NCBI GenBank assembly: GCA_030828405.1
Contig: JAURCP010000002.1
Coordinates: forward strand, 70,935 to 134,934
Reading direction: 5' to 3'
DNA length: 64,000 nt
From: Thermoplasmatota archaeon
Lineage (GTDB): Archaea > Thermoplasmatota > Poseidoniia > Poseidoniales > Thalassarchaeaceae
Positions 1 to 64,000 of this stretch are shown piece after piece. Under the pieces are notes generated by a model. The model was not told where the DNA came from and searched no databases. It saw only the letters and a program-made list of their open reading frames with translations. The translations under genes were made by a program, and so were the position numbers. The first letter of the stretch is position 1, and the number at the start of each line of letters is the position of its first letter.

Positions 1-2
1 TT

Positions 3-1016
3 GTTTATACAAGAATAGGCGGGCCTGATTCAATCGAGATAATAAGTGAAAAATTAGAAAAAACTGTAGGGGGTCAGGTTAAAGTTAGAGTATATAGAGC
101 AGGAATAAATTTTGCAGATTTAATGATGAGACAGGGACTCTATGGAAGTAACCCTGATTTTCCATTCACGCCAGGATACGAAGTTTCAGGTATTATTATT
201 GAAATTGGTGAAGATGTAGAACACCTAGAAATTGGAGATAGAGTAATCGCAATGACTGGATTTGGAGGCTATGCAGAAGAGGTCATTGTTAGTTCGAATA
301 GAATATTACCTATCCCAGATAATATGAGTTTCGATAAAGCAGCGGCAATTCCAGTAACTTATGGGACCGCTTACCATATGCTAGTACATTTAGGAGGGAT
401 CAAAAGAGGAGATGCAATACTAATTCATCATGCAGCAGGAGGTGTTGGAACCGCAGCAGCACAAATATGCAAATCCTTCGGTGCAGAATTAATCATTGGA
501 ACCGCTTCGAAAACAAAAAAGGAATTTGTAGAATCAATGGGAATGTATTTTGTCGATAGAGATAACGAAGATTTTGTTAAAGTATGTAAAAAACTTACAG
601 ATGGTAAAGGAGTTCATCAGGCTATAGATCCTGTTGCAGGTAAGCATTTAATGAGATCTTATAATTCGCTGAGAAATGGCGGTAAACTACATTGTTTCGG
701 TGCATCTTCCGCGGTTCCTAAAGAAAAAAGATCAATTACTGCAGCTTTAAGAATGTGGATAAATACTCCGAAATTTAATCCAATGAAAATGATGAATTCA
801 AATAAGGCAATTTTTGGAGTACATATGGGAAGAATGGAAGATGAAGAAATTTTCAGAAAACATCTAAAGGATTTAACAGCGCTATTAGAGAAAGGAGAAA
901 TAAATCCAATTATTGACTCAGTATGGAGATTTGATGAAGTTTCGGGAGCGCAAAAACACATGCATCAAAGAAAAAATAAAGGTAAAGTTCTACTAGATTT
1001 TTCTCCTAAATATTGA
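3..1016 (+). CDS. Quinone oxidoreductase / Zn-alcohol-dehydrogenase-like protein (MDR superfamily), 5' end cut by window edge
   Basis: Frame 3 is open from nt 3 (VYTRIGGPDSIEII..VKVRVYRAGINFADLMMRQGLY), so the listed 123..1016 ORF starts at an internal Met. MDR hallmarks present: PFTPGYEVSG, GDRV, Rossmann AAGGVG, C-terminal KGKVLL. Confidence 0.8.
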   Translation, partial: VYTRIGGPDSIEIISEKLEKTVGGQVKVRVYRAGINFADLMMRQGLYGSNPDFPFTPGYEVSGIIIEIGEDVEHLEIGDRVIAMTGFGGYAEEVIVSSNRILPIPDNMSFDKAAAIPVTYGTAYHMLVHLGGIKRGDAILIHHAAGGVGTAAAQICKSFGAELIIGTASKTKKEFVESMGMYFVDRDNEDFVKVCKKLTDGKGVHQAIDPVAGKHLMRSYNSLRNGGKLHCFGASSAVPKEKRSITAALRMWINTPKFNPMKMMNSNKAIFGVHMGRMEDEEIFRKHLKDLTALLEKGEINPIIDSVWRFDEVSGAQKHMHQRKNKGKVLLDFSPKY

Positions 1017-1091
1017 ATTAAGAATCCATACTCTCATTATCATACAAGGACTTACTTTGCTGTAGTTAAGATGGTTTTTCCGGCACATTCT

Positions 1092-1502
1092 CTAAAGTTT
1101 AACTGGCCTAGTTGCACCACAAGCTTGACATTTCAGTAAAGTAGTTCTTTCTTCTTTCATGAAACGAGTATCTGGAGCTCTACATTGCCCACATAAAATA
1201 TATGATTTCACATATGAGACTATCTTCTCTTTAATTCTCTTTGGAGGGACCCTCCCCTTGAATAACACTCTTACTTGCTCTCTAGTTCCTGATGTTCCAA
1301 GTTCATTTATTAGGAACTGGTATACATGATTTGCATCTCTGTCCATTGCATCGACTATTGCAGCGAAATTTCTTAGGATAGTTTGATTACCCTCAATCAA
1401 TACCTCTGGCTCAGGCATTGTCCATCTAGATCTTTCACTAATATTTTTTGGAATACGTTCGCGTGCTCTTCCTAGCAATGATTCATACTCGAAGTCTTCC
1501 AT
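1092..1502 (-). CDS. eif2b: Translation initiation factor aIF-2 subunit beta
   Basis: YESLLGRARERIP N-terminus, central eIF2-beta/eIF5 core, C-terminal zinc ribbon (CGQC ... CQAC). Start placed at Met11 (MEDFEYE). The ORF-track start is 1532. Confidence 0.85.
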   Translation of the reverse strand: MEDFEYESLLGRARERIPKNISERSRWTMPEPEVLIEGNQTILRNFAAIVDAMDRDANHVYQFLINELGTSGTREQVRVLFKGRVPPKRIKEKIVSYVKSYILCGQCRAPDTRFMKEERTTLLKCQACGATRPVKL

Positions 1503-1591
1503 TGACCTTCCGAGAAGACTATCCCTTTTCACCCCACCGACTGGGAAACTCCAGTGATAAGCGTAAAATGCCGCCTTACTTAGGGAATGTC

Positions 1592-2041
1592 ATGGATGAA
1601 GTGATTGAGGTTAAAGTTGCAAGAACACATGAAGATGCATTACTGCCGACTAAAGGAAGTGTTCATGCGGCAGGATGGGATTTGTATTCACTTGAAGATA
1701 CTACTGTGAAACGTAGAAGTAGTACAATGGTTAGAACTGGATTACATGTTGCTATTCCTGAAGGATTTGAAGGACAAGTCAGAGCTCGTTCATCTCTCGG
1801 AAAAAAAGGCTTAATTCTCCCTCATAGCATAGGGACAATTGATGCAGATTACAGAGGAGAACTCTTTGTATTGATGACATGGATTGGAGAAGGTGATTCA
1901 TATTTGATACAGAAAAATGAAAGGATTGCACAATTATTGATAACTCCAATACCAAAATCTGAATTTATCGAAGTTGGTATAGAAAATCTAGGTGAGACCG
2001 AAAGAGGAGATGGTGGTTTCGGTTCTACAGGAAGATTTTAG
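1592..2041 (+). CDS. dut: dUTP diphosphatase (trimeric dUTPase)
   Basis: Motifs AAGWDL, GTIDADYRGEL, RGDGGFGSTG. Start moved to ATG 1592 (MDEVIEVKV) because the 5' part of the 1448 ORF overlaps the divergent eif2b gene. Confidence 0.9.
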   Translation: MDEVIEVKVARTHEDALLPTKGSVHAAGWDLYSLEDTTVKRRSSTMVRTGLHVAIPEGFEGQVRARSSLGKKGLILPHSIGTIDADYRGELFVLMTWIGEGDSYLIQKNERIAQLLITPIPKSEFIEVGIENLGETERGDGGFGSTGRF

Positions 2042-2113
2042 GCAATAAATACCAATAAAATAGATAGTTTTCATCCGATGGCTTGATACAGGACGGGATT
2101 TTAGGCCTATTTA

Positions 2114-2707
2114 ATGCCACTTAGCGTAGACGAGCTTCGAGCCAAAGTAAAACAACACCGTAGTAACGGTTTAAACACACAGCAAATTGCTGATGAACTG
2201 TCATTATCTCAAACAACAATTCAATGGTTATCTACAGAAGAATATTCCAACAACACAACCTCTGATGATAGACCTACTGACGTACAAGTGGGTTGGAGAT
2301 CTGTGGCAGTAAAGGCAAGTAGAATCGAAGCAATATCGTATATATTTGCAGATATCATAGAGGAAGAAATTGGAGATGAAATTGATACTATTGTTGGAAT
2401 TAGTATCAATGGGATTCCCTTTGCTCAAGCAATTGCTGGACAATTAGATTTAGATTTAGCAGTTAGCCGCTCAATTAGTGAAGAAGAAGGTGCACATATT
2501 TCCGAAATATTTGCCTCCGTTTCTGGTAAACAGGTTGTTGTAGTAGACGATGTAGTTTCATCTGGTACAACATTAAAAAAGACAATTAAGAATCTCAGAA
2601 ATGCAGGTGCTGAGGTAAAACTCTGCCTAGTACTGGCAAACAAATCAGAAGCCAATGCACTTGAGGGGGTACCCCTTAGAGGACTGGTTAGAGTAGTTAC
2701 TGTTTGA
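2114..2707 (+). CDS. gfcR: Orotate phosphoribosyltransferase-like regulator (N-terminal HTH + PRTase domain, GfcR family)
   Basis: N-terminal HTH-like segment (LNTQQIADELSLSQTTIQWL) followed by a PRPP-binding loop VVVVDDVVSSGTTL. Confidence 0.6.
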   Translation: MPLSVDELRAKVKQHRSNGLNTQQIADELSLSQTTIQWLSTEEYSNNTTSDDRPTDVQVGWRSVAVKASRIEAISYIFADIIEEEIGDEIDTIVGISINGIPFAQAIAGQLDLDLAVSRSISEEEGAHISEIFASVSGKQVVVVDDVVSSGTTLKKTIKNLRNAGAEVKLCLVLANKSEANALEGVPLRGLVRVVTV

Positions 2708-2716
2708 GGTAGGATT

Positions 2717-4294
2717 ATGCATTGGGCAGATCATACCGCACAGCGGCTATCTGAAAAATATGACTCGCAAGTGATAGCTTCAGGGATTACGCCTTCAGGA
2801 GAATTTCACATTGGCCATCTCAGAGAAATTTTGACCGCCGAGATGATTCATAGAGCATGTCTTGACGCTGGAGAAAAATCTGAATATATATTCATAGTTG
2901 ATTCGATGGATCCTTTGAGAAGAGTATATGATTTCCTCTCAGATGATTATGAAAAATACATAGGTTGCCCTTTAGCAAATATCCCTTCTCCGAATCCTGA
3001 TGGGACTCCAAATTATGATGGAGAGAGTTATGCAATACACTTCTTAAATCCATTTTTGGATGCATTGAAACAGATAGGAGTTAATCCAGTAGTAGTTATG
3101 AATCATGAGACATATGACAATGGATTATTTGCAGAAAAAATAGATATTGCAATTAAAAGAAGAAAAGAAATACGTAATGTTATTGAAGAAATTTCAAGTA
3201 GAGAATTGCCAGAAGAATGGTACCCATACAATCCTATTGGTAGTGATGGTAGTATGGATGGAGTAGTAATAACAAGTTATGAAAAACCGTTTGTTTATTG
3301 GATTGACCGCGATGGAGTTAGTGGAAAATCAGATATTAGGAAGGCAGAAGGAAAAATGCCTTGGAGAGTAGATTGGGCTGCGAAATGGGGGGTACATGGA
3401 ATCACTTGTGAACCGGCTGGCAAAGATCATGGAGCAGCGGGTGGTAGTTTCGACACTGGAATACCAATTTGTAGAATACTAGGTAGTGAGCCTCCAGGGA
3501 AAATGGTCTATGAATGGATTCAGCTCAAAGGTTCAGGGCCAATGTCGAGTTCAACTGGTAATACAATAGGTCCTATAGAAGCCTTGAGTTTAGTTCCACC
3601 AGAAATATTGAGATATGTAATTGCAAGAACTAAAATAAAAAAGCATATTGATTTTGATACAGGGCCATCACTCTTTGAAACAGCAGATGAATATGAGAGA
3701 TTAGTTTCAAACCCTCCCAAAGACGATGAATTGAATAAAAAGAAAAAAGTAGCTAGAGACACTGCATTGGGTGCATTGAGATTGAGTCAGGTAAAAAGAG
3801 GAGAAGATGCAATTCTATCGACAGCAGGAGTCTCGTTTAGACACTTAGCAATGTTAGCACAAATAAAATCCAGTGATAAAGACATATGGAACTCATTGAA
3901 TAGAAGTCAACATCTTGACGGAGAACCTAACGAAGTTCTGATTAATAGACTAACAAGGATGAGATACTGGATAAATAGTAAGCACTTTCCAGAAAATGCA
4001 AGGATTAAAATTCAAGACTCGCTTACTGAAGAGAATAAGAAGAAAATTAGTAATGAGCAGAGTAAATTTCTAAAATTATTATTCACTAGATTAGAAGAAA
4101 TAGAATGGAATGATATTGAAATCAATGAGAATATTAGGTCTGTTTCATCAGAAATTGAACTGAACAGAAGAGATGCATATATCGCACTCTACATTCTAAT
4201 TTTAGGTTCCGAAAACGGACCTAGAATCGCTTCAATAATGAATGAAATTGGTAAGGAAAGAACGATTGAAATATTCTCAAAATCCTTGCAATAA
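2717..4294 (+). CDS. lysK: Lysine--tRNA ligase, class I
   Basis: HIGH-type motif GEFHIGHLRE and KMSKS-type motif GPMSSSTGN. The 525-aa length is typical of archaeal class I LysRS. Confidence 0.9.
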   Translation: MHWADHTAQRLSEKYDSQVIASGITPSGEFHIGHLREILTAEMIHRACLDAGEKSEYIFIVDSMDPLRRVYDFLSDDYEKYIGCPLANIPSPNPDGTPNYDGESYAIHFLNPFLDALKQIGVNPVVVMNHETYDNGLFAEKIDIAIKRRKEIRNVIEEISSRELPEEWYPYNPIGSDGSMDGVVITSYEKPFVYWIDRDGVSGKSDIRKAEGKMPWRVDWAAKWGVHGITCEPAGKDHGAAGGSFDTGIPICRILGSEPPGKMVYEWIQLKGSGPMSSSTGNTIGPIEALSLVPPEILRYVIARTKIKKHIDFDTGPSLFETADEYERLVSNPPKDDELNKKKKVARDTALGALRLSQVKRGEDAILSTAGVSFRHLAMLAQIKSSDKDIWNSLNRSQHLDGEPNEVLINRLTRMRYWINSKHFPENARIKIQDSLTEENKKKISNEQSKFLKLLFTRLEEIEWNDIEINENIRSVSSEIELNRRDAYIALYILILGSENGPRIASIMNEIGKERTIEIFSKSLQ

Positions 4295-6295
4295 ACTAGT
4301 AAAAATTTCTGAAGTAGGTCCTTTTGATCTAGAAGCCAGTCTCCTAACAATTAATTCGGGTGTAGATTTAGCAAGATGATTTCTTTTAGGATTTCTGTCA
4401 ACAATCAAATCCATATTCTCATCGAGACCTTGGGCTTCTATTCCATCAATTCTTACGTCTCCACCCATCACCTCTGAAATCGAATTTCCTATGTGAGTAA
4501 CTAATAAAATATTGGTGTCAGGATTGTTTTTCGAAGATTTGAGTAGCCCTCCTAAGATTAATGACGCGGCACCCGGTTCCGTTATTGCTTCTAATTCATC
4601 AGCTAAAATTATTTTTCTTTCACTTGAGACTAAAACCTCAGCTAATTTATTTAACGTTCTTTCCAAAGCACCGGCAGATTGTGTCCCAGAAACTTTTGCA
4701 AGAATATGTAGTTCGTCAAGAAGCCCAATTTTTGCGTTACAAGCAGGTACAGGAAGTCCGGAATGAGAAAGAAGAATCATTGACGCAAGAGTTTCTAAAA
4801 GAGTCGTTTTACCGCCAGAGTTGGCACCGGAAAGTAATGCTGTTCTTTCTCTTTCTCCTTCTGGAGATACTTCGCCTAATCCATAAGTAACAGGGTCTGA
4901 TTCACAACCTAATAGTAAATGTCGACCGTCTTTCATCCATACTCCGGGATTATCAAGAGAAATTTTGGGCATGGTACAGCGATTAGAAATTGCCCATTGC
5001 CCTATACCTAACCACATATCTATTTCTATAAATTTGGATATGGCTTTTCGAGATTTTTTCATTATATTGACAGTAGAAATTGCAATGGAAATCTCGCCCT
5101 CACTCCTTTCTGATTTTATTGCATTTTCTAGCGCATCATCGATTAATTCTATTGCATCTCTGTTTACTACGCATGGATATTCACTAGAAAAAATATCATT
5201 TGGTAAATCTATATCTGAACTTTCAAGATAAAATGATAGTTTCCTCTTACCCTCTTGTAATGCGAAGTCAATAGTATCTGCAATTGTACTTTTCAATCGT
5301 CTTTCAAGACCTGAAATATCAGAATAATATGAAAGAACCTCATCTCCATCAAATGATAATTTAGATTGAGAGGTGCCGGAAACAATTGCATCATTTACTG
5401 ATTCTTCTATTGACTTAATTTGACTCCATAAATTATCGCGCAATTTTTCAAGATTCTCAAGATTTGTTGATTCATTCTCTAAAGATTGTAATAATAATGA
5501 TAATTCTCCGAGTTCTTCTAAGTGCTCTGAAATTGATTGCCCAATGTGATTAATTGGCCATACTTGGTCGTATAACTCTGCTAAAATGGAAAGATTATTT
5601 CTATTTATTTGAAGCCATTCAAGAGGAACTTCTGGAACTAATTCATACAACGAATCACTTGTTTTTCCAATTATCCATCCAGTAGGTAATTTATCAGGTC
5701 CATCTTTTCCAATCCATGTCACCCTATTCAAGCCTAGATAATCTTTCCAAATTTCATCATTTGATCTGACTAAAATTCTACATTTTTTTTCTACATGTTT
5801 TAAATTTTTTAATTCTGTAGTATTTGGAACAACGATTACCCTATCAATTCTAGAAGTTGGCTCCCTTGTGTAACATAAACCAGAAATGTAATTTTTCCAA
5901 ATCTCGAAAGATGAATGATTCTGGGTGATGAATCTAATGGCATTTATACAACTATTTCTTCTAGATTCAATCTCAACTATACTATTACGAGGTAAGGGAG
6001 TTAATATTGAAAGCCTCTCTTTAGCTGATCTAGTAATGACATAATCGGAAATATTATTGATTAAATCTTTGTGTAATTTTTTACCCTCATCAGTAGTAGT
6101 AATGTCACTGTAATTATTATTTGCTAAATTGATTAATTTGACTGCTCTTTGAGGAGAGATACCTTCAATACTAGAAAGTGCACTGACATCTCCATCCATG
6201 ATTACACGTTCTACATCTGCCAAAGAACCTATTTCAAAAATCAATTTTTCAGCCAGAGAATCGCCAACACCGGGTATTTCTTTCAAGCTCAGCAT
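4277..6295 (-). CDS. MutS-related ATPase with N-terminal helix-hairpin-helix pair (archaeal MutS2/MutS5-like)
   Basis: N-terminal HhH motifs (IPGVGDSLAEKL, IEGISPQRAVKL). C-terminal MutS-type ABC ATPase: Walker A GANSGGKTT, Walker B ILADELE, LVTHIG. Its 3' end overlaps lysK convergently by 18 nt. Confidence 0.7.
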   Translation of the reverse strand: MLSLKEIPGVGDSLAEKLIFEIGSLADVERVIMDGDVSALSSIEGISPQRAVKLINLANNNYSDITTTDEGKKLHKDLINNISDYVITRSAKERLSILTPLPRNSIVEIESRRNSCINAIRFITQNHSSFEIWKNYISGLCYTREPTSRIDRVIVVPNTTELKNLKHVEKKCRILVRSNDEIWKDYLGLNRVTWIGKDGPDKLPTGWIIGKTSDSLYELVPEVPLEWLQINRNNLSILAELYDQVWPINHIGQSISEHLEELGELSLLLQSLENESTNLENLEKLRDNLWSQIKSIEESVNDAIVSGTSQSKLSFDGDEVLSYYSDISGLERRLKSTIADTIDFALQEGKRKLSFYLESSDIDLPNDIFSSEYPCVVNRDAIELIDDALENAIKSERSEGEISIAISTVNIMKKSRKAISKFIEIDMWLGIGQWAISNRCTMPKISLDNPGVWMKDGRHLLLGCESDPVTYGLGEVSPEGERERTALLSGANSGGKTTLLETLASMILLSHSGLPVPACNAKIGLLDELHILAKVSGTQSAGALERTLNKLAEVLVSSERKIILADELEAITEPGAASLILGGLLKSSKNNPDTNILLVTHIGNSISEVMGGDVRIDGIEAQGLDENMDLIVDRNPKRNHLAKSTPELIVRRLASRSKGPTSEIFTSLLQGF

Positions 6296-6368
6296 AATTT
6301 ACCTCGATAATTCTAGGTAATTAAGGAAATCGCAATTTCACAAAAATAACTATGATTTTGATAGAAAA

Positions 6369-9300
6369 CTAAAGTGAACGAATATTCAGTAATCTTGGTT
6401 CAGGTATTCCATCCATCGCTTCCGCTATAGCAAGTACTTCCATTCTTGCACCCGCCATGGTTGTTACAAATGGAATATTTAGTTCAACGGCTAATCTTCT
6501 CATCATATTCCCATCAAGTACTGCGCCACCAGTATTCCTTGGAGTATTAATAATAAGTTGAATTTTACCCTGTCTCATTAAGTCTAAAGCATCTGGGCTT
6601 AAACCTTCAGTAATCCTATAACAGGTTTCAACATCTAATCCTCCTTTTTCACGAAGAACACTAGCTGTACCACTAGTAGCATATATCTTAAACCCTAATT
6701 CAATTAGTGTTTTAGCCTGATTAATTATTGAGTCTTTGTCTGAATCTTTTACAGTAATATAAACGCCACCTTCAGTAGGAACTGGCGATTCAGTGGCTAA
6801 CCGAGCTTTAAGATAAGCTGCAGATGCTCTTTCATGGCTTCCCATCACTTCTCCTGTTGACTTCATTTCAGGTCCTGGAGCTGGATCTAGCCCTCTAAGT
6901 TTGATAAAGGGAAACACTGGTGCTTTAACACACACAGCCTCATCTTGGCGTTCAGGAATATTGAGGTTGCATAATTTTTCACCTAAAGCCACCATAGCTG
7001 CAATTCTTGCTAATGGTACTCCGGTAGCCTTTGCTACGAATGGGAAGGTTCTAGAGCCTCTTGGATTTACCTCTAAAACATATAATGTCTTATCTCTAAT
7101 TGCGAATTGAATATTATAACATCCGACTATTCCAAGTTCTAAACCAATCTTCCTAGTCCACTCTTCGACTTGTTTCAACACATCATCAGATACATTTTGT
7201 GGAGGGATAAAGCAAGTTGAGTCTCCAGAATGAATACCTGCTTCTTCTAAATGTTCCATTATTGCCCCCAACAATACTTCTCTTCCATCAGAAACCGCAT
7301 CTACATCAAGTTCTATTGCATTACCAAGATACTCGTCAACTAACAAAGGTCTTTCTGGTGACAAGAAAGCATCCTGCATATAGGATTCTAATTGGCGATT
7401 TGAAGAAAGAATTTCCATTCCTCTTCCACCAAGTACATACGAGGGCCTAATAAGGACAGGATATCCGATTTCTCTAACTGCTTCACGGACTTGATCAGGA
7501 CTTGATGCTGTCATTCCATTTGGCATTCGCAAATCATTTCTTTGAGCAAATGATTCAAATCTCTCTCTATCACTAGCCTCATCAACAGCTTCGGGAGTAG
7601 TTCCTTCCATAATTAAGTCAAGACCCAAAGAGGATAAATGCGGTAAATTATTTGAAAGTGGTAAAGCAAGATTAATTGCTGTTTGACCCCCAAACTGCAA
7701 TAAAATCCCATGCGCATCTTCGCGAAGTAATATTTCGCTGACTGATTCCAATGTAAGTGGGTCAAAGTATAGCCTATCACTAGTATCAAAATCAGTTGAA
7801 ACCGTTTCAGGATTATTATTTATTATTATAGCCTCATGACCTAAGTCTTGTATGGCGCCAACGGCATGTACACAACCATAATCAAATTCTATTCCTTGAC
7901 CTATACGAATTGGGCCTGAGCCGATTACTACTATTCTTCGCTTCTTTCTCAAGCTTAGATTTGGCACATAGTCAATCCCTATTGATTCAGAACCACACTC
8001 ATAAGTTGTGTAATAATATGGAGTAACAGCAGCAAATTCAGCAGCACATGAATCTACCATTCTAAATCTTGGATGTATAGAAAGTTCATGTCTACGTGCT
8101 GTAACCGCAAATTCATCTCTCCCGACTGTTAGTTGCTTAAAACCAGTTACTGGGAATCCTGACAATGCATCTGCAATATGTAAATCTGTAAAACCACAAC
8201 CTTTCCAATAGCGCATCTCTTCAGATTGGATATCAGAAGGAGTCATTCCTAATTCGCCAGCAGCCCTAATCTCTGTTTCTACGGCTGCCATTTTCTCAAA
8301 ACGATGTAAAAACCAGCGAGTTACTCCTCCGGTTAAATCACGTACATCTTCTACAGAATAGCCTCTTCTAAATGCCTCAAAAAGTGCCCCCATTCTTCTA
8401 TCAGTAGGGATTCTTAACCAATCTACCAACATCGCTTCAGGCAATGGTTGTGAGGCCCTTTCGTCCATTGTCTCACCTCCTGATGCATCTGCCAATGTCA
8501 GAGGCCTAGGATGTGGTTGACCATATTCTAAACTCGCCCATGCTTTGAGAAAGGCCTCTTCAAAGCAACGGCCAATTGCCATCACCTCGCCAGTAGATTT
8601 CATTGAAGTCCCAATTGTCCTATCTGCGGTTCTAAATTTATCAAAGGGCCATCGAGGAATTTTCACCACACAATAATCTAGAGTTGGTTCAAAGGCAGCA
8701 GTAGTACCTTCACCAGTAATCGGATTTGGCAATTCATCAAGAGTATATCCTACTGCGATTAAAGCAGCCATTCTAGCAATTGGGTAACCAGTTGCTTTAG
8801 ATGCTAAGGCAGAAGAACGAGAAACTCTTGGATTGACTTCTATCACTCTATATTCACCATTACTTTGATCTACAGCAAATTGGACATTACAGCCGCCTTT
8901 GATATTCAATCGACGAATTAATTTTAAAGCAGCATTTCTTAACTTTTGATGATCTCTATCTGAAAGAGTTTGTTGCGGTGCAACAACCACTGATTCACCC
9001 GTATGGACTCCCATAGGATCTAAATTTTCCATAGTACATACAATAATCGCATTATCAGCATCATCTCTCATAACTTCATATTCATGTTCTTGCCATCCGA
9101 GAATACTAACTTCAATCAATACCTGACCAATGGCAGAATGTAATATCCCTTGGCTGGCAATTTCCACTAGTTCACCCATATTAAATGCGGTTCCACCTCC
9201 CAAACCCCCTAGTGTAAAAGCGGGTCTGATTAAAAGTGGGAAAACACCCAATGTATTTGCCGCTTGAATTACTTCATCGATAGAATCACAAGCTATTGCT

Positions 9301-9734
9301 TTGCAAACTGGAAGGTCAATCTCTTCACAGACTTTTTTGAATAGGTCTCTATCTTCGGCTTCATCAATTGATGCTAAATTGCAGCCAATTAACTCAACAC
9401 CAAGCTCATCTAAGGAACCATCATGCGCCAAAGCCATAGCTATATTCAAGGCGGTTTGACCACCCATGCCTGCAAGAATTGCATCAGGCTTTTCGATTTC
9501 TAAAATACGCTTAACAACTTCTGGTAATAATGGCTCGATATATATTCTATCAGCCATTTCAGGATCATTTTGTATAGTGGCGGGGTTTGAATTGATTAGA
9601 ATCACTTCATAGCCGTCATCTCTAAGCGCCCTACAAGCTTGAGAACCTGAAAAATCAAACTCCGCTGCTTGTCCAATTCGAATAGGTCCACTTCCAAGAA
9701 TAACTATTCGTTCCAAATCATCTCTTCGAGGCAC
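6369..9734 (-). CDS. carB: Carbamoyl-phosphate synthase large subunit
   Basis: 1121 aa with two ATP-grasp halves (RIVILGSGPIRIGQAAEFDFSG and RIVVIGSGPIRIGQGIEFDYG) plus an MGS-like C-terminus. The GTG start overlaps the carA stop (TAGTG). Confidence 0.97.
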   Translation of the reverse strand: MPRRDDLERIVILGSGPIRIGQAAEFDFSGSQACRALRDDGYEVILINSNPATIQNDPEMADRIYIEPLLPEVVKRILEIEKPDAILAGMGGQTALNIAMALAHDGSLDELGVELIGCNLASIDEAEDRDLFKKVCEEIDLPVCKAIACDSIDEVIQAANTLGVFPLLIRPAFTLGGLGGGTAFNMGELVEIASQGILHSAIGQVLIEVSILGWQEHEYEVMRDDADNAIIVCTMENLDPMGVHTGESVVVAPQQTLSDRDHQKLRNAALKLIRRLNIKGGCNVQFAVDQSNGEYRVIEVNPRVSRSSALASKATGYPIARMAALIAVGYTLDELPNPITGEGTTAAFEPTLDYCVVKIPRWPFDKFRTADRTIGTSMKSTGEVMAIGRCFEEAFLKAWASLEYGQPHPRPLTLADASGGETMDERASQPLPEAMLVDWLRIPTDRRMGALFEAFRRGYSVEDVRDLTGGVTRWFLHRFEKMAAVETEIRAAGELGMTPSDIQSEEMRYWKGCGFTDLHIADALSGFPVTGFKQLTVGRDEFAVTARRHELSIHPRFRMVDSCAAEFAAVTPYYYTTYECGSESIGIDYVPNLSLRKKRRIVVIGSGPIRIGQGIEFDYGCVHAVGAIQDLGHEAIIINNNPETVSTDFDTSDRLYFDPLTLESVSEILLREDAHGILLQFGGQTAINLALPLSNNLPHLSSLGLDLIMEGTTPEAVDEASDRERFESFAQRNDLRMPNGMTASSPDQVREAVREIGYPVLIRPSYVLGGRGMEILSSNRQLESYMQDAFLSPERPLLVDEYLGNAIELDVDAVSDGREVLLGAIMEHLEEAGIHSGDSTCFIPPQNVSDDVLKQVEEWTRKIGLELGIVGCYNIQFAIRDKTLYVLEVNPRGSRTFPFVAKATGVPLARIAAMVALGEKLCNLNIPERQDEAVCVKAPVFPFIKLRGLDPAPGPEMKSTGEVMGSHERASAAYLKARLATESPVPTEGGVYITVKDSDKDSIINQAKTLIELGFKIYATSGTASVLREKGGLDVETCYRITEGLSPDALDLMRQGKIQLIINTPRNTGGAVLDGNMMRRLAVELNIPFVTTMAGARMEVLAIAEAMDGIPEPRLLNIRSL

Positions 9735-11098
9735 TAATTATCACCTCTAAGTGATTTAGTAACTTTATTTATTGGAACATTTTTGTTTACTATGTCTGAG
9801 AACCTATCGAATAATGGTGCCGCATCTAATGGGCCGGGACGAGCTTCTGGGTGAAATTGAACCGTGAATGAAGATTTACCAACTAAGTCTAAACCCTCAA
9901 CGGTCCTATCATTAGAATTGATATATCTGACTTTGAAGTCAGCGCCAAGGACATTTGTGCCTTTTTCTGAGCATACACCACTTGGGTGAGGTGCAAGCAT
10001 CCCTTGATCGGGGTCTTCAACAGCAAATCCATGATTCTGACTGGTAATATATACTCTCTTACTCTCTAAATCCATTACTGGTTGATTAGCTCCTCTATGT
10101 CCGTACCTTAGTTTATATGTCCTGAGACCTGCAGCTAATCCCATTAATTGGTGCCCTAGGCATATTCCCATTACTGGGAAATCTTTCCTAACTGCCGCTG
10201 CTAATGTTTCCCTTGCTATTGTCGCTGAACCAGGATGTGCTGGATCACCGGGCCCATTTGATGAGAAAAAAGCATCAGGAGACCATTGTTCTATTATTTC
10301 ATCAAAATTCATATCTGCAGGACACCACACAACTTCAAATCGAGTACATAATTCTCTTAGAATATTAAATTTAATGCCGCAATCAATTGCAGCAAGGCGA
10401 GGGAAGGGATTACCATCCATATCTGTAGCCCCTTCATTCAAAATTATAGATTCAGAGCAAGTAACTTCAGCGACCAAATCTGAATGGTCAGGGGGCGAAA
10501 GGTTTTCTAAAATATTAATTAATTCTTGCTCTTTTTCAACAGGTCCGAATACGCATAACACAGTCCCATGCTCTCTAACTCTTCTAGTCAAAGATCTGGT
10601 ATCAATTCCCTCAATTCCTGGTACTCCATGAGATATTAGAAGGTCATGAACGCTACCTATTGAATCACGATGATCTGGTATTTTCATCAACTCTCTGCAA
10701 ACGACTCCTCTGGGCCAGACAGAAGATGATTCAGAGCCACATCTATGAACACCATAATTCCCTAATAGAGGCCATGTAAAAGTTAAAACCTGTCCTGCGA
10801 ATGAAGGGTCAGTTAGACTTTCTTGATAACCACACATTCCAGTAGTGAAGACTAACTCACCCATTGCAATAGTTTCCGCACCAAATAATTGTCCTTTGAA
10901 GCGAGTACCATCAGCCAATATTAGAAGACCGGGTTCTAAACTTGGAGGTTGTAATTCCTTTGAATCAATAAGAATATCTGCTGCATCTACGAATGTTGGT
11001 GGTTCTTTAACACCCAAAATATCAGCACCGGGAGTGAATCCTCTACCCGGTGTCGACTCCGACATCATCGATACTGCCGGAACACGATTATTAATCAT
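9734..11098 (-). CDS. carA: Carbamoyl-phosphate synthase small (glutaminase) subunit
   Basis: CPSase small-chain N-domain (LILADGTRFKGQLFGA) and class I GATase (GICLGHQL, QFHPEA). The roughly 45-55 aa upstream of the conserved core have no SD, so the start is uncertain. Confidence 0.93.
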   Translation of the reverse strand: MINNRVPAVSMMSESTPGRGFTPGADILGVKEPPTFVDAADILIDSKELQPPSLEPGLLILADGTRFKGQLFGAETIAMGELVFTTGMCGYQESLTDPSFAGQVLTFTWPLLGNYGVHRCGSESSSVWPRGVVCRELMKIPDHRDSIGSVHDLLISHGVPGIEGIDTRSLTRRVREHGTVLCVFGPVEKEQELINILENLSPPDHSDLVAEVTCSESIILNEGATDMDGNPFPRLAAIDCGIKFNILRELCTRFEVVWCPADMNFDEIIEQWSPDAFFSSNGPGDPAHPGSATIARETLAAAVRKDFPVMGICLGHQLMGLAAGLRTYKLRYGHRGANQPVMDLESKRVYITSQNHGFAVEDPDQGMLAPHPSGVCSEKGTNVLGADFKVRYINSNDRTVEGLDLVGKSSFTVQFHPEARPGPLDAAPLFDRFSDIVNKNVPINKVTKSLRGDN

Positions 11099-11118
11099 TG
11101 ACTACAAGAAATCAGATT

Positions 11119-11685
11119 TTATTCTTCTTCGAAAGTAATTACTTGTTTTCTTTTACCGTTTGGTATCACTTTAATTTCACCACCGGAAAAATGTTTTTCC
11201 TCTTCGATATCACCTATCAAAGACTCAAGAAATATTGCTAAAGCAGCCACTTCAGAGTGGGGTTGATTACCAACCGAGATGTTATGACTTGCTAAGCGAT
11301 AGACTTCGCCGGGAACTTTAGTACCACCAACTACTACTACCATTGGCCTGGATAGATCAATATTAGGTAATTCATCTTTCCAAGTTTCGCCATACATTGT
11401 AAGATGGATAATTGTGCCAGGTTTACCATCTCCTGAATTTTTTGAAAAATTACGTAGAAATCTCAGAGGTTTTTTTTCATAAAAACATTTGAAATCACCA
11501 CCGAACCTTTTTGTAACTGATTTCCAAGTTTCTAAAGCAGAAGGATCTTCTTCACCTGCTAAATGTATCTCATCAGCACCAAAAGCTCTAGCGGTCAATC
11601 CCAAATGTGAAGTGATACGTTTGTCTCTATCTCGCCTATGACCTAGCCTCAGGACACTAACATAAGGAATTTTGTCACCGTTCAC
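11119..11685 (-). CDS. trm56: tRNA (cytidine56-2'-O)-methyltransferase aTrm56 (SPOUT)
   Basis: VLRLGHRRDRDKRITSHLGLTARAFGA, HLTMYGE, VVVGGTKVPGEVY, SVGNQPHSEVAALAIFLE. These match the archaeal Trm56 family pattern from memory. Confidence 0.85.
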   Translation of the reverse strand: MNGDKIPYVSVLRLGHRRDRDKRITSHLGLTARAFGADEIHLAGEEDPSALETWKSVTKRFGGDFKCFYEKKPLRFLRNFSKNSGDGKPGTIIHLTMYGETWKDELPNIDLSRPMVVVVGGTKVPGEVYRLASHNISVGNQPHSEVAALAIFLESLIGDIEEEKHFSGGEIKVIPNGKRKQVITFEEE

Positions 11686-12362
11686 ATTTCATATGCGAGA
11701 GGAACTTCTTCATCAGTATGACCCTCGTGAATATTTTGATTGGTTGAAGAGAAAATATCAACATCATTAGATAATAACCAAGTTCTAACCCATTGAAGCA
11801 ATAGCGCCTCGAAGAAAAACCTCGTAGCAAAATGAAGTAATAATGCCAACATTGTTAGTCTGCCACTAGCGGAAATAGCATTTTGTACATCCATTTCTCC
11901 GGTACCTAATACCAAATTACCAAATGGTTCTAGAATGTAAAAGGCACCAAGAATTACCAAAATACCAGCTAAATTTGATAGAACCGCATTACCCCTCTCC
12001 CTACCAATTGACATGACTAAAGTTGCAAGTAAGGCGATACTTGGAACTATCAAACTTAATTCTGCAAACTCAAACCCACCTAATTGAGAAATAGGTATCA
12101 CTGAGTCCCCTAATCTTTCAGCTCCTTTTTCAACTGAAATCCACCAAAGTAAAATTGCCATTATGAGCATGGCTCCCGAAATTCTTCCTCTTTGAAATAT
12201 CATGTCTCTAATATCATGTCTATTTTGAGGCTGAAGTCTTTGAATTATTGACTCCATCATCTCCAATGATGATTGATTCATGGAATCATCATTTGGGATA
12301 CTAGAAGTGGGTGAATTGGCAGCAGACAAACTGTCATTAACTGCATCGTCTCCTATAACCAT
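11682..12362 (-). CDS. Hypothetical membrane protein (about 4 TM)
   Basis: Long ORF with a polar N-terminus followed by hydrophobic helices. Its stop overlaps the trm56 start (ATGA). No family recognised. Confidence 0.55.
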   Translation of the reverse strand: MVIGDDAVNDSLSAANSPTSSIPNDDSMNQSSLEMMESIIQRLQPQNRHDIRDMIFQRGRISGAMLIMAILLWWISVEKGAERLGDSVIPISQLGGFEFAELSLIVPSIALLATLVMSIGRERGNAVLSNLAGILVILGAFYILEPFGNLVLGTGEMDVQNAISASGRLTMLALLLHFATRFFFEALLLQWVRTWLLSNDVDIFSSTNQNIHEGHTDEEVPLAYEM

Positions 12363-12417
12363 CGTTGGATTGCCACTACATCACATCATAAAGGGTTGGT
12401 AGAATCGAGGCGCTAAC

Positions 12418-13257
12418 ATGCCTGACTGGAGACCCTTGATAGTTCGCCGGAAAGACGGTTATCCAAGAATTATGGGCGTAATAAATATCACTCCAGACTC
12501 TTTTTTTGAAGATTCAAGAAGTAACAATATTTCTGAGACAATTAAGATTGCGGAATCAATGATTCAAAATGGAGCAGATTGGTTAGATGTTGGAGGTGAA
12601 TCAACCAGACCAGGCGCAGAACCTGTAGAAGAAGAGGAAGAAATATCTAGAGTAGTTCCAGTAATCAGAGAATTAAGGAGGAAATTTCCTAGAATTGGGA
12701 TATCTGTAGATACAAGAAGATCGGAAGTGGCCAAGCTTTCTTTAGAAGTAGGAGCAGATATGATTAATGATATTTCTGCACTTAGTGATGAAAATATGAT
12801 TAATGTTATAAAACAGAGTGACTGTTATATCTGTCTAATGCACATGAAAGGTTTACCAGAAAATATGCAAGATAACCCTCAATACGATGATGTAGTAGCC
12901 GAGGTAAGAAGTAGATTGAATGAAAAAGTAAGTTTACTAATTAGAGAAGGAATAGATAGGGAAAGAATAATTGTCGATCCTGGAATAGGATTTGGGAAAA
13001 CATTAGAGCATAATCTATTGCTGTTAAAATCCGGCAGAGAAATTATTCCCATGAGAAATGTTAAACTAATGTGGGGAGTAAGTAGGAAGAGCATGTTTTC
13101 CGAATTATTGGGGAGAATTGAAACAAGAGACAGATTAGCAGGAACTCTTGGAATAGCAGCGATGACTAAATCAAAAGCCGTAGACATCATCAGAGTCCAT
13201 GACGTCGCAGAACATGCAGACCTGTTTCGCGCAATGTCTGCTTTGGAGGATTTCTAA
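12418..13257 (+). CDS. folP: Dihydropteroate synthase
   Basis: Pterin-binding domain motifs: GVINITPDSF, DVGGESTRPGA, INDISA, DPGIGFGKT. Confidence 0.9.
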   Translation: MPDWRPLIVRRKDGYPRIMGVINITPDSFFEDSRSNNISETIKIAESMIQNGADWLDVGGESTRPGAEPVEEEEEISRVVPVIRELRRKFPRIGISVDTRRSEVAKLSLEVGADMINDISALSDENMINVIKQSDCYICLMHMKGLPENMQDNPQYDDVVAEVRSRLNEKVSLLIREGIDRERIIVDPGIGFGKTLEHNLLLLKSGREIIPMRNVKLMWGVSRKSMFSELLGRIETRDRLAGTLGIAAMTKSKAVDIIRVHDVAEHADLFRAMSALEDF

Positions 13258-14423
13258 TGACTAATATCACTAAGAATATAGTAGATATAGATGAAAATCT
13301 TCGTTTGTTAGGGACTGCCCATGTCAGCAAAACTTCAGTTGAACTCGTTAGAGAACAAATTAGAGATTTCAAGCCCGATATTATCGCAGTAGAGTTATGT
13401 GAATCGAGATTATCAGCATTAAAGAAACCTGAAGGAATAGATAATGAGGATTTACTCAAAATAATTAGTGATGGGAAAGCTGGAATGATTTTTCTACAAT
13501 CCGCATTATCTGTTCAACAAAGAAAGATGGGGATCGATACTGGAGAAAAGCCAGGTGCAGAATTATTGGCTGCAATAAATATCGCAGAAGAAGAAAAAAT
13601 ACCGTTTGAATTAATTGATAGAAATGTAGTTATTACACTTAGGAGAGCCTGGCATAGTATGGGTTTTTTTGAGAAATTCAGAGTTTTTGATGCATTATTA
13701 TCCGATGAAAATGATGATGATTTTGACTTAGAAGAGTTACTTGAAGATAGTGATTTACTGTCTAATATGATGGAAGATGTATACCTAGTAGCACCAAATG
13801 CAGGAAAGGTCCTCATTGATGAGCGTGATGAGTTTTTAACAGGTAGAATTCAACAAATCCGTGGGAAAGGAAAAGTTCTAGCAGTAGTTGGTGCTGGTCA
13901 TTTGAAAGGAATACAATTGAATTTAAAAAAGCCATCTTTAGAGACTACTTCTAAGCTCAACAGCTTAAACGAACAACCAAAAAAACCCAGTTGGCCTAAA
14001 TATTTAATGACTACAATACCTATATTTTTAGCATTAATGATTGGAAAAAGTGTTTATGAAGGAGATATTTCAGAATTATTTGATTCAATCTCGATTTGGT
14101 TGATCTTAAATTCGTTTTTAGCAGGTTTGGGAGTTTTAGTAGCTAGAGGACATCCAATGTCAATATTAGTTGGCGCAATAGCATCACCAATTACATCTCT
14201 AAACCCAAGTCTTGCAGCCGGTTGGTTTGCTGGCTATACTCAATTAAAAATGGCACCACCTACAGGAAAAGATGCTTATGATTTCCTTGAATTTTCGAGT
14301 TTATTCAATATTTTCTTCAAAAATAAAGTTGGTAGAGTACTGATGGTTACAATATTCGGAAATCTAGGCTCATCAGTAGGGAGTATTCTAGCGATAGCTA
14401 TGATTTCATCAGGATTTATCTAA
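13257..14423 (+). CDS. TraB/PrgY (GumN-like) family protein with C-terminal TM domain
   Basis: LLGTAHVSKTSVELV..PDIIAVELC..R and ID.RD.....R signature segments, with hydrophobic C-terminal helices. The start overlaps the folP stop (TAATG). Confidence 0.7.
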   Translation: MTNITKNIVDIDENLRLLGTAHVSKTSVELVREQIRDFKPDIIAVELCESRLSALKKPEGIDNEDLLKIISDGKAGMIFLQSALSVQQRKMGIDTGEKPGAELLAAINIAEEEKIPFELIDRNVVITLRRAWHSMGFFEKFRVFDALLSDENDDDFDLEELLEDSDLLSNMMEDVYLVAPNAGKVLIDERDEFLTGRIQQIRGKGKVLAVVGAGHLKGIQLNLKKPSLETTSKLNSLNEQPKKPSWPKYLMTTIPIFLALMIGKSVYEGDISELFDSISIWLILNSFLAGLGVLVARGHPMSILVGAIASPITSLNPSLAAGWFAGYTQLKMAPPTGKDAYDFLEFSSLFNIFFKNKVGRVLMVTIFGNLGSSVGSILAIAMISSGFI

Positions 14424-14433
14424 AAGTGATATT

Positions 14434-15411
14434 ATGAGTAGGAAAATAGGTATAATTTGTTCTATAATAATTAGTATTATTGCCTACTTAATGAATAATG
14501 TTTTTATTGATTTAGAAATTAATATTGGAGCTAGTACTTTGGCGCTGATTTTCGGCGCAATATCGGCGAATCTTGTACCTAACATAGAAAAAGGAGGCAA
14601 ATGGATGATAAAAATAATAATGCCCTTAGCAATAATTTTACTTGGTTTTGCTTTGAATTTAACATCTTTCCTAAAATCAGATATAGGATATCTAGGGCTA
14701 ATTGTAGTTATGATTACAGCAATTACTAGTTTCATGACATGCTACTTTATTGGAAGATATATGAAATTGGATTTAGGGACTAGTTTAGCACTTGGAACAG
14801 GTGGAGCAATTTGTGGAAACAGTGCAGTCATTGCAGTATCACCTGGGCTGAAATTAAAAGAAGAAAAAGTAGGAGTAATTCTTGCAATAATTAATATATT
14901 AGGTTTGATTACATTTTTTAGTATTCCTATTCTATCAAAGATATTGAATTTGACTGAAGAACAAGGAGGAATTTGGGCAGGATCTGTAATCCACGCTGTA
15001 CCCCAAGCAATCGCTGCGGGGGAAACCATTGGCCCAGAAGCAATGGTCATTGCTACAACTGTGAAGTTATCAAGAGTTTCACTATTGATAATTATAGTCC
15101 CATTGTGTGCAATTATAGCCAATAATAAGGAAAAGATGGAAGGCGAGAAATTTAAAATTGGTAGGATTCCATTTTTCGTACCTGGCTTTGTTTTAACTGC
15201 AATATTATCGACATGGTTGATGCCTACAGAAATTTCCAATCATCTATCTTCCTTAGGTAAAATATTACTACTCCCATTACTTGCATCAGTTGGATTTTTC
15301 ATAAATAAAGAAAGTATGAAAGATGCTGGGGGACCTATATTAGTAGTGGGTTTAGTAGCAACAGTTTGTATGTTAATCAGTAGTTATTTGACAATAATGA
15401 TTTTTTCATAA
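14434..15411 (+). CDS. YeiH/UPF0324 family membrane transporter (putative sulfate exporter family)
   Basis: Polytopic membrane protein with the family-typical GTGGAICGNSAVIAVSP segment. Confidence 0.65.
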   Translation: MSRKIGIICSIIISIIAYLMNNVFIDLEINIGASTLALIFGAISANLVPNIEKGGKWMIKIIMPLAIILLGFALNLTSFLKSDIGYLGLIVVMITAITSFMTCYFIGRYMKLDLGTSLALGTGGAICGNSAVIAVSPGLKLKEEKVGVILAIINILGLITFFSIPILSKILNLTEEQGGIWAGSVIHAVPQAIAAGETIGPEAMVIATTVKLSRVSLLIIIVPLCAIIANNKEKMEGEKFKIGRIPFFVPGFVLTAILSTWLMPTEISNHLSSLGKILLLPLLASVGFFINKESMKDAGGPILVVGLVATVCMLISSYLTIMIFS

Positions 15412-15433
15412 ATTAGAAATAAGGAGATTTATA

Positions 15434-16240
15434 ATGGAGCCATTTACAGTATTAGCATTGATTCTAATTTTTTCTACTGCAATTATTTTCTCACCACTAG
15501 GGTTAGGAGGAGGACTTATTTTTATGCCAATTCTACATTATATCATGGGTTGGGAAATTAAAATCGCAATATTTGGTTCTTTAATATTAGTCTGGTCAGT
15601 AGCTCTAGGCAGCCAGTTTGCTCACCAGAAAGGAGGTTATGGAGATATTGCAATGGCTAAAAAAGGGATGCAATTTGGAGTTCCCGGCGCAATAATTGGA
15701 GTTGTCTTAGGTTTCTTATTAATCGAATATGTTAGCGATATAACAATCAAAATGATTGCATTAGTAATTGTTTCTTGGATATGTTATAAGGCAATACTAA
15801 GAATTTTATCTAAAGAAGATATAACCGGGGAAGCAATAGGAGAAATGAATGAAAAATATTGGCTAACTGGAATTTTTATGGGAGGCATGTCATCAGGACT
15901 TCTTGGAATAGGAGGTGGAGGAATTTTTGTAACTATGAATAGGAATTATGGAGGATTAGATAGTAAATCGTCAGCAGGTACAGCATTCATGCTAGCGGTA
16001 ATGATTGTTCCAACAGCCATAATTTCTCATTCGTTAATTGATGGCAATGTCAGTAATCTAATAGAAGAAGCAACAAAAATAGGAGTATTTGTTCCATTAT
16101 TGGTTATGTTTTTATCTTTTTCGGGAGCAAAATATGCAATAAAATACTTACCTGTAAAAGCGATTACTGGTCTATTCATACTAATCATCAGCATTAGTGT
16201 GTTGAAATATATTCAAGAAATTATAGCAATGGTAATTTAG
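15434..16240 (+). CDS. TauE/SafE family anion (sulfite/sulfonate) exporter
   Basis: 7-8 TM protein with the duplicated glycine motif (PLGLGGGLIFMPIL and GLLGIGGGGIFVTM) typical of TauE/SafE. Confidence 0.65.
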   Translation: MEPFTVLALILIFSTAIIFSPLGLGGGLIFMPILHYIMGWEIKIAIFGSLILVWSVALGSQFAHQKGGYGDIAMAKKGMQFGVPGAIIGVVLGFLLIEYVSDITIKMIALVIVSWICYKAILRILSKEDITGEAIGEMNEKYWLTGIFMGGMSSGLLGIGGGGIFVTMNRNYGGLDSKSSAGTAFMLAVMIVPTAIISHSLIDGNVSNLIEEATKIGVFVPLLVMFLSFSGAKYAIKYLPVKAITGLFILIISISVLKYIQEIIAMVI

Positions 16241-17460
16241 ATAGATTCGATAACCATTGCAATTCCTTGTCCGCCCCCAATACACGCTGTTGCAACACCA
16301 AATTTACCGCCACATCTCTTTAATTCATGAGCTAAAGTTAGTACTAATCTAGTACCTGTTGCAGCGAGAGGGTGCCCTAAACCAACAGCACCACCATTGA
16401 CATTGACTTTCCCGATATCCAATCCTAAATCTTTGATACAAGCAACTGCTTGACCTGCAAATGCCTCATTAATCTCCCACCTATCAATGTCTTCAATATT
16501 TAGACCCGCTTTTTCTAGGGCTAGGCGGCTACTTGGTACAGGGCCATATGCCATTATTGCTGGTTCTAGACCTACAATACCCCAAGAAACAATTCTTGCT
16601 AAAGGAGAATCACCATCAGAAGATGCCTGGGATGCTGATTTAATCACGACTGCTGCTGCGCCATCGACAACTCCACTAGCATTACCAGCAGTAACTAGGC
16701 TATCTGGGCCAAAAGCCGTTCTTAATTGCGACAAAGACTCAGGAGTTGAATCAAGAACTACATGATCCTCATCTTTGTATGTAATATTCCCAACAGGAAC
16801 AATTTCTTTTTCCCATATTCCGTTCTCTATTGATGAAGCAGTCCTACTGTGTGAAAGTGCCGCGAAATCATCAGTCTCAATTCTGGTTATTCCTTTCCTA
16901 CGACATATTTCATCAGAGGTCTGGGCCATAAAAGACCCACACATGCCATCTAATAAATTAGTAAATAGGTAATCTTCCATATCTTTTTCAAGAACCACTC
17001 CTTGTTTTGGAGGTCTTGCTAATTTGTATGTATCTCTCATTCCACGTAGAACATGAGGAGATTGAGAGAGATTTTCCATACCTCCTGAGACTACAGTTGA
17101 AGCTTCTCCGAGCATTATCATCTGTGCACCAGTTACAATAGATTGTACTCCTGAACCACAGATTCTCGATAGAGTAAGCATTGGAACTTCTTGAGGAATG
17201 CCTGCTCCTAATCCTGCGTGTCTAGCACCAAATATTGCTTGATCACATGTTTGTAATGCATACCCCATTACAACATGATCTACATCTTCTGGAGATGTCC
17301 CTGTTTTCTCAAGAGCACCTTTAATGGCTATTTCTCCCAATTTAAGGGCACTTGTATCTTTCAACAGACCGCCTGGCTGGCCATCTCCTCTTTTTCCACC
17401 TTGCCATTCGCAAAATGGTGTTCTTGCTCCACCAACAATTACTACGTCTTCGACGTCCAT
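16237..17460 (-). CDS. Acetyl-CoA C-acetyltransferase (thiolase II)
   Basis: Thiolase signatures: LSRICGSGVQS (nucleophilic Cys), NVNGGAVGLGHPLAATG, ATACIGGGQGIAMVIE. Confidence 0.92.
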   Translation of the reverse strand: MDVEDVVIVGGARTPFCEWQGGKRGDGQPGGLLKDTSALKLGEIAIKGALEKTGTSPEDVDHVVMGYALQTCDQAIFGARHAGLGAGIPQEVPMLTLSRICGSGVQSIVTGAQMIMLGEASTVVSGGMENLSQSPHVLRGMRDTYKLARPPKQGVVLEKDMEDYLFTNLLDGMCGSFMAQTSDEICRRKGITRIETDDFAALSHSRTASSIENGIWEKEIVPVGNITYKDEDHVVLDSTPESLSQLRTAFGPDSLVTAGNASGVVDGAAAVVIKSASQASSDGDSPLARIVSWGIVGLEPAIMAYGPVPSSRLALEKAGLNIEDIDRWEINEAFAGQAVACIKDLGLDIGKVNVNGGAVGLGHPLAATGTRLVLTLAHELKRCGGKFGVATACIGGGQGIAMVIESI

Positions 17461-17514
17461 GTTAGTCCGAGATACAAATCATTCATGAGGGTGACTATCC
17501 ATTAGGACAGAACC

Positions 17515-18918
17515 TCATTCATTTGTATTGTCTTCTGATAAGGAACCAAGATAGTCAGGTAAATCTACACCAGCCATCTTTGCAACATCATGAATTGGGG
17601 GTAAACTCTGTACTAAACTACTTACGAAATTGCTAGTAGCTGAAGAACCATCGGTGTTACCACCACCATCCCATACAGTTACCTTGTCAATCTTCATGTT
17701 ACGAATTGCCTCAACTTGTGCCGCAACCATATTCTCAATTTTCTCAACCATTAGTAAAGTTGCAGCCGCTTTGGTGTCTCCACCCGCGCTCTTAACCAAA
17801 CCTGCGTAACCGCTGGCTTTAGCGTCCAAAACCTTCTGAATACCTGCGGCTTCTGCTTCATATCTTGCAAGAATTGCATCCGCGTCTCCTCGAGCAATAC
17901 GGCGAAGACGTTCCGCTTCTGCCTCAGCAGAAATCTCAATTTGTTGTTTCTGGATTTGTTCGCGAACAATCTCACTTGCTTGTAATCTTGCTTCTTCTTC
18001 CTTGAAGAATGCACGCTGAATTTCTGCTTCGGCTTGTGCTGCAGCAACTGCTGCACGCTGTTTAGCTGCAGCTTCAATCTCTGCTAAATCCGCATCGGAA
18101 TTCTTCACTATTGCAGTTGCAGCGTTCTCACCGGAAACCGCTAATGCCTCTTGGTTACCAACATATACACGCTGATCTGCTTCAGCAGTCTTACGACCCT
18201 TTTCAGCTTCTGCTAGATTGTTTGCAACTTCAATCTCACGAACTCTGTTTGCCTTTGCTGCACCAACTGCTCCGTCTCTCTCTGCATTTGCAACATCAAT
18301 ACGTGCATTCTCAACTGCAGTTGAAGCGGCTTTCTTACCGATGCTCTCGATATAATCGGACTCATCAGTAATATCTACCAGATTAACGTTAATTAGATAG
18401 ATTCCAATCTTTTGCAATTCGGTATCTACATTAGTCCTAGTCATTTCAAGGAATGTATCTCTGTCCTGATTAATTTGCTCAATCGTCAAAGATGCTACGG
18501 TTAAACGAAGTTGTCCAAAAATAATTTCTTTAGCCATTTCTTCTATTTGTTGAGGAGATAGTTGTAATAACCTTTCAGCAGCATTAGCCATAATCGCTTT
18601 TTCAGTACTGATACCTACGGTAAAAGTACTTGGAACGTTGATTCTGATATTCTGCATAGAAAGTGCATTTCTCAAATCTATATTGATTGTAATTGGAGTC
18701 AATGATAAGAATGCATAATCCTGAATTAGTGGCCAAACTAACGTAGCACCACCATGAATCGTCCTTGAAGCTCTACCTCCTTGAGTACGCCCATAAACTA
18801 CCATAATCTTGTCAGGAGGACATCTCTTGTACCTCTGTGCAAAGAAAATTGTCGTTGCCACCATAACCAAAACTATAGCGAAAATCATTATTGTAATGTA
18901 GGGGGATGTCTCTGCCAT
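17515..18918 (-). CDS. Flotillin-like SPFH/band-7 protein
   Basis: N-terminal TM helix, SPFH core, then a long Ala/Glu-rich coiled coil (EAAAKQRAAVAAAQAEAEIQRAFFKEEEARL). Confidence 0.85.
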   Translation of the reverse strand: MAETSPYITIMIFAIVLVMVATTIFFAQRYKRCPPDKIMVVYGRTQGGRASRTIHGGATLVWPLIQDYAFLSLTPITINIDLRNALSMQNIRINVPSTFTVGISTEKAIMANAAERLLQLSPQQIEEMAKEIIFGQLRLTVASLTIEQINQDRDTFLEMTRTNVDTELQKIGIYLINVNLVDITDESDYIESIGKKAASTAVENARIDVANAERDGAVGAAKANRVREIEVANNLAEAEKGRKTAEADQRVYVGNQEALAVSGENAATAIVKNSDADLAEIEAAAKQRAAVAAAQAEAEIQRAFFKEEEARLQASEIVREQIQKQQIEISAEAEAERLRRIARGDADAILARYEAEAAGIQKVLDAKASGYAGLVKSAGGDTKAAATLLMVEKIENMVAAQVEAIRNMKIDKVTVWDGGGNTDGSSATSNFVSSLVQSLPPIHDVAKMAGVDLPDYLGSLSEDNTNE

Positions 18919-18996
18919 TATATCACTTCAAGTACTATGAACAAGTTCTAGGTCAAGAAGTCTTTGCCGACATCATCTGAAAAACATATTAGAAAA

Positions 18997-19665
18997 TTAT
19001 TTTCTTTTTACAATCAATGTAGATGAAACAACGTCAATGACTTCTGCAAAATCGCCTGTTGACATAGCTTGCCCATCCTCTGTTTTTGCATTATATGTTC
19101 TCATTGCGCTGCCCGATTCTACCTGAATCTGACCTACTCCACCTTCTGGAATTCTAAGGTATATGGTTCCAACTGAACCTATAGCATCATCCATGTCTAT
19201 TGTGCCATCAGATTGAAGCCCAACGAACAGTTGAAATAATTTACCTGTCCCATACATTGAAGCAAAGCCAGACATTGAACCTACAACTATGGCTACAGAA
19301 CCTTCATTAGGATTTTCCCAACTGTCTAGAACCCATAAACCTGCTAAACCGAAAAACATCATAAATGCCATGATTCCTTGGAATGTAAGTGCCTTGAACG
19401 ATGCATCTGCACCCATTGCATCGAAATCTGTACCGAATAATCCATCGAATACATCTGCTGTAATACCTCCGATCATGATTAAGGCAAACCATAGTAAGAA
19501 GAGAATTCCACCCAACACTGCGGAAGAGGCGAAAATTAACCCTAATGTCCCATCACCTCCATCATAACCAACAAGTGAAAATAAATCAAGGTCGCCAAGA
19601 GATGCCATTAAACCTTCTAGAGTAAACTTACATTTCACCTCTTCGGCGACATTAGGTAAATTCAT
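18997..19665 (-). CDS. NfeD-like membrane protein (YqiJ-type partner of flotillin)
   Basis: Several TM helices plus a C-terminal NfeD-type beta-barrel segment (GSVGTIYLRIPEGGVGQIQVE..GDFAEVIDVVSSTLIVK). Lies immediately upstream of the flotillin gene. Confidence 0.65.
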   Translation of the reverse strand: MNLPNVAEEVKCKFTLEGLMASLGDLDLFSLVGYDGGDGTLGLIFASSAVLGGILFLLWFALIMIGGITADVFDGLFGTDFDAMGADASFKALTFQGIMAFMMFFGLAGLWVLDSWENPNEGSVAIVVGSMSGFASMYGTGKLFQLFVGLQSDGTIDMDDAIGSVGTIYLRIPEGGVGQIQVESGSAMRTYNAKTEDGQAMSTGDFAEVIDVVSSTLIVKRK

Positions 19666-19667
19666 TA

Positions 19668-19925
19668 CTATTTACGCTGTTTCATTATAGCCAAATATCT
19701 TTCTAAATTAATTATTGGACCTATAGAAAGTCCAGTAATTATTGCTGAAATTATTAGATTATCAGATAAATCAAAGATGAATAGAAAAAGGATTGCAAGA
19801 ATTATAGGTATTAAGAAGCGGCGAAGAAATAAATGATAACCCCCTAATAATTCAAATGCAGGATTGTCTATCGCATCATCTAACATTCCAGGAAAGCCTT
19901 TCTTCCCACCTGACATCAATCGCAC
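19668..19925 (-). CDS. Small hypothetical membrane protein (2 TM)
   Basis: 85-aa ORF, tightly packed 2 nt from the NfeD-like gene, with two hydrophobic helices. Confidence 0.45.
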   Translation of the reverse strand: MRLMSGGKKGFPGMLDDAIDNPAFELLGGYHLFLRRFLIPIILAILFLFIFDLSDNLIISAIITGLSIGPIINLERYLAIMKQRK

Positions 19926-19937
19926 CTGTTAATTTTG

Positions 19938-20273
19938 TTAACCGAGATTTGCTAACCAAACAACCATACCAAGAATAGTTAAACCAACTGGAACTACATA
20001 CCAAATAACTCTGGTAACTACTGTGTTAGCATCTTGAAATTCTAACTCTCCACTTTCATTTCTGATTAAAGTAGTGTTCTCTAATTTTGAATATGCGCCA
20101 TCAAACTCTTTCTGATGTTTGGATAAGAAAATAAGGAAATATATTGCCATTACAATTGTCCCTCCACCAGTACCCTGCAATAAAACTCCTATGAATTCTA
20201 AAGTTACAGAGTTTCCAATCAACATCTGAGCAACACCCAGCATAACTAAAATTAATGAGTCAATTCGTGCCAT
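19938..20273 (-). CDS. Small hypothetical membrane protein (3 TM)
   Basis: 111-aa ORF with hydrophobic helices. First gene of the flotillin cluster. Confidence 0.45.
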   Translation of the reverse strand: MARIDSLILVMLGVAQMLIGNSVTLEFIGVLLQGTGGGTIVMAIYFLIFLSKHQKEFDGAYSKLENTTLIRNESGELEFQDANTVVTRVIWYVVPVGLTILGMVVWLANLG

Positions 20274-20332
20274 ATGAATAAATCGACAAGACGGTATGAA
20301 ATCAATGTTTTGCCTACATTATCACAATTGTT

Positions 20333-20770
20333 CTACTTCATACTAGTTGGTTTTGATTCCCAAATCGCCCATGTTCCTTTAGCAGTAGCAATAATTTTAC
20401 CCTCCTGATTTGAAAGCACTCCATCACAATGAGCCAAATTTCTGCCACGACGTAAAACTTTACCTTCTGCGACCAAAACATCTCCTACATATGCTGCATT
20501 TAGGAATGAAATATCTAACTGTGCAGTAGCGCACCATTCTTCCTTTTTTATTACTGAAACAAGAGCACCTCCTAAAGCACTGTCGAGCATGGTTGAATGG
20601 AGCCCACCATGTGCAACTCCACCTGCATTCAAATGACTCTCTGAAATTTTACATGTCACAGCACATTCTCCATCACCAAATTTCTTACCAGTAACTCCTA
20701 ATGAATCGCACACTCCTGACAATTTCATTGAAGGGATATAATTTTCATTACCATATGTTTTTTCACTCAT
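20333..20770 (-). CDS. PaaI/YbgC-like hotdog-fold thioesterase
   Basis: NAGGVAHGGLHSTMLDSALGGA motif of the PaaI family. Start placed at ATG 20770 (MSEKTYG), which overlaps the upstream ABC gene stop by 8 nt. The ORF-track start is 20818. Confidence 0.75.
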   Translation of the reverse strand: MSEKTYGNENYIPSMKLSGVCDSLGVTGKKFGDGECAVTCKISESHLNAGGVAHGGLHSTMLDSALGGALVSVIKKEEWCATAQLDISFLNAAYVGDVLVAEGKVLRRGRNLAHCDGVLSNQEGKIIATAKGTWAIWESKPTSMK

Positions 20771-22535
20771 TTTCCGATTCTCCTGTTTGTACTGCCCATA
20801 ATCTCGAATAGATTCCATGATTACTGATCAATTCTTCATGAGTACCTTCTTCAGAGATTGACCCCGAATCTAGAACGATTATTCTATCTGCGTTTCTAAT
20901 TGTCGATAATCTATGGGCGATAATTAAGGTGGTCCTGTCCACTGATATTTTTTCAATTGAGCGCTGTAAAGCCGCTTCAGTTTCGTTATCAACATTACTA
21001 GTAGCTTCATCTAATATTAGAATAGGTGCATCTTTCAAAACCGCTCTAGCGATTGCTAATCTTTGTCTTTGTCCGCCAGAGAGTTTATGCCCATCTTCGC
21101 CGATATTAGTATCCATATCTTCAGGCAACTCTGAGATGAAAAATGATGCTTCAGCGATTCCAGCAGCATATCGTATCTGTTCTTCATTAGAATCAGGGTT
21201 TCCATAAGCAATATTCTCCTTTACAGTGCCTGGGAAAAGTGTTGTATTTTGTGAAACTAAAGATATTGAGCTTCTTAATGAGTTCAGTTTCAAATCTTTA
21301 ATGTTTATTCCATCAATCTCTAGGCTGCCCGATAATGGGTCATGAAATCTCATCAATAAACGAGTTATGGTAGTTTTACCGGAACCTGTTGAACCCACTA
21401 GACCGACTGTTTCACCCGCTTTGATATTGAAACTTATATCATCCAGTACTGATTCTCTCTCAGGATAGGTGAATTTAATATTGTTAAACTGGATATTGCC
21501 TTGAACATTATTTAATTCCTCATGGCCTTCAACAATTCCTATCTCAGTATCTACTAAATCCAAAACCCTAGTAGTTGATGCCATTGCTCTTTGATATAAG
21601 TCAAAAGTTTGCCCCAATCTAGTTAATGGCCAAAGAAGTCTCTGAGTGATGAAAACGATTATTGCGTATGCACCCACATCTAATTCTCCATCTAATGCCA
21701 TCCAACCGCCTACAAGCATATTAGCAGTGAAAGCAAATAAAATTGCCATTCGTATCAATGGAACGAACGAGGCAGAGAGACGGATTGCGTCTCTGTTAGC
21801 ATTTCTATAAGATTGAGATGCTAAATTAACTCGTTCGGATTCTCTATCTTCTGCGGTAAAAGACTTAATCGTGGTAATACCTTGAAGATTATTATTAAGC
21901 AAGGAATTTAATTCACCAACTTCTTCCCTTACTTTCTTGTATCTTACTCCTATCCTTCTTTGGAATATGAATGAACCAATGACAATTATTGGCACGGGTA
22001 TAACTGCTAGTAAAGCCACTTCGGGAGCCAAGATGAACATTATACTACCGACCACTGTGATAGTCGTCGCAAGTTGTAACAAGTCGTTAGCTCCTTGATC
22101 AAGAAATCTTTCAAGTTGATTAACATCATCATTCAGTATAGACATCAAGCCACCAGTTGACTGTTCTGAAAACCACTGCATTTCCAAGTTCTGTATGTGG
22201 TTATAAGTATCAATTCTTAATTCGTGTTGCGCTGTTTGTGCAAGATTACGCCATAAAATCCCCCACCAATACTCAAACAGGGATTCCAAAACCCAAATTA
22301 CTACTGTTATTGCTACCAAAATCAAGAACTGGTCATTGGGATCAGGATAACCATAATTCGCCAAAAAAGATTCTTCACGCTGAACTACAACATCTATCGC
22401 CATTCCGATAAGTATTGGCGGCGCTAGATCCCAAAATTTATTTAAAATTGAACAAAGAGATGCTAATAAAACCGTAAACTGATGATGTTTTAGATGCGAT
22501 AATAGACGTCTTAGTGGGTGTCGCCTTTCGCTCAT
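20763..22535 (-). CDS. ABC exporter, fused permease/ATPase (MsbA/multidrug type)
   Basis: N-terminal 6-TM domain plus NBD: Walker A GSTGSGKTT, signature LSGGQRQR, Walker B ILILDEATS. Confidence 0.9.
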   Translation of the reverse strand: MSERRHPLRRLLSHLKHHQFTVLLASLCSILNKFWDLAPPILIGMAIDVVVQREESFLANYGYPDPNDQFLILVAITVVIWVLESLFEYWWGILWRNLAQTAQHELRIDTYNHIQNLEMQWFSEQSTGGLMSILNDDVNQLERFLDQGANDLLQLATTITVVGSIMFILAPEVALLAVIPVPIIVIGSFIFQRRIGVRYKKVREEVGELNSLLNNNLQGITTIKSFTAEDRESERVNLASQSYRNANRDAIRLSASFVPLIRMAILFAFTANMLVGGWMALDGELDVGAYAIIVFITQRLLWPLTRLGQTFDLYQRAMASTTRVLDLVDTEIGIVEGHEELNNVQGNIQFNNIKFTYPERESVLDDISFNIKAGETVGLVGSTGSGKTTITRLLMRFHDPLSGSLEIDGINIKDLKLNSLRSSISLVSQNTTLFPGTVKENIAYGNPDSNEEQIRYAAGIAEASFFISELPEDMDTNIGEDGHKLSGGQRQRLAIARAVLKDAPILILDEATSNVDNETEAALQRSIEKISVDRTTLIIAHRLSTIRNADRIIVLDSGSISEEGTHEELISNHGIYSRLWAVQTGESENE

Positions 22536-22586
22536 ATCTACTCGTTGATTGCATGATGTTTCAATGTGACCCTGTAGATATTTAGA

Positions 22587-23639
22587 TTACAAAAAATCGT
22601 CAGTCCACTTATTTGCCCAAGTATCAAATACAGAAATAGTAGCATCAACAGTTGAATTTGTCCTTATGTTGTAATAGTCACCACCTGAAACGAAACCATC
22701 TAGATCTACGTCCATCCAATAGAATTCCCACCAGGTTCCATCGTCTAACGATACATTGGTTAAAACATCAGCAAAATTCATTTGTGCCAATGACTCAGAA
22801 TTATTTAGAGAGCCTATCCTAGCATGAAAGTCAAGTTCAGATGGATCAACTTCTGAAATACCATTCGGAATTGTACTGCTCCAAATCCTAATATCATCAT
22901 ATGGAATAGAATTATTATCAGGGATGAATTGAACAGCAGTTCTAGGTAGATTTTCCTGCAAAGTTATAGCCGCAGAATTTCCTGTCTCTACTGTCAGTGA
23001 AAAATCTGAGCCTTTGCCATCATAAATTTCAATTCCAATTATCATTGGTGGTGCTCCTCCTAATTCAAGAATGATGGTGTGTGTTCCATTTGTCCCAGTT
23101 GCAACTTGCTGTAAGGACGTCAAATCTCCAGTAATCTGCCATTCAACGTCATCAAACGCAGTTGTATCAAAACTAAAGGGAGGCCAAAGACCATCTGGGT
23201 CTTCAGCGGCAAGTCTTGCAATTTCATAAAATGGGTCTTCATATTCAGGTAATGCGTCACGTCCTTCGAACCAAACATTTCCAACTCTAACGTTCGTAAT
23301 CCCAGAACCTTCGATAACTTCGGTATCAACCGCAGCATTAGCAATATTATATCTCAAAGCTATAGAACTAAGATTTGAGGACTCATCCTTTCCAACGCTC
23401 CAATCTATTGATACGACTTCATTTTGAATTTCAATTTGTGAAGATGTTTCTATTCTAAGTTGTTCATAATCATCAGCCAACTTTAGGACATTAAATGAAT
23501 TAGGAAGGGATAGAATTGCATTCAGAGAGTCAGATGATAGTGGGAAACAATCGTCATCAGGACAATCGGTAAGAGGAACTTCCAAGCAACCAGAAAGACT
23601 GCATGAAACTAAAATCAATCCAATTATTAGTGCCCTCAC
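22587..23639 (-). CDS. Hypothetical secreted lipoprotein
   Basis: Signal peptide with a lipobox-like LVSCSLSGC, an acidic mature part, and one DxDxDG Ca-loop-like motif (DVDLDGFVSGGD). No family recognised. Confidence 0.55.
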   Translation of the reverse strand: MRALIIGLILVSCSLSGCLEVPLTDCPDDDCFPLSSDSLNAILSLPNSFNVLKLADDYEQLRIETSSQIEIQNEVVSIDWSVGKDESSNLSSIALRYNIANAAVDTEVIEGSGITNVRVGNVWFEGRDALPEYEDPFYEIARLAAEDPDGLWPPFSFDTTAFDDVEWQITGDLTSLQQVATGTNGTHTIILELGGAPPMIIGIEIYDGKGSDFSLTVETGNSAAITLQENLPRTAVQFIPDNNSIPYDDIRIWSSTIPNGISEVDPSELDFHARIGSLNNSESLAQMNFADVLTNVSLDDGTWWEFYWMDVDLDGFVSGGDYYNIRTNSTVDATISVFDTWANKWTDDFL

Positions 23640-23721
23640 AAGTAAGCCGGGAAGTTAATCAGTCAAGACATTATTGAGTCTTTGACACTATTTTTCTCAA
23701 TTACAGCAACGTTGTTGCTAT

Positions 23722-24657
23722 ATGCGATGTCCATTTAGAGTGAATCAGGAAGGGGGCGTTAGGGTGTCGAAAAATATTCTAGTCGTGTATAAAAAAAACT
23801 TCGAAGATGTTCATGATGAAGCATTAGACATTGTAAAAAATACTCTAGAAAATATAAATGAAGAACTTGATATCAAGGTGAACTATTCCGCAAGAGAAAA
23901 AGTTAGTCGTGAAGATTTCATTGGTAGAGATTTAGTTGTAGTGTTGGGAGGTGACGGGACTCTAACATCAATTGCTCATTCTGTTGATGAGAAAACACCA
24001 GTAATGGGTGTAAATAGTCATCCAAGAGAAATGGATAACGACGGTTCATATGGATTCTACATGGGCAGTGATCCAATTAATTTCGGAAAAGATATTCGGA
24101 AAGCTCTCTCCAATGATGCAATTGTTAATATTTTACCAAGATTGCAAGCAGAAATTTCTACGACTAGTGGGAACGTAATACGCTCGGACCCTGCATTGAA
24201 TGATTTATTACTTGCAAACACTCATCAATATCAACCATCAAAGTATAAATTACAAAGAAAAGAAGATTCTAAAAATTCAGAAATTAATTGCATTCAATAT
24301 TCTTCAGGTTGTTTATTCTCTACATTCCTTGGTCAAGGTGCTTGGTATAGGCATATCAATAATATTGAAGGAACTACCTTCCCTGAAAATGAAATAGATA
24401 ACCATTATTTGTTTGTTTCGAGAGATCTTCCTCGAAATGATAGAAGAGATGATGGAACATATTGGGCATGGACCGATCAACCAACTATTTTCACTAGCGA
24501 CATGCATAGAGGATATGTTGTAGCAGATGGATGGGATGAAACACATTTCACACGGGGCGCAACAATTTCAGTAAGTCTCAATGGACCTTCTCTAAAATTA
24601 CTAACTTTTAGAAACACAATTTATGACCGTGTTTCTTATTGGATTAAAACCAATTAA
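23722..24657 (+). CDS. NAD kinase-like protein
   Basis: [12 protein letters not shown] diphosphate-binding motif in an NADK/DAGK-like fold. The rest is divergent. A GTG at 23764, preceded by purine-rich GGAAGGGGG, may be the real start. Confidence 0.5.
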
Positions 24658-25397
24658 AGTATCTGTTCAAGGAATAGTTTTGTCCTTTCATGCTCAGGAT
24701 TATCAAAGAATACATCAGGAGTATTCTCTTCAATTAACATACCTTCATCGAATAGAATTACTCGATCTGCAACTTCCTTAGCGAAACCCATCTCGTGAGT
24801 AACTACAATCATAGTTACATCTTCTCTTGCTAAGTCAATCATCACATCAAGTACCTCCTTAATCATCTCAGGATCTAAAGCAGAAGTTGGTTCATCGAAT
24901 AACATAATTTTAGGATCCATTGCCAATGCCCTGGCAATAGCAACACGCTGTTGCTGACCTCCGGATAGTCCACTTGGATATTTGTAGGCTTGCTCAGGAA
25001 TCCCAACACGTTCTAATAATTCAATGGCTTTTTCTTCAGCCTCCTTTTTCTTAATTCCCTTCACTTTCATCGGAGCAAGTGTGATATTTTCCATAATGGT
25101 CAAATGAGGGAATAAATTAAATTGCTGGAATACAAAACCCACTTCCGCTCTAACTTTCTTAAGATCTGCTACAGTCGTATCATCATCAATATTTATTCCA
25201 TCAATATATATTGTGCCCGCACTATGAGGTTGAAGCCTATTCAAGGTTCTAATGAATGTTGATTTTCCTGAACCAGATGGCCCTAGTACCACGATAATCT
25301 CACCTCTCCTTACTTCCATATCTATTCCCTTTAGTGCCCAAAAATCACCAAAATTTACTTTTACTCCCTTTGTTTCTATAATTACTTCATCACTCAT
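24654..25397 (-). CDS. Polar amino-acid ABC transporter ATP-binding protein (AapP/GlnQ type)
   Basis: Walker [10 protein letters not shown], signature [15 protein letters not shown], Walker [12 protein letters not shown]. Confidence 0.93.
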
Positions 25398-26998
25398 GCT
25401 GCGTCTCCTCCTCCTTCTTTAACTAAACCTAGCCCCTTTTCTACATTCATTGAAACTCTAGAAAGATAGAATGCAAACACCCAGAAAACTAGGGCTGTGA
25501 AATATACGGGTTCTAAAAAGTCGCCTAAGAATCTAAGATCTGTATTAGCCATCGTTTTAGATATCCTAAAGAAATCGACAATCTCTATTATGAAAAGAAG
25601 TGTGGTATCTTTCCATAAACCGATAAAAACACTTACAATTGAAGGAAGAGTAGTTCTGACAGCATTTGGTAATTCTATTTGTAGTTTAATCTGAATTGGA
25701 CTCAGCCCTAAAGCCAAAGCTGCTTCTTTCTGCCCACTATCAACCGCTTGTAGTCCACCCCTGATTACTTCAGCGATATAGCACCCTCCGAATAGACTGA
25801 ATATTGCCATCATCCTAACTATATTATCAAAATCTTCAGGGTTAGTAAATAGTGGATCTGCAACATCAGGTAAAAGGTACATTGCAAAATATAACCAGCA
25901 AATTAGAGGGCCTGATCGGACTATCTCAATTACAGCAACACCTGGCCACTTGAGTACAGGTAGCGTACTCTGACGAGAGAATGCTAATATGACACCAATG
26001 GCAAATCCTAATACACAACCGGCTGCTGCTACAATAAGATTAATCAAGAGCCCACCCCATCTTGCTGGAGGAACACCATCTCGAGTTATGAGTTCTAATT
26101 GTGATTCAAAAATACCGAAACCAACGAGATGAGCGGCGAAGTTCTTAATGAACTCTGGAGGGTCAAGTAGAATTATTGTCAGGAAAAATGTAGATATCGC
26201 AGCATATCCTATGTACTTCTTTGCACGATTTAACTTATATTCCTCTACATTATTTGAATAATATCTCATTGCAAAGAAACAACATAAAGAAAGCACTGTG
26301 GCAAGAATGAAGCGGAAAAGAACTCTGTCAATGTTATAATTTGCTTCCAAAGGATTGCCTGCAAAGGCTAAAATAATGGCAGAAACTACTCCAAAGCCAA
26401 TTAAATAAGATCTTGTTGAAGTTCCAGAGGTTCCGTAAGCAGATCCTACAATCCCCCATAACAGGAAGATTATTGGCCAAATTCTCCAATTCTCGGAAAC
26501 CAAATAATCCTGAGTCATAGCCTCAGTCAAATTTGGACCAAGCATTACTGAAACCCTATTCGCCCATACTATATCCCACCTCATACTAATGACTAGAACA
26601 TCGAATACCCATTCTACCAAAAATAGCATGATAAATGAAGAAATTATTCCAAGAAGTGCAGTAGAACCAAACCATGGCAATGGAACAATCTTAGGAATTA
26701 TCCTAGTTCTTTTGATGACTGAAATTAAAATTACCCAAGAAACACCTAACCAGGCTACAGCAACAGCCGAGGAGTAGATTAGGGCATCTGCGGAGCTCAC
26801 TTCTCCCCCAATAGTGATTGATGATTTAGTTGTAATTAACATGTAAGAGGAGAATAATACTGAAAATACTAAGCATAGCAGGGAAAGATTGACATCCATC
26901 TTACTATTATTATCCCACCTTGACCTTCCAGCAACTCCTCTCTCTAATTCTAGAATCTTCTTAATGAATGAATTGAAGGTTCTAATATCACCACTCAT
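25394..26998 (-). CDS. Amino-acid ABC transporter permease (AapM-like) with enlarged N-terminal TM region
   Basis: C-terminal HisMQ-type permease core ([21 protein letters not shown] loop) preceded by roughly 250 aa of extra TM helices. Confidence 0.8.
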
Positions 26999-28812
26999 AT
27001 TTTCACCCTCGTAACTCTAGAATTAAAGAAGTTCATAATTCCTGAAATTATTAGACTACCTGTTTGATAAATAACAAGCAATAGCAAGAATAGAGGAATA
27101 AGTTTCCCTACATTATTCATCATTACAAATATCACGTAGAATATATCACTATAAGCCACGATTATAGCCAGGCTAGAATTCTTCCAGACATTCATATATT
27201 GGCTATTCAAGAGAGGAATCATGCTTCTTAATGCTTGAGGAAGTATGACCAGCCTAAGTCTCTGGAAAGAGGATAGCCCAAGTGAAATTGATGCTTCAAT
27301 CTGCCCTCTTGGTAATGCCTGAATACTACCTCTAACTATCTCAGCCACCACTGCTGCAGTGAACAAAGTCAGTCCAATGATAAGAGCCAAAAATGACTTT
27401 GTGATTTCGAATGCGGAACCATCCTCTATGTTCCAAGACCCTGGAATTCCTTCATTTGGCTTAACATAATTGGGAAGCGACATATCACCAGTTAGGATTA
27501 TTCCAAGACAAATTGATAATGTCAATGACCAAATTAAAGTTTTCTTGGCTAGTGCTTCTTCTGAGTCATCAACACCCTCTCTATCTCTGTAACGACTCCA
27601 GCCCCAGAGAGAGAGAACTATGGCAACAGCCATCAACATCCTAGCCGTTTCTGGTCTGGGGATGAAGATCCCCTGGTTACTATAATAAATCCAACCTGCA
27701 ATATTTGCCTCGTCCTGGAATAAAGGAAGAGACTCACCTAACTGTAACATTATCAGGAAAAGTAGGACTGCCAGAGGCATGTTTCTGAATACCTCTACGT
27801 AGACTGTTGCTAGACTGGAGGTAAGCTTGTTACTGGATAGTCTTGTAACCCCTATCAGGACCCCTAATATTGTACAAAATACGATACTAAGGATAGTTGC
27901 TCGGCCAGAGTTCAAAATTGCGGCATAGAGAAACTTCCATCTATCATCATCAGGGAAATCTGGCTGTATAGGCCAAGCATTAATTTCGAAAGTATTCTTC
28001 ATATCCATAAACGACCATGAGAGATCCCATCTCTCTCTAGTTACAGAGTCCGGATTTTTGAGAAGAAATAGAAGTCTTGTCGTAAGGTAAAGAATCAACG
28101 GTAAAGCTATGATTAAAATCATAGTCGAATTTCTTCTATCATGAACAAGAGGATTCCCAGACTCAGAATATATCTGAATGAATACAAATAAAGCCATTGC
28201 TAAGAGTATAATTGAAAGGAAAAATGGAATGTCAGAGGATATTATTGGGGGTAAAAAAGAAATATTTATCGACATCGATATAAAAATAACAAAAATTAAG
28301 ATTGTATTAATCCACGGATGAATTGATTGGAAGGATGATTTTTCCATCCAACTTTTTTGAGGGACTAATTTGACCAAATCTATATCCTCAAGAGCCAAAA
28401 TTAGCGTCAACATTACAGGTGTTCCAATCAGGATAAATGGCATGCCTTTTGCAGGACTGAAATCAAACTCAGGTCTTGAGACCATTAATAATATAATTAA
28501 AGTTATAAACAAACCCGCTAGGCTCCTTGAGAAATTATATTTTTTAGATTTGATTGCAGGTAGGATATCATTTCTAGTAAGGAAAAGGAAGAAAAGGAAA
28601 ACTATCAGAATTATACTAGAAAGTGTATTTGGAGAATAGTAGGCAGGATTTTGCTGAACTCCATTTGTGAAATAAGAACGAGACATACTGGAAATAGAAT
28701 CAACAGTAGGATTCAGCATCTTTGTGTTATATTTCCATAAAATTATGATTGCAATAATCGCTTGCAGTGATTTCAAAAAATTAATTCGATTAGAAAGATA
28801 ATTCAAATTCAT
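26995..28812 (-). CDS. Amino-acid ABC transporter permease (AapQ-like) with enlarged N-terminal TM region
   Basis: C-terminal permease core (EASISLGLSSFQRLRLVILPQALR EAA loop) preceded by roughly 300 aa containing about 7 extra hydrophobic helices. Confidence 0.8.
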   Translation of the reverse strand: MNLNYLSNRINFLKSLQAIIAIIILWKYNTKMLNPTVDSISSMSRSYFTNGVQQNPAYYSPNTLSSIILIVFLFFLFLTRNDILPAIKSKKYNFSRSLAGLFITLIILLMVSRPEFDFSPAKGMPFILIGTPVMLTLILALEDIDLVKLVPQKSWMEKSSFQSIHPWINTILIFVIFISMSINISFLPPIISSDIPFFLSIILLAMALFVFIQIYSESGNPLVHDRRNSTMILIIALPLILYLTTRLLFLLKNPDSVTRERWDLSWSFMDMKNTFEINAWPIQPDFPDDDRWKFLYAAILNSGRATILSIVFCTILGVLIGVTRLSSNKLTSSLATVYVEVFRNMPLAVLLFLIMLQLGESLPLFQDEANIAGWIYYSNQGIFIPRPETARMLMAVAIVLSLWGWSRYRDREGVDDSEEALAKKTLIWSLTLSICLGIILTGDMSLPNYVKPNEGIPGSWNIEDGSAFEITKSFLALIIGLTLFTAAVVAEIVRGSIQALPRGQIEASISLGLSSFQRLRLVILPQALRSMIPLLNSQYMNVWKNSSLAIIVAYSDIFYVIFVMMNNVGKLIPLFLLLLVIYQTGSLIISGIMNFFNSRVTRVKI

Positions 28813-28847
28813 TAAACATACTTCCTAATTTTAGAGATTTAAGTGAG

Positions 28848-28878
28848 TCCCTTGGAGGAGGTATACCCCTCCAAGGGA
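28848..28878 (-). promoter_or_regulatory. Intercistronic stem-loop between the binding-protein gene and the first permease gene
   Basis: tcccttggagg / cctccaaggga forms an 11-bp perfect stem around a 9-nt loop. The loop itself contains the palindrome ggtatacc. Confidence 0.6.
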
Positions 28879-28911
28879 TTTCGTAATTCCGAGTGAACTA
28901 ATCTATATTGA

Positions 28912-30090
28912 TCAGCGCATTGGTGGTGCGAACTGCAGACCACCCTCTGATACGAGAGCGTTAGCAGTACCTACACGTGATAATACACAGCCAGTCATAG
29001 TATCTGAGCCACCCACATCAGCATCCCAGCTACCATCACAGAATGAGTCATCCCATGCTTCTCCGTAGTTTCCTACGTGAGATAGAACGTTCTGCATCCA
29101 TGTTGCAGGTAGAGGGTTTGCATCTGTTCCTAGACCAAGATTCTGATTTAGAAGTCTATCAACTGATGGGTTAGTCATATCTGCATCCATGTAATTCCCT
29201 GAATGAAGTCCCATTTCTTCAGCAGTTACCATTCCGTACCATACCCATGTTACAACATCCTTCCAGTCGGAATCCATGTCACGAACAGCAGCCCCTAGAG
29301 GCTCTTTGGATAGTAATTCTGGAGCAATCCAAAGATCACAGCCATCACAATCTCCTGCAGTCTCAAGAGTATACTTCTTTGCTACCATAGCAGACATGTC
29401 GCCAGTGAAAGCATCGCATGAACCAGATACTAGTTCAGCAGTTGCCTCAGCAGCATCTGCAACTGGTATTACATTCATTCCAACACTGTTAACTGTATTC
29501 CAGTCAGCAACGTTGCCTTCAGTTGTTGTTCCAGTACCAACGCAAACATTAGCACCTGCTAGGTTAAGAGCAGAATTACTCATGTTATCTTGTGGGAAAG
29601 CATCTCCACGGATGAGAATTCCTTGCCCATCAAAGAAGTTCATTCCAGCGAAATCTGCATTTAGCCCAACGTCACGGCTTGTAGTCCATGTAGTAGTTCT
29701 AATCAGAACATCGATTTCTCCAGAAGCAAGCTTCTCGAATCGATCACCAGAACTAGCTAGAATGTACTCAATCTGAGTATCTGGGTCCAGTCCAATTGCA
29801 GCAGCCACAGCTCTGCAGTACTCGATATCGAGTCCGGAACGAACACCATCAGCGTCAGCGAAGCCCATGCCCCACTGGGAATCTTTGACTCCACACTTCA
29901 TCATTCCATTTTCTCCACGTTCGTGGATCGTGTCCAAGGTACTGACTGGTGTTGCTTCAGCAATTCCAGCAAGTCTTCCTTCTTCTCTTGCGGTATCAAC
30001 GTCTTCATCGGTGACGTCAGAACCAGCACAGCCCGCTAGGGCCGCAGTCATCATTAACAGCATCATAGTTGTAGCGAGTAAACTTCGCAT
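28912..30090 (-). CDS. Amino-acid ABC transporter substrate-binding lipoprotein (AapJ-like)
   Basis: Signal peptide plus lipobox (MRSLLATTMMLLMMTAALAGC) and a type-2 periplasmic-binding-protein fold. Start set at ATG 30090. The ORF-track start 30147 would add 19 aa ahead of the signal peptide. Confidence 0.8.
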   Translation of the reverse strand: MRSLLATTMMLLMMTAALAGCAGSDVTDEDVDTAREEGRLAGIAEATPVSTLDTIHERGENGMMKCGVKDSQWGMGFADADGVRSGLDIEYCRAVAAAIGLDPDTQIEYILASSGDRFEKLASGEIDVLIRTTTWTTSRDVGLNADFAGMNFFDGQGILIRGDAFPQDNMSNSALNLAGANVCVGTGTTTEGNVADWNTVNSVGMNVIPVADAAEATAELVSGSCDAFTGDMSAMVAKKYTLETAGDCDGCDLWIAPELLSKEPLGAAVRDMDSDWKDVVTWVWYGMVTAEEMGLHSGNYMDADMTNPSVDRLLNQNLGLGTDANPLPATWMQNVLSHVGNYGEAWDDSFCDGSWDADVGGSDTMTGCVLSRVGTANALVSEGGLQFAPPMR

Positions 30091-30110
30091 GTCCCTTCTA
30101 GAACATATGG

Positions 30111-30120
30111 TAAATATATA
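30111..30120 (-). promoter_or_regulatory. Candidate TATA box for the amino-acid ABC operon (leaderless-type spacing)
   Basis: The minus strand reads TATATATTTA, centred about 26 nt upstream of ATG 30090. Confidence 0.35.
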
Positions 30121-30303
30121 CTTTCGCACAGATGTGAATAAACTCACTAATTTGAATATGTTATATTAAAAAATGATATTAGAGCCACATTGTACCCAAA
30201 ATTAAAAAATAACATTGATAAAAAACATCAAGAATATTAATAATTCAAGGAGAATTAGTGTAAATAGGAGGTTTTGAGAAAATATAGAGCTAACGCTAAT
30301 ACT

Positions 30304-30354
30304 AAAAAAAATATAGAAAGAAAGGTTGGAAAGAGCAGGATGCCGAAGCATCCT
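30304..30354 (-). terminator. 16S rRNA terminator: UUCG-capped hairpin followed by T8
   Basis: The minus strand reads AGGAUGC-UUCG-GCAUCCU (30337-30354), 26 nt after the 16S 3' end. A run of eight T follows at 30304-30311. Confidence 0.6.
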
Positions 30355-30380
30355 ACTCCCCCCGGTTTTCCGAGTTTCTT

Positions 30381-31852
<1,472 letters not shown>

Positions 31853-32190
31853 TCGTGTGAAATCACAGTATCCTTTCGAAGTCTTGTGGTTGCAATTTGC
31901 TGTCACTTTGTTATTGAATTGGCGCAGAAACACATTTCCTTATTTGAATGTGAAATATCTGCTTACTTGCACCCCTATTATCGGGGTCAAGTCGTTATTG
32001 TGGTTAACCTCCATAACCATGAACTTAGTTCATGGCCGCACTTCCTCGGCACACGCTTGACCTGATAGAAGACCTCATCGCACTAAGTGCTCAATCTCCA
32101 ACGCCAGCCAAACGTAGCAAGTCGCCGACCGGCAAGGGGTATTTCAATCTGCCCTACTAACAAGTAAGGGTATTGGGGCGCAGTACACCG

Positions 32191-32207
32191 ATTATAGAAT
32201 TATAATG
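32191..32207 (-). promoter_or_regulatory. Candidate 16S promoter (tandem TATA-like boxes)
   Basis: The minus strand reads CATTATAATTCTATAAT, just after the T-rich tract that follows secY and about 340 nt upstream of the mature 16S 5' end. Confidence 0.3.
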
Positions 32208-32314
32208 ATGTTTCAAAAATAAAAAAAATACTCGACCAAATGTGATAAAAAATATAATTTTGATTAGTTAAAAACTTATCAAAAAATATTCTAGATAAAT
32301 TATGTTTTTTTAGC

Positions 32315-34237
32315 TCAATCAGCACCGAAGAACTCTCGAAGAACTGGATGCATTTCCATAGCTTGTTCCTTTTGAATCTGCTCATAAGTCCTTAGAATAA
32401 TTCCGACCGCTAGTAGTAAACCAGTACCTGTGGCGTTTCCTACAGTACCAAGAAGATCAGCACCTGCCGCGAGTAAACCTACGAATGCACCTGAGAAAAG
32501 AGTTACAGGTGGAATATATCTCTCTAGGATACGTTCCAATACAACAGGATTTTTTCTAAACCCAGGTATTTGCATTCCCGTCCTTTCAATCTGCTTAGCG
32601 ACATCCTTGGCACCCATATTTGTTGTTTCAATCCAAAACTTAGCGAATACTGTAGAACCAGCAGTCATCACGAAAACATAAACCACTACGTGGACCATTA
32701 GCTGACCCAAACTATGCCCATACGCATCCCCAGTCTGATTCAATAATGGTAAGAACCAATCTCCAACTCCATTTACCATGGAGGAATACCATGCAAATCC
32801 ATCGGAAGGTGTGGTGGCACCAACTTCGTATGATCCGAACCAGTGTGCTCTACTCCAAGCACCGTTACGACCAAGGATAGGGACTGTTGACAATACTGGA
32901 TGGCTCCAAAATAGTAATGTGAACATATTAATATTAGCTAATAGAGCAGCCATTAGAATTACTGGAATGTTACTAGCATAAACAAGACGTATTGGATATT
33001 GACCACGATGACCTCTGACTTTACCATGAGTTAATGGCAATTCCAACTTACTTGATTCCGCGTAAGCAACTACTAGGAAAACAATAATTGAGGAAACCAA
33101 TGCAGCTATAGGATTCGCATGATTCAACAAAATTAATTCGAAACCATTCTCAGATACCAATTGAGAATTTGTAGCTGTTCGTAAGGTATAGAAAATCATA
33201 GGCAATGTCCCCGAAGGTGGGTTCTGGAAAGACAAAGGAGAACCCGCAGTTACTGGTAATGGAGATAATGTTCCAACGAAAGTTGATTGAGCGACTCCTG
33301 CCGCAATAAACAAGGAAATACCACTGCCAATTCCCCACTTGCTGACTAACTCATCGAGTAAGAATACTAAATATGACCCCATGAATAATTGTGCAACAAT
33401 TATCGTATTAGCCCAACCAATCCCGAAATCTAATATCAAAGTCTCTGAAGGATCTAAGAATCCATATACTTGAGGAATTGATTCAATAGGGATCATTATC
33501 AAAACTAATAATTTTTGAATACCTTGGTACAACTGCTTGTCACTAGAGTTTTGTAAATCAAGCTGTATGATTTTTGCTCCCGCGAAAAGTTGCATGATAA
33601 TTGAACCTGTGACGATAGGGCCAATCCCTAGGTGCATGATTGAACCTGATGCACCGGCCATGATCGCTCTGAATGAAGAAAATATATCTAAGGTTGAATC
33701 TGAAAGACCATAAATCATAACATTAGTCATCATGAAGTAAATTATGAGAACAAGAGTTGTAGTCCATAATTTCTGATTGAAACGCACGTGACCTTCTGGT
33801 TTAGTGATACTAGGATAGACATCAACGAACCTACTGAGTCCGTATAAACGACTACTTTCTGAACCCGAGTACAATAAACAAACTAAAGACATGGCAACAG
33901 CAACTCCGAGCAGGGCCACCCCCACCAATAGGAATCCCACAGCAGCAGTGTCAACCCATCCCCAATATGCAAGACCTACAACTGAAATCAACCATATTCC
34001 TGGTTTGAGTATACGACCAAGGTATGGGATATCTTTGATATTGTCCGGTAAATCGGTCATTGCACACCACATTATGTATGCAACATACGGTATGGAAACT
34101 ATGAACATTCTAAGTGCTCTCATTTGTTCATCTGGAGCACCATCTAGCAAATCATCACGTAACCAATAGAATAGCATTCCCCAGTATATACCTGCCATTA
34201 ATGCAGTTCCAATAACGCTAGGTTTTCTGTCTACCAT
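32315..34237 (-). CDS. secY: Preprotein translocase subunit SecY with extra N-terminal 4-TM extension
   Basis: The SecY core is recognisable from about aa 135 (PSITKPEGHVRFNQKLWTT, LGIGPIVTGSIIMQL, GIGSGISLFIAAGV, NIPVILMAALLAN). ATG 34237 is preceded at 5 nt by the SD GGGGTGA. The ORF-track GTG is at 34246. Confidence 0.9.
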   Translation of the reverse strand: MVDRKPSVIGTALMAGIYWGMLFYWLRDDLLDGAPDEQMRALRMFIVSIPYVAYIMWCAMTDLPDNIKDIPYLGRILKPGIWLISVVGLAYWGWVDTAAVGFLLVGVALLGVAVAMSLVCLLYSGSESSRLYGLSRFVDVYPSITKPEGHVRFNQKLWTTTLVLIIYFMMTNVMIYGLSDSTLDIFSSFRAIMAGASGSIMHLGIGPIVTGSIIMQLFAGAKIIQLDLQNSSDKQLYQGIQKLLVLIMIPIESIPQVYGFLDPSETLILDFGIGWANTIIVAQLFMGSYLVFLLDELVSKWGIGSGISLFIAAGVAQSTFVGTLSPLPVTAGSPLSFQNPPSGTLPMIFYTLRTATNSQLVSENGFELILLNHANPIAALVSSIIVFLVVAYAESSKLELPLTHGKVRGHRGQYPIRLVYASNIPVILMAALLANINMFTLLFWSHPVLSTVPILGRNGAWSRAHWFGSYEVGATTPSDGFAWYSSMVNGVGDWFLPLLNQTGDAYGHSLGQLMVHVVVYVFVMTAGSTVFAKFWIETTNMGAKDVAKQIERTGMQIPGFRKNPVVLERILERYIPPVTLFSGAFVGLLAAGADLLGTVGNATGTGLLLAVGIILRTYEQIQKEQAMEMHPVLREFFGAD

Positions 34238-34261
34238 TAGATTCACCCCTTGATATTATGA

Positions 34262-34678
34262 TTATTCTTCTTCCCATTCATCATCGCTACCAGCAAGGTT
34301 GACTGAACCACCCGCAGCTTCTACTTTCTTAACAGCAAGAGAACTTGCTTCATTAACTGTAATGTTGAGTGCCTTGTTTATTTTACCTTTACCAAGTAAT
34401 TTATCAAAACCAAGTTCTGTCAAGTTGATACTCTTGCCATCAGCCATTTCTTCGACTTGCTGAAGATTAATTGAAACATTTATAACTCTCAAACTTGGAT
34501 CTCTATTGAATCCATGCATACCCCAATGCCCTGGCATATACTTAATTCGTGCCATTACACGGTGTTTGTTAATTCCAGCATTACCGCGGCCTCCACGCTT
34601 ACCTGCGCCTCGTCCTGCTTTCTTCCCACGGCCGTGATATCGTGAGCGACCACGGAATTTATTTGTTCTAGATACCAT
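34262..34678 (-). CDS. rpl15: 50S ribosomal protein uL15
   Basis: Gly/Arg-rich N-terminus (GRGKKAGRGAGKRGGRGNAG), operon position between uL30 and secY, SD GAGGTGA upstream. Confidence 0.93.
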   Translation of the reverse strand: MVSRTNKFRGRSRYHGRGKKAGRGAGKRGGRGNAGINKHRVMARIKYMPGHWGMHGFNRDPSLRVINVSINLQQVEEMADGKSINLTELGFDKLLGKGKINKALNITVNEASSLAVKKVEAAGGSVNLAGSDDEWEEE

Positions 34679-34689
34679 ATTTATTCACC

Positions 34690-35160
34690 TCAGAGCATTC
34701 TCCCTGCAAGATCAGAAATCGCTTCACCTCTGAAACCTAGAGCTCCACCAACAGTGTACGATCTCTTGATGCCGCCCCATCCCTTGCTTCCACGTGGTGG
34801 ATGTAATCTAAAAATTGGTTTTAATCCATCAACATCTTTCATAGTTGCTTCACCTGCAGCCATTGCCTTAGAAAAGGCAGCCACTGTTTTATACTTACTA
34901 GATGCTTTGATTGTAGCATCATCTACTGGCTTATCTCCAACCATTCTACCTCTTTCTTTGAGTAGAGTCTCGATAGTTTCAGCATCTACTTCACCCCAAG
35001 TAACATAATCCTTAGATTTCTTCAACATTCCGAGGTAAGTTACAGTCTCAGGAACCAAAGTAGCATGATTCACACGAGTAAGATTAAGCATCATCATTGT
35101 ATCTTTGATTTTCTTAGTGACTCCTCTGTCACTTCTTGCTCTAATTACGAGATAAGTCAT
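34690..35160 (-). CDS. rpl30: 50S ribosomal protein uL30
   Basis: YLVIRARSDRGVTKKIKDTMMMLNL pattern and operon position after uS5. Confidence 0.9.
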   Translation of the reverse strand: MTYLVIRARSDRGVTKKIKDTMMMLNLTRVNHATLVPETVTYLGMLKKSKDYVTWGEVDAETIETLLKERGRMVGDKPVDDATIKASSKYKTVAAFSKAMAAGEATMKDVDGLKPIFRLHPPRGSKGWGGIKRSYTVGGALGFRGEAISDLAGRML

Positions 35161-35921
35161 TGCATTTTCCTCCCTTTGGTGATGTTTAACCTCTCACGGT
35201 CACCATCTGTAATCTTAGTTCTATTCAACTCGACGAGCGCATTGAAAGTGGCTCTTGCAAAATTAATAGTGGTACGAGTTTGCCCCGCAGAACGAGCCCA
35301 TACATCAGTAATACCTGCTAATGTAAGTACACGCCTTCCATAGTCGCCAATAACTAATCCTTTACCTGCTGGAGCAGGCATTAGAGTAATTCTTGTTGAT
35401 CCAGAACGACCTGTGACTTTGAATGGAACTGAATTACCAGGGCCTTCAGAGGATTCCCATGAACCATTACCTCTCATTACTGGAATTAAGTTCAATTTAG
35501 CCTTATCAATAGCCTTACGAATTGTGCTAGAAACTTCCTTTCCTTTGCATACAGCAAGACCAACATATCCGTCACTGTTTCCGACAACACACAATACATT
35601 GAATCTTACACGACGACCGGAATCAGTCATTCTTTGAATCATATTTACTCCAAGTACATCATCTGTCAAATCTGGGAGTAAAGCATCAACTATCTCTACT
35701 TCCCTGATTGGAAAACCTGAATCTATTGCTTGTTCATAAGTTGTGATTTCACCACTCATTACCATATGTCCTAGTCTTGTACGAGGAACCCAACTTCTTA
35801 ATCCGGCAAGCGGATCTGGGCCTCTACGTCCTCTAGTATCGGTAGATTCTGACGGAGGCGCTAGTGCAGCAGCTAAACCAGGGGCTAGTTGAATCACTTC
35901 TGTATTTTCTTCTTCACTCAT
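35157..35921 (-). CDS. rps5: 30S ribosomal protein uS5
   Basis: GRRVRFNVLCVVGNSDGYVGLAVCKGKEV core (dsRBD plus S5 C-domain). Confidence 0.93.
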   Translation of the reverse strand: MSEEENTEVIQLAPGLAAALAPPSESTDTRGRRGPDPLAGLRSWVPRTRLGHMVMSGEITTYEQAIDSGFPIREVEIVDALLPDLTDDVLGVNMIQRMTDSGRRVRFNVLCVVGNSDGYVGLAVCKGKEVSSTIRKAIDKAKLNLIPVMRGNGSWESSEGPGNSVPFKVTGRSGSTRITLMPAPAGKGLVIGDYGRRVLTLAGITDVWARSAGQTRTTINFARATFNALVELNRTKITDGDRERLNITKGRKMQ

Positions 35922-35922
35922 A

Positions 35923-36432
35923 TTATGCCTCCTCTATAGCTTTAATTGATTTCTTAACTTTATCACCCATGGATGCATCAATATGCATTCCATTAATTCG
36001 ATCATCATCAGGTAATACATCTTCCCCGTGAGGAATTTCTAATCCTGCATCCACCATTCCTTTTAATGCTGCAAACACTCTACTGCCCTTTGATGAGGCA
36101 GACAATCCAATATCAAGTATAGCACTATCATGACCTGAGGACATAGCACTCTTTGCTAGCGCATATCCTGCAAGATAACTCGCTGGCACTGATTTTCTTG
36201 AAATATCATCTGGCCATGAGTATTTGTCTACCAAGGTTTTACCACTTACTGATGCTAGAACAATGTCTCCATCGGGATTAAATTCTATTAATTGACAAGT
36301 AGTTTGAGTATTCGATACTCTAACAACCGCTCTTGGAGTTTCGCCTCTAAGAAGTTTCATCCTTCTTCGATAATCTGTCTCTCCTTCTCGACGTCTTTTG
36401 AATCTTAATCTCTGATTCTTACCCTGTGCCAT
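35923..36432 (-). CDS. rpl18: 50S ribosomal protein uL18
   Basis: RLRFKRRREGETDYRRR N-terminus and operon position. Confidence 0.92.
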   Translation of the reverse strand: MAQGKNQRLRFKRRREGETDYRRRMKLLRGETPRAVVRVSNTQTTCQLIEFNPDGDIVLASVSGKTLVDKYSWPDDISRKSVPASYLAGYALAKSAMSSGHDSAILDIGLSASSKGSRVFAALKGMVDAGLEIPHGEDVLPDDDRINGMHIDASMGDKVKKSIKAIEEA

Positions 36433-36908
36433 TATTCATCGCCTCCCATTTTTATGCCATCCAAACCCATGTTGGTACGCATATGAGCAACAGAACGGTA
36501 TGTACCACCCTTTGCTTTTCGATAGTAATACCTGTATTCGCTAGGTGTCAAGGTTTCATCACTTCTCATTTCTTTGAGAACTCTACGTTGTGCACGAATT
36601 AAACGCATCCATCGATTTTTCTTTGGATCTCTGGAGTTTCTAGTTCCTTTCCTTGAACCAGGTCCTTTTCTACGACCTTTTGCTTTTTGTGCAGCAACAT
36701 TTCTTGCTCTACCACGGCTAGTTCCCTTGATTGGTCTAGCTTTAATTAAACCCTCATCAATTAATTGACGAATGTCTGCCTTTTGTACAGCAGTGCTAAC
36801 TTCATCAAGATAGTCAGGATTAATCCAAACACGGTGAACGCCCACTTCTCTTCCTTCCTTCTTAGAAAGTATCTGAGCAGCCATTCTTTTCTGATTAGAA
36901 ATAATCAT
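36432..36908 (-). CDS. rpl19e: 50S ribosomal protein eL19
   Basis: NQKRMAAQILSK..VWINPD..IKARPIKGTSRGRAR pattern. Confidence 0.92.
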   Translation of the reverse strand: MIISNQKRMAAQILSKKEGREVGVHRVWINPDYLDEVSTAVQKADIRQLIDEGLIKARPIKGTSRGRARNVAAQKAKGRRKGPGSRKGTRNSRDPKKNRWMRLIRAQRRVLKEMRSDETLTPSEYRYYYRKAKGGTYRSVAHMRTNMGLDGIKMGGDE

Positions 36909-37570
36909 TGAATATCACCTTTCCTAGTTATCTTACGACGATTGAGGACACGTAGCCCCAAATCATCTGCACGATCATGTATCTTAGATCTCTTTCTATT
37001 TCCTACACTTGCACTTACACGGATTGCTTGACGCTCTGGATCTAGACCATCTAAGTCACTTGGCTGATTAACAAGGACATCCTCGAAACCTGATGGGTGA
37101 AGACCTCTAACTGCAGAAATTTTACCATATCCTACTCTTGCCATTGGAGTACGGTATTTCATGTTCAATCTCTGTTTAGACTGCATACCTTTTGGTTTCC
37201 TCCAACCAGTTCTTGAAAGGCGATAATACCTGTACCACTCTTGACGACGGAATTTAGGCTGTTTTTTCATTTGAGCAGCTCTCGTTGCAAGATTTGCTTT
37301 TGTTTCTTCATCTAAAACGGGTTTCTGACGAGCCGTATGAATCTGGTCCCATTCGTCTTCATCAAAGAAATCCTCTTCTTCATCAAATATTTCCTCTTCA
37401 TCAAATGTTTCTTCTTCATCTTCTTCTGCTAAAATTTCCACAGGAGATTCTTCATTAGTTTCATTCTGGCTAAGTCTTTCGATTAGTGCGCTTTTATTTC
37501 CAGAAACGGGTAAGTTTGCTTCCCTTAGTAATTCCTTCAATTGCGCAACAGTCATGTTTTCATATTCCAT
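36905..37570 (-). CDS. rpl32e: 50S ribosomal protein eL32 with N-terminal SAP-like motif and acidic linker
   Basis: C-terminal eL32 core (KFRRQEWYRYYRLSRTGWRKPKGMQSKQR..RGLHPSGF). The N-terminal 35 aa match the SAP pattern. SD GGAGGT lies 6 nt before the ATG. Confidence 0.9.
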   Translation of the reverse strand: MEYENMTVAQLKELLREANLPVSGNKSALIERLSQNETNEESPVEILAEEDEEETFDEEEIFDEEEDFFDEDEWDQIHTARQKPVLDEETKANLATRAAQMKKQPKFRRQEWYRYYRLSRTGWRKPKGMQSKQRLNMKYRTPMARVGYGKISAVRGLHPSGFEDVLVNQPSDLDGLDPERQAIRVSASVGNRKRSKIHDRADDLGLRVLNRRKITRKGDIQ

Positions 37571-37582
37571 ACTATTACCTCC

Positions 37583-38134
37583 TTATACTCCCTTTGAAAC
37601 TATGTATATACCATCTTGGAATACACGTCGATCTCTCTTTTTTACCGCACAAGATCTCTCAATATTTGCTGCGGTTTGACCTACTTTTTCACGGTCTGAA
37701 CCTTTTACTAAGATATCGGTCTTGTTTTCAACTCTTACTTCTACTTCTCCAGGAGACCAAGGTAATTTTGCTACACGAGGAACTTTTTCTCCGAAAAGAT
37801 TAGTTACAGTTAATTTGTTACCTTGAACCTTAATAGTCATTGGAAAGTGAGAATACACTGCTTGCAAACGATATTCGAAACCGCTATCGACTCCTTTTAC
37901 CATGTTATTCAAGTGAGCATTCCATGTACCTGCCAATGCTCTCTCCGAACGCCTTGGAAGATTACAAAATACTTCTAGACCATCATCGACCTGTTTTACT
38001 TCTAGTCTCGGATGACGGAACTCTCTAGAAACAGAGTTTCCTTCTTTGGCGATTGTCACATTATCGCCATCTAATGATGCACTAACACCATCTGGTAATA
38101 CAATATGATGTGCTATTTTATCTAATTTCACCAT
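37583..38134 (-). CDS. rpl6: 50S ribosomal protein uL6
   Basis: Two-repeat uL6 pattern (VTIAKEGNSVSREF.., YSHFPMTIKVQGNKLTVTNLFGEK) and operon position. Confidence 0.92.
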   Translation of the reverse strand: MVKLDKIAHHIVLPDGVSASLDGDNVTIAKEGNSVSREFRHPRLEVKQVDDGLEVFCNLPRRSERALAGTWNAHLNNMVKGVDSGFEYRLQAVYSHFPMTIKVQGNKLTVTNLFGEKVPRVAKLPWSPGEVEVRVENKTDILVKGSDREKVGQTAANIERSCAVKKRDRRVFQDGIYIVSKGV

Positions 38135-38145
38135 AAATCTCCCCC

Positions 38146-38535
38146 CTAGAATATGTACGCGAGCAAACGCCCGCCTATTCTCTCCTTCTTTGCTTCATAG
38201 TGGTTCATCACACCTTGATTAGTTGACATAATTAGAAGTCCGAAATCTTGTGCAGGAAGATATCTAGACTCCCATTTCTCATATTCAGCTCTTTGTACTG
38301 AGTATCGAGGTTTGATAATACCACAGCGATTAATAGCACCGACTAATTCAATTCTATATCCTCCTCCACGGCCATCATCTAATGACTCATATTCTCCTAC
38401 ATATCCGGATTTCTGCATAATTGATAGCATACTTCCTAATAATTTACTTGCTGGCCTTACTGTCACTTCATAGTGACCTGCACTCTCCGCATTGAAAATA
38501 CGGGTAAATGCGTCATTTAATGGATCAAATTGCAT
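38146..38535 (-). CDS. rps8: 30S ribosomal protein uS8
   Basis: DPLNDAFTRIFNAE N-terminus and operon position. Confidence 0.92.
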   Translation of the reverse strand: MQFDPLNDAFTRIFNAESAGHYEVTVRPASKLLGSMLSIMQKSGYVGEYESLDDGRGGGYRIELVGAINRCGIIKPRYSVQRAEYEKWESRYLPAQDFGLLIMSTNQGVMNHYEAKKERIGGRLLAYIF

Positions 38536-38547
38536 CTTCTTCTCACC

Positions 38548-38700
38548 TCAACTATTTTTCTTAAATCCTATACTCGGAGCTACATCTCTAAAGCATTGAC
38601 GACACAACCTAAGTCCGTGTCTACGAATCATACCACGACTACGACCACATCTTCTACAGCCATTTGTCCTACCAATCTCTTCTCCGTGATCTCTTGCCAT
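38548..38700 (-). CDS. rps14: 30S ribosomal protein uS14 (zinc-ribbon type, 50 aa)
   Basis: Not in the ORF track (below 60 aa). My translation: [50 protein letters not shown], with CxxC..CxxC. It sits between uL5 and uS8. Confidence 0.9.
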
Positions 38701-38703
38701 ACT

Positions 38704-39228
38704 TCACTCCTCCACTATTGTAATTCCAAAATTATCTACAAACCATTGCTTACATTCATCGCGGATTACTCGATGATTTCTAGCAACTTTTGTATTACGG
38801 CGACGACGTCGTGAAACACGGTGTCCTGGGCGCTCCAATACAATATTGATATCCATGCCAAATATACCGATATCTGGGTCATATTTTTGATTCGGGAAAT
38901 CTGTGTAATCAGAAATACCAAATGAGAGGTTTCCTGATTGATCGAAGTTATACCCTGGTAAAGTGTTTTGACGTACCCAGAACGCGTCTTTCAGGAAAGA
39001 TGCCACAGTATCTGAATCTCGCATCGTAACCTTACATCCTATTGGCCCACCTACACGAGTTCCTAAGTCTCTATTAGTTGATTTCGAAAGAGTTCTGACT
39101 GGTTTTTGACCAGTCATAAGTTCTAGAACTTGCTCGGCTAACTGAAGTCTCTGTCCACCTTCACCTACTCCGATATTGATTGTAACTTTAGTGATTCTCG
39201 GTTCGAACATTGCACTAGATTCACTCAT
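38704..39228 (-). CDS. rpl5: 50S ribosomal protein uL5
   Basis: RITKVTINIGVGEGG..LTGQKPV pattern. Confidence 0.93.
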   Translation of the reverse strand: MSESSAMFEPRITKVTINIGVGEGGQRLQLAEQVLELMTGQKPVRTLSKSTNRDLGTRVGGPIGCKVTMRDSDTVASFLKDAFWVRQNTLPGYNFDQSGNLSFGISDYTDFPNQKYDPDIGIFGMDINIVLERPGHRVSRRRRRNTKVARNHRVIRDECKQWFVDNFGITIVEE

Positions 39229-39923
39229 TCATTCACCTCCAGAGGTATATCCTTTTTGTCACCAATGACGAATACATAATCCGCTATAGTTCCAAAATCA
39301 TCGAAAGAAACTTCATTATCCTTCGAGGATCTTTTAATTTCATGTGAACGGACTGTTGCTGTCTCTCCTATGTGGGACCCACCGGTTAAGTATGAAAGCG
39401 CTCCCTCTTCGAACTTATGATGAGAAATAATCTCTTGTTCAGGTAGTGAAATAACAACGCTGTCACCTGATTTATATTCGGGATTTGAATCGAAGATAAT
39501 ATTCCTTCCATCATGAAGATGTAATTGTGTTTTACCTCCAGAAATAGTAGTTTTACCCATAACTCGGCAAGTTTTAGATGAAGCTTCTTTAGAACTAATT
39601 GGTCTGTATCTTAATTTGCCGTTCATGTCTAAGATACAACGATAATTATTTTCTCCAACAGTTAATACATCCATCAATCCAACACCTCGGCCGATAGCTG
39701 TTTCAATTCTGCCATCCACCATTATTTTCCTAGAATGAAGAATTTTCTTTGCCTCTCTACGGTTGTGAGCTACCCCAATAACGTCACGTAGAATGATACC
39801 CATAGGCATACAATTCTCAATACTATGGCCGCAAGGGTCAGGTTTTTGCACCCAAACTGTAGTTTTTCTTGGCAATGGCCAACTTCTTGGCATCATTAAA
39901 CGCTTAATATGGCTACTACTCAT
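39225..39923 (-). CDS. rps4e: 30S ribosomal protein eS4
   Basis: HIKRLMMPRSWPLPRK N-terminus, S4-like and KOW segments. Confidence 0.93.
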   Translation of the reverse strand: MSSSHIKRLMMPRSWPLPRKTTVWVQKPDPCGHSIENCMPMGIILRDVIGVAHNRREAKKILHSRKIMVDGRIETAIGRGVGLMDVLTVGENNYRCILDMNGKLRYRPISSKEASSKTCRVMGKTTISGGKTQLHLHDGRNIIFDSNPEYKSGDSVVISLPEQEIISHHKFEEGALSYLTGGSHIGETATVRSHEIKRSSKDNEVSFDDFGTIADYVFVIGDKKDIPLEVNE

Positions 39924-40351
39924 TCTTGCACACCTCCTCTTTCAATCAATTGCTTGATTCTTACGGGATCTCCTTCATACAGAGCAGTTACAACCAGATT
40001 TGAAGGATGAATTGGAATGGCCTCTTCTTTGCCATCAGCAGTAGTAATTGTAAGCCCATCTACAAAAATACGTCCACTTGAAGTATCAACTCGATTAACT
40101 TTTGATTTCAATCCAGCACGACCTCTAGACTGACCTAATCTCTTACCTTTAGAGTCTGATTTTGTACTGTTTGGGTTTCCAAAATCGCCTCTTAGAATCT
40201 CTACCTCATCCCCTACACGGACTGTAACAGTTCGTATATTCTGAAGGTTAGGGTCGTTTGTGATCAAACGTGCCCTCATTCTCTTACGCTTAACGTGGAT
40301 TGGAGCCTTACTTTGTGAAAGACGATTTTTACCTGGATTCTTTGTTGCCAT
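39920..40351 (-). CDS. rpl24: 50S ribosomal protein uL24
   Basis: KOW motif VRVGDEVEILRGDF and operon position. Confidence 0.9.
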   Translation of the reverse strand: MATKNPGKNRLSQSKAPIHVKRKRMRARLITNDPNLQNIRTVTVRVGDEVEILRGDFGNPNSTKSDSKGKRLGQSRGRAGLKSKVNRVDTSSGRIFVDGLTITTADGKEEAIPIHPSNLVVTALYEGDPVRIKQLIERGGVQE

Positions 40352-40361
40352 TCATTTCACC

Positions 40362-40760
40362 TCATACAATTTGTTTTGCTGTAGCGGCTATTCTTGGCCA
40401 TCTCTCAGCTGCTTCTCTACTAACTGGACCTTTGATGTCAGATCCCTGAACATCTCCACGTTCATTAGTTAAAACACAGGCATTATCTTCAAATCTAGCC
40501 CATGTCCCATCTACTCTACGGAATGGTCTAGATTGACGGATAATCACTGCAGTGAATATTTGTCTTCTTGTTTCAGGAGTACCTCTTCTAACAGTTACAC
40601 GTATCATATCGCCAACACCTGCAGCAGGATATCGTCCTGCAACTCCTCCTTTCTTTAGGACGTTAATTAGTTGTACAACTTTTGCCCCAGTGTTATCTGC
40701 ACAATCTAATTTAGCTTGTGTAGGCAGAGCCTTAGTTACTTTACTTGAAATGCCCTTCAT
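40362..40760 (-). CDS. rpl14: 50S ribosomal protein uL14
   Basis: LDCADNTGAKVVQLI..GDMIRVTV pattern. Confidence 0.95.
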   Translation of the reverse strand: MKGISSKVTKALPTQAKLDCADNTGAKVVQLINVLKKGGVAGRYPAAGVGDMIRVTVRRGTPETRRQIFTAVIIRQSRPFRRVDGTWARFEDNACVLTNERGDVQGSDIKGPVSREAAERWPRIAATAKQIV

Positions 40761-41089
40761 TTCTGATCACCCTTTTCAATAACACAGAACTTAACCGTTT
40801 TTGAGAGTGGTCTACATTCCATGATTCTTACGAAATCACCAGGGTTTACATCCCCTATACATGAAGGTAGATGCGCAGGATATCTGCGTGTACGCTTCTC
40901 ATATCTTTCGTATTTCTTCATGTAACGAGTGATTTCTCTTTCGACAACTATTGAACCAGACATATTGTTTGAATAAACTGTACCTTCAATAATTTGACCA
41001 CGAACCCTCAGGCTACCATTAAACGGACAGTTATCATCACCATCCCATTCACCTTCCGGCGTCTTTACATCTACTCCAATATCGCGCAT
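40757..41089 (-). CDS. rps17: 30S ribosomal protein uS17
   Basis: GTVYSNNMSGSIVVERE..YEKR..AHLPSCI..GDFVRIMECRPLSKT pattern. Confidence 0.93.
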   Translation of the reverse strand: MRDIGVDVKTPEGEWDGDDNCPFNGSLRVRGQIIEGTVYSNNMSGSIVVEREITRYMKKYERYEKRTRRYPAHLPSCIGDVNPGDFVRIMECRPLSKTVKFCVIEKGDQK

Positions 41090-41090
41090 T

Positions 41091-41351
41091 TTAGTTCCTC
41101 CTATATTTACGGTTAATTCGGTCTTCTGGCCTTTGGGTTACCGTAAAACCTTCAATGACCGTGTTCTCTAAATCGAGTGTGAAATTAATGACATCTTTTG
41201 CTAAAATTTTCATCCCATTGGATGTTTGTACTACAATAGTACGACGAGTTTCATCTACAACTTGCCCATTAATCCCTACCAAAGTAGGATCATTGGACTC
41301 TTTGACATGAATATTTCTTGATAAGAATGGCATATGGATTGAATCAGTCAT
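41091..41351 (-). CDS. rnp1: RNase P protein component 1 (Rpp29/Pop4)
   Basis: LVGINGQVVDETRRTIVV..G.K.L.K Sm-like pattern. Conserved position between SUI1 and uS17 in archaeal operons. Confidence 0.8.
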   Translation of the reverse strand: MTDSIHMPFLSRNIHVKESNDPTLVGINGQVVDETRRTIVVQTSNGMKILAKDVINFTLDLENTVIEGFTVTQRPEDRINRKYRRN

Positions 41352-41650
41352 TATCGCACCTCCACTTGGTATCCATTCTGTTCAAGGACTTTGGCAGCCC
41401 TTTTCTTGTGCTCTCCTTGTAATTCAATAGTACGGTCTTTTACTGTACCACCAGCAGCACAAGAACTTTTCAGAATCTTGGCAAGTTTATTGATATCAAT
41501 AGCTACATCATTAATTCCTTCGACGATTGTAACCATTTTCCCATACCTCCTTCTAACTACTGAAATTATTGCTTTTTGTTGTTCCTTTGCTATTTCTTGG
41601 CATATACATAACTCATCAGGTAAACCACATAGATTACATATACCTGCCAT
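41351..41650 (-). CDS. sui1: Translation initiation factor aSUI1 (eIF1 homologue)
   Basis: N-terminal Cys cluster (CNLCGLPDELCIC) plus SUI1 core (RRRYGKMVTIVEGI..GGTVKDRTIELQGEH). Confidence 0.88.
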   Translation of the reverse strand: MAGICNLCGLPDELCICQEIAKEQQKAIISVVRRRYGKMVTIVEGINDVAIDINKLAKILKSSCAAGGTVKDRTIELQGEHKKRAAKVLEQNGYQVEVR

Positions 41651-41656
41651 TTATTT

Positions 41657-41860
41657 CTACTCCTGCGAATCCTCGTTCATTTTTGTTAATAAACGGGCAA
41701 TACTACGCCTTGTCGCTTTGTACGAACCTGAATCAGATAATGAACCACCGAGTGCTTGTTGAGCGCGTAATTGAAGCATTTCTTCACGAAGTTCCTCCAA
41801 ACGGCGTTGCCTTTGTTCGACATTCATGCCATCTATTTCTCTGGATGAAAGATGTGTCAT
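41657..41860 (-). CDS. rpl29: 50S ribosomal protein uL29
   Basis: 67 aa with a LEELREEMLQLRAQQALGG coiled pattern, positioned after uS3. Confidence 0.88.
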   Translation of the reverse strand: MTHLSSREIDGMNVEQRQRRLEELREEMLQLRAQQALGGSLSDSGSYKATRRSIARLLTKMNEDSQE

Positions 41861-42610
41861 TCACTCTTCCTCCTTAACATCAGCAGTTTCAATGTCTGCC
41901 ATCTTTTGCAATACAGAGTCTACTACATCTTCAGCTTCAGACTCAACTGTTTCTTCAGAAGGTGCTTCAATCATTGAAACTTCAGCTATTGGATCGAGCC
42001 CCACTTCGTGGCGCTCATGAATATTAATTTCGTGAGGAAGTTGTACCCCTTTACGCATTATCCTAACTGTACAACCAATTGTCCCCAATTTCTTTACACA
42101 AACTGAGAAACCTGTGTCCATGAATTCTAATGCTGTTTCACCACAGAACTTGATATGCCCCTTTTGGAACTTCTCAACTCTGTGCCTTGCACCGGTTATC
42201 TTTCCAGAAATAATAATCAGACACCCTCTAGCGCCAGCATCCATGATATTCTGAGCTGTACTGTGGCCAGCTCTCCGGAAGAACCAGCCTCTTTCTAATG
42301 AACTGGCTAGTCTACTAGCCATTACTTGAGCATTCAAACGTTGTTCCTCTATCTCTGTTACTTCGAGATGAGGATTCTCTAAATTGAAATCTTCTTGTAG
42401 TCTTTTTTGTAATTCATGAATTACTTTTCCTCTACGGCCTATTACACGACCTACTTGTTCTGCATGAAGAGTTACTTTGGTCCCTTCTGGAGTTCTATTA
42501 AAATCAAGCCCTCCAAAACCTGCACGTTCTGTCTCTTTGAGTAAATACTCACGTACAAGTTGACGTTCTACATTACGATTAATGAAAGTTCTAATTGTGT
42601 TTTGCTTCAT
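41861..42610 (-). CDS. rps3: 30S ribosomal protein uS3
   Basis: KH domain (VIGRRGKVIHELQ), a conserved C-domain and an acidic tail. Confidence 0.93.
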   Translation of the reverse strand: MKQNTIRTFINRNVERQLVREYLLKETERAGFGGLDFNRTPEGTKVTLHAEQVGRVIGRRGKVIHELQKRLQEDFNLENPHLEVTEIEEQRLNAQVMASRLASSLERGWFFRRAGHSTAQNIMDAGARGCLIIISGKITGARHRVEKFQKGHIKFCGETALEFMDTGFSVCVKKLGTIGCTVRIMRKGVQLPHEINIHERHEVGLDPIAEVSMIEAPSEETVESEAEDVVDSVLQKMADIETADVKEEE

Positions 42611-42620
42611 TTTTTACACC

Positions 42621-43145
42621 TCAGAATTCATCCTCTACTTCTTCTTCACCGAAATGTTCCAAGAATATTTCAATATTTACTTGATAATGATTATCAGGAG
42701 TTGCACGACCTTGAGCACGAGGTCTCCATCCACGATGGATCTGCCCACGATGTGATGCAAGGTGGGTAATGACCATTTCATCGGGCTCTATTGAATCGTA
42801 CCTTTGACGAGCATTATCCATTGCACTTTTTATCAGCTTAATGAATACTTTAGAGGCTTTGCGAGGAAACTTTCCAGGACCCATCTTTCCTTTTCTATGA
42901 CCTGCCATAGTATTTCCGCCACGGCCTCTACGTGTACGGCGTGTGTAAGGAATTGCTTTCTTTTCAGCAATTACGTCTTCTAAATATGAAATTGCATCGG
43001 AAGCATTCATTCCACGTAACGCCTTTGCGATGTGCAGGCAGTGTTTCTGATGAACGTCGACATTCACTGCACGGGCTGAAACTAAGTTTGAGCCTTCGAG
43101 AAGTTGTGTGTATCCTGATTGTGATTTACCTGTAATTCTACTCAT
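42621..43145 (-). CDS. rpl22: 50S ribosomal protein uL22
   Basis: VSARAVNVDVHQKHCLHIAKALRGM pattern and operon position. Confidence 0.92.
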   Translation of the reverse strand: MSRITGKSQSGYTQLLEGSNLVSARAVNVDVHQKHCLHIAKALRGMNASDAISYLEDVIAEKKAIPYTRRTRRGRGGNTMAGHRKGKMGPGKFPRKASKVFIKLIKSAMDNARQRYDSIEPDEMVITHLASHRGQIHRGWRPRAQGRATPDNHYQVNIEIFLEHFGEEEVEDEF

Positions 43146-43154
43146 TTTTTCACC

Positions 43155-43655
43155 TCACTTCAACGCCACGTGTGTAGAAGATCTAGTAGCACCAACACCT
43201 GGACCTGTGTGAGTTACTGAACTTCTTGTCATTGCAAATTCACCTAAAGCATGACCTATCATTTCTGGAATAATTTCTACGTTTACGAAATCCTTACCAT
43301 TGTGGATTCCAATTGTTGTCCCTACCATTTCTGGCAGAATGTACATCCTTCTAGAATGTGTTCTGATTACTTTTCCTGAAGTATTACCTCTAATCTTTTC
43401 AAGTAATTTCTCACAATCAAGATTTAAACCGCGAGATAATGACCTCTTTGCACGAGAGGGCATTAAAGTAGCAATGCAAATTGCACTCAAATCATCTTCT
43501 GGAGGATAGAGAGGCATTTGTTTTAATTCTTCAATTGTGTAACCTCTCCATAAGAATTCTTTCTTTCGGCGTTCTGAGATTTGAGAACGGCGCTTTCTGG
43601 CTTGTCGACGCGCTAATTTAGGTGAACGGAACATTTTCTTGGATTTTCTTGCCAT
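43155..43655 (-). CDS. rps19: 30S ribosomal protein uS19 (with basic N-terminal extension of about 30 aa)
   Basis: Core [45 protein letters not shown] lies upstream of ATG 43655. Confidence 0.92.
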
Positions 43656-43657
43656 AT

Positions 43658-44386
43658 TTATACCTCCTCATCTTTCGCTCTTACACGACCACGGCCTGTT
43701 CTTCTTGGAGCAATATTTCCTACCTTCTTACCTGGCGGAGCGTTTCGGCTAACCGAGTTTGGTCCGTGAACTGCTTGGTGATTTCCACCACCATGAGGGT
43801 GATCTACTGGGTTCATTGCAACACCACTTACTGTTGGATATAATTTACCACGAGCTTTTGCCCTGTAATGTGCGGCTCCAGCCTTCATCAACGGTTTTTC
43901 AGTTCTTCCATGGCCTGATAGTACGCCTATGGTTGCTCGACACTTTGCATTGAGTTCTTTCAAACGACCGCTAGGTAGTCTAACTCGAACTTTATCATCC
44001 ATTCTAGTCTCTAAGATTGCAGAGTTCCCTCCAGAACGTGCGAGTTTACCTCCATCTCCTGGTCTTAGTTCAACATTGCATACAGGAGTACCCTCAGGGA
44101 TTTTATCAAGAGTCGTTACATTTCCTGGCCTTAATGAGACATTATCACCGAAAGCAATGTTTTGCCCTACTGATATTCCCTCTGGAGCAGCCATGTGACC
44201 TATTCTACCGTCTTCAAACTTAATTTTAGCGAGAGGAGTTGTGTGCACGGGGCTGTGTACTAAATCCACTACTTCTGCAATCTCCCCATTAACTCTTGGA
44301 AGCTTATTCATAGCCGGGAATCGATGACTCGAAACTTTATTTTTAGGACTTGAACCCCTACGTTGTGATCTTGTTCTTTTACCCAT
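43658..44386 (-). CDS. rpl2: 50S ribosomal protein uL2
   Basis: [33 protein letters not shown]. Confidence 0.96.
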
Positions 44387-44395
44387 AATATCACC

Positions 44396-44686
44396 TCAGA
44401 AAGCGCCTAACTTAAGCGCAGCCTCCTCTGCATCATATCCTTCTGCAAGTCTAATACTTGCATGCTTACCTGTGATTGTTATTTTCGTATTCACTTTGGC
44501 CACTTTAACATCTAAAAGCATCTCAACAGCATCGCGGATTTGTTTTTTAGTTGATTCTCTGCGAACAATGAACTCGATGCGGTTATTATTCTCTCGGTAA
44601 TTATTTTCTAAGTCTGCAACTCTACGAGCCTCTAGAGTCTTCTCTGTAATCCAAGGCATCAAAATTATATCGTAAGGATTTACCAT
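44396..44686 (-). CDS. rpl23: 50S ribosomal protein uL23
   Basis: Start set at ATG 44686, preceded by the SD GGAGTGA that lies in the uL4 3' end. The ORF-track GTG is at 44695. The PWITEK..N...F.V pattern fits uL23. Confidence 0.9.
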   Translation of the reverse strand: MVNPYDIILMPWITEKTLEARRVADLENNYRENNNRIEFIVRRESTKKQIRDAVEMLLDVKVAKVNTKITITGKHASIRLAEGYDAEEAALKLGAF

Positions 44687-44691
44687 TTTTA

Positions 44692-45570
44692 TCACTCCAT
44701 TGCCTTTATTGCTGACTTAGTCCAAACTGTTAAACGGCCTAAATCTCCACCTGGAGCAAGATCTTCTGCACACAAATCTTTAGCTGCTACAACGTCAACA
44801 CCAGGAACATTCCTTGCTGCTTTATGTAAACCATCTCGATTCGCAACTACCAACAAAATACTCTTAGGTGTACGATATTTTCTTCCTCTCATAGTACCTT
44901 TTCCTGCACGAATTGTTCTTCCGGATTTAGCCCTTTTTAAATCAGCACCAAGACCCAGTCCCTCCATCATAGCCACAAACTTCCTTGTAGAGTTTAGTAA
45001 AGGTAATGATTCAACATCGAATTTTTCAATAGAACCTTCGCGAGATTCTGTGTATGAATCAATAATTATTGGGAATCTAACATTCTCATCGAAATTGTGC
45101 CCTCGAGATGAGACCATGTCGGGATTAACTGTAGCCGCTATAGCGGAATTGCGGGCGAGAGTTTTCTGCTTACTATTTAATTTCTGGGACCAATCCTTAG
45201 CCACTTTAGGACCATGTGCTCTTCGGCCACCACGTGTATGTGGATTTTGAGCTCCGGTCCTTTGACCTGTTTTTCTCATAATCCTAGATACACCACGACC
45301 TTTGCCCCACCATTCTACAGAATGTTTCATTCCTGGCTGAGGTGCACGCTTTCCATCATGTTCGTTGTGCCCGTATGATTGTCGACGGTTAGCACGGGAT
45401 GAATGAACTGCAGATCTAACTAAATCTTCACGGATGTCTGATTCAAAAACTGAAGGTAAAGTCATTGCTTTACCATCAGTAGTTTCGACAACATAAGATT
45501 CTGCTAACAAACCTGCATCCAACTCTTCCTGTTCAACATTTGACTGTAAGTTGTAAGTTTTTACTTTCAT
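44692..45570 (-). CDS. rpl4: 50S ribosomal protein uL4
   Basis: WGKGRGVSRIMRK..G..RRAHGPK pattern and operon position after uL3. Confidence 0.93.
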   Translation of the reverse strand: MKVKTYNLQSNVEQEELDAGLLAESYVVETTDGKAMTLPSVFESDIREDLVRSAVHSSRANRRQSYGHNEHDGKRAPQPGMKHSVEWWGKGRGVSRIMRKTGQRTGAQNPHTRGGRRAHGPKVAKDWSQKLNSKQKTLARNSAIAATVNPDMVSSRGHNFDENVRFPIIIDSYTESREGSIEKFDVESLPLLNSTRKFVAMMEGLGLGADLKRAKSGRTIRAGKGTMRGRKYRTPKSILLVVANRDGLHKAARNVPGVDVVAAKDLCAEDLAPGGDLGRLTVWTKSAIKAME

Positions 45571-45574
45571 CTAT

Positions 45575-46654
45575 TCAGACCCCCTGCTTTGATGATGTAC
45601 TGACATATGTCAAGTCAACATCTGGTTTACTAGCTCTAGGCCTTATAGCGTCCCTGAATCTCAACATACGCTTAGCAGGTCCAGGAAGGCTTCCTTCGAT
45701 AATCATGTAATCGTTTGATACTTCGCCATAATGTAGGAAACCACCCTCAGGAGTGATGTCAGATTCATTTGGTTGAGATATACGGAGGATTCTTTTATTC
45801 ATTTCAGTTCTTTGGTGATATCCTGTTTGACCAGCCTGGCGTATAGTTTTCCTAACATATCCAGTACCGAAGTCACCCATGTTCCCACCTTGTCTTCGGC
45901 GCTTACTATTTTTATGACTGAGAAGTTTGATTCCCCATCTTTTAATTGAACCTTGCCAACCTTTACCCTTAGTGACGCCAATCACATCAATTTCAGTACC
46001 TATGTCATAAACATCTGAAGCAGTGATTGTCCCGCCCAAGCGTTCTTTGGCCCACATCAATTTTTCATTATTGTCTCCGCCAACTAAACCTACCTCCATA
46101 ATTTCAGGAGTTTTGCTATTTATGCTCTTGACCATTGCTGGCTGAGTTGCAACAATAAGGCGAACATCGCACAAATCTGAATTTACTAAGGCTTCGAAGG
46201 CTGCCTCTGACGATCCATTGCTTCGACCAGGGATTCTTCCGGCTCTCTTTTCTGGCTTTCGACCTTCTTCAGCGTCACGCTCTCCACGTGTCTGATTGGC
46301 GAATCGAGGCATCAATCCTTGAGGTCCTTCATCAGATGCATTAATCCAATACTCACCTGAAGTTTGCATACCGTATGGAGTCATTCTATATCCTCTGACT
46401 GCTAATACACTCATAGGTGGTACTTCAACAACTGTAACTGCTTTCCTTACTTCTTGTCCAGCAGATGTAGAATGAGGGTTAGTATCTCTAATCAGAACGT
46501 GAGTCATTCCTGCCTTCCAGCCTGCGAATCCTTGTACTCTTATCTCTGATGCATCTGTTTCCGGCCATGATGTGATACGACCATACGGTCTAATTGCCCT
46601 CTTTCTAGGGCTAAAGCCCATGCTACCACGGCGGGGTTTACTACGGTCAGCCAT
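45575..46654 (-). CDS. rpl3: 50S ribosomal protein uL3
   Basis: PRRGSMGFSPRKRA N-terminus, FAGWKAGMTHV, GVTKGKGWQG. SD GGAGG lies 8 nt upstream of the ATG. Confidence 0.96.
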   Translation of the reverse strand: MADRSKPRRGSMGFSPRKRAIRPYGRITSWPETDASEIRVQGFAGWKAGMTHVLIRDTNPHSTSAGQEVRKAVTVVEVPPMSVLAVRGYRMTPYGMQTSGEYWINASDEGPQGLMPRFANQTRGERDAEEGRKPEKRAGRIPGRSNGSSEAAFEALVNSDLCDVRLIVATQPAMVKSINSKTPEIMEVGLVGGDNNEKLMWAKERLGGTITASDVYDIGTEIDVIGVTKGKGWQGSIKRWGIKLLSHKNSKRRRQGGNMGDFGTGYVRKTIRQAGQTGYHQRTEMNKRILRISQPNESDITPEGGFLHYGEVSNDYMIIEGSLPGPAKRMLRFRDAIRPRASKPDVDLTYVSTSSKQGV

Positions 46655-46946
46655 TTTTGCTTCCTCCTTTTTTAAATTACCAACTTATGCCGCAGTGCGG
46701 CATTTTGCCGGGCCCTTAACGCTAGGGAGATACCGTGACACCGAACCAAAAACACGAATGTATTTTTGGTGTGCGGGTTGCTTTTGCATTGCCCTATAGT
46801 GTCTGGTATCTCACGTTGTGAGCGGCCTTGCGACCTACCATCCCTTTATGAAAGAATCGGGAATGAAACATTGCACTCAAAGTGTGATTAATGAAAAAGC
46901 CGAGCGGTGTAACTATTTTGAACCCTGTCCTTGAGGTAGGTAACCT

Positions 46947-48704
46947 ATGAGGCACGTCGTCCAACATACAGAGTTAGTTGAGGGCTCTGTTGAAGCTCGC
47001 GCATACCAACTAGAAGCAGTTGATGAAGCACTTGCTGGATCAATGTTACTTGTGTTACCAACAGCTGCTGGAAAGACAGCCGTTTCTTGGATGTTAATCG
47101 CTGAAATATTACATTCAAAACAAGGTTGGGTGTTATTTATTGCACCTACAAGTGCGCTAGTTGATCAACATTTAAAAGATTTAAAAAAGGTAATGAAGAA
47201 TGTTGAAGCCATCTCTATAACTGGAAGTAATATTCCAAAAAAACGTGAGAAATTATGGAAAAACTCGAAAATTATTGTAGCTACGCCGCAGGTTGTACGT
47301 AATGATGTATTGAATGGTATTTTATCTTTGGAAGAATGTTCATTACTAATTCTAGATGAAGCACATCATTCCACAGGTAAACATGCCATGGTTCAATCGG
47401 CTGAGATGTTTTGTTTATCGGCAAAAAATGGACATATTTTGGGTGCTACTGCTAGTCCCGGTTCTAATTCAATGATTGTGAATGAGATTTGTAGTAGATT
47501 GAAAATTGAAAGAATTCATATCAGAAAAGCGAATGACCCCATGTTGAAAGATTACCTTTCAGGTTTAGAAATACAAGAAATATTAGTGAATGTCCCAGAA
47601 GAAATTAAGATGTTAGTTGCTCCATTAGAGTTATGGATTGGCAGTATTGTAGACAGAGAAAGAAGGCTAGGGAAGTATGTCAGAACGGGGCCGCCCTCAT
47701 TTGGAGGGCTTAAAGAAGCCATGAATAGAGCGCAACATTCGATTAAATTGGGTGATGTAAGAGGATATTCATCTGTATCCAATATAGCAACTGCAATGAC
47801 CTTGAATCACCTAATTAATCACCTTCTGACACAAGGAATTACTGCAGCAAGAGAATTTTTAGACGCCTCAGCCGATTTTAGTAACAATCCAAGTAAATCA
47901 ATTCAAAATTTCCACAAAGATAGAAGAATAATTGAATTGAAGGAATCATTATCTAAAATAGAAGAAATTCATAATAAAGTTGGCACTGTAAGAAGATTAG
48001 TTAGACATAGATTGAGAAGGGATCCTAATAGCAAGATTATCATTTTTGCATCTTTTAGGAATACTGTAGAATCTTTGGAAGAGGCATTGGTTGACTTAAA
48101 CGGCGTCAAATCAGTACAAATGATTGGACAGTCAGAAAGAGCTGGTAAAAAAGGTCTCAAACCAAAAGAGCAAATTGAAGTTCTAAATAAATTTAGAGAA
48201 GGAGAATACAATGTCCTTGTAGCAACCTCGGTTGCTGAAGAAGGGTTAGATATTCCGAGTGCTGACTTAGTCATATTTTATGAGCCAGTAGGTAGTGAAA
48301 TTAGAACAATTCAGAGAAGAGGAAGGACAGGAAGGCATAGAGAAGGAGAAGTAATCGTCCTTATTGCAGAAGGAACTCGTGACGAAAATATGAGATCTTC
48401 AGCCCAAAAGAAGGAAGAGAATATGTATAGCTCTGTTCAAAGAGTAAGGAGGAAGTTACCTAGAAAAAATCATCAAGACTTATCAAAAATACAGGGATTC
48501 TTTGTAATAGGAGATAATGAGACGATTTCTGCAGCTGATTACGTTAGAAGAGAAAGAGAACTTTATCGCCCCATAATGAAAAAAATAGACTTGAACGAAG
48601 TAGTCGTTACAGAAAAGGATGAAGCCATAAAGATAGAACCGGCGAAATATAGGCCAATAGGTCAAAGAGGATTGGAAGATTTTGATAGAGAAAGTGATGA
48701 TTAA
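46947..48704 (+). CDS. hef: Hef/FANCM (Mph1)-family SF2 helicase, helicase part only
   Basis: Motif I PTAAGKT, II LILDEAHH, III ATASPGS, VI QRRGRTGR, plus the family-typical helical insertion between the RecA lobes. The protein ends about 100 aa after motif VI with no ERCC4 nuclease motif. Confidence 0.8.
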   Translation: MRHVVQHTELVEGSVEARAYQLEAVDEALAGSMLLVLPTAAGKTAVSWMLIAEILHSKQGWVLFIAPTSALVDQHLKDLKKVMKNVEAISITGSNIPKKREKLWKNSKIIVATPQVVRNDVLNGILSLEECSLLILDEAHHSTGKHAMVQSAEMFCLSAKNGHILGATASPGSNSMIVNEICSRLKIERIHIRKANDPMLKDYLSGLEIQEILVNVPEEIKMLVAPLELWIGSIVDRERRLGKYVRTGPPSFGGLKEAMNRAQHSIKLGDVRGYSSVSNIATAMTLNHLINHLLTQGITAAREFLDASADFSNNPSKSIQNFHKDRRIIELKESLSKIEEIHNKVGTVRRLVRHRLRRDPNSKIIIFASFRNTVESLEEALVDLNGVKSVQMIGQSERAGKKGLKPKEQIEVLNKFREGEYNVLVATSVAEEGLDIPSADLVIFYEPVGSEIRTIQRRGRTGRHREGEVIVLIAEGTRDENMRSSAQKKEENMYSSVQRVRRKLPRKNHQDLSKIQGFFVIGDNETISAADYVRRERELYRPIMKKIDLNEVVVTEKDEAIKIEPAKYRPIGQRGLEDFDRESDD

Positions 48705-49561
48705 TCTCCAATTACCATTACCCTTGTCCTTAGTTGAGCGAATCTAGTATTATAATGCCCCAGAGCAAAAGTCAATATTTCACAAAGATGAATGACTGGA
48801 ATATTTGTTCTGAGACCAGTTCTCTGAGAGGCCTTTCCTTGATATATGTCCATGACAGAATGAGATAAGTTACAAGCACTAACAATTAATTGAGCACCCT
48901 CTGATTTAGCGTCGTTAAGTACTGAGGCAGATAATTTGAGGACTGTAGGCTCTTCAGATAACAAGCTAGGAGCACCCACACTTTGCATTCTTGAGTCCCA
49001 TTTAACTGGTTGACCACCTAAAGTTTTCATCAGCTGTTCCATATAATCTGGGTCATAAACGTCGTCACCACCGCAAAACCCATCTTGTTGCATATTGGGT
49101 CCATAATATGAAGCAACTGTGAAATCTATAGGGTTCACAACCATGGGTTTGACTTTATCGAGACCGATTTCATCTACGATGACATGTAATAAATGATTGA
49201 CAGAGGTTTCACCTGTAAATTCCATCCCACAAGTCTTAGCTAAAACATCGTTAATTTCTGCTAATAATATCGGATCAGACCTTAATTCCATCAGATCTTC
49301 AGAAAGATTTCCTGCTGTAGAAGCACAGGGAGTGATTATTTCCAGGCCGAGTGCCTCGGCCTGTGCAAAAATACGAGCATTTAGCGCTAATTGTAACTTT
49401 TTATTGGCTTGACGAATTATTCCTGCGCCACAACTCGTTGCACCTTCTAGAGGTGTGAGCTTAATCCCCAATGATTTAGCTAAAGGTATCATAGAGTCTG
49501 TAACTTCAGGAGAACCAGAGTGGGCTACATTTCCTGGGTGATAGGCATAATTCATTGGCAT
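48701..49561 (-). CDS. HdrB/SdhE/LutA-like protein with two degenerate CCG domains
   Basis: Colinear with HdrB-family proteins (YAYHPG.., LGIKL..CGAG, ARIFAQAE..GLEIITPC, IVSACN, IPVIHLCEIL), but most canonical Cys positions are substituted. The start overlaps the upstream stop (TAATG). Confidence 0.7.
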   Translation of the reverse strand: MPMNYAYHPGNVAHSGSPEVTDSMIPLAKSLGIKLTPLEGATSCGAGIIRQANKKLQLALNARIFAQAEALGLEIITPCASTAGNLSEDLMELRSDPILLAEINDVLAKTCGMEFTGETSVNHLLHVIVDEIGLDKVKPMVVNPIDFTVASYYGPNMQQDGFCGGDDVYDPDYMEQLMKTLGGQPVKWDSRMQSVGAPSLLSEEPTVLKLSASVLNDAKSEGAQLIVSACNLSHSVMDIYQGKASQRTGLRTNIPVIHLCEILTFALGHYNTRFAQLRTRVMVIGD

Positions 49562-51732
49562 TAGAACCTACCATCCATCTCATTGAAAATTGCTACAACT
49601 TCATGATGATTTTTCACTGAAGAATTAAACTGCCGTGGCATCTTTCCAAGACCTGCAGGGGGAGCTATCAAAGCCAAAATATCATTAATCATTTTACCAC
49701 CATTTCTTGTAAACCCAAGAACCATCCTAGCAGTGACTCCAGAAAATAGATTCCCTATAAGTCCAATTGGGCCTAAGACCTGCCTATACAATACAGTATC
49801 ATTTACTTTACCACTACTTTTGACAGTCACTGCATACCACCAAACATGTTTACCATGGCGTCCATCATACCCTGTTCTTGCTAAAGTTGATGTTTTACAA
49901 TTCAATAAAGAATCGTGGATTATAGTTCCCTTGCCCTGTCTCCTTATAGAAGATAAATCAGTTTCAGCCTTAATACCGATTGAAGAATCGAGAAGTGCTT
50001 CAATTTCTTTTTTCTTACTAGGTGAGATACGTGGATCATTCCTCCTTGCCCATGCATGAGATAATATCGATGGCCCCAAATATTCTTCTGAATGAGAAGT
50101 AGCATCTGAGGAAGAATGTAGAATTGGATAACTATGAATATCTGTTATTGAATGAAGTTCTGTTGCGATAAGAGGAGTCATAGAACCAAGAGCTCCTTGA
50201 GGGGTGTTCAATCCCTTTCTAGTCGCGGACACCATCCAAGGTTTACTTATCTCACGCTTTGTTTCAAATGCCCAATGATCTACAACTAAATCTCTAATTA
50301 CTTCAAAACCGCTTAATGGCTCTATCTTGATACTAATCCCACCATCACGAATTGGAGCGGCTAAGTCTAATCTTAGATTACCGGGTAAAACATGCCTTCC
50401 GTTAATAGTGATTGCAGTTGTGGGATCGTCTACGGTTCCATCACGGAAAGTTAATGACCCATCTTGGGTATTTTTCAGAGTCCTGAGGACTTCTAGGATA
50501 GACATTTGCCCAGGTAATGCACATATCCAAGTATCTTTACCTGTTGTTGATGAAGAGGGGTCATATCTGAAGATACTAATTTCTGCACGTATAGATTCGG
50601 ATTTCAAATCTGGAACTGTGAAGCCATCCTCACCTGAAGCACCAGTTGAATCCGAAGAAATTGAGTCTTTAATTGCCTGAACCATTTCTTCATGAAAGAG
50701 TCCCTCACCATCGACTGCCGCCATTGATGCAAGGGATTCTTCGGCCCAAACCTGAGAGATTTTATCGTAATCTACATCGCAATCTACTCTCTCGACCAAT
50801 CTTGTAGCACCTAATTCCTCAAATCTTTTATCCCATTCCTTACCAGATTCACAGAATAACTCATATGATGTATCTCCAAGTGCTAGAACAGAGAAATGTA
50901 CTCCATTTAGTAGCCCGGGCGACGCTGAAACTGCTTTTTGCCATAATTCCTCTGCATTATCTGGTTGCTCTCCTTCACCCCATGTTGAACAAATAATGAG
51001 AACTCTTTTCTTTGATGATAATGAATTTAAATCGAAACCATCCATGTCAGCAACTTCCGCATCTAAACCATAGGAAGTAGCTTGCTTTGCGAATTTTGCA
51101 GCAAGACCTTCTGCGTTACCCGATTGAGAACCAAAAAGAATTGTCATGGAACGATCGCCATCTGAAGAAATCTCAATAGAGGATTCTGGGTTTTCGGATT
51201 CTACCTTACTTACTGCGGCACCGGATGCATTATTTTTCACTTCTTCCACTAAACTTTCTTGGAACATTCCAGAGTCATCTACTGCACCCATCCTTGCAAG
51301 AGTCTCATCCATCCATTCTTTAGCAGGGGTTTCATAATCAACGTCACAATCTACGCGTTGATTGATTCTAAAACCACCCTTAGACTCTAACCAAGAATCC
51401 CATTCTTTACCTGACTCACAAAATAAATCATATGATGAATCACCTAAAGCTAGGACTGAAAAATTAACTCCCGACATAGATGGAGAATCATCAGCATTTG
51501 CTGAAATCCAAAGATCTTCAGCATTATCCGGTTGCTCTCCTTCTCCCCAAGTACTACAGCAAATCATAATTCTTTTTTGTCCTGCCATATCACTTATCTG
51601 GATTTCATCCATCCCTTTTACTGTTGCTTCAAGTCCGTATTTAGATGCTGCTTTTCCTATTTTAGAAGCCACATCTTCTGAGTTACCAGATTGAGAACCA
51701 AACAGCACAAGTAGAGAACGAACGGCCGACAT
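49561..51732 (-). CDS. Fusion protein: two tandem FMN-flavodoxin modules + cysteine-less SdhB/FrdB-like domain + C-terminal region of about 100 aa with no recognised family
   Basis: Flavodoxin motifs occur twice (LFGSQSGN, STWGEGEQPDNAE, FSVLALGD.SY.LFCESGKEWD, VDCDVDY). Residues ~381-622 align with SdhB (ISIFRYDP, GSLTFR, INGRHVL, EVIRDLVVD, KPWMV, YLGPSILSHAW, LLNCKTS). SD AGGTG lies 6 nt before the ATG. Confidence 0.75.
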   Translation of the reverse strand: MSAVRSLLVLFGSQSGNSEDVASKIGKAASKYGLEATVKGMDEIQISDMAGQKRIMICCSTWGEGEQPDNAEDLWISANADDSPSMSGVNFSVLALGDSSYDLFCESGKEWDSWLESKGGFRINQRVDCDVDYETPAKEWMDETLARMGAVDDSGMFQESLVEEVKNNASGAAVSKVESENPESSIEISSDGDRSMTILFGSQSGNAEGLAAKFAKQATSYGLDAEVADMDGFDLNSLSSKKRVLIICSTWGEGEQPDNAEELWQKAVSASPGLLNGVHFSVLALGDTSYELFCESGKEWDKRFEELGATRLVERVDCDVDYDKISQVWAEESLASMAAVDGEGLFHEEMVQAIKDSISSDSTGASGEDGFTVPDLKSESIRAEISIFRYDPSSSTTGKDTWICALPGQMSILEVLRTLKNTQDGSLTFRDGTVDDPTTAITINGRHVLPGNLRLDLAAPIRDGGISIKIEPLSGFEVIRDLVVDHWAFETKREISKPWMVSATRKGLNTPQGALGSMTPLIATELHSITDIHSYPILHSSSDATSHSEEYLGPSILSHAWARRNDPRISPSKKKEIEALLDSSIGIKAETDLSSIRRQGKGTIIHDSLLNCKTSTLARTGYDGRHGKHVWWYAVTVKSSGKVNDTVLYRQVLGPIGLIGNLFSGVTARMVLGFTRNGGKMINDILALIAPPAGLGKMPRQFNSSVKNHHEVVAIFNEMDGRF

Positions 51733-51829
51733 AGAAACACCTTTACCACTAAGGGCAATATTTCGACCAATCGACGATTATTTAATGTAGCGTGTTGTAG
51801 TGATGAAATTAAGTCATTGAATTTTAGGT

Positions 51830-53440
51830 TTACATTCCCATTCCATCGAAATCTCCGCCATCCATAGGGCCAGATGCTCTGCTAGAAATAACGTCATCAA
51901 TTCTAAGTATCATTACTGCGGTTTCAGTAGCTGATTGGATTGCTTGATCAACAACTCGACTAGGTTCGAAAACCTTGCTATCGGCCATATTAGCTACACC
52001 TCCTTCGTAAACATTAACTCCAAAATCAGATTTCCCCTCTGAATGTGCTTTTCTTAAATCAATAATAGTATTTACTGGGTCCAATCCAGCATTTTCAGCT
52101 AATGTCCTAGGAATTACTTCTAAAGCACCTGAAAATGCCTCAATTGCCATTTGCTCTCTACCTCCAATTCCTTCAGCATAGGACCTTAATGACCTACTAA
52201 TTGCTGCAAGTACTGAACCTCCGCCAGTCAACACTGCTCCATCTTCGTATGCGACGGCTACTACACCAATTGCATCGTCAAATGCACGATTTATTTCGTC
52301 TATTACATGTTCTGTACCGCCTCTAAGAAGGACTGAAACACTCTTGGCATCTTTACAACCAGTGATAAAAATCATGTCTGATTCGCCTATTTTACGTTCA
52401 TCAACTTTAGAGGCATAACCTAAATCATCAGAGGATAAATCATCAATATTAGTGATGATTTTTCCTCCTGTTGCTTTGGAAAGTGCCTCCATATCACTTT
52501 TCTTAGCCCTTCTTATTGCCATTAGTCCTGATTTTGACATGTAATGTTGAGCTAGATCATCAATTCCTTTTTGACAAATTACTACTGTTGCACCTGAAGA
52601 TTTTATTGTTTCAACTAAAGATTTAAGATACGATTCTTCCTCATCTAAAAACTGAGATAACATATTTGGATCAGTAATCTGAATCTTAGCGTCTACTTCT
52701 GTTTTCTTGACTTCTATTGCTGAATTAATAAGTGCTATTTTAGCATCATTGACGACTTTAGGCATACCTGAGTGGACTCTTTCTTTATCTAAAATAATAC
52801 CATCGACTAGAGTGCTACTGCCTATTGAACCTCCTTGTTTCTTCTCAACTTTAACATCATCAAGATCTACAACTATATCTCCATCAACTTCCTGGGCGAC
52901 TGAAAGAACTGCTCTAACACATATGTCTGCTAAGAATTCTTTGACTGCCCCCGCACTCTTACCTGTCAATGCAGTTTTAGCAACTTCTGAAAGCATTTGT
53001 TCATTGATTTCAAGAGAATGACTTTCAATTAATTCAGCCGCTTTTTCTGCAGCTAAACGAAAGCCTTCACAAATAACAGTAGGATGTACATTCTGATCAA
53101 TTAAATCTTCACTTCTTTTCAATAATTCTCCAGCAATTACCACAGCGCTTGTAGTTCCATCAAAACAGTGTTGTTCCTGTGTTTTGGCGACTTCAATAAT
53201 CATTTTTGCAGCAGGGTTAGTGATATCCATTTGCTTTAGGATTGTAGCACCGTCATTGGTAATTACAACATCTCCCATCCCATCAACTAGCATTTTGTCC
53301 ATTCCTTTCGGACCTAAAGTTGAACGGACAGAATCCGCTACTGCCTTTGCAGCAGCAATATTATTGCTCTGGGCTGAACGCCCACTGGTTCTTTCAGTTC
53401 CTTCTTTTAGGATAAAAATTGGTTGTTGTCCATTGTACAT
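51830..53440 (-). CDS. ths: Thermosome subunit (group II chaperonin)
   Basis: [32 protein letters not shown]-terminal GGDFDGMGM tail. Confidence 0.96.
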
Positions 53441-53527
53441 TAGAAATCAGCCACCTGTATTGGGATTCGGCCCACTGAAGAGACCCTCATAAGGCCTCCC
53501 ACAATAGTTGAAATAAAAAACTATGAT

Positions 53528-56500
53528 TTAAGATTCATTCTGTTGATTAATCCACGCTTGACCGTAATGTTCCCATTGTTCCATCGTCCAGCCCTCTGGA
53601 AGTCCTGATTCGGGAATCTCTGGCGCCCCTGAAACATTATTTTTCTCATCCGGCTTTAATTCTTCAACAAGAGTTTCTTGATTAGCCATTGGTGGCGGAG
53701 GTTGTTTGAATATTTCTTCTGAACCGCCATACATTGAATTTGCCACCTTGTCTTCCGAAGGTAATTCAGGAGCAGTTGGTAAACTAGGTGGAATGAAGGG
53801 ATTACCCTGAGAATATTCATAGTCGTCAAAAGTCGAGATTTCTTCTAAAGGTGAAGAAGCACTACGCATAATTCTGAAAGTTGCTAATAAGACTGCAACT
53901 AAAATTACTAAACCGACTAATATGAATATGATATTTCCTGCTAAACCTGCATATTCTCCGGCATTTGTCCCAGTATCTACTGGGTCGATCTTGAACATTT
54001 CAATACTAGCAGACATTGAAACCTTATCTATATCTCCATCAACATTGAGAGGCAATTTAAATATCTCTGAGTTATTGTTAAGATTTCTTAAATTCTCATC
54101 TGTAGCAGTTAAGAAAACTGTGATTTCCCTCATTGATTGGGCCTCTAAAACGAAGTTTTGATCTCCAGTATCAACCCTAGCATCAACTATATTGTAGAAA
54201 ATATTAGAGTTTCTATCAATGTCAGCCCTCAACAACTGAGCATCAGTTGGATGCTCATTCTTTACAGTAAAAGTAATTTCAATATCATTACCACCTTCTC
54301 TAATCTCAATTACGCCGGGAGGATTGAGTGTAATCCAACCTTGAGCACCGACCTGGAAATCTGCGTTTCCAGTACTAGAAATTGGAGATTCAGATGTCTG
54401 AGAAAGGACACTAGTAGCAGTCATCGAAATCGTTCTGTCACCGAAAGTCAATTGACCGAAAGAATATCTCACAGTAAGGTTGTGAGATTCGCCAGGAGAT
54501 ATATATGGAGTCTTACCATCATTGAGCCCTATAGCAGATGCAGAAACATCTGAAAAATGATCAAAAGAAATTTCAAAAGAATCTGCAACGTTTCCTCTAT
54601 TCCAAATACGCCAATTAACAGTTCTGGGGTCATCTCCACCACGGAAAACCTCATCTAACATATCTAAGTCTTCAACTTCAACTAAATTTGTTTGTGGTAC
54701 TGTCAACAACATTTGAGACGACATTTGATAGTCTGTATTCAATTTACTTGATGCAGTCAAGATTATTGAATAAGTTTCAGCCACAATTCCATATGGCATT
54801 GGGAGAAGCATAGTAACTGTGGTATCTCCACCAAAGGGATCAATCTCAAAGGTCTGTTCAGTATTCATTTCAAGACCTAATTTCCAATCAGATTGAATGC
54901 TTAAATCGAATGACTCAGGAGAATTACCATTATTAATTAACCTAATTTCTATTAATCTCAAAGAATTATCAGCAGGAGCAACTAGGTTGAAAACTTCTGG
55001 TTCAATGACTAACTCAGAATAAACTGGAACGACTATATTTACTTGCCACTCAGCAAGATATTGGGCGGGCGAAACGCCTGATGCAAGTAATGTAACCGAG
55101 TAAGTACCTGGAGAGACTTGAGGAGGAGCTGTAATTACAGCATCAATTAAGATATCATCAGTTAAAGCCAATTCAAGAGTAGAAACTTCTGAACCATTGT
55201 GATACCATTTAATATCGGCATTATCTACCCAGTCAATATTTGGGAAGGCCGCATCAAAACTCCAAGTTGCTATTTGATTACCAGTGTTTTTGAAAGACAT
55301 TGGTATCACTCCACTTGCTCCTGGTTCTAGAGTCGCGGCAGGGTTCTGCAATGTAACCTGCCTTAACTTACTTGAATAGGCAGGCATTACAGAAACAGGT
55401 AAACTGACAAATTCTTTTGAGAGGTTAGTAACGCCATCATTCACCCACACATTCCAGTATAAATCTTGAACTCCTGAACCATCAGGTATTGTAAGATTGA
55501 ACCATGTATCCATATAACTCAAAGCAGGTATCACTTTGCTGATTACATAATTGTCATGATCTACTGGATTGTTCGAATCAATACGTAATGGGAAATCATA
55601 CATCCATGAACGATTTGTAACTTCTGTGTAAAGTCTCAGAGTAATATCTACATATCCATTATTCTTAATATTACAGTACAAAGACGGAGGATTAGGGTCA
55701 GATGGAACAACTAAGTAAGAATTAGGAAGAGGATCATTACAATCAAAATCTAAAGTATATTGGGGTACTTTCTCAATAGCGAAAATAATGAATGAATCAA
55801 TTTGTATCCCTTGGCTTGCAAAAGAACTATTTGAATCAAATTTGAATGCTAAAGTATACTCAGCGGATGGATGTACTTCAGTCATATTCCAGACTAACTG
55901 AGACCATTCACCAGTAGTTGAGAGAGATTGAGATGAGAAATTATAGAACTCTTTAGTTCCACCTGAATCTGCTTCAATTCTCATTTCATCACCCGCAGCC
56001 ATTTCGCCCCAAGCATTTGTTACTAATTGAATAGTCAAGAAATCGAAACCCTTTAGTCGAATCTTACAGAAATTATTGCCATAATTCGAACTTACTGCAG
56101 AGTCTAGAGTACCTAATCCTAGACCATGACCGGGCTCATTACAATTGTCAAATGGAGTAAACCATCCCCACCAAAGTCTATCATGTCTGTTACTAGCATA
56201 ATTCGCACCCGGTCGAGAAACTCGCCAGTGATTTTCACCTTCTTCACTTGATGCGTTTTCCATTCTCCAATGGCCGAAACTATCTGGATTAGACGATAAT
56301 TGCCCAGTAGAATCATATCCTGCACCTACCCAAGTTGGTACATTTGCTTGTAGTTGATTTGTACAATCAATCACACTATCTCCATCTACATCGCCACAAA
56401 AGCCATTTTCCATTGGATCGTTCCAAATTGCGACTGGAATTAATCGATCTAATTCATTATTAGATTCCGTATCATCAGCTAATCCGCCATCAACTATACC

Positions 56501-56968
56501 TCTAAGTATAATCCCTCCTTCTAAGTATCCATTTTCATCTAATAAACTGTGGGCAGAACTAGGTGTCCAAACAAAGTTTGCCTTCAAAGATTGGAAACCT
56601 GAAAGAAGCATACTGACATTATATTCTGCTATCATGAAGCCGACAGGGTGCCAAATCTGGAGATACCCTTCTGCAGCTGCTGGTTGACCAGAAGAACCTG
56701 CCTGAGTATAGGTCACATTAATTTGAATTGTTTCATCTCTCATGATATATTCAACTATTGATCCATCTGGCTGAGTCCATTCTTTAGCATCTCTTGTTTG
56801 GTTTCCAATTTCTATTGACGTGATCTCGAAATCAATCAAAGATTTAGGCCCTATGTCGTCCCTATTTTCATTTTCATCTAATTCAGAATTAATAAATAAA
56901 GGTGATAAACTCATCATAATCAAAATTGACAACACAAAGATTGGAGTTAGCATACGCATGATTAACAA
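53528..56968 (-). CDS. Very large surface protein: signal peptide, ectodomain of about 1000 aa, one C-terminal TM anchor, Pro-rich cytoplasmic tail
   Basis: N-terminal hydrophobic signal (PIFVLSILIMMSLSPLF), many N-x-S/T sequons, TM LAGNIIFILVGLVILVAVLLATF, and a 112-aa tail. No catalytic motif recognised. Confidence 0.7.
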   Translation of the reverse strand: MLIMRMLTPIFVLSILIMMSLSPLFINSELDENENRDDIGPKSLIDFEITSIEIGNQTRDAKEWTQPDGSIVEYIMRDETIQINVTYTQAGSSGQPAAAEGYLQIWHPVGFMIAEYNVSMLLSGFQSLKANFVWTPSSAHSLLDENGYLEGGIILRGIVDGGLADDTESNNELDRLIPVAIWNDPMENGFCGDVDGDSVIDCTNQLQANVPTWVGAGYDSTGQLSSNPDSFGHWRMENASSEEGENHWRVSRPGANYASNRHDRLWWGWFTPFDNCNEPGHGLGLGTLDSAVSSNYGNNFCKIRLKGFDFLTIQLVTNAWGEMAAGDEMRIEADSGGTKEFYNFSSQSLSTTGEWSQLVWNMTEVHPSAEYTLAFKFDSNSSFASQGIQIDSFIIFAIEKVPQYTLDFDCNDPLPNSYLVVPSDPNPPSLYCNIKNNGYVDITLRLYTEVTNRSWMYDFPLRIDSNNPVDHDNYVISKVIPALSYMDTWFNLTIPDGSGVQDLYWNVWVNDGVTNLSKEFVSLPVSVMPAYSSKLRQVTLQNPAATLEPGASGVIPMSFKNTGNQIATWSFDAAFPNIDWVDNADIKWYHNGSEVSTLELALTDDILIDAVITAPPQVSPGTYSVTLLASGVSPAQYLAEWQVNIVVPVYSELVIEPEVFNLVAPADNSLRLIEIRLINNGNSPESFDLSIQSDWKLGLEMNTEQTFEIDPFGGDTTVTMLLPMPYGIVAETYSIILTASSKLNTDYQMSSQMLLTVPQTNLVEVEDLDMLDEVFRGGDDPRTVNWRIWNRGNVADSFEISFDHFSDVSASAIGLNDGKTPYISPGESHNLTVRYSFGQLTFGDRTISMTATSVLSQTSESPISSTGNADFQVGAQGWITLNPPGVIEIREGGNDIEITFTVKNEHPTDAQLLRADIDRNSNIFYNIVDARVDTGDQNFVLEAQSMREITVFLTATDENLRNLNNNSEIFKLPLNVDGDIDKVSMSASIEMFKIDPVDTGTNAGEYAGLAGNIIFILVGLVILVAVLLATFRIMRSASSPLEEISTFDDYEYSQGNPFIPPSLPTAPELPSEDKVANSMYGGSEEIFKQPPPPMANQETLVEELKPDEKNNVSGAPEIPESGLPEGWTMEQWEHYGQAWINQQNES

Positions 56969-57128
56969 GTCTGTTCGGTATAGAAATCGTGTAAGAAGGT
57001 TGGGGGTAAAAGTTCGTAACTAATTTAATCAAGGTAGTAATTGAATAATAGAAAATACCGATGAAAACTATGTCTGAAGATTGATAATCAATGAAGGACT
57101 TATGGATTAATTGAGTTGCGTGCAGAAT

Positions 57129-58220
57129 ATGGAGGGTAGAGCCAGTCTTTCTCATAGATTGGGATTAGCACTGATTTTACTTATTCAGATTACAATTATA
57201 CCAATAATTGGTTTCTCTCTAACATATTTAATCGAGATAGATAGAGAAAATTTTGGGATATCGATAAGAACTGAATTATTTCAATGGATTTTGATTTCGG
57301 GATTGACTTATGGAATTATTTGTCTAGCCATGGCATTAATCATTGGAGGATATCGACCATCCCCTGTTGTTGAAAGAGGAGGTTGGATTGCCTCTCTCGG
57401 ACTTAGTAGAAGAAAGTATGATCCGGAACTTATTGATAGGTCAAAAATGGCTGCTTACTCAAGTCCATATGGGAAAATGAGTAGATTAGTAGCTAAGAGA
57501 ATAAAGAATGATCATTCAGAACTATTTGCAGTACATGGAGGGTTGCAATTACTTGCAGTTCCATCACAAGTACTGTTAATTTCAATTCCATTAATAATTA
57601 TGGAAGGAATTCCAGATGACTTGATTAGGAAAGATAGTGCATTCGAGTTAGGTATGATTGGCTATATTATTGGCTTATGGGTGTCATTTAGAGTCCAACC
57701 AGTTATTTCCTTACAATTTATTGAATACGCAGCGATTTTTAGAAAAATTCTATGGAGAATAACTAAAATTTCTTGGATTCTACCAGTGATTATTTTGTGG
57801 GCATGTGCAAGAATAATACTTCAATTTTCATTAACATCATTAGGAATTGATATTTCACAATGGCATGATGTTCAATTAGAAGGCGTGATTTTGAACTTTG
57901 TAGCACCTGAAGCAGAAGTCCCACAAACAGCAATTATTGATTTCTTAGTAGCGATTTCTGTGTTGCCCATGGCAGCATTTACTACAATCAGTGTATTAGG
58001 TGGATCAAATGGGCTTTCCCAATGGATGAAGGACAAAGAGGATTATTTAGAAAATCTGTCTCAGCATAGCCTTCCTGAACCAAAAGAAAATAAAGAAATA
58101 ATGACTCAAAATATAGAAGAAATTGATACTAATGAAAAAAGTTTTGATATTATTTCTACAGATGAAAAAGACGATGAAGGTTCGAGAATGATTGATGTGC
58201 CATTCGATTTATTTGATTAA
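57129..58220 (+). CDS. Hypothetical polytopic membrane protein with acidic C-terminal tail
   Basis: Multiple hydrophobic helices. Start set at the first ATG (MEGRASL). The ORF-track TTG is at 57111. No family recognised. Confidence 0.5.
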   Translation: MEGRASLSHRLGLALILLIQITIIPIIGFSLTYLIEIDRENFGISIRTELFQWILISGLTYGIICLAMALIIGGYRPSPVVERGGWIASLGLSRRKYDPELIDRSKMAAYSSPYGKMSRLVAKRIKNDHSELFAVHGGLQLLAVPSQVLLISIPLIIMEGIPDDLIRKDSAFELGMIGYIIGLWVSFRVQPVISLQFIEYAAIFRKILWRITKISWILPVIILWACARIILQFSLTSLGIDISQWHDVQLEGVILNFVAPEAEVPQTAIIDFLVAISVLPMAAFTTISVLGGSNGLSQWMKDKEDYLENLSQHSLPEPKENKEIMTQNIEEIDTNEKSFDIISTDEKDDEGSRMIDVPFDLFD

Positions 58221-58435
58221 TCATTTAATGGAAATAAACGTTCAACTAATTTATTTAATAGTATCCATCCATTACATAAACATAGAGAAAAAGCGATAGA
58301 ATTGGGACCATATAGGTATAAAAATAACGAAGAAAAAATTAGAACACAGATACTGGCATAGATTAAATCCTTAAGTAAAAACCATGAAAGAATTAAGGTA
58401 ACTATTCCAGAGCCATATGAAAGAAAGATACTCAT
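58217..58435 (-). CDS. Small hypothetical membrane protein (2-3 TM)
   Basis: 72-aa hydrophobic ORF packed directly downstream of the aminotransferase gene. Confidence 0.4.
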   Translation of the reverse strand: MSIFLSYGSGIVTLILSWFLLKDLIYASICVLIFSSLFLYLYGPNSIAFSLCLCNGWILLNKLVERLFPLND

Positions 58436-58443
58436 ACTAACGC

Positions 58444-59658
58444 CTAAATCAATTTCGAAATAATTTCTTCGACTCTATCCATCCCTCTAGAGATGTCTTC
58501 TTGACAAATTGTGTAAGCGAATCGCAAATGTCCCTCTCCAGCATTTCCGAATGCGGTACCTGGAGAACACAGAACACCTCCCTCTAACATTTTCATAGCC
58601 AATTCTTCACTTGTATAACCCGGGATATCAAACTTTGGAAATACATAAAATGCACCAGTTGGGATATTGCAAGATACATTTGGCATTGAATTTAATCTAT
58701 CACAAATTAAATTCCTTCTCTTTTTAAATTCCGCACACATCTCTGCAGGATAATCACTCGCTTTTTCTAAAGCTTCTAAAACCGCATATTGCATGGCATC
58801 ATTACTACAAGCAGTTACATAATACTGCATTTTTGTCAATTGCTCCATTGCTTCCAAATCGGGGGATAACAAATAACCAATTCTCCATCCGGTCATCGCA
58901 AATGTCTTAGAAAAAGAGTTAATCATTATCACTTTTTCATAGCCTGCTCCTAGGAATGAAACATGTTCGGTATCGTAAACTATCTTATCATAAACCTCAT
59001 CTGTAATTAACCATAGGTCATTTTCTTGAGCAAACTGGACAAGATCATCTCTTTGTTCTTCAGTTACATTTCCTCCAGTTGGGTTACTAGGAAAGTTGTA
59101 AAGAATGGCAATAGTATTTTCATTCACACGGGATTGTAAATCTTCTATAGTGGGAACGAAACCATTCTCAAAGTGGCAAGGATACATATTTGCCTCACCT
59201 CCACAAAGAACCACATCAGTAGGGTATAAGGGAAAGTATGGTTCGGGAATTAATACATTGTCTCCAGGATTTACTAATGCAAGAAAAATATCCAGTAATG
59301 CGTTAGTTCCACTCATAGTGATACATACATTTCTTTCATCTAAACCAGAATCTCTATGATGCCATGTTTGAGCCACTTTTTCCCTTAATTCGGGGAGACC
59401 GGCCGTAGTAGTGTATTTGTTTCTACCATCTTCCATCGCCTTCGAGAAGGCCTTTATTGCGATTGCAGGAGGTTGAAAATCGGGCTCTCCTAAACCAAAC
59501 TGAATTGCATCATCGCCTGCAAGATCAAACATCCGTCTAACACCTGTCGGACGAATACTATTTGCTCTGTCTGAGAAGCGCACCACGACCCACGGACATA
59601 TGCACCGAGATATGAAAGGGATGTATAGTGGACTTCCATTATTCAATAATTTCTGCAT
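58444..59658 (-). CDS. Class I/II PLP-dependent (aspartate/aromatic) aminotransferase
   Basis: GEPDF, NPTG, PLP-lysine context SFSKTFAMTGWRIGY. The real start is probably a GTG near 59583-59586 (M/V-RFSDRANSIRP), which would remove the 20-nt overlap with the protease gene. Confidence 0.88.
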   Translation of the reverse strand: MQKLLNNGSPLYIPFISRCICPWVVVRFSDRANSIRPTGVRRMFDLAGDDAIQFGLGEPDFQPPAIAIKAFSKAMEDGRNKYTTTAGLPELREKVAQTWHHRDSGLDERNVCITMSGTNALLDIFLALVNPGDNVLIPEPYFPLYPTDVVLCGGEANMYPCHFENGFVPTIEDLQSRVNENTIAILYNFPSNPTGGNVTEEQRDDLVQFAQENDLWLITDEVYDKIVYDTEHVSFLGAGYEKVIMINSFSKTFAMTGWRIGYLLSPDLEAMEQLTKMQYYVTACSNDAMQYAVLEALEKASDYPAEMCAEFKKRRNLICDRLNSMPNVSCNIPTGAFYVFPKFDIPGYTSEELAMKMLEGGVLCSPGTAFGNAGEGHLRFAYTICQEDISRGMDRVEEIISKLI

Positions 59659-61741
59659 CGATAGGAGAGTGATTTTCTGGCTTCAATTTAGGTAATAATA
59701 CCGGAAATTTTACCACATAGCCTAATTTTATCGATAAAAATATGGATAACCAAGTAATACTAATAATTGCAATCAAAATATATATCATACTTGAGAAATC
59801 ATAAGCAGAGATTGACTCACCAGTGCTCTCAAATTGAACAACTATTGGAAGAGACTGTTGAGATGATGAAAACGCAACTACTTCTAATGTATGAGTTCCG
59901 CTTGAGAATTTATTTGAATCTACTTCTATGTACCATTCGAAAGGAGTGATTGGTCCTACTTCAACTATTGAGGAATTGAAATTAGCCTCAATCCAGTCTC
60001 CACCATCTATTCTAAAATTCACAGATTCTACTGAACCAGATGTGCTCCAAGAATGCCCGACTAGTCTTACATTATCAGTCTCATTAAATGATAAAAGATG
60101 ATTCTGAATTCCGGGATCAACTAATTCAGTTGTTCCGGTTTCTTTAAGATGGATAGCTAGTAATGTAGCAGCATAAGCGTCTATCATACCAAATCCAAAA
60201 TCTCTATTCCAATAGGGATCGACTTCTGGAAGACTTGGCTCTCCACGTCTCTCAGCAGTTTGTTTCAAAATTTCTTTGAGTTGCATTGTAGTTAGATTCT
60301 CGTTTGCTTCCCACACTAGTGCCATCACTCCTGAAACAGAAGGTGTTGCATAGGAAGTACCTGAACCACGGCCAGTATAGGAATTCTCTGATGCATCATT
60401 AATTAAATTCGAGCATCCTCCACTAGTAACGCAACCTTCAGCCTGAACTATATTAGAACCAGGTGCACTAATTTCCGGTTTTAATTCATTTAGAGGATTT
60501 CCATCGCCATTGTCCTTTCTCGGACCTCGAGATGAATAATCAGCAATCGTATCATCTTCACGAGCTACTGTATTCTGATCATCAGTGGCTCCCACGGTAA
60601 CCGATAGATCTGAAGACCCCATTCCAGAAAGACCATCGTTATTCGGGCCATCATTTCCTGCAGCAACTGAAACAATGATTCCTGCAAGCATAGCTTCATC
60701 TAAGATTCGACTATGCATATCAGAACCGTCTGAACCTCCATTCTCATGACTTGTAATGCCCCAAGATAACGAAATTATATCAATTCCATAATATTCTTCT
60801 GAAACTCCTGGCCACTCATCATCACGGTGGTCAATAACCCATTGCAGACCATTCATTGCTGATTCATAAAATTCCTGTTCTAAAAGATAATTTTCAAAGG
60901 GACCCGCCCCGACATCAGTTCCGATTCTTATGTCAACTAAAGTCGCGTTAGGAGCAGCCCCATAAAATTCAGATTGGCTTCCATCGGCCTCAATACCGGT
61001 CGCACTGGCCATCCCCATACATGCAGTCCCATGCTGATTAGCATCATCTGGATCGAAAGAACCATCATCTTCTCTTAGTGGATTTGAAAGAAGACAGGTT
61101 GGATCTGTATGAACATAACAAACTGCATCATAGCCTGCGACAAATTTATCACTGAGACCGGGGTGTTCATTATCTACACCAGTATCTACTAGTGCGATAT
61201 TCATGCCATTCCCACTTACACCTAAATCCCATGCACCTAGAGAGTACTCTGAAGAATTCTTGGCTTTGACAGAAGGTGTTTGAATATCTCCATAGAATAC
61301 AACAGAACCATATCTTTCAATCATGACTACGCCATCAAGATTAGAAATTTCGTCTATTTTATCTACATGAATGCCTCCTATTAACAGCGAATCAACAGAT
61401 GGTAATTCTAAATTAACATTAATTCCCATTAAAGAAAGTGAATTGATATCAGATTCTCGAACATCTCTAGAATATGATATTCCAATATTTACTATTCCTG
61501 TTTCATCTGCAAGAGAATCGTGAACTCCATCTCTATCAGTGTCTAACATAGTAGTTTCCCACCAAGGAATCGAGTCCCCCCAGGGTATTGATTTTTGCAG
61601 AGGTATATCAGTGGTTTCGCCAGAATTAGTTATTTGGAAATCATTTGAATGGTCATCATGACTATGGCCTTCAGCAATGCTCCCAGTTAACGGTGTCACG
61701 AGTAACAAAACCAGTAAAATTGCGACGACTCCCCTGCCCAT
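59639..61741 (-). CDS. Subtilisin-like (S8) serine protease, secreted, with C-terminal TM anchor
   Basis: Signal peptide. Catalytic triad contexts ALVDTGVD (Asp), HGTACMG (His), GTSYATPSVSG (Ser). C-terminal hydrophobic helix IYILIAIISITWLSIFLSI. Confidence 0.9.
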   Translation of the reverse strand: MGRGVVAILLVLLLVTPLTGSIAEGHSHDDHSNDFQITNSGETTDIPLQKSIPWGDSIPWWETTMLDTDRDGVHDSLADETGIVNIGISYSRDVRESDINSLSLMGINVNLELPSVDSLLIGGIHVDKIDEISNLDGVVMIERYGSVVFYGDIQTPSVKAKNSSEYSLGAWDLGVSGNGMNIALVDTGVDNEHPGLSDKFVAGYDAVCYVHTDPTCLLSNPLREDDGSFDPDDANQHGTACMGMASATGIEADGSQSEFYGAAPNATLVDIRIGTDVGAGPFENYLLEQEFYESAMNGLQWVIDHRDDEWPGVSEEYYGIDIISLSWGITSHENGGSDGSDMHSRILDEAMLAGIIVSVAAGNDGPNNDGLSGMGSSDLSVTVGATDDQNTVAREDDTIADYSSRGPRKDNGDGNPLNELKPEISAPGSNIVQAEGCVTSGGCSNLINDASENSYTGRGSGTSYATPSVSGVMALVWEANENLTTMQLKEILKQTAERRGEPSLPEVDPYWNRDFGFGMIDAYAATLLAIHLKETGTTELVDPGIQNHLLSFNETDNVRLVGHSWSTSGSVESVNFRIDGGDWIEANFNSSIVEVGPITPFEWYIEVDSNKFSSGTHTLEVVAFSSSQQSLPIVVQFESTGESISAYDFSSMIYILIAIISITWLSIFLSIKLGYVVKFPVLLPKLKPENHSPIDAEIIE

Positions 61742-61819
61742 GAGTTACTGCAAGTATAATTTATCCTTCAAACCTACCCCTTGTAGTATCTAAATTGTAA
61801 TTAAAAGTTTGACATTAAG

Positions 61820-62008
61820 TGGTGGGGGCACTGGGATTTGAACCCAGATCAGCGGGTATCTTCCGCTTAGCGTGCACTTGGCAATTGCACGCTCTCGGGT
61901 TGCGACGGGTCAGTGCTCCAGTTGGTCATCAATACCATCAGATCACTTATTCGTCGTCATTCCCGTGCAACTGGAGCCCGCTGTACTACCAAGTTATACT
62001 ATACCCCC
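61820..62008 (-). tRNA. trnW: tRNA-Trp (anticodon CCA) with 113-nt intron at the canonical 37/38 site; 3' CCA encoded
   Basis: Manual cloverleaf. Acceptor GGGGGTA/TGCCCCC. D arm GTAT-AACTTGGTA-GTAC. Anticodon stem GCGGG/CCCGC with loop CT-CCA-GA. T arm CTGGG-TTCAAAT-CCCAG. Discriminator A plus CCA. Exons are 62008-61971 and 61857-61820. Confidence 0.9.
61900..61970 (-). ncRNA. Box C/D guide RNA embedded in the tRNA-Trp intron
   Basis: C box ATGACGA (61954-61960), 12-nt guide, D' CTGA (61938-61941), 6-nt spacer, C' TGATGA (61926-61931), 12-nt guide, D CTGA (61910-61913). Terminal stem TTGC-A-CGGG / CCCG-TC-GCAA. Confidence 0.85.
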
Positions 62009-62078
62009 AAGGGTAATCCTTCGAGAGACGTTCCTCTTATGATGCTCTCGGTGTAATATCTTCTTAAATTAGATATAG

Positions 62079-64000
62079 TTAGTTAATCATTAAGGGTCCA
62101 ACGACTATACTTAGTAATACCCACATCCCTAGAATTGCACATGTTAACCCCCATGCTCGCGGTCTCAAACCAACGGTTAATGAGCCGAAAATCCTTGTCA
62201 AATCCCCAATTATTGCTAAAGTAGTTTTGAAAATTACAACTACCAAGCCAGCCATGATCATATATCCTATAAAAAATAGTATACAAACAAATAATCCAAT
62301 TAATCCTGACCTCCCCACTGCGCCAATGGCTTGAGGTATTGTACTTGGCATTCTAAGCCAAAGTAGCCATGCAACCCAGAGACCTAGATACATATCATCC
62401 AAAAATTTATTTTCTTTCCACCAAACTCTATATGGTTCAGGCAATTTAGAATAAAAGAATCTTCCAGAAATTTCGATTTCTCTAATTCCACCTCTTAATA
62501 GCATTGAAAGTCCGTGATAAAACAGTATCAAACTTAATACAATCTCTACAAAAATCCAGTAAGAACCTAGACCTAATATTGATAATAATGATACGGGTAA
62601 TGCCCACAAAGCAAAACCAATACTTGAAGAAAATAATGTCAGGACTAAACCTGCACCAGGAATAAGAGGAGAATCTGGTACTTCATATTTCTCTCCTCTA
62701 GGCATTGCTAAAACTATTAGTGGTAAGAAGGTTGTACCAAAAATTAGCCCTATTAGGTCTAAAGGCAGATTTCCTGAACCAAGATAGGATGATTGAACAG
62801 CATCCTCTATCGATTGAGAAGACATAGTTCCTGGGCTCCATGTTGAAATAAATCCTGCTGAATCAATCACAAAAACTGAGTCGGATGCTCTGCTGGGGAA
62901 AGATTTCCCGACAGATGAGTCTGCGTTATCAATTAGAACTGGCCAACTCCCATTAATTTGATTAACTAAGTTGTTTAAATCTAGACTATTGACACCCTCG
63001 CCTGTTGCAATTTGGATAAAGGCGACATTATCGTCAATCACTTTTTGGGCAATTTCGAAATCTACCCTCTGAATTTCAGCATTTGGAGAACTTGGAGTAA
63101 ATAGCCCAATCACAATAGCATCATGATTTGACAATAAATCACTAAATTCGTATAGTTGTTGATCTTCATCATGCTCATATAATGAGAATGAGGGGGCTGC
63201 TCCCTCAAATCTTGGTTCTTCGAAATCAATATCAGGCAAATACAAAGCTGGACCTAGAGTTGTCAACGCGAGTAATAAAATCACTCCATATGCAGGTAAA
63301 GGTAGTAGTGCTTCTTTCATTGAAATACCAATCCAGAAAATAATACTAAGAGGTATCAAAATAGCGGCCCAAGTTCCGTTGAATAAAGATGGATCTGGTT
63401 CTAGGACTTCAAACCTAAGAACGCCTACCAAATCACAAGTTTCTCCAGGATCCTGATCGGATAATTTGTAACAACTATCTATCATGTACTTTCCTGCAGA
63501 AAGTCGACTCTGAGATGACCAAGTCAATACTGTACGATTCATTTCATCAATTCTTATTCCATGAGGAGTTTCAAAATGATCTAATCTAGTATCTTCATCT
63601 GCATTTCCATGTATCATATCTTCCCATTCTACTGGCCCGATTACTTCTAACACCTGAGAAATATAGAGGTCATTTCCCCAAGGAGAATTAGGTGTAAACT
63701 CAACTCTAATAATTCCATTAGGGTCTACTGTCTGATCCAACTCAGGATAAATTAATTCACCTTTAAATTCTATTCCAGTGGTTGCGTCATATGTATCCCA
63801 CCATAATACTCCTGTCTGAGCACAGTCATGCATTACATCGATTTTTAGTCCGATTAAATCTCCCTTGAGAAGGCTGACATTTACATCATTCGCATCGATT
63901 AAAAATTCATGTGCCAGTGTAAATGATTCTTCCATAACGATAGAATTAGTTTGGGCATCGGAAAGAATTTGATTATTCCCCAATGAGAAAGAAACAGAAA
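62079..64000 (-). CDS. Large membrane protein with extracytoplasmic N-domain, Cys-less TlpA/thioredoxin-like domain and polytopic C-terminal domain; 5' end beyond window
   Basis: The reading frame stays open to nt 64000, and the track start at 63983 is only a TTG. The thioredoxin-fold pattern has TPSSP in place of WCxxC. The C-terminal half has about 8 hydrophobic helices. Confidence 0.6.
   Translation of the reverse strand, partial: SVSFSLGNNQILSDAQTNSIVMEESFTLAHEFLIDANDVNVSLLKGDLIGLKIDVMHDCAQTGVLWWDTYDATTGIEFKGELIYPELDQTVDPNGIIRVEFTPNSPWGNDLYISQVLEVIGPVEWEDMIHGNADEDTRLDHFETPHGIRIDEMNRTVLTWSSQSRLSAGKYMIDSCYKLSDQDPGETCDLVGVLRFEVLEPDPSLFNGTWAAILIPLSIIFWIGISMKEALLPLPAYGVILLLALTTLGPALYLPDIDFEEPRFEGAAPSFSLYEHDEDQQLYEFSDLLSNHDAIVIGLFTPSSPNAEIQRVDFEIAQKVIDDNVAFIQIATGEGVNSLDLNNLVNQINGSWPVLIDNADSSVGKSFPSRASDSVFVIDSAGFISTWSPGTMSSQSIEDAVQSSYLGSGNLPLDLIGLIFGTTFLPLIVLAMPRGEKYEVPDSPLIPGAGLVLTLFSSSIGFALWALPVSLLSILGLGSYWIFVEIVLSLILFYHGLSMLLRGGIREIEISGRFFYSKLPEPYRVWWKENKFLDDMYLGLWVAWLLWLRMPSTIPQAIGAVGRSGLIGLFVCILFFIGYMIMAGLVVVIFKTTLAIIGDLTRIFGSLTVGLRPRAWGLTCAILGMWVLLSIVVGPLMIN

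What the first reader, a model, noticed from the sequence alone, without database searches (positions are those of the whole stretch)
48701..51732. Two-gene unit: tandem-flavodoxin::SdhB-like fusion coupled to an HdrB/SdhE-like protein, both stripped of Fe-S cysteines
The two minus-strand genes are translationally coupled (stop/start overlap TAATG at 49559-49563). The 723-aa product carries two FMN-flavodoxin modules followed by a domain colinear with the iron-sulfur subunit of succinate dehydrogenase/fumarate reductase. The 286-aa partner is colinear with two-CCG-domain proteins (HdrB, SdhE of type-E SDH, LutA, TfrB C-terminal half). SdhB-like plus CCG protein is the classic pairing of non-canonical archaeal SDH/thiol:fumarate reductase. 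Here both partners lack nearly all cluster-ligating cysteines, FMN modules are grafted on instead, and no SdhA-type flavoprotein or membrane anchor is adjacent. I do not recognise this architecture as a described enzyme. Two possible readings: an iron-sparing electron-transfer module in which FMN replaces Fe-S clusters (attractive for an oligotrophic marine archaeon), or a redox-dead scaffold derived from an SDH/Hdr module.
Basis: partly seen in the sequence, partly recalled or inferred. Interest (0 to 1): 0.75.

Follow-up and report, generated by a model that had tools for sequence, protein, structure and literature searches.

The report
Iron-sulfur-free SdhB/SdhE pair with flavodoxins
Marine Group II archaea all carry a conserved two-protein module that descends from the iron-sulfur and "CCG" subunits of an unusual succinate dehydrogenase, has lost almost all its iron-sulfur sites, and instead carries swappable ferredoxin or flavodoxin domains on flexible tethers; nobody has described it, and genome surveys currently label it "cysJ" and "sdhC".

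Summary
Two translationally coupled minus-strand genes encode (i) a 723-aa protein made of flavodoxin, flavodoxin and a full-length homologue of long-type SdhB, with 0 of 11 cluster cysteines, and (ii) a 286-aa SdhE/HdrB-fold protein with 3 of 10 cluster cysteines. The pair is not a decayed copy. It lies in a fixed position (thermosome, pair, Hef helicase, r-protein operon) in at least 234 species-level genomes, and the 80 inspected are all Poseidoniales. dN/dS is about 0.04-0.09. New here: the SdhB-like body lacks clusters in every member. The N-terminal carrier slot varies (Fd, Fd+Fd, Fd+Fld, Fld, Fld+Fld), and every carrier keeps its cofactor motifs. Deep lineages keep one intact CCG cluster motif, which crown MGII lost. 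The nearest cysteine-bearing relatives sit in sdhA-sdhB-CCG (type-E SDH) operons. My best reading is a redox-inert SdhB/SdhE-derived scaffold whose tethered carriers do the electron transfer, with iron content falling stepwise from about 8 Fe to 0 Fe in this window's form. The external partner and the terminal acceptor are unknown. I could not retrieve a canonical MGII sdhAB locus. The literature holds only automatic labels. Verdict: a real, uncharacterised new variant of a known kind, with function inferred only.

The parts
49561..51732 (-). Big subunit gene (723 aa): Fld1, linker, Fld2, linker, SdhB-like body. The stop codon TAA (49561-49563) overlaps the next gene's ATG by 1 nt.
51283..51720 (-). 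Flavodoxin module 1 (aa 5-150). This is the variable N-terminal carrier slot; other lineages have a [4Fe-4S] ferredoxin domain here. FMN motifs GSQSGN / STWGEGEQPDNA / LGDSSY are present.
51148..51282 (-). Acidic, low-complexity linker 1 (aa 151-195; 11 D+E against 3 K+R). Its dN is 3-5 times that of the flanking domains.
50713..51147 (-). Flavodoxin module 2 (aa 196-340). This is the body-proximal module, orthologous across Fld+Fld, Fd+Fld and most single-Fld forms (68-72% identity). FMN motifs are intact.
50581..50712 (-). Acidic linker 2 (aa 341-384).
50266..50580 (-). SdhB-like N-terminal domain (Fer2_3 fold, aa 385-489). The four [2Fe-2S] cysteine columns read D/D/T/P. C404 is the only cysteine invariant across 93 crown orthologues.
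49933..50265 (-). Remnant of the SdhB cubane-cluster domain (aa 490-600). All seven ligand columns (CxxCxxCxxxC and CxxxxxCxxxC) are substituted.
49564..49932 (-). C-terminal extension homologous to that of long-type (type-E operon) SdhB (aa 601-723). Nearly invariant in the family; omega 0.015-0.08.
49648..49716 (-). Family-specific 23-aa insertion GFTRNGGKMINDILALIAPPAGL, absent from all Cys-bearing SdhB relatives. It adjoins the most hydrophobic stretch of the protein (KD19 max 1.42 centred on aa 665), which is still below transmembrane-helix level.
49559..49563 (-). TAATG stop/start overlap (translational coupling). The same 1-nt overlap occurs in 64 of 79 related loci.
48701..49561 (-). 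Small subunit gene (286 aa): an SdhE/HdrB-fold protein with two degenerate CCG domains.
49319..49549 (-). CCG domain 1 remnant (aa 5-81). The ligand columns read N11, S43, C44, C79, T82; in deep lineages they read C, C, C, C, C.
48746..49120 (-). CCG domain 2 remnant (aa 148-272). The ligand columns read P155, S194, V195, C230, S233. C163, gained together with loss of the cluster motif, lies here.
51738..51785 (-). Putative own expression signals in the 97-nt spacer after the thermosome gene: a TATA-like TTAAATAA (51778-51785) and an SD-like GGTAAAGGTG (51738-51747). Read from the sequence only and not tested.
   Evidence: inference

Best explanation
The two genes encode a 1:1 complex descended from the SdhB (iron-sulfur) and SdhE (CCG) subunits of a type-E succinate:quinone oxidoreductase. 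The SdhB-derived body has lost all three clusters and now acts as a redox-inert scaffold that holds the SdhE-derived subunit and probably docks a partner enzyme. Electron transfer is done by one or two small carrier domains (ferredoxin and/or flavodoxin) fused to its N-terminus through flexible acidic linkers. These would swing between an external flavoprotein dehydrogenase and an acceptor at or near the SdhE-like subunit. My preferred donor is an SdhA-type flavoprotein encoded elsewhere, because the SdhB N-domain that normally docks SdhA is among the most constrained parts. The acceptor site is a noncubane Fe-S cluster in deep lineages and a Cys/His site or directly bound quinone in crown MGII. 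Iron was shed stepwise. All SdhB clusters and CCG site 2 were lost before the family radiated. CCG site 1 was lost in crown MGII. The N-terminal ferredoxin was then replaced by a second flavodoxin, so this window's Fld+Fld form needs no iron at all. SHOWN: the homologies, the cysteine losses, intact carrier motifs, purifying selection, module swapping, synteny and gene coupling. INFERRED: heterodimer formation, the scaffold role, swinging-arm transfer, the donor, the acceptor, and the direction of flow.
For: Descent from SdhB/SdhE. hhalign to long SdhB gives 100% probability, E 1.4e-44, end to end including the C-terminal extension. The small protein is 32% identical to a canonical SdhE (39% for deep-lineage partners), against 25-29% to HdrB in the fold search. 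The nearest Cys-bearing relatives all lie in sdhA-sdhB-CCG operons, with sdhB/CCG overlapping or directly adjacent (L094, L092, L126). Redox-inert body. All 11 ligand columns are substituted in every member examined. Functional, not decaying. Overall omega is 0.04-0.09, with the SdhB-like N-domain at 0.014-0.11 and the C-terminus at 0.015-0.08. A relative is present in 234 GTDB species, and 'cysJ' is in about 100% of MGII genomes. Live and interchangeable carriers. All 119 flavodoxin modules keep the three FMN motifs, and all 28 ferredoxin modules keep CxxCxxC...CP. Architectures Fd, Fd+Fd, Fd+Fld, Fld and Fld+Fld all occur. Fld1 is a separate paralogous class occupying the slot that Fd holds elsewhere. 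Tethers. The linkers are acidic and low-complexity, and linker 1 evolves 3-5 times faster than the domains. Stepwise loss. Partner states are CCCCC|xSVCS (deep), NSCCT|PSVCS (crown) and NSDCS|SSVCS. 1:1 complex. Adjacent in 79 of 80 loci, with a 1-nt overlap in 64. SdhB+CCG fusions exist naturally as TfrB (family knowledge; the 490-535-aa hits are probable examples, not verified).
Against: There is no direct evidence that the two proteins bind each other, bind SdhA, or transfer electrons. In crown MGII neither subunit has a complete cluster site, so the carriers' intramolecular acceptor is undefined. AF2 failed on the SdhB-like half (pLDDT 35), so no structural test of a docking surface or carrier reach was possible, and no heterodimer could be predicted. 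No sdhA lies within 10 kb of the pair in any of six divergent lineages annotated with Pfam, and the same synteny holds in the other loci. Tully 2019's table implies a separate canonical sdhB in about 90% of MGII genomes, which would compete for SdhA. The degenerate partner occurs with Fd-only big subunits, so iron-sparing cannot be the only driver. No transmembrane helix is present, so access to quinone is unproven.
Confidence: 0.4

Rival explanations
1. It is an ETF- or ferredoxin-to-quinone link, an analogue of EtfD. The tethered carriers accept electrons from EtfAB (beta-oxidation, amino-acid catabolism) or from 2-oxoacid:ferredoxin oxidoreductase and pass them to quinone at the SdhE-like subunit. 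That would fill the missing ETF:quinone step in MGII.
For: EtfAB (94-97%), acyl-CoA dehydrogenase and KorAB (about 90%) are in the MGII core. No FixCX, ETFDH, GlpC or LutA rows appear in the same tables. The small-protein model matches mycobacterial EtfD, a CCG-domain ETF:menaquinone oxidoreductase (9ojn, E 2.6e-5; PMC13083937). The ancestral cofactor set ([4Fe-4S] + flavin + one more cluster) resembles that of ETF:quinone oxidoreductases (own knowledge).
Against: There is no heme-b or transmembrane module like EtfD's. No etfAB lies next to the pair in any locus. Absence of FixCX from core or enriched tables is weak evidence of absence from genomes. The scaffold descends from the SdhA-docking subunit, not from an ETF-docking protein.
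Confidence: 0.15
2. It is an alternative, iron-free small-subunit set for complex II itself. Under iron scarcity SdhA would assemble with Fld-SdhB* and SdhE* instead of the canonical Fe-S SdhB, giving succinate, then FAD, then FMN, then quinone (an isoenzyme swap like ferredoxin/flavodoxin).
For: The SdhB N-domain, which docks SdhA in SDH, is among the most constrained regions (omega 0.014-0.03 in the closest pairs). sdhA is in 98% of MGII genomes. The only K00241 'sdhC' cluster is probably this small protein, because JGI gives it the same name. Flavodoxin-fold FMN proteins can reduce quinones (own knowledge of WrbA and NQO-type enzymes).
Against: The pair is constitutively placed beside housekeeping genes, with no sign of iron regulation examined. 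Members with Fd domains and a CCG cluster are not iron-free. One or two flavins must bridge a distance that normally takes three clusters, and that was not testable here. The canonical sdhAB locus and its own anchor genes could not be retrieved.
Confidence: 0.15
3. It is a flavin- or ferredoxin-driven thiol/disulfide reductase. The remaining cysteines of the partner (C44/C79, C163, C230) form a redox-active dithiol that replaced the noncubane cluster chemistry of HdrB-type disulfide reductases.
For: C44, C79 and C230 are invariant and C163 is present in 95% or more of about 80 crown species. C163 was gained at the same point the cluster ligands were lost. C44 and C79 derive from ligands of one and the same cluster, so they should lie close together (inference from HdrB; PMC13083937).
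Against: State C lineages lack C44 (D instead) yet keep the gene pair. Only C79 and C230 are universal. The catalytic bridging cysteines of HdrB (Cys81 and Cys234 equivalents) are T82 and S233 here.
Confidence: 0.08
4. The remaining Cys/His residues still assemble a metal site (structural Zn of S3(N/O)1 type, or a small Fe-S or mononuclear Fe centre). On this reading the complex is not metal-free and the pocket remains the electron acceptor. This can coexist with the best explanation.
For: Sulfolobus SdhE carries an isolated Zn site with S3(O/N)1 coordination supplied by CCG cysteines (PMC2754724). EtfD shows that a CCG motif with a reduced Cys set binds a different cluster, a linear [3Fe-4S] on 4 Cys. 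C79, C163, C230 plus H123, H126, H234 and H258 are conserved in states B and C.
Against: The three or four thiolates come from two different domains. The AF2 model is least confident exactly in those loops (pLDDT blocks 41-50 = 64, 151-170 = 64 and 51, 191-200 = 65). No geometry could be measured.
Confidence: 0.15
5. It is a decaying remnant or pseudogene pair of an SDH operon with no current function.
For: Nearly all cofactor ligands are lost, and the pair is separated from sdhA.
Against: omega is 0.03-0.09 in both genes. The ORFs are intact and their coupling is conserved in 79 of 80 species. Long invariant stretches are present, and the pair occurs in 234 GTDB species and about 100% of MGII genomes.
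Confidence: 0.01

Closest known systems
Type-E (non-classical) succinate:quinone oxidoreductase SdhB + SdhE (Sulfolobus/Acidianus SdhABEF; PMC2754724) and epsilonproteobacterial MFR SdhABE (PMC2680327)
   Same: The gene order is SdhB then the CCG protein, with overlapping or adjacent start. The long SdhB carries the same C-terminal extension (hhalign 100%). The partner has a two-CCG-domain fold (32-39% identity to a canonical SdhE). No transmembrane helix is present; SdhE is considered a monotopic anchor.
   Different: No sdhA is adjacent. 0 of 11 SdhB cluster cysteines and 3 of 10 CCG cysteines remain. One or two ferredoxin or flavodoxin domains are added at the N-terminus. A 23-aa family-specific insertion is present. 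Scores fall far below the curated family cut-offs.
HdrB of heterodisulfide reductase (5odc_B, 8rvv_B)
   Same: The whole-chain fold matches (TM 0.85-0.89; E 2.9e-32).
   Different: Both noncubane [4Fe-4S] ligand sets are incomplete. The catalytic bridging cysteines (Cys81 and Cys234) are Thr and Ser here. No HdrC or HdrA partners are present, and the host is aerobic.
TfrB of thiol:fumarate reductase (SdhB-like + CCG fused in one chain)
   Same: It has the same two modules, physically joined, which supports a direct SdhB-CCG interaction.
   Different: NF004898 scores 27.5 bits against a cut-off of 385. TfrB keeps its clusters, has no flavodoxin or ferredoxin arm, and pairs with TfrA.
FMN domain of CysJ / cytochrome P450 reductase / MioC (diflavin-reductase-type flavodoxin)
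   Same: Both flavodoxin modules are of this type (TIGR01931 profile positions 59-204; MioC and short flavodoxin models). These are classic mobile FMN shuttles on flexible hinges.
   Different: There is no FAD/NADPH (FNR-like) domain. The modules are fused to an SdhB-derived body, not to a reductase. The 'cysJ' annotation is therefore wrong.
EtfD (mycobacterial ETF:menaquinone oxidoreductase, 9ojn; PMC13083937)
   Same: It has a CCG two-domain module with a modified ligand set and works in an aerobe. It links a soluble flavoprotein to the quinone pool.
   Different: EtfD has five transmembrane helices, heme b, two cubane clusters and two CCG-bound clusters. The MGII pair has none of the transmembrane or heme parts and, in this window, no cluster sites.
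Ferredoxin/flavodoxin substitution in iron-poor oceans (isiB/fldA versus petF)
   Same: The same slot of the protein holds a [4Fe-4S] ferredoxin in some lineages and a flavodoxin in others.
   Different: Here the exchange is hard-wired by domain replacement within a fusion protein over evolutionary time. It is not a regulated switch between two free carriers.

Membership tests
SdhB/FrdB iron-sulfur subunit (TIGR00384; Pfam Fer2_3 + Fer4_8/17) | Sequence and profile colinearity with SdhB over both domains | tested here: met
   hhalign probability 100%, E 1.4e-44, 307 columns; Fer2_3 E 1.7e-10
SdhB/FrdB iron-sulfur subunit (TIGR00384; Pfam Fer2_3 + Fer4_8/17) | Four cysteines ligating [2Fe-2S] (CxxxxCxxC...C) | tested here: not met
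   All four columns are substituted in the window and in all family representatives; a stray single Cys occurs in a few deep members
SdhB/FrdB iron-sulfur subunit (TIGR00384; Pfam Fer2_3 + Fer4_8/17) | Seven or eight cysteines ligating the [4Fe-4S] and [3Fe-4S]/[4Fe-4S] clusters | tested here: not met
   All seven conserved columns are substituted; no Fer4 Pfam hit
SdhB/FrdB iron-sulfur subunit (TIGR00384; Pfam Fer2_3 + Fer4_8/17) | Score above the curated family cut-off | tested here: not met
   TIGR00384 scores 54.4 bits against a cut-off of 88; all the SdhB/FrdB, TfrB and MFR-SdhB models in the table score far below their cut-offs
SdhB/FrdB iron-sulfur subunit (TIGR00384; Pfam Fer2_3 + Fer4_8/17) | Encoded next to, and assembled with, an SdhA/FrdA flavoprotein | tested here: not met
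   Adjacency only: no FAD_binding_2 gene within 10 kb in six divergent lineages, nor among the 20 other large window ORFs scanned. Physical assembly is not testable here.
Type-E SdhE / HdrB (two CCG domains, PF02754) | Two-domain HdrB/SdhE fold | tested here: met
   AF2 pLDDT 81, pTM 0.83; Foldseek TM 0.85-0.89 to HdrB
Type-E SdhE / HdrB (two CCG domains, PF02754) | Two complete CXnCCGXmCXXC motifs (10 Cys) | tested here: not met
   3 of 10 remain (N S C C T | P S V C S). Deep relatives keep motif 1 only.
Type-E SdhE / HdrB (two CCG domains, PF02754) | Score above curated cut-offs | tested here: inconclusive
   Pfam CCG scores 38.1 bits against a gathering score of 20.6, with one domain only (met). 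TIGR03288 scores 128 against 345 and NF042965 scores 115 against 500 (not met).
Flavodoxin (PF00258) | Pfam score above gathering, and the FMN phosphate loop plus the two isoalloxazine-flanking loops | tested here: met
   212 bits against 25, two stretches. GSQSGN / STWGEGExPDNA / LGDxxY are present in both modules and in 119 of 119 family modules. FMN binding itself was not tested.
CysJ, sulfite reductase flavoprotein (TIGR01931), the label used in MGII surveys | FMN domain plus FAD/NADPH ferredoxin-reductase-type domain | tested here: not met
   Only profile positions 59-204 of 597 are matched; 279 bits against a cut-off of 668
SdhC/FrdC cytochrome b membrane anchor (K00241 name given by JGI to the small protein) | Transmembrane helices and heme-b ligation | tested here: not met
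   KD19 maximum is 1.15 in the small protein and no transmembrane segment is present. The fold is HdrB-like and soluble.
TfrB (thiol:fumarate reductase subunit B) | Single chain SdhB-like + CCG with intact clusters; curated model NF004898 | tested here: not met
   27.5 and 10.4 bits against a cut-off of 385. The genes are separate; the one in-frame fusion (L074) deletes invariant residues and looks like an artefact.

The most novel reading that the evidence does not exclude
MGII archaea run a complex-II-type (or ETF-type) dehydrogenase:quinone link with no iron at all. A swinging flavodoxin arm on a cluster-less SdhB scaffold would replace the three-cluster electron wire. This would be the first iron-sulfur-free member of the succinate:quinone oxidoreductase superfamily, evolved stepwise in one of the most abundant archaeal groups of the iron-poor surface ocean.
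Probability: 0.12. Interest if true: 0.9.

Novelty: new variant of a known kind. Interest (0 to 1): 0.66.

Why it matters
MGII (Poseidoniales) are reported as the most abundant planktonic archaea of the surface ocean (abstracts listed) and remain uncultured. Their bioenergetics is inferred entirely from annotation.

- **Annotation.** This pair is a core gene set that surveys currently count as "cysJ" and, very probably, as the "sdhC" of a "canonical complex II". At least part of the published picture of the MGII respiratory chain therefore rests on a misannotation.
- **Biochemistry.** It would be a rare natural case where the Fe-S wire of an SDH-type module was abandoned while the protein scaffold was kept under strong selection, with electron transfer handed to tethered ferredoxin or flavodoxin domains.
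- **A testable series.** The family contains a graded natural series (about 8, 4 and 0 Fe per complex) that can be tested directly against ocean iron gradients.
- **Open questions it could address.** How aerobic archaea re-oxidise ETF or ferredoxin, and how far iron economy can reshape respiratory enzymes.

Tried and rejected
1. **AF2 of the SdhB-like half** with a 36-sequence alignment gave pLDDT 35. The model is unusable and was not searched.
2. **Retrieving a canonical MGII sdhA/sdhB locus.** The window has none. The outgroup SdhBs P0301, P0280 and P0268 lie in type-E operons of other organisms. The last homology search showed P0280 is an orphan whose next relatives (about 47% identity) include Nitrospinota, Chloroflexi and Firmicutes, not MGII. 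The question rests only on Tully 2019's KO table.
3. **Source names for deep members and outgroups** were almost all unnamed, giving no taxonomy for the deep lineages.
4. **L074's 987-aa in-frame big+small ORF** was considered as a natural fusion. I rejected it because it deletes about 25 invariant C-terminal residues.
5. **'A degenerate partner always comes with a flavodoxin'** was proposed after and rejected by P0018/L127 (Fd-only big subunit with a state-B partner).
6. **Membrane anchoring by a transmembrane helix** is rejected (KD19 max 1.42).
7. **Pseudogene or relaxed selection** is rejected.
8. **Literature.** One query was badly scoped and one was malformed. Searches for MGII plus SDH or flavodoxin found only automatic labels.
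9. **P0283**, a 1287-aa repeat protein matching the profile, was judged spurious.

Full report
**1. Observation**

The window holds two minus-strand ORFs, 49561..51732 (723 aa) and 48701..49561 (286 aa). The stop of the first and the ATG of the second share one base in TAATG at 49559-49563.

The large protein has two Pfam Flavodoxin_1 stretches (E 4.9e-63) and a Fer2_3 domain at aa 385-489 (E 1.7e-10). NCBIfam's SdhB/FrdB model TIGR00384 matches aa 388-575 (E 1.1e-14), far below its curated cut-off. The small protein hits Pfam CCG (E 1.7e-9), HdrB TIGR03288 (E 3.6e-37) and the MFR SdhE model (E 3.7e-33), again below the curated cut-offs. It aligns over its whole length with solved HdrB chains (8rvv_B, E 2.9e-32). 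Its AlphaFold2 model (pLDDT 81, pTM 0.83) superposes on HdrB with TM 0.85-0.89.

**2. Cysteine ligands**

I aligned eleven family representatives with thirteen cysteine-bearing SdhB relatives. The alignment is colinear end to end. All 11 cysteine columns conserved in the outgroup (CxxxxCxxC...C, CxxCxxCxxxC, CxxxxxCxxxC) are substituted in every family member. The same holds for 31 further metagenomic loci. A profile-profile comparison gives probability 100% and E 1.4e-44 over 307 columns, covering positions 2-312 of a 320-column SdhB profile.

This also explains the nearly invariant C-terminal 120 residues. They are the C-terminal extension typical of "long" SdhB proteins, plus a 23-aa family-specific insertion (GFTRNGGKMINDILALIAPPAGL, 49648-49716).

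In the small protein the ten HdrB ligand columns read N S C C T | P S V C S. Only C44, C79 and C230 survive. The second cysteine of each CxxC holds the catalytic iron in HdrB (PMC13083937). Here those positions are T82 and S233.

**3. Not a decaying copy**

Homology searches found hundreds of orthologues. A scan of one genome per GTDB species found relatives in 234 species, and the best 80 are all Poseidoniales of both families. In those 80 loci the small gene follows the big one in 79, with the same 1-nt overlap in 64.

The neighbourhood is conserved even in the most divergent members: thermosome, the pair, Hef-type helicase, then the rpl3 ribosomal-protein operon. Pereira et al. noticed this arrangement only through automatic names (PMC6741140).

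Nei-Gojobori dN/dS against close orthologues is 0.04-0.09 for the big gene and 0.03-0.04 for the small one. The cluster-less SdhB-like N-domain is at 0.014-0.11 and the C-terminus at 0.015-0.08. dS exceeds 1, so the ratios are approximate. A search of 1.84 billion representative proteins shows a compact family, then a drop from about E 1e-80 to 1e-22, where ordinary SdhB proteins begin.

**4. Ancestry**

The closest cysteine-bearing relatives are 312-381-aa SdhB proteins. All three that I could place on contigs lie in sdhA-sdhB-CCG operons, with sdhB and the CCG gene overlapping or directly adjacent (L094, L092, L126).

The window's small protein is 32% identical to the L094 SdhE, and deep-lineage partners are 39% identical. 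That is more than the 25-29% identity to HdrB seen in the fold search. The pair is thus a derived sdhB-sdhE module of a type-E succinate:quinone oxidoreductase that no longer sits beside sdhA.

**5. The variable carrier slot**

The N-terminus of the big protein differs between lineages.

| Architecture | Examples | Count among 72 complete genes of the 80 GTDB loci |
|---|---|---|
| Fld+Fld | this window | 35 |
| Fd+Fld | many crown and deep lineages | 23 |
| Fld only | P0080 | 14 |
| Fd only | P0251, P0018, L105 | seen outside this set |
| Fd+Fd | P0254, L095 | seen outside this set |

One further gene in the set showed no recognisable carrier module.

The body-proximal flavodoxin (Fld2) is the constant, orthologous module (68-72% identity across architectures). 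The N-terminal flavodoxin (Fld1) is a separate paralogous class (58%) sitting where other lineages have the ferredoxin. All 119 flavodoxin modules keep the three FMN-binding signatures, and all 28 ferredoxin modules keep CxxCxxC...CP. The linkers are acidic and low-complexity, and linker 1 evolves 3-5 times faster than the domains. These are the hallmarks of mobile, functional electron-carrier domains.

**6. Stepwise loss in the partner**

The partner exists in three discrete states.

| State | Ligand columns | Where found | Big subunit |
|---|---|---|---|
| A | CCCCC\|xSVCS | deep lineages, locus GC 0.46-0.69 | Fd, Fd+Fd or Fd+Fld |
| B | NSCCT\|PSVCS | about 80 crown MGII loci | Fd, Fd+Fld, Fld or Fld+Fld |
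| C | NSDCS\|SSVCS | loci L108-L117 | Fd+Fld |

State A keeps all five cysteines of CCG motif 1. State B is invariant across the crown and occurs with all four carrier arrangements.

Only C79, C230, H123, H234 and H258 are universal. C163 and H126 became fixed when the cluster motif was lost.

The order of events was therefore as follows. All SdhB clusters and CCG site 2 were lost before the family radiated. CCG site 1 was lost in the crown. The ferredoxin was repeatedly replaced by, or lost in favour of, flavodoxin. Counting one [4Fe-4S] per ferredoxin and per intact CCG motif gives about 8 Fe, then 4 Fe, then 0 Fe per complex. The window has the 0-Fe form. This counting is my inference.

**7. 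Function**

None of this shows what the complex does. My best reading is that the SdhB/SdhE-derived body is a redox-inert scaffold and that the tethered carriers do the electron transfer. They would move electrons between an external flavoprotein dehydrogenase and an acceptor at or near the SdhE-like subunit.

The SdhB N-domain normally docks SdhA, and it is among the most constrained parts. I therefore favour an SdhA-type partner encoded elsewhere. EtfAB and KorAB are also core MGII genes, and no FixCX or ETFDH rows appear in Tully's tables. The CCG-domain protein EtfD links ETF to menaquinone in mycobacteria.

In crown MGII the acceptor site is undefined. Candidates are a directly bound quinone, a Cys/His metal site (Sulfolobus SdhE has a Zn site with S3(O/N)1 coordination; PMC2754724), or a dithiol. 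No segment reaches transmembrane hydrophobicity (KD19 max 1.42), so the complex is soluble or peripheral.

**8. Relation to the canonical complex II of MGII**

Tully et al. state that MGII have canonical complex II (PMC6336850). Their core-gene table lists the following.

| GhostKOALA label | MGIIa / MGIIb genomes | Gene clusters |
|---|---|---|
| sdhA | 98% / 98% | 15 |
| sdhB | 92% / 90% | 1 |
| sdhC | 96% / 92% | 1 |
| cysJ | 100% / 99% | 4 |
| sdhD | no row | none |

The big protein matches CysJ models only over their FMN domain, and RAST-based work called it sulfite reductase flavoprotein. "cysJ" is therefore almost certainly this gene. JGI names the small protein with the K00241 "sdhC" label, so the "sdhC" cluster is probably this gene as well. 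A separate canonical sdhB then exists elsewhere.

I could not fetch that locus. The window has no SDH genes, and my last homology search showed that the candidate operon L094 belongs to another organism. This point remains indirect.

**9. Novelty and limits**

Full-text searches for MGII or Poseidoniales with succinate dehydrogenase or flavodoxin, and for SdhE/CCG/type-E, found no description of this architecture. Database names are generic or wrong: "flavodoxin domain-containing protein", "heterodisulfide reductase-related", "cysJ", "sdhC".

I class it as a new variant of a known kind, namely a type-E SdhB/SdhE module. The main gaps are these:
- There is no usable structure for the SdhB-like half (pLDDT 35).
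- No heterodimer prediction was possible.
- I had no model coordinates with which to measure cysteine distances.
- The deep lineages have no taxonomy.
- No expression or iron-gradient data were examined.

Noticed in passing
window 30381..31852 (-): A full-length archaeal 16S rRNA gene (Rfam RF01959, 1462 bits). It accounts for the GC peak at 30-32 kb. No 23S gene lies next to it in the window, so the rRNA genes appear unlinked. It sits between an ABC-transporter binding-protein gene and secY.
   Followed up: partly
window 46947..48704 (+); compare L001 12520-15120, L087 12829-15735, L090 7079-7876: The Hef-type helicase convergent with the small gene is only 585 aa here (583 and 579 aa in L004-L006). 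It lacks the ERCC4 nuclease and HhH domains that the syntenic gene carries in other lineages (857-968 aa). In L090 the ERCC4 part is a separate 265-aa ORF. Its stop region overlaps the small gene's stop by 4 nt (48701-48704).
   Followed up: partly
window 32315..34246 (-): The SecY ORF is 643 aa, but the Pfam plug and SecY domains start only at aa 168. Either there is a roughly 165-aa N-terminal extension or the GTG start is over-called.
   Followed up: no
window 53528..56968 (-): A 1146-aa ORF upstream of the thermosome gene is syntenic in MGII loci (1112-1195 aa). It has no Pfam assignment apart from a faint FixG_C hit. From reading the translation, it appears to have a hydrophobic N-terminus and a C-terminal hydrophobic segment, which suggests a large surface protein.
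   Followed up: no
P0002; L001-L003, L020, L021 (big-subunit genes): Some single-flavodoxin forms carry an Fld1-type module (92% identical to Fld1 of Fld+Fld relatives) rather than the usual Fld2-type. P0002 looks like an Fld1/Fld2 hybrid. This suggests recombination between the tandem flavodoxin repeats, or assembly collapse.
   Followed up: partly
L074 (REDSEA-S11_B3N4), 987-aa ORF: The big and small genes are in one frame, but the junction deletes about 25 otherwise invariant C-terminal residues of the big protein. This is probably an assembly artefact rather than a natural TfrB-like fusion.
   Followed up: partly
L087 (ENA ERZ26167216 ctg495766, 3.0 Mb contig; locus GC 69%): The most divergent family member (ferredoxin-only, 446 aa) lies on a 3.0-Mb, high-GC contig. 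That is much larger and more GC-rich than typical MGII genomes, yet it keeps the thermosome, pair, Hef, rpl3 synteny. A PLD-like gene is inserted before the pair. The lineage is unidentified.
   Followed up: no
P0283 (1287 aa, from the representative search): A cysteine-free protein made of about 10 tandem repeats matched profile positions 304-378 of the family (E 4.5e-15). I judged it a spurious low-complexity or repeat match.
   Followed up: no

What the first reader, a model, noticed from the sequence alone, without database searches (positions are those of the whole stretch)
49867..50592. SdhB-like domain retains the backbone signature but only 1 of about 11 Fe-S ligand cysteines
Compared by eye with E. 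coli SdhB as I recall it. The 2Fe-2S block SCREGVCGSDGLNMNGKNGLAC corresponds here to DGTVDDPTTAITINGRHVLPGN, with no Cys. The CxxCxxCxxxCP block (CILCACCSTSCP) corresponds to SITDIHSYPILH, with no Cys. The second block (CHSIMNCVSVCP) corresponds to IHDSLLNCKTST, with one Cys left. Flanking non-ligand signatures are well kept (IYRYNP/IFRYDP, VIRDLVVD identical, KPYL/KPWM, GPAGLLAAYRF/GPSILSHAWAR). Selective loss of ligands with a retained scaffold argues for a functional Fe-S-free derivative rather than random decay.
Basis: partly seen in the sequence, partly recalled or inferred. Interest (0 to 1): 0.65.

Follow-up and report, generated by a model that had tools for sequence, protein, structure and literature searches.

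The report
Iron-sulfur-free SdhB/SdhE pair with flavodoxins
A core gene pair of the abundant ocean archaea Marine Group II descends from two subunits of succinate dehydrogenase, has lost nearly all the cysteines that hold iron-sulfur clusters, has gained fused flavodoxin domains, and is still under strong selection, so it is a working protein of unknown function rather than a decaying gene.

Summary
Window 49867-50592 encodes residues 381-622 of a 723-residue protein (49561-51732, minus strand). Its architecture is flavodoxin, flavodoxin, flexible linker, then an SdhB homologue.

- **Homology:** it is significant (Pfam Fer2_3 E 1.7e-10; hhalign 97%; Foldseek TM 0.8 to solved SdhB/FrdB). It runs the whole length of "long" type-E SdhB proteins, including their C-terminal extension.
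- **Ligands:** a proper alignment shows 0 of 12 ligand cysteines, not 1 of 11.
- **Family:** 89 orthologues have no ligand-column cysteine, apart from one sequence at one column.
- **Distribution:** relatives occur in 311 species-level genomes. The 80 examined are all Poseidoniales.
- **Selection:** dN/dS is 0.02-0.10.
- **Partner:** the gene is translationally coupled (TAATG) to an SdhE/HdrB-like gene that keeps 3 of 10 canonical cysteines. Divergent relatives keep one complete CCG motif.
- **Context:** no sdhA lies nearby.
- **N-terminal modules:** they vary between ferredoxin and flavodoxin across the family.

The most likely reading is a cluster-free scaffold carrying tethered electron carriers. 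The acceptor and the function are unknown. Databases label the pair cysJ and sdhC.

The parts
49561..51732 (-). Whole ORF, 723 aa: flavodoxin, flavodoxin, linker, cluster-free long-type SdhB homologue (called SdhB* here)
   Evidence: ORF list. Pfam Flavodoxin_1 x2 (212 bits) plus Fer2_3. NCBIfam. Orthologues in 311 species genomes.
51289..51717 (-). Flavodoxin domain 1 (aa 6-148), of the CysJ/MioC FMN-domain type
   Evidence: Pfam and NCBIfam hits. The GSQSGNSE, CSTWGEGE and LGDSSYDLFC motifs are visible in the translation. dN/dS 0.025-0.11.
50722..51147 (-). Flavodoxin domain 2 (aa 196-337). It is the only flavodoxin in the common 551-aa orthologues.
   Evidence: It is about 50-57% identical to domain 1.
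50590..50721 (-). Linker (aa 338-381) between flavodoxin and the SdhB-like body
   Evidence: pLDDT is below 50 for model residues 171-188 (protein aa 360-377). The two-domain model has pTM 0.36 against 0.72 for the body alone.
50266..50589 (-). SdhB* N-terminal domain (aa 382-489), homologous to the 2Fe-2S ferredoxin-like domain. Ligand columns are T433, D436, T439 and G451. The only conserved cysteine, C404, is not at a ligand column.
   Evidence: Pfam Fer2_3 covers aa 385-489. Alignments and ligand census. Codon check.
49873..50265 (-). SdhB* helical domain (aa 490-620), homologous to the domain that binds clusters S2 and S3. Ligand columns are I532, Y535, L538, S542, E590, L593, I596 and a gap.
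   Evidence: Foldseek match spans about 245 columns.
49564..49872 (-). C-terminal extension (aa 621-723), collinear with the extension of 317-330-aa type-E SdhB proteins. It is the most conserved part of the family (HGKHVWWY, KSSGKVNDT, GFTRxGG, APPAGxGKMP, NHHEVVAIFNExDGRF).
   Evidence: Alignment with PRK12577/PRK12576-type SdhBs. Conservation. dN/dS 0.016-0.07. Part of it is modelled with low confidence.
48701..49561 (-). Partner gene, 286 aa: SdhE/HdrB-like double-CCG protein (SdhE*) that keeps 3 of 10 canonical cysteines (C44, C79, C230) plus a family-specific conserved C163
   Evidence: TIGR03288 E 3.6e-37 and MFR_anch_SdhE E 3.7e-33, both below cut-off. HdrB 8rvv_B E 2.9e-32. Cysteine census. 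Adjacent in all related loci.
49559..49563 (-). Overlapping stop and start (TAATG) joining SdhB* and SdhE*
   Evidence: Sequence read...GGT AGG TTC TAA TG CCA ATG...

Best explanation
The finding lies in a two-gene module, conserved across Poseidoniales, that descends from the sdhB-sdhE pair of a type-E (non-classical) succinate:quinone oxidoreductase.

**Shown**
- The SdhB-derived protein keeps the whole SdhB fold and the type-E C-terminal extension.
- It has replaced all 12 cluster-ligand cysteines.
- Its partner SdhE* has lost the second CCG cluster site in every member looked at. It has lost the first site in the clade that includes this window.
- Both genes are under strong purifying selection and are translationally coupled.
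- The N-terminus always carries one or two small one-electron carrier domains: flavodoxin, ferredoxin or both.

**Inferred mechanism**
- SdhB* and SdhE* form a stable cluster-free heterodimer that acts as a docking scaffold.
- The conserved extension is the likely interface.
- The three-cluster wire has been functionally replaced by the fused FMN or [4Fe-4S] carrier on a flexible linker.
- That carrier takes electrons from a donor, plausibly 2-oxoacid:ferredoxin oxidoreductases or an NAD(P)H-flavodoxin reductase.
- It delivers them to an acceptor site on SdhE*. This site is a CCG-1 cluster in divergent relatives and the conserved cysteines C44, C79, C163 and C230 here.
- The acceptor is either a quinone, as proposed for SdhE, or a disulfide, as in HdrB.
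- The net effect is a low-iron electron-transfer module.
For: - **Homology and fold:**
- **Ligand loss:** 0 of 12 ligand cysteines in the window and across 89 orthologues. In the representative search, family members have 0-1 and nearly all full-length canonical SdhBs have 10-12 (four have 5-8), and none lies in between at family-level E-values.
- **Selection:** dN/dS is 0.02-0.10 for the SdhB* segments and 0.025-0.06 for SdhE*.
- **Coupling and synteny:** the gene pair is adjacent in all related loci, including the 38%-identical P0134.
- **Origin:** the nearest canonical relatives sit in sdhA-sdhB-sdhE operons beside TCA-cycle genes. SdhE* is 31-39% identical to those SdhE proteins and shares their indels.
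- **Variable carriers:** architectures seen are Fld-Fld, Fld, Fd-Fld, Fd and Fd-Fd.
- **Stepwise loss in the partner:** CCG-1 keeps 5 of 5 cysteines in the partners of P0123, P0129, P0131 and P0134. It keeps 1-2 of 5 in the window clade. CCG-2 keeps 1 of 5 in all.
- **Flexible tether:** the linker pLDDT is below 50 and the two-domain pTM is 0.36.
- **No anchor helix:** neither protein has a transmembrane-grade hydrophobic segment.
- **Proposed role of SdhE:** it has been suggested as a monotopic anchor and quinone site (PMC2754724).
Against: - No biochemical or expression data exist.
- No donor or acceptor has been identified.
- The SdhB*-SdhE* complex is inferred only from ancestry, adjacency and start/stop overlap.
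- P0013 (ferredoxin only) pairs with a CCG-1-degenerate partner, so carrier type and partner cluster loss do not correlate simply.
- The low two-domain pTM is weak evidence, because that alignment was shallow.
- I could not inspect model coordinates. Cavity filling and cysteine geometry are therefore untested.
- Conserved neighbours (thermosome, Hef helicase, ribosomal operon) give no functional clue.
Confidence: 0.5

Rival explanations
1. Iron-free alternative complex II. SdhB*/SdhE* still bind the flavoprotein SdhA. The CysJ-type FMN domain swings between the FAD of SdhA and a quinone site at SdhE*, replacing the S1-S2-S3 cluster wire. MGII would then oxidise succinate with little or no Fe-S in the complex.
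For: - Both proteins derive from type-E SdhB/SdhE.
- The flavodoxin domains are closest to the FMN domain of diflavin reductases, which work by domain swinging (CysJ TIGR01931, E 8.7e-83; the swinging mechanism is established knowledge).
- Tully 2019 lists a single KO-annotated sdhC cluster and no sdhD in the MGII core genome. [quoted passage not shown]
Against: - No sdhA was found in the window or in 1.70 Mb of related loci.
- Tully's table lists a separate sdhB cluster in 90-92% of genomes. The fusion itself appears there as cysJ in 99-100%. A canonical SdhB therefore probably exists.
- Ferredoxin-only members (P0131, P0013) have no FMN domain.
Confidence: 0.15
2. Non-redox pseudoenzyme scaffold. 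The SdhB*/SdhE* body has a purely structural or regulatory role, such as a membrane tether, an assembly factor or a localisation platform. The fused flavodoxin or ferredoxin acts as an ordinary soluble-type carrier for other enzymes and does not pass electrons to SdhE*.
For: - Cofactor ligands are completely lost in SdhB* and nearly so in SdhE* of this clade.
- Highly conserved but poorly modelled segments are typical of protein-protein interfaces.
- No catalytic partner is encoded nearby.
Against: - Divergent relatives retain a complete five-cysteine CCG-1 motif. That argues for a redox site in the ancestor of the family.
- Four cysteines stay nearly invariant in SdhE* of this clade.
- Every family member seen intact at its N-terminus keeps a carrier domain fused, which suggests the carrier works on the scaffold.
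Confidence: 0.25
3. The protein still binds Fe-S clusters or other metals through non-cysteine ligands (Asp, Ser, Glu, His).
For: - Asp436, Ser542 and Glu590 are invariant or nearly so at former ligand columns.
- E. coli SdhB itself uses Asp63 at one 2Fe-2S position (sequence plus established knowledge).
Against: - The S1 site offers at most one candidate ligand and the S3 site at most two.
- The S2 site offers none (I/F, Y/A, L, gap).
- The other columns hold Gly, Thr, Leu and Ile. No known cluster is held that way.
Confidence: 0.04
4. Chance similarity, misalignment or a decaying pseudogene.
For: The scores against curated SdhB equivalog models are below their cut-offs.
Against: - Pfam is above its cut-off, and hhalign, PDB phmmer and Foldseek all agree.
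- The reading frame is intact in 89 species.
- dN/dS is about 0.05.
Confidence: 0.01

Closest known systems
Type-E (non-classical) succinate:quinone oxidoreductase subunits SdhB and SdhE (Sulfolobus and Acidianus SdhABEF; Campylobacter and Wolinella SdhABE/MFR; NCBIfam PRK12577, PRK12576, MFR_FeS_SdhB, MFR_anch_SdhE)
   Same: - SdhB* is collinear over its full length, including the C-terminal extension specific to long SdhBs.
- A 286-aa double-CCG gene lies immediately downstream, as in sdhA-sdhB-sdhE operons.
- There are no transmembrane helices.
   Different: - None of the 12 cluster cysteines of SdhB is present.
- SdhE* keeps 3 of 10 cysteines.
- There is no sdhA in the operon or nearby.
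- One or two flavodoxin and/or ferredoxin domains are fused to the N-terminus.
- Scores fall far below every curated cut-off.
HdrB (heterodisulfide reductase subunit B; PDB 8rvv, 5odc) and thiol:fumarate reductase TfrB (SdhB-like plus HdrB-like fusion)
   Same: - The full-length match to HdrB has E 2.9e-32.
- TfrB shows that an SdhB module and a CCG module can work together without a membrane anchor (PMC2754724).
   Different: - HdrB needs 2 x 5 cysteines for two non-cubane [4Fe-4S] clusters. Here only 3 canonical cysteines remain.
- SdhE* shares its indels with SdhE rather than with HdrB.
- Neither a Pfam nor an NCBIfam scan of the pair turned up anything else from CoM/CoB metabolism.
FMN (flavodoxin-like) domain of diflavin reductases (CysJ, cytochrome P450 reductase) and short flavodoxins (MioC)
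   Same: Both N-terminal domains match Flavodoxin_1 strongly and match CysJ positions 59-204.
   Different: - There is no FAD-binding or NADPH-binding domain, so the existing cysJ / sulfite reductase flavoprotein label is wrong.
- TIGR01931 scores 279 bits against a cut-off of 668.

Membership tests
SdhB/FrdB iron-sulfur subunit (Pfam Fer2_3; TIGR00384 dhsB) | Sequence and fold homology over the 2Fe-2S-type domain and the helical cluster domain | tested here: met
   Fer2_3 41.3 bits against a cut-off of 27. hhalign 97%. Foldseek E 1e-14 with TM 0.8.
SdhB/FrdB iron-sulfur subunit (Pfam Fer2_3; TIGR00384 dhsB) | Four ligands of the [2Fe-2S] cluster S1 (E. coli C55, C60, D63, C75) | tested here: not met
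   The window has T433, D436, T439 and G451. Only 1 of 89 orthologues has a cysteine, at one column.
SdhB/FrdB iron-sulfur subunit (Pfam Fer2_3; TIGR00384 dhsB) | Four cysteine ligands of the [4Fe-4S] cluster S2 (C149, C152, C155, C216) | tested here: not met
   I532, Y535, L538 and a gap. No cysteine in 89 orthologues.
SdhB/FrdB iron-sulfur subunit (Pfam Fer2_3; TIGR00384 dhsB) | Three or four cysteine ligands of cluster S3 (C159, C206, [209], C212) | tested here: not met
   S542, E590, L593 and I596. No cysteine in 89 orthologues.
SdhB/FrdB iron-sulfur subunit (Pfam Fer2_3; TIGR00384 dhsB) | Curated whole-protein score cut-off of the NCBIfam models | tested here: not met
   TIGR00384 54.4 bits against 88. 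PRK12576 49.9 against 344. PRK12577 37.5 against 349.
SdhB/FrdB iron-sulfur subunit (Pfam Fer2_3; TIGR00384 dhsB) | Encoded with the flavoprotein subunit SdhA/FrdA | tested here: not met
   tblastn with three SdhA queries found nothing in the window or in 92 related loci, 1.70 Mb in total. Whether SdhA is encoded elsewhere in the genome could not be tested.
Type-E long SdhB (PRK12577/PRK12576) | C-terminal extension of about 80-100 aa beyond the classical SdhB, and an adjacent CCG-type sdhE gene | tested here: met
   Collinear alignment through to the C-terminus. SdhE-like gene adjacent in all loci. Canonical relatives sit in sdhA-sdhB-sdhE operons.
SdhE / HdrB double-CCG proteins (Pfam CCG; TIGR03288; MFR_anch_SdhE) | Two CXnCCGXmCXXC motifs, ten cysteines in all | tested here: not met
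   The window has N S C C T | P S V C S, so 3 of 10. Divergent relatives keep 5 of 5 in motif 1 and 1 of 5 in motif 2.
SdhE / HdrB double-CCG proteins (Pfam CCG; TIGR03288; MFR_anch_SdhE) | Full-length sequence homology | tested here: met
   Pfam CCG 38.1 bits against 20.6. HdrB 8rvv_B E 2.9e-32 over residues 4-268. The NCBIfam equivalog cut-offs are not reached.
Flavodoxin (Pfam Flavodoxin_1) | Flavodoxin fold with FMN phosphate-binding and isoalloxazine-binding loops | tested here: met
   212 bits for two copies. The motifs are conserved across the family. FMN binding itself cannot be tested here.
CysJ, sulfite reductase (NADPH) flavoprotein (current database label) | FAD-binding and NADPH-binding ferredoxin-reductase-type domains after the FMN domain | tested here: not met
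   Only profile positions 59-204 of 597 match. The score is 279 bits against a cut-off of 668. No FAD or NAD domain appears in Pfam.

The most novel reading that the evidence does not exclude
Marine Group II archaea are among the most abundant heterotrophs of the iron-poor surface ocean. In this reading they have rebuilt a complex-II-type electron-transfer module so that it needs almost no iron.
- The three Fe-S clusters of SdhB and the two of SdhE were deleted stepwise.
- They were replaced by a tethered, swinging FMN (flavodoxin) domain.
- The result is either an Fe-S-free succinate dehydrogenase or a new ferredoxin/flavodoxin:quinone (or disulfide) oxidoreductase. Such an enzyme would connect 2-oxoacid oxidation to the respiratory chain.
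Probability: 0.3. Interest if true: 0.85.

Novelty: new variant of a known kind. Interest (0 to 1): 0.68.

Why it matters
SdhB is a textbook three-cluster electron wire. I found no description of a homologue that keeps the fold and is strongly selected yet has none of its ligands.

The family is a near-universal core gene pair of Poseidoniales. Published reconstructions list the pair as cysJ / sulfite reductase flavoprotein and as the SDH cytochrome b subunit sdhC (PMC6741140; probably also the PMC6336850 supplement). Pathway calls for sulfite reduction, and possibly for complex II, in these archaea are therefore affected.

The family also offers a natural series of stages in cofactor loss:
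1. ferredoxin with an intact CCG-1 motif;
2. ferredoxin plus flavodoxin;
3. flavodoxin only, with the CCG-1 motif lost.

That series makes cofactor replacement and iron-sparing evolution directly testable. It may also point to the unknown route by which reduced ferredoxin or flavodoxin enters the respiratory chain of aerobic archaea.

Tried and rejected
**Canonical SdhA/SdhB in MGII.** I relied on Tully 2019 supplementary file 12. It lists separate sdhA and sdhB clusters but was not checked at sequence level.

**Taxonomy of the nearest canonical SdhBs.** Cluster look-up returned almost no organism names, only one Nitrospirota.

**Literature.** None of the others found a description of a cysteine-less SdhB or of this fusion. 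Pereira 2019 noted only the gene order, with automatic names. The archaeal fusion survey PMC11237513 does not mention the fusion in the passages matched for \"succinate dehydrogenase\", \"Poseidoniales\" and \"flavodoxin\". PMC13096325 was irrelevant.

**Two-domain AF2 model.** The flavodoxin 2 plus SdhB* model gave pTM 0.36 and no confident docking. That is only weak evidence for a flexible tether.

**Intermediate forms.** The apparent divergent family members P0138, P0141 and P0127 look like frameshifted fragments (garbled C-terminal sequence) and were discarded.

**Functional neighbours.** Synteny (thermosome, pair, Hef helicase, ribosomal L3 operon) is frozen even in 38%-identical relatives and gives no clue.

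**Carrier type versus partner cluster loss.** A simple correlation of ferredoxin with an intact CCG-1 motif was rejected because of P0013 and P0126.

**PDB 3kwl.** This H. pylori hypothetical protein matched the fold weakly and was not pursued.
Full report
**Where the finding sits.** The window is archaeal. It carries a 16S rRNA gene at 30381-31852, a thermosome gene, SecY and the large ribosomal-protein operon. Its closest relatives are Poseidoniales (Marine Group II); those with a family-level name are Thalassarchaeaceae (MGIIb). The interval 49867-50592 lies on the minus strand inside ORF 49561-51732 (723 aa) and encodes residues 381-622. Pfam and NCBIfam give this architecture:
- flavodoxin, aa 6-148;
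- flavodoxin, aa 196-337;
- a linker of about 44 residues;
- an SdhB-like region starting at aa 382.

**Is the SdhB similarity real?** Yes.
- Pfam Fer2_3 scores 41.3 bits against a gathering cut-off of 27, E 1.7e-10.
- TIGR00384 gives E 1.1e-14, below its cut-off.
- phmmer against PDB sequences finds E. coli SdhB at 1.4e-6 and FrdB at 1.1e-5.
- A family profile aligns to E. coli SdhB residues 2-181 with hhalign probability 97%, E 7e-11.
- An AlphaFold2 model of aa 375-723 has mean pLDDT 80 and pTM 0.72. It superposes on more than 30 solved SdhB/FrdB chains with Foldseek E about 1e-14, target-normalised TM 0.78-0.85 and rmsd about 3 Å.

A search of 1.84 billion representative proteins found the family itself and then canonical SdhB proteins. 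The best-matching canonical ones have about 310-350 residues. They match the "long" SdhB models PRK12577 and PRK12576. A MAFFT alignment shows that the last 349 residues of the window protein are collinear with these long SdhBs right to the C-terminus. For example, G-x-RH...F...G-x-LNE in the canonical proteins corresponds to GRHGKHVWWY...SSGKVNDT here, and GK-x-P corresponds to GKMP. The "unknown" C-terminal 100 residues are therefore the type-E SdhB extension. Two of the canonical relatives lie in sdhA-sdhB-sdhE operons next to TCA-cycle genes. That is the defining arrangement of type-E or non-classical succinate:quinone oxidoreductases (PMC2754724).

**Ligand columns.** I mapped them through E. 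coli SdhB, whose sequence came from NC_000913. The long SdhBs have cysteine at all 12 columns. The window protein reads as follows:

| Cluster | E. coli ligand positions | Window residues |
|---|---|---|
| S1 [2Fe-2S] | C55, C60, D63, C75 | T433, D436, T439, G451 |
| S2 [4Fe-4S] | C149, C152, C155, C216 | I532, Y535, L538, gap |
| S3 | C159, C206, [209], C212 | S542, E590, L593, I596 |

Across 89 orthologues there is no cysteine at any of these columns, apart from one sequence at column 63. Several replacements are fixed: Ser542 and Glu590 at 100%, Asp436 at 99%, Thr439 at 98%, Gly451 at 97% and Ile596 at 96%. The only conserved cysteine in the SdhB-like part is C404, which is not a ligand position.

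The first 4Fe-4S block was shifted by three residues. The second was misplaced by about 16 residues. The "one remaining Cys" (C612) is therefore not a ligand and is alanine in most orthologues. The true count is 0 of 12.

In the representative search, family members carry 0-1 ligand-column cysteines and nearly all full-length canonical hits carry 10-12; four (P0172, P0184, P0210, P0260) carry 5-8. None of these lies among the family-level E-values, so there are no true intermediates.

**Not decay.** I computed Nei-Gojobori dN/dS between the window and orthologues. dS is 0.2 for L005 and about 1-2.5 for L006-L016, where it is usable; the table below takes its ranges from L005-L012.

| Segment | dN/dS |
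|---|---|
| SdhB-like N-domain | 0.02-0.08 |
| Helical domain | 0.035-0.105 |
| C-terminal extension | 0.016-0.06 |
| Flavodoxin domains | 0.01-0.06 |
| Downstream gene | 0.03-0.06 |
| Thermosome (control) | 0.007-0.03 |

The genome-collection scan found relatives in 311 species-level genomes. The 80 loci returned are all Poseidoniales.

**The partner gene.** Immediately downstream lies a 286-aa protein (48701-49561). Its start overlaps the upstream stop as TAATG. It is homologous over its full length to HdrB (PDB 8rvv_B, E 2.9e-32) and to SdhE (MFR_anch_SdhE, E 3.7e-33). It is 31-39% identical to SdhE from the canonical operons and shares their indels.

Of the ten cysteines in the two CXnCCGXmCXXC motifs it keeps three: C44, C79 and C230. 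It also has a family-specific conserved C163. The gene is adjacent in every one of the 92 related loci.

In the most divergent relatives the first CCG motif is complete, with 5 of 5 cysteines. These are the partners of P0123, P0129, P0131 and P0134, whose SdhB* is 38-44% identical to the window's. The second motif is degenerate in all. The losses were therefore stepwise:
1. the SdhB clusters and the CCG-2 site were lost in the family ancestor;
2. the CCG-1 site was lost later, in the clade that contains this window.

**Variable N-terminal carriers.** Family members carry these N-terminal arrangements:
- Fld-Fld (window, P0121, P0125);
- Fld (the common 551-aa form);
- Fd-Fld (P0122, P0123, P0126, P0129);
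- Fd (P0131, P0013);
- Fd-Fd (P0134).

Every family member seen intact at its N-terminus carries a small one-electron carrier there; N-terminally truncated fragments cannot be judged. The linker is modelled with pLDDT below 50 and the two-domain model has pTM 0.36. That is weakly consistent with a flexible tether. Neither protein has a transmembrane-grade hydrophobic stretch.

**Context.** No SdhA is encoded in the window or in 1.70 Mb of related loci. The local gene order is thermosome, pair, Hef-type helicase, rpL3 operon. It is frozen across the whole family and gives no functional hint. Pereira et al. 2019 saw this gene order. [quoted passage not shown] Tully 2019's core-gene table lists the following (PMC6336850 supplement):
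- cysJ in 99-100% of MGII genomes, almost certainly this fusion;
- separate single clusters for sdhB (90-92%) and sdhC (92-96%);
- sdhA in 98%;
- no sdhD.

[quoted passage not shown] A canonical SdhB therefore probably exists elsewhere, and SdhB* is a paralogue. I could not verify this at sequence level.

**Interpretation.**
- *Shown:* the pair is a conserved, selected, cluster-free derivative of a type-E SdhB/SdhE pair. It is fused to flavodoxin or ferredoxin modules, and the partner lost its clusters stepwise.
- *Inferred:* the two proteins form a heterodimeric scaffold. The highly conserved but poorly modelled GFTRxGG...APPAGxGKMP segment is a candidate interface. The fused carrier replaces the internal cluster wire and shuttles electrons to a site on SdhE*. 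The acceptor would be a quinone, as proposed for SdhE, or a disulfide, as in HdrB.
- *Not excluded:* an iron-free alternative complex II with SdhA, or a purely structural pseudoenzyme role.
- *Effectively excluded:* cluster binding through non-cysteine ligands, because the residues at the S2 columns are hydrophobic or absent, and chance similarity or decay.

**Novelty.** The genes are present in databases under misleading names (cysJ, flavodoxin domain-containing protein, sdhC, HdrB family). It is a new variant of a known kind, with unknown function.

Noticed in passing
window 46947-48704 (+); compare L085 12628-15273, L087 10829-13735, L093 7079-9702: The Hef-type helicase next to the pair is 585 aa here and has helicase domains only. 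In divergent relatives it is 857-968 aa with a C-terminal ERCC4 nuclease plus HhH domains. In L093 it is split into two genes. The nuclease domain seems to have been lost in this clade.
   Followed up: partly
window 53528-56968 (-): This 1146-aa protein has an N-terminal hydrophobic leader, a C-terminal transmembrane segment and no Pfam hit. A gene of similar size (1101-1156 aa) with no recorded Pfam hit sits at the same position in every related locus whose called genes were listed and that extends that far. It may be a conserved surface or S-layer-type protein.
   Followed up: no
window 30381-31852 (-) and whole window: The 16S rRNA gene stands alone. Rfam found no 23S or 5S within the window and ARAGORN found no tRNA in 64 kb. 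The GC peak at 30-32 kb is the rRNA gene.
   Followed up: no
window 51289-51717 and 50722-51147 (-): The two flavodoxin domains are a tandem duplication, about 50-57% identical to each other. One-flavodoxin (551 aa) and two-flavodoxin (about 720 aa) forms both occur among close relatives, so the copy number has changed more than once.
   Followed up: partly
proteins P0172, P0210, P0184, P0260 (sequences): Unrelated SdhB-like representatives have partial ligand loss. P0172 has C-D-D-S at the 2Fe-2S site. P0210 keeps only 5 of 12 ligand cysteines. P0184 and P0260 lack the S3 ligands. Cluster loss in SdhB homologues may be more widespread than assumed.
   Followed up: no
AF2 model m7e6a78777f07 against PDB 3kwl: A 498-aa hypothetical protein from Helicobacter pylori with a solved structure matched the SdhB-like model weakly (E 1e-4, TMq 0.41). 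It might be another non-canonical SdhB-fold protein.
   Followed up: no
window 57111-58220 (+) and 62079-63983 (-): Two sizeable ORFs (369 and 634 aa) have no Pfam hit. An unannotated gene of 365 aa occupies the position corresponding to the first one in L002-L004; no counterpart of the second was looked for.
   Followed up: no
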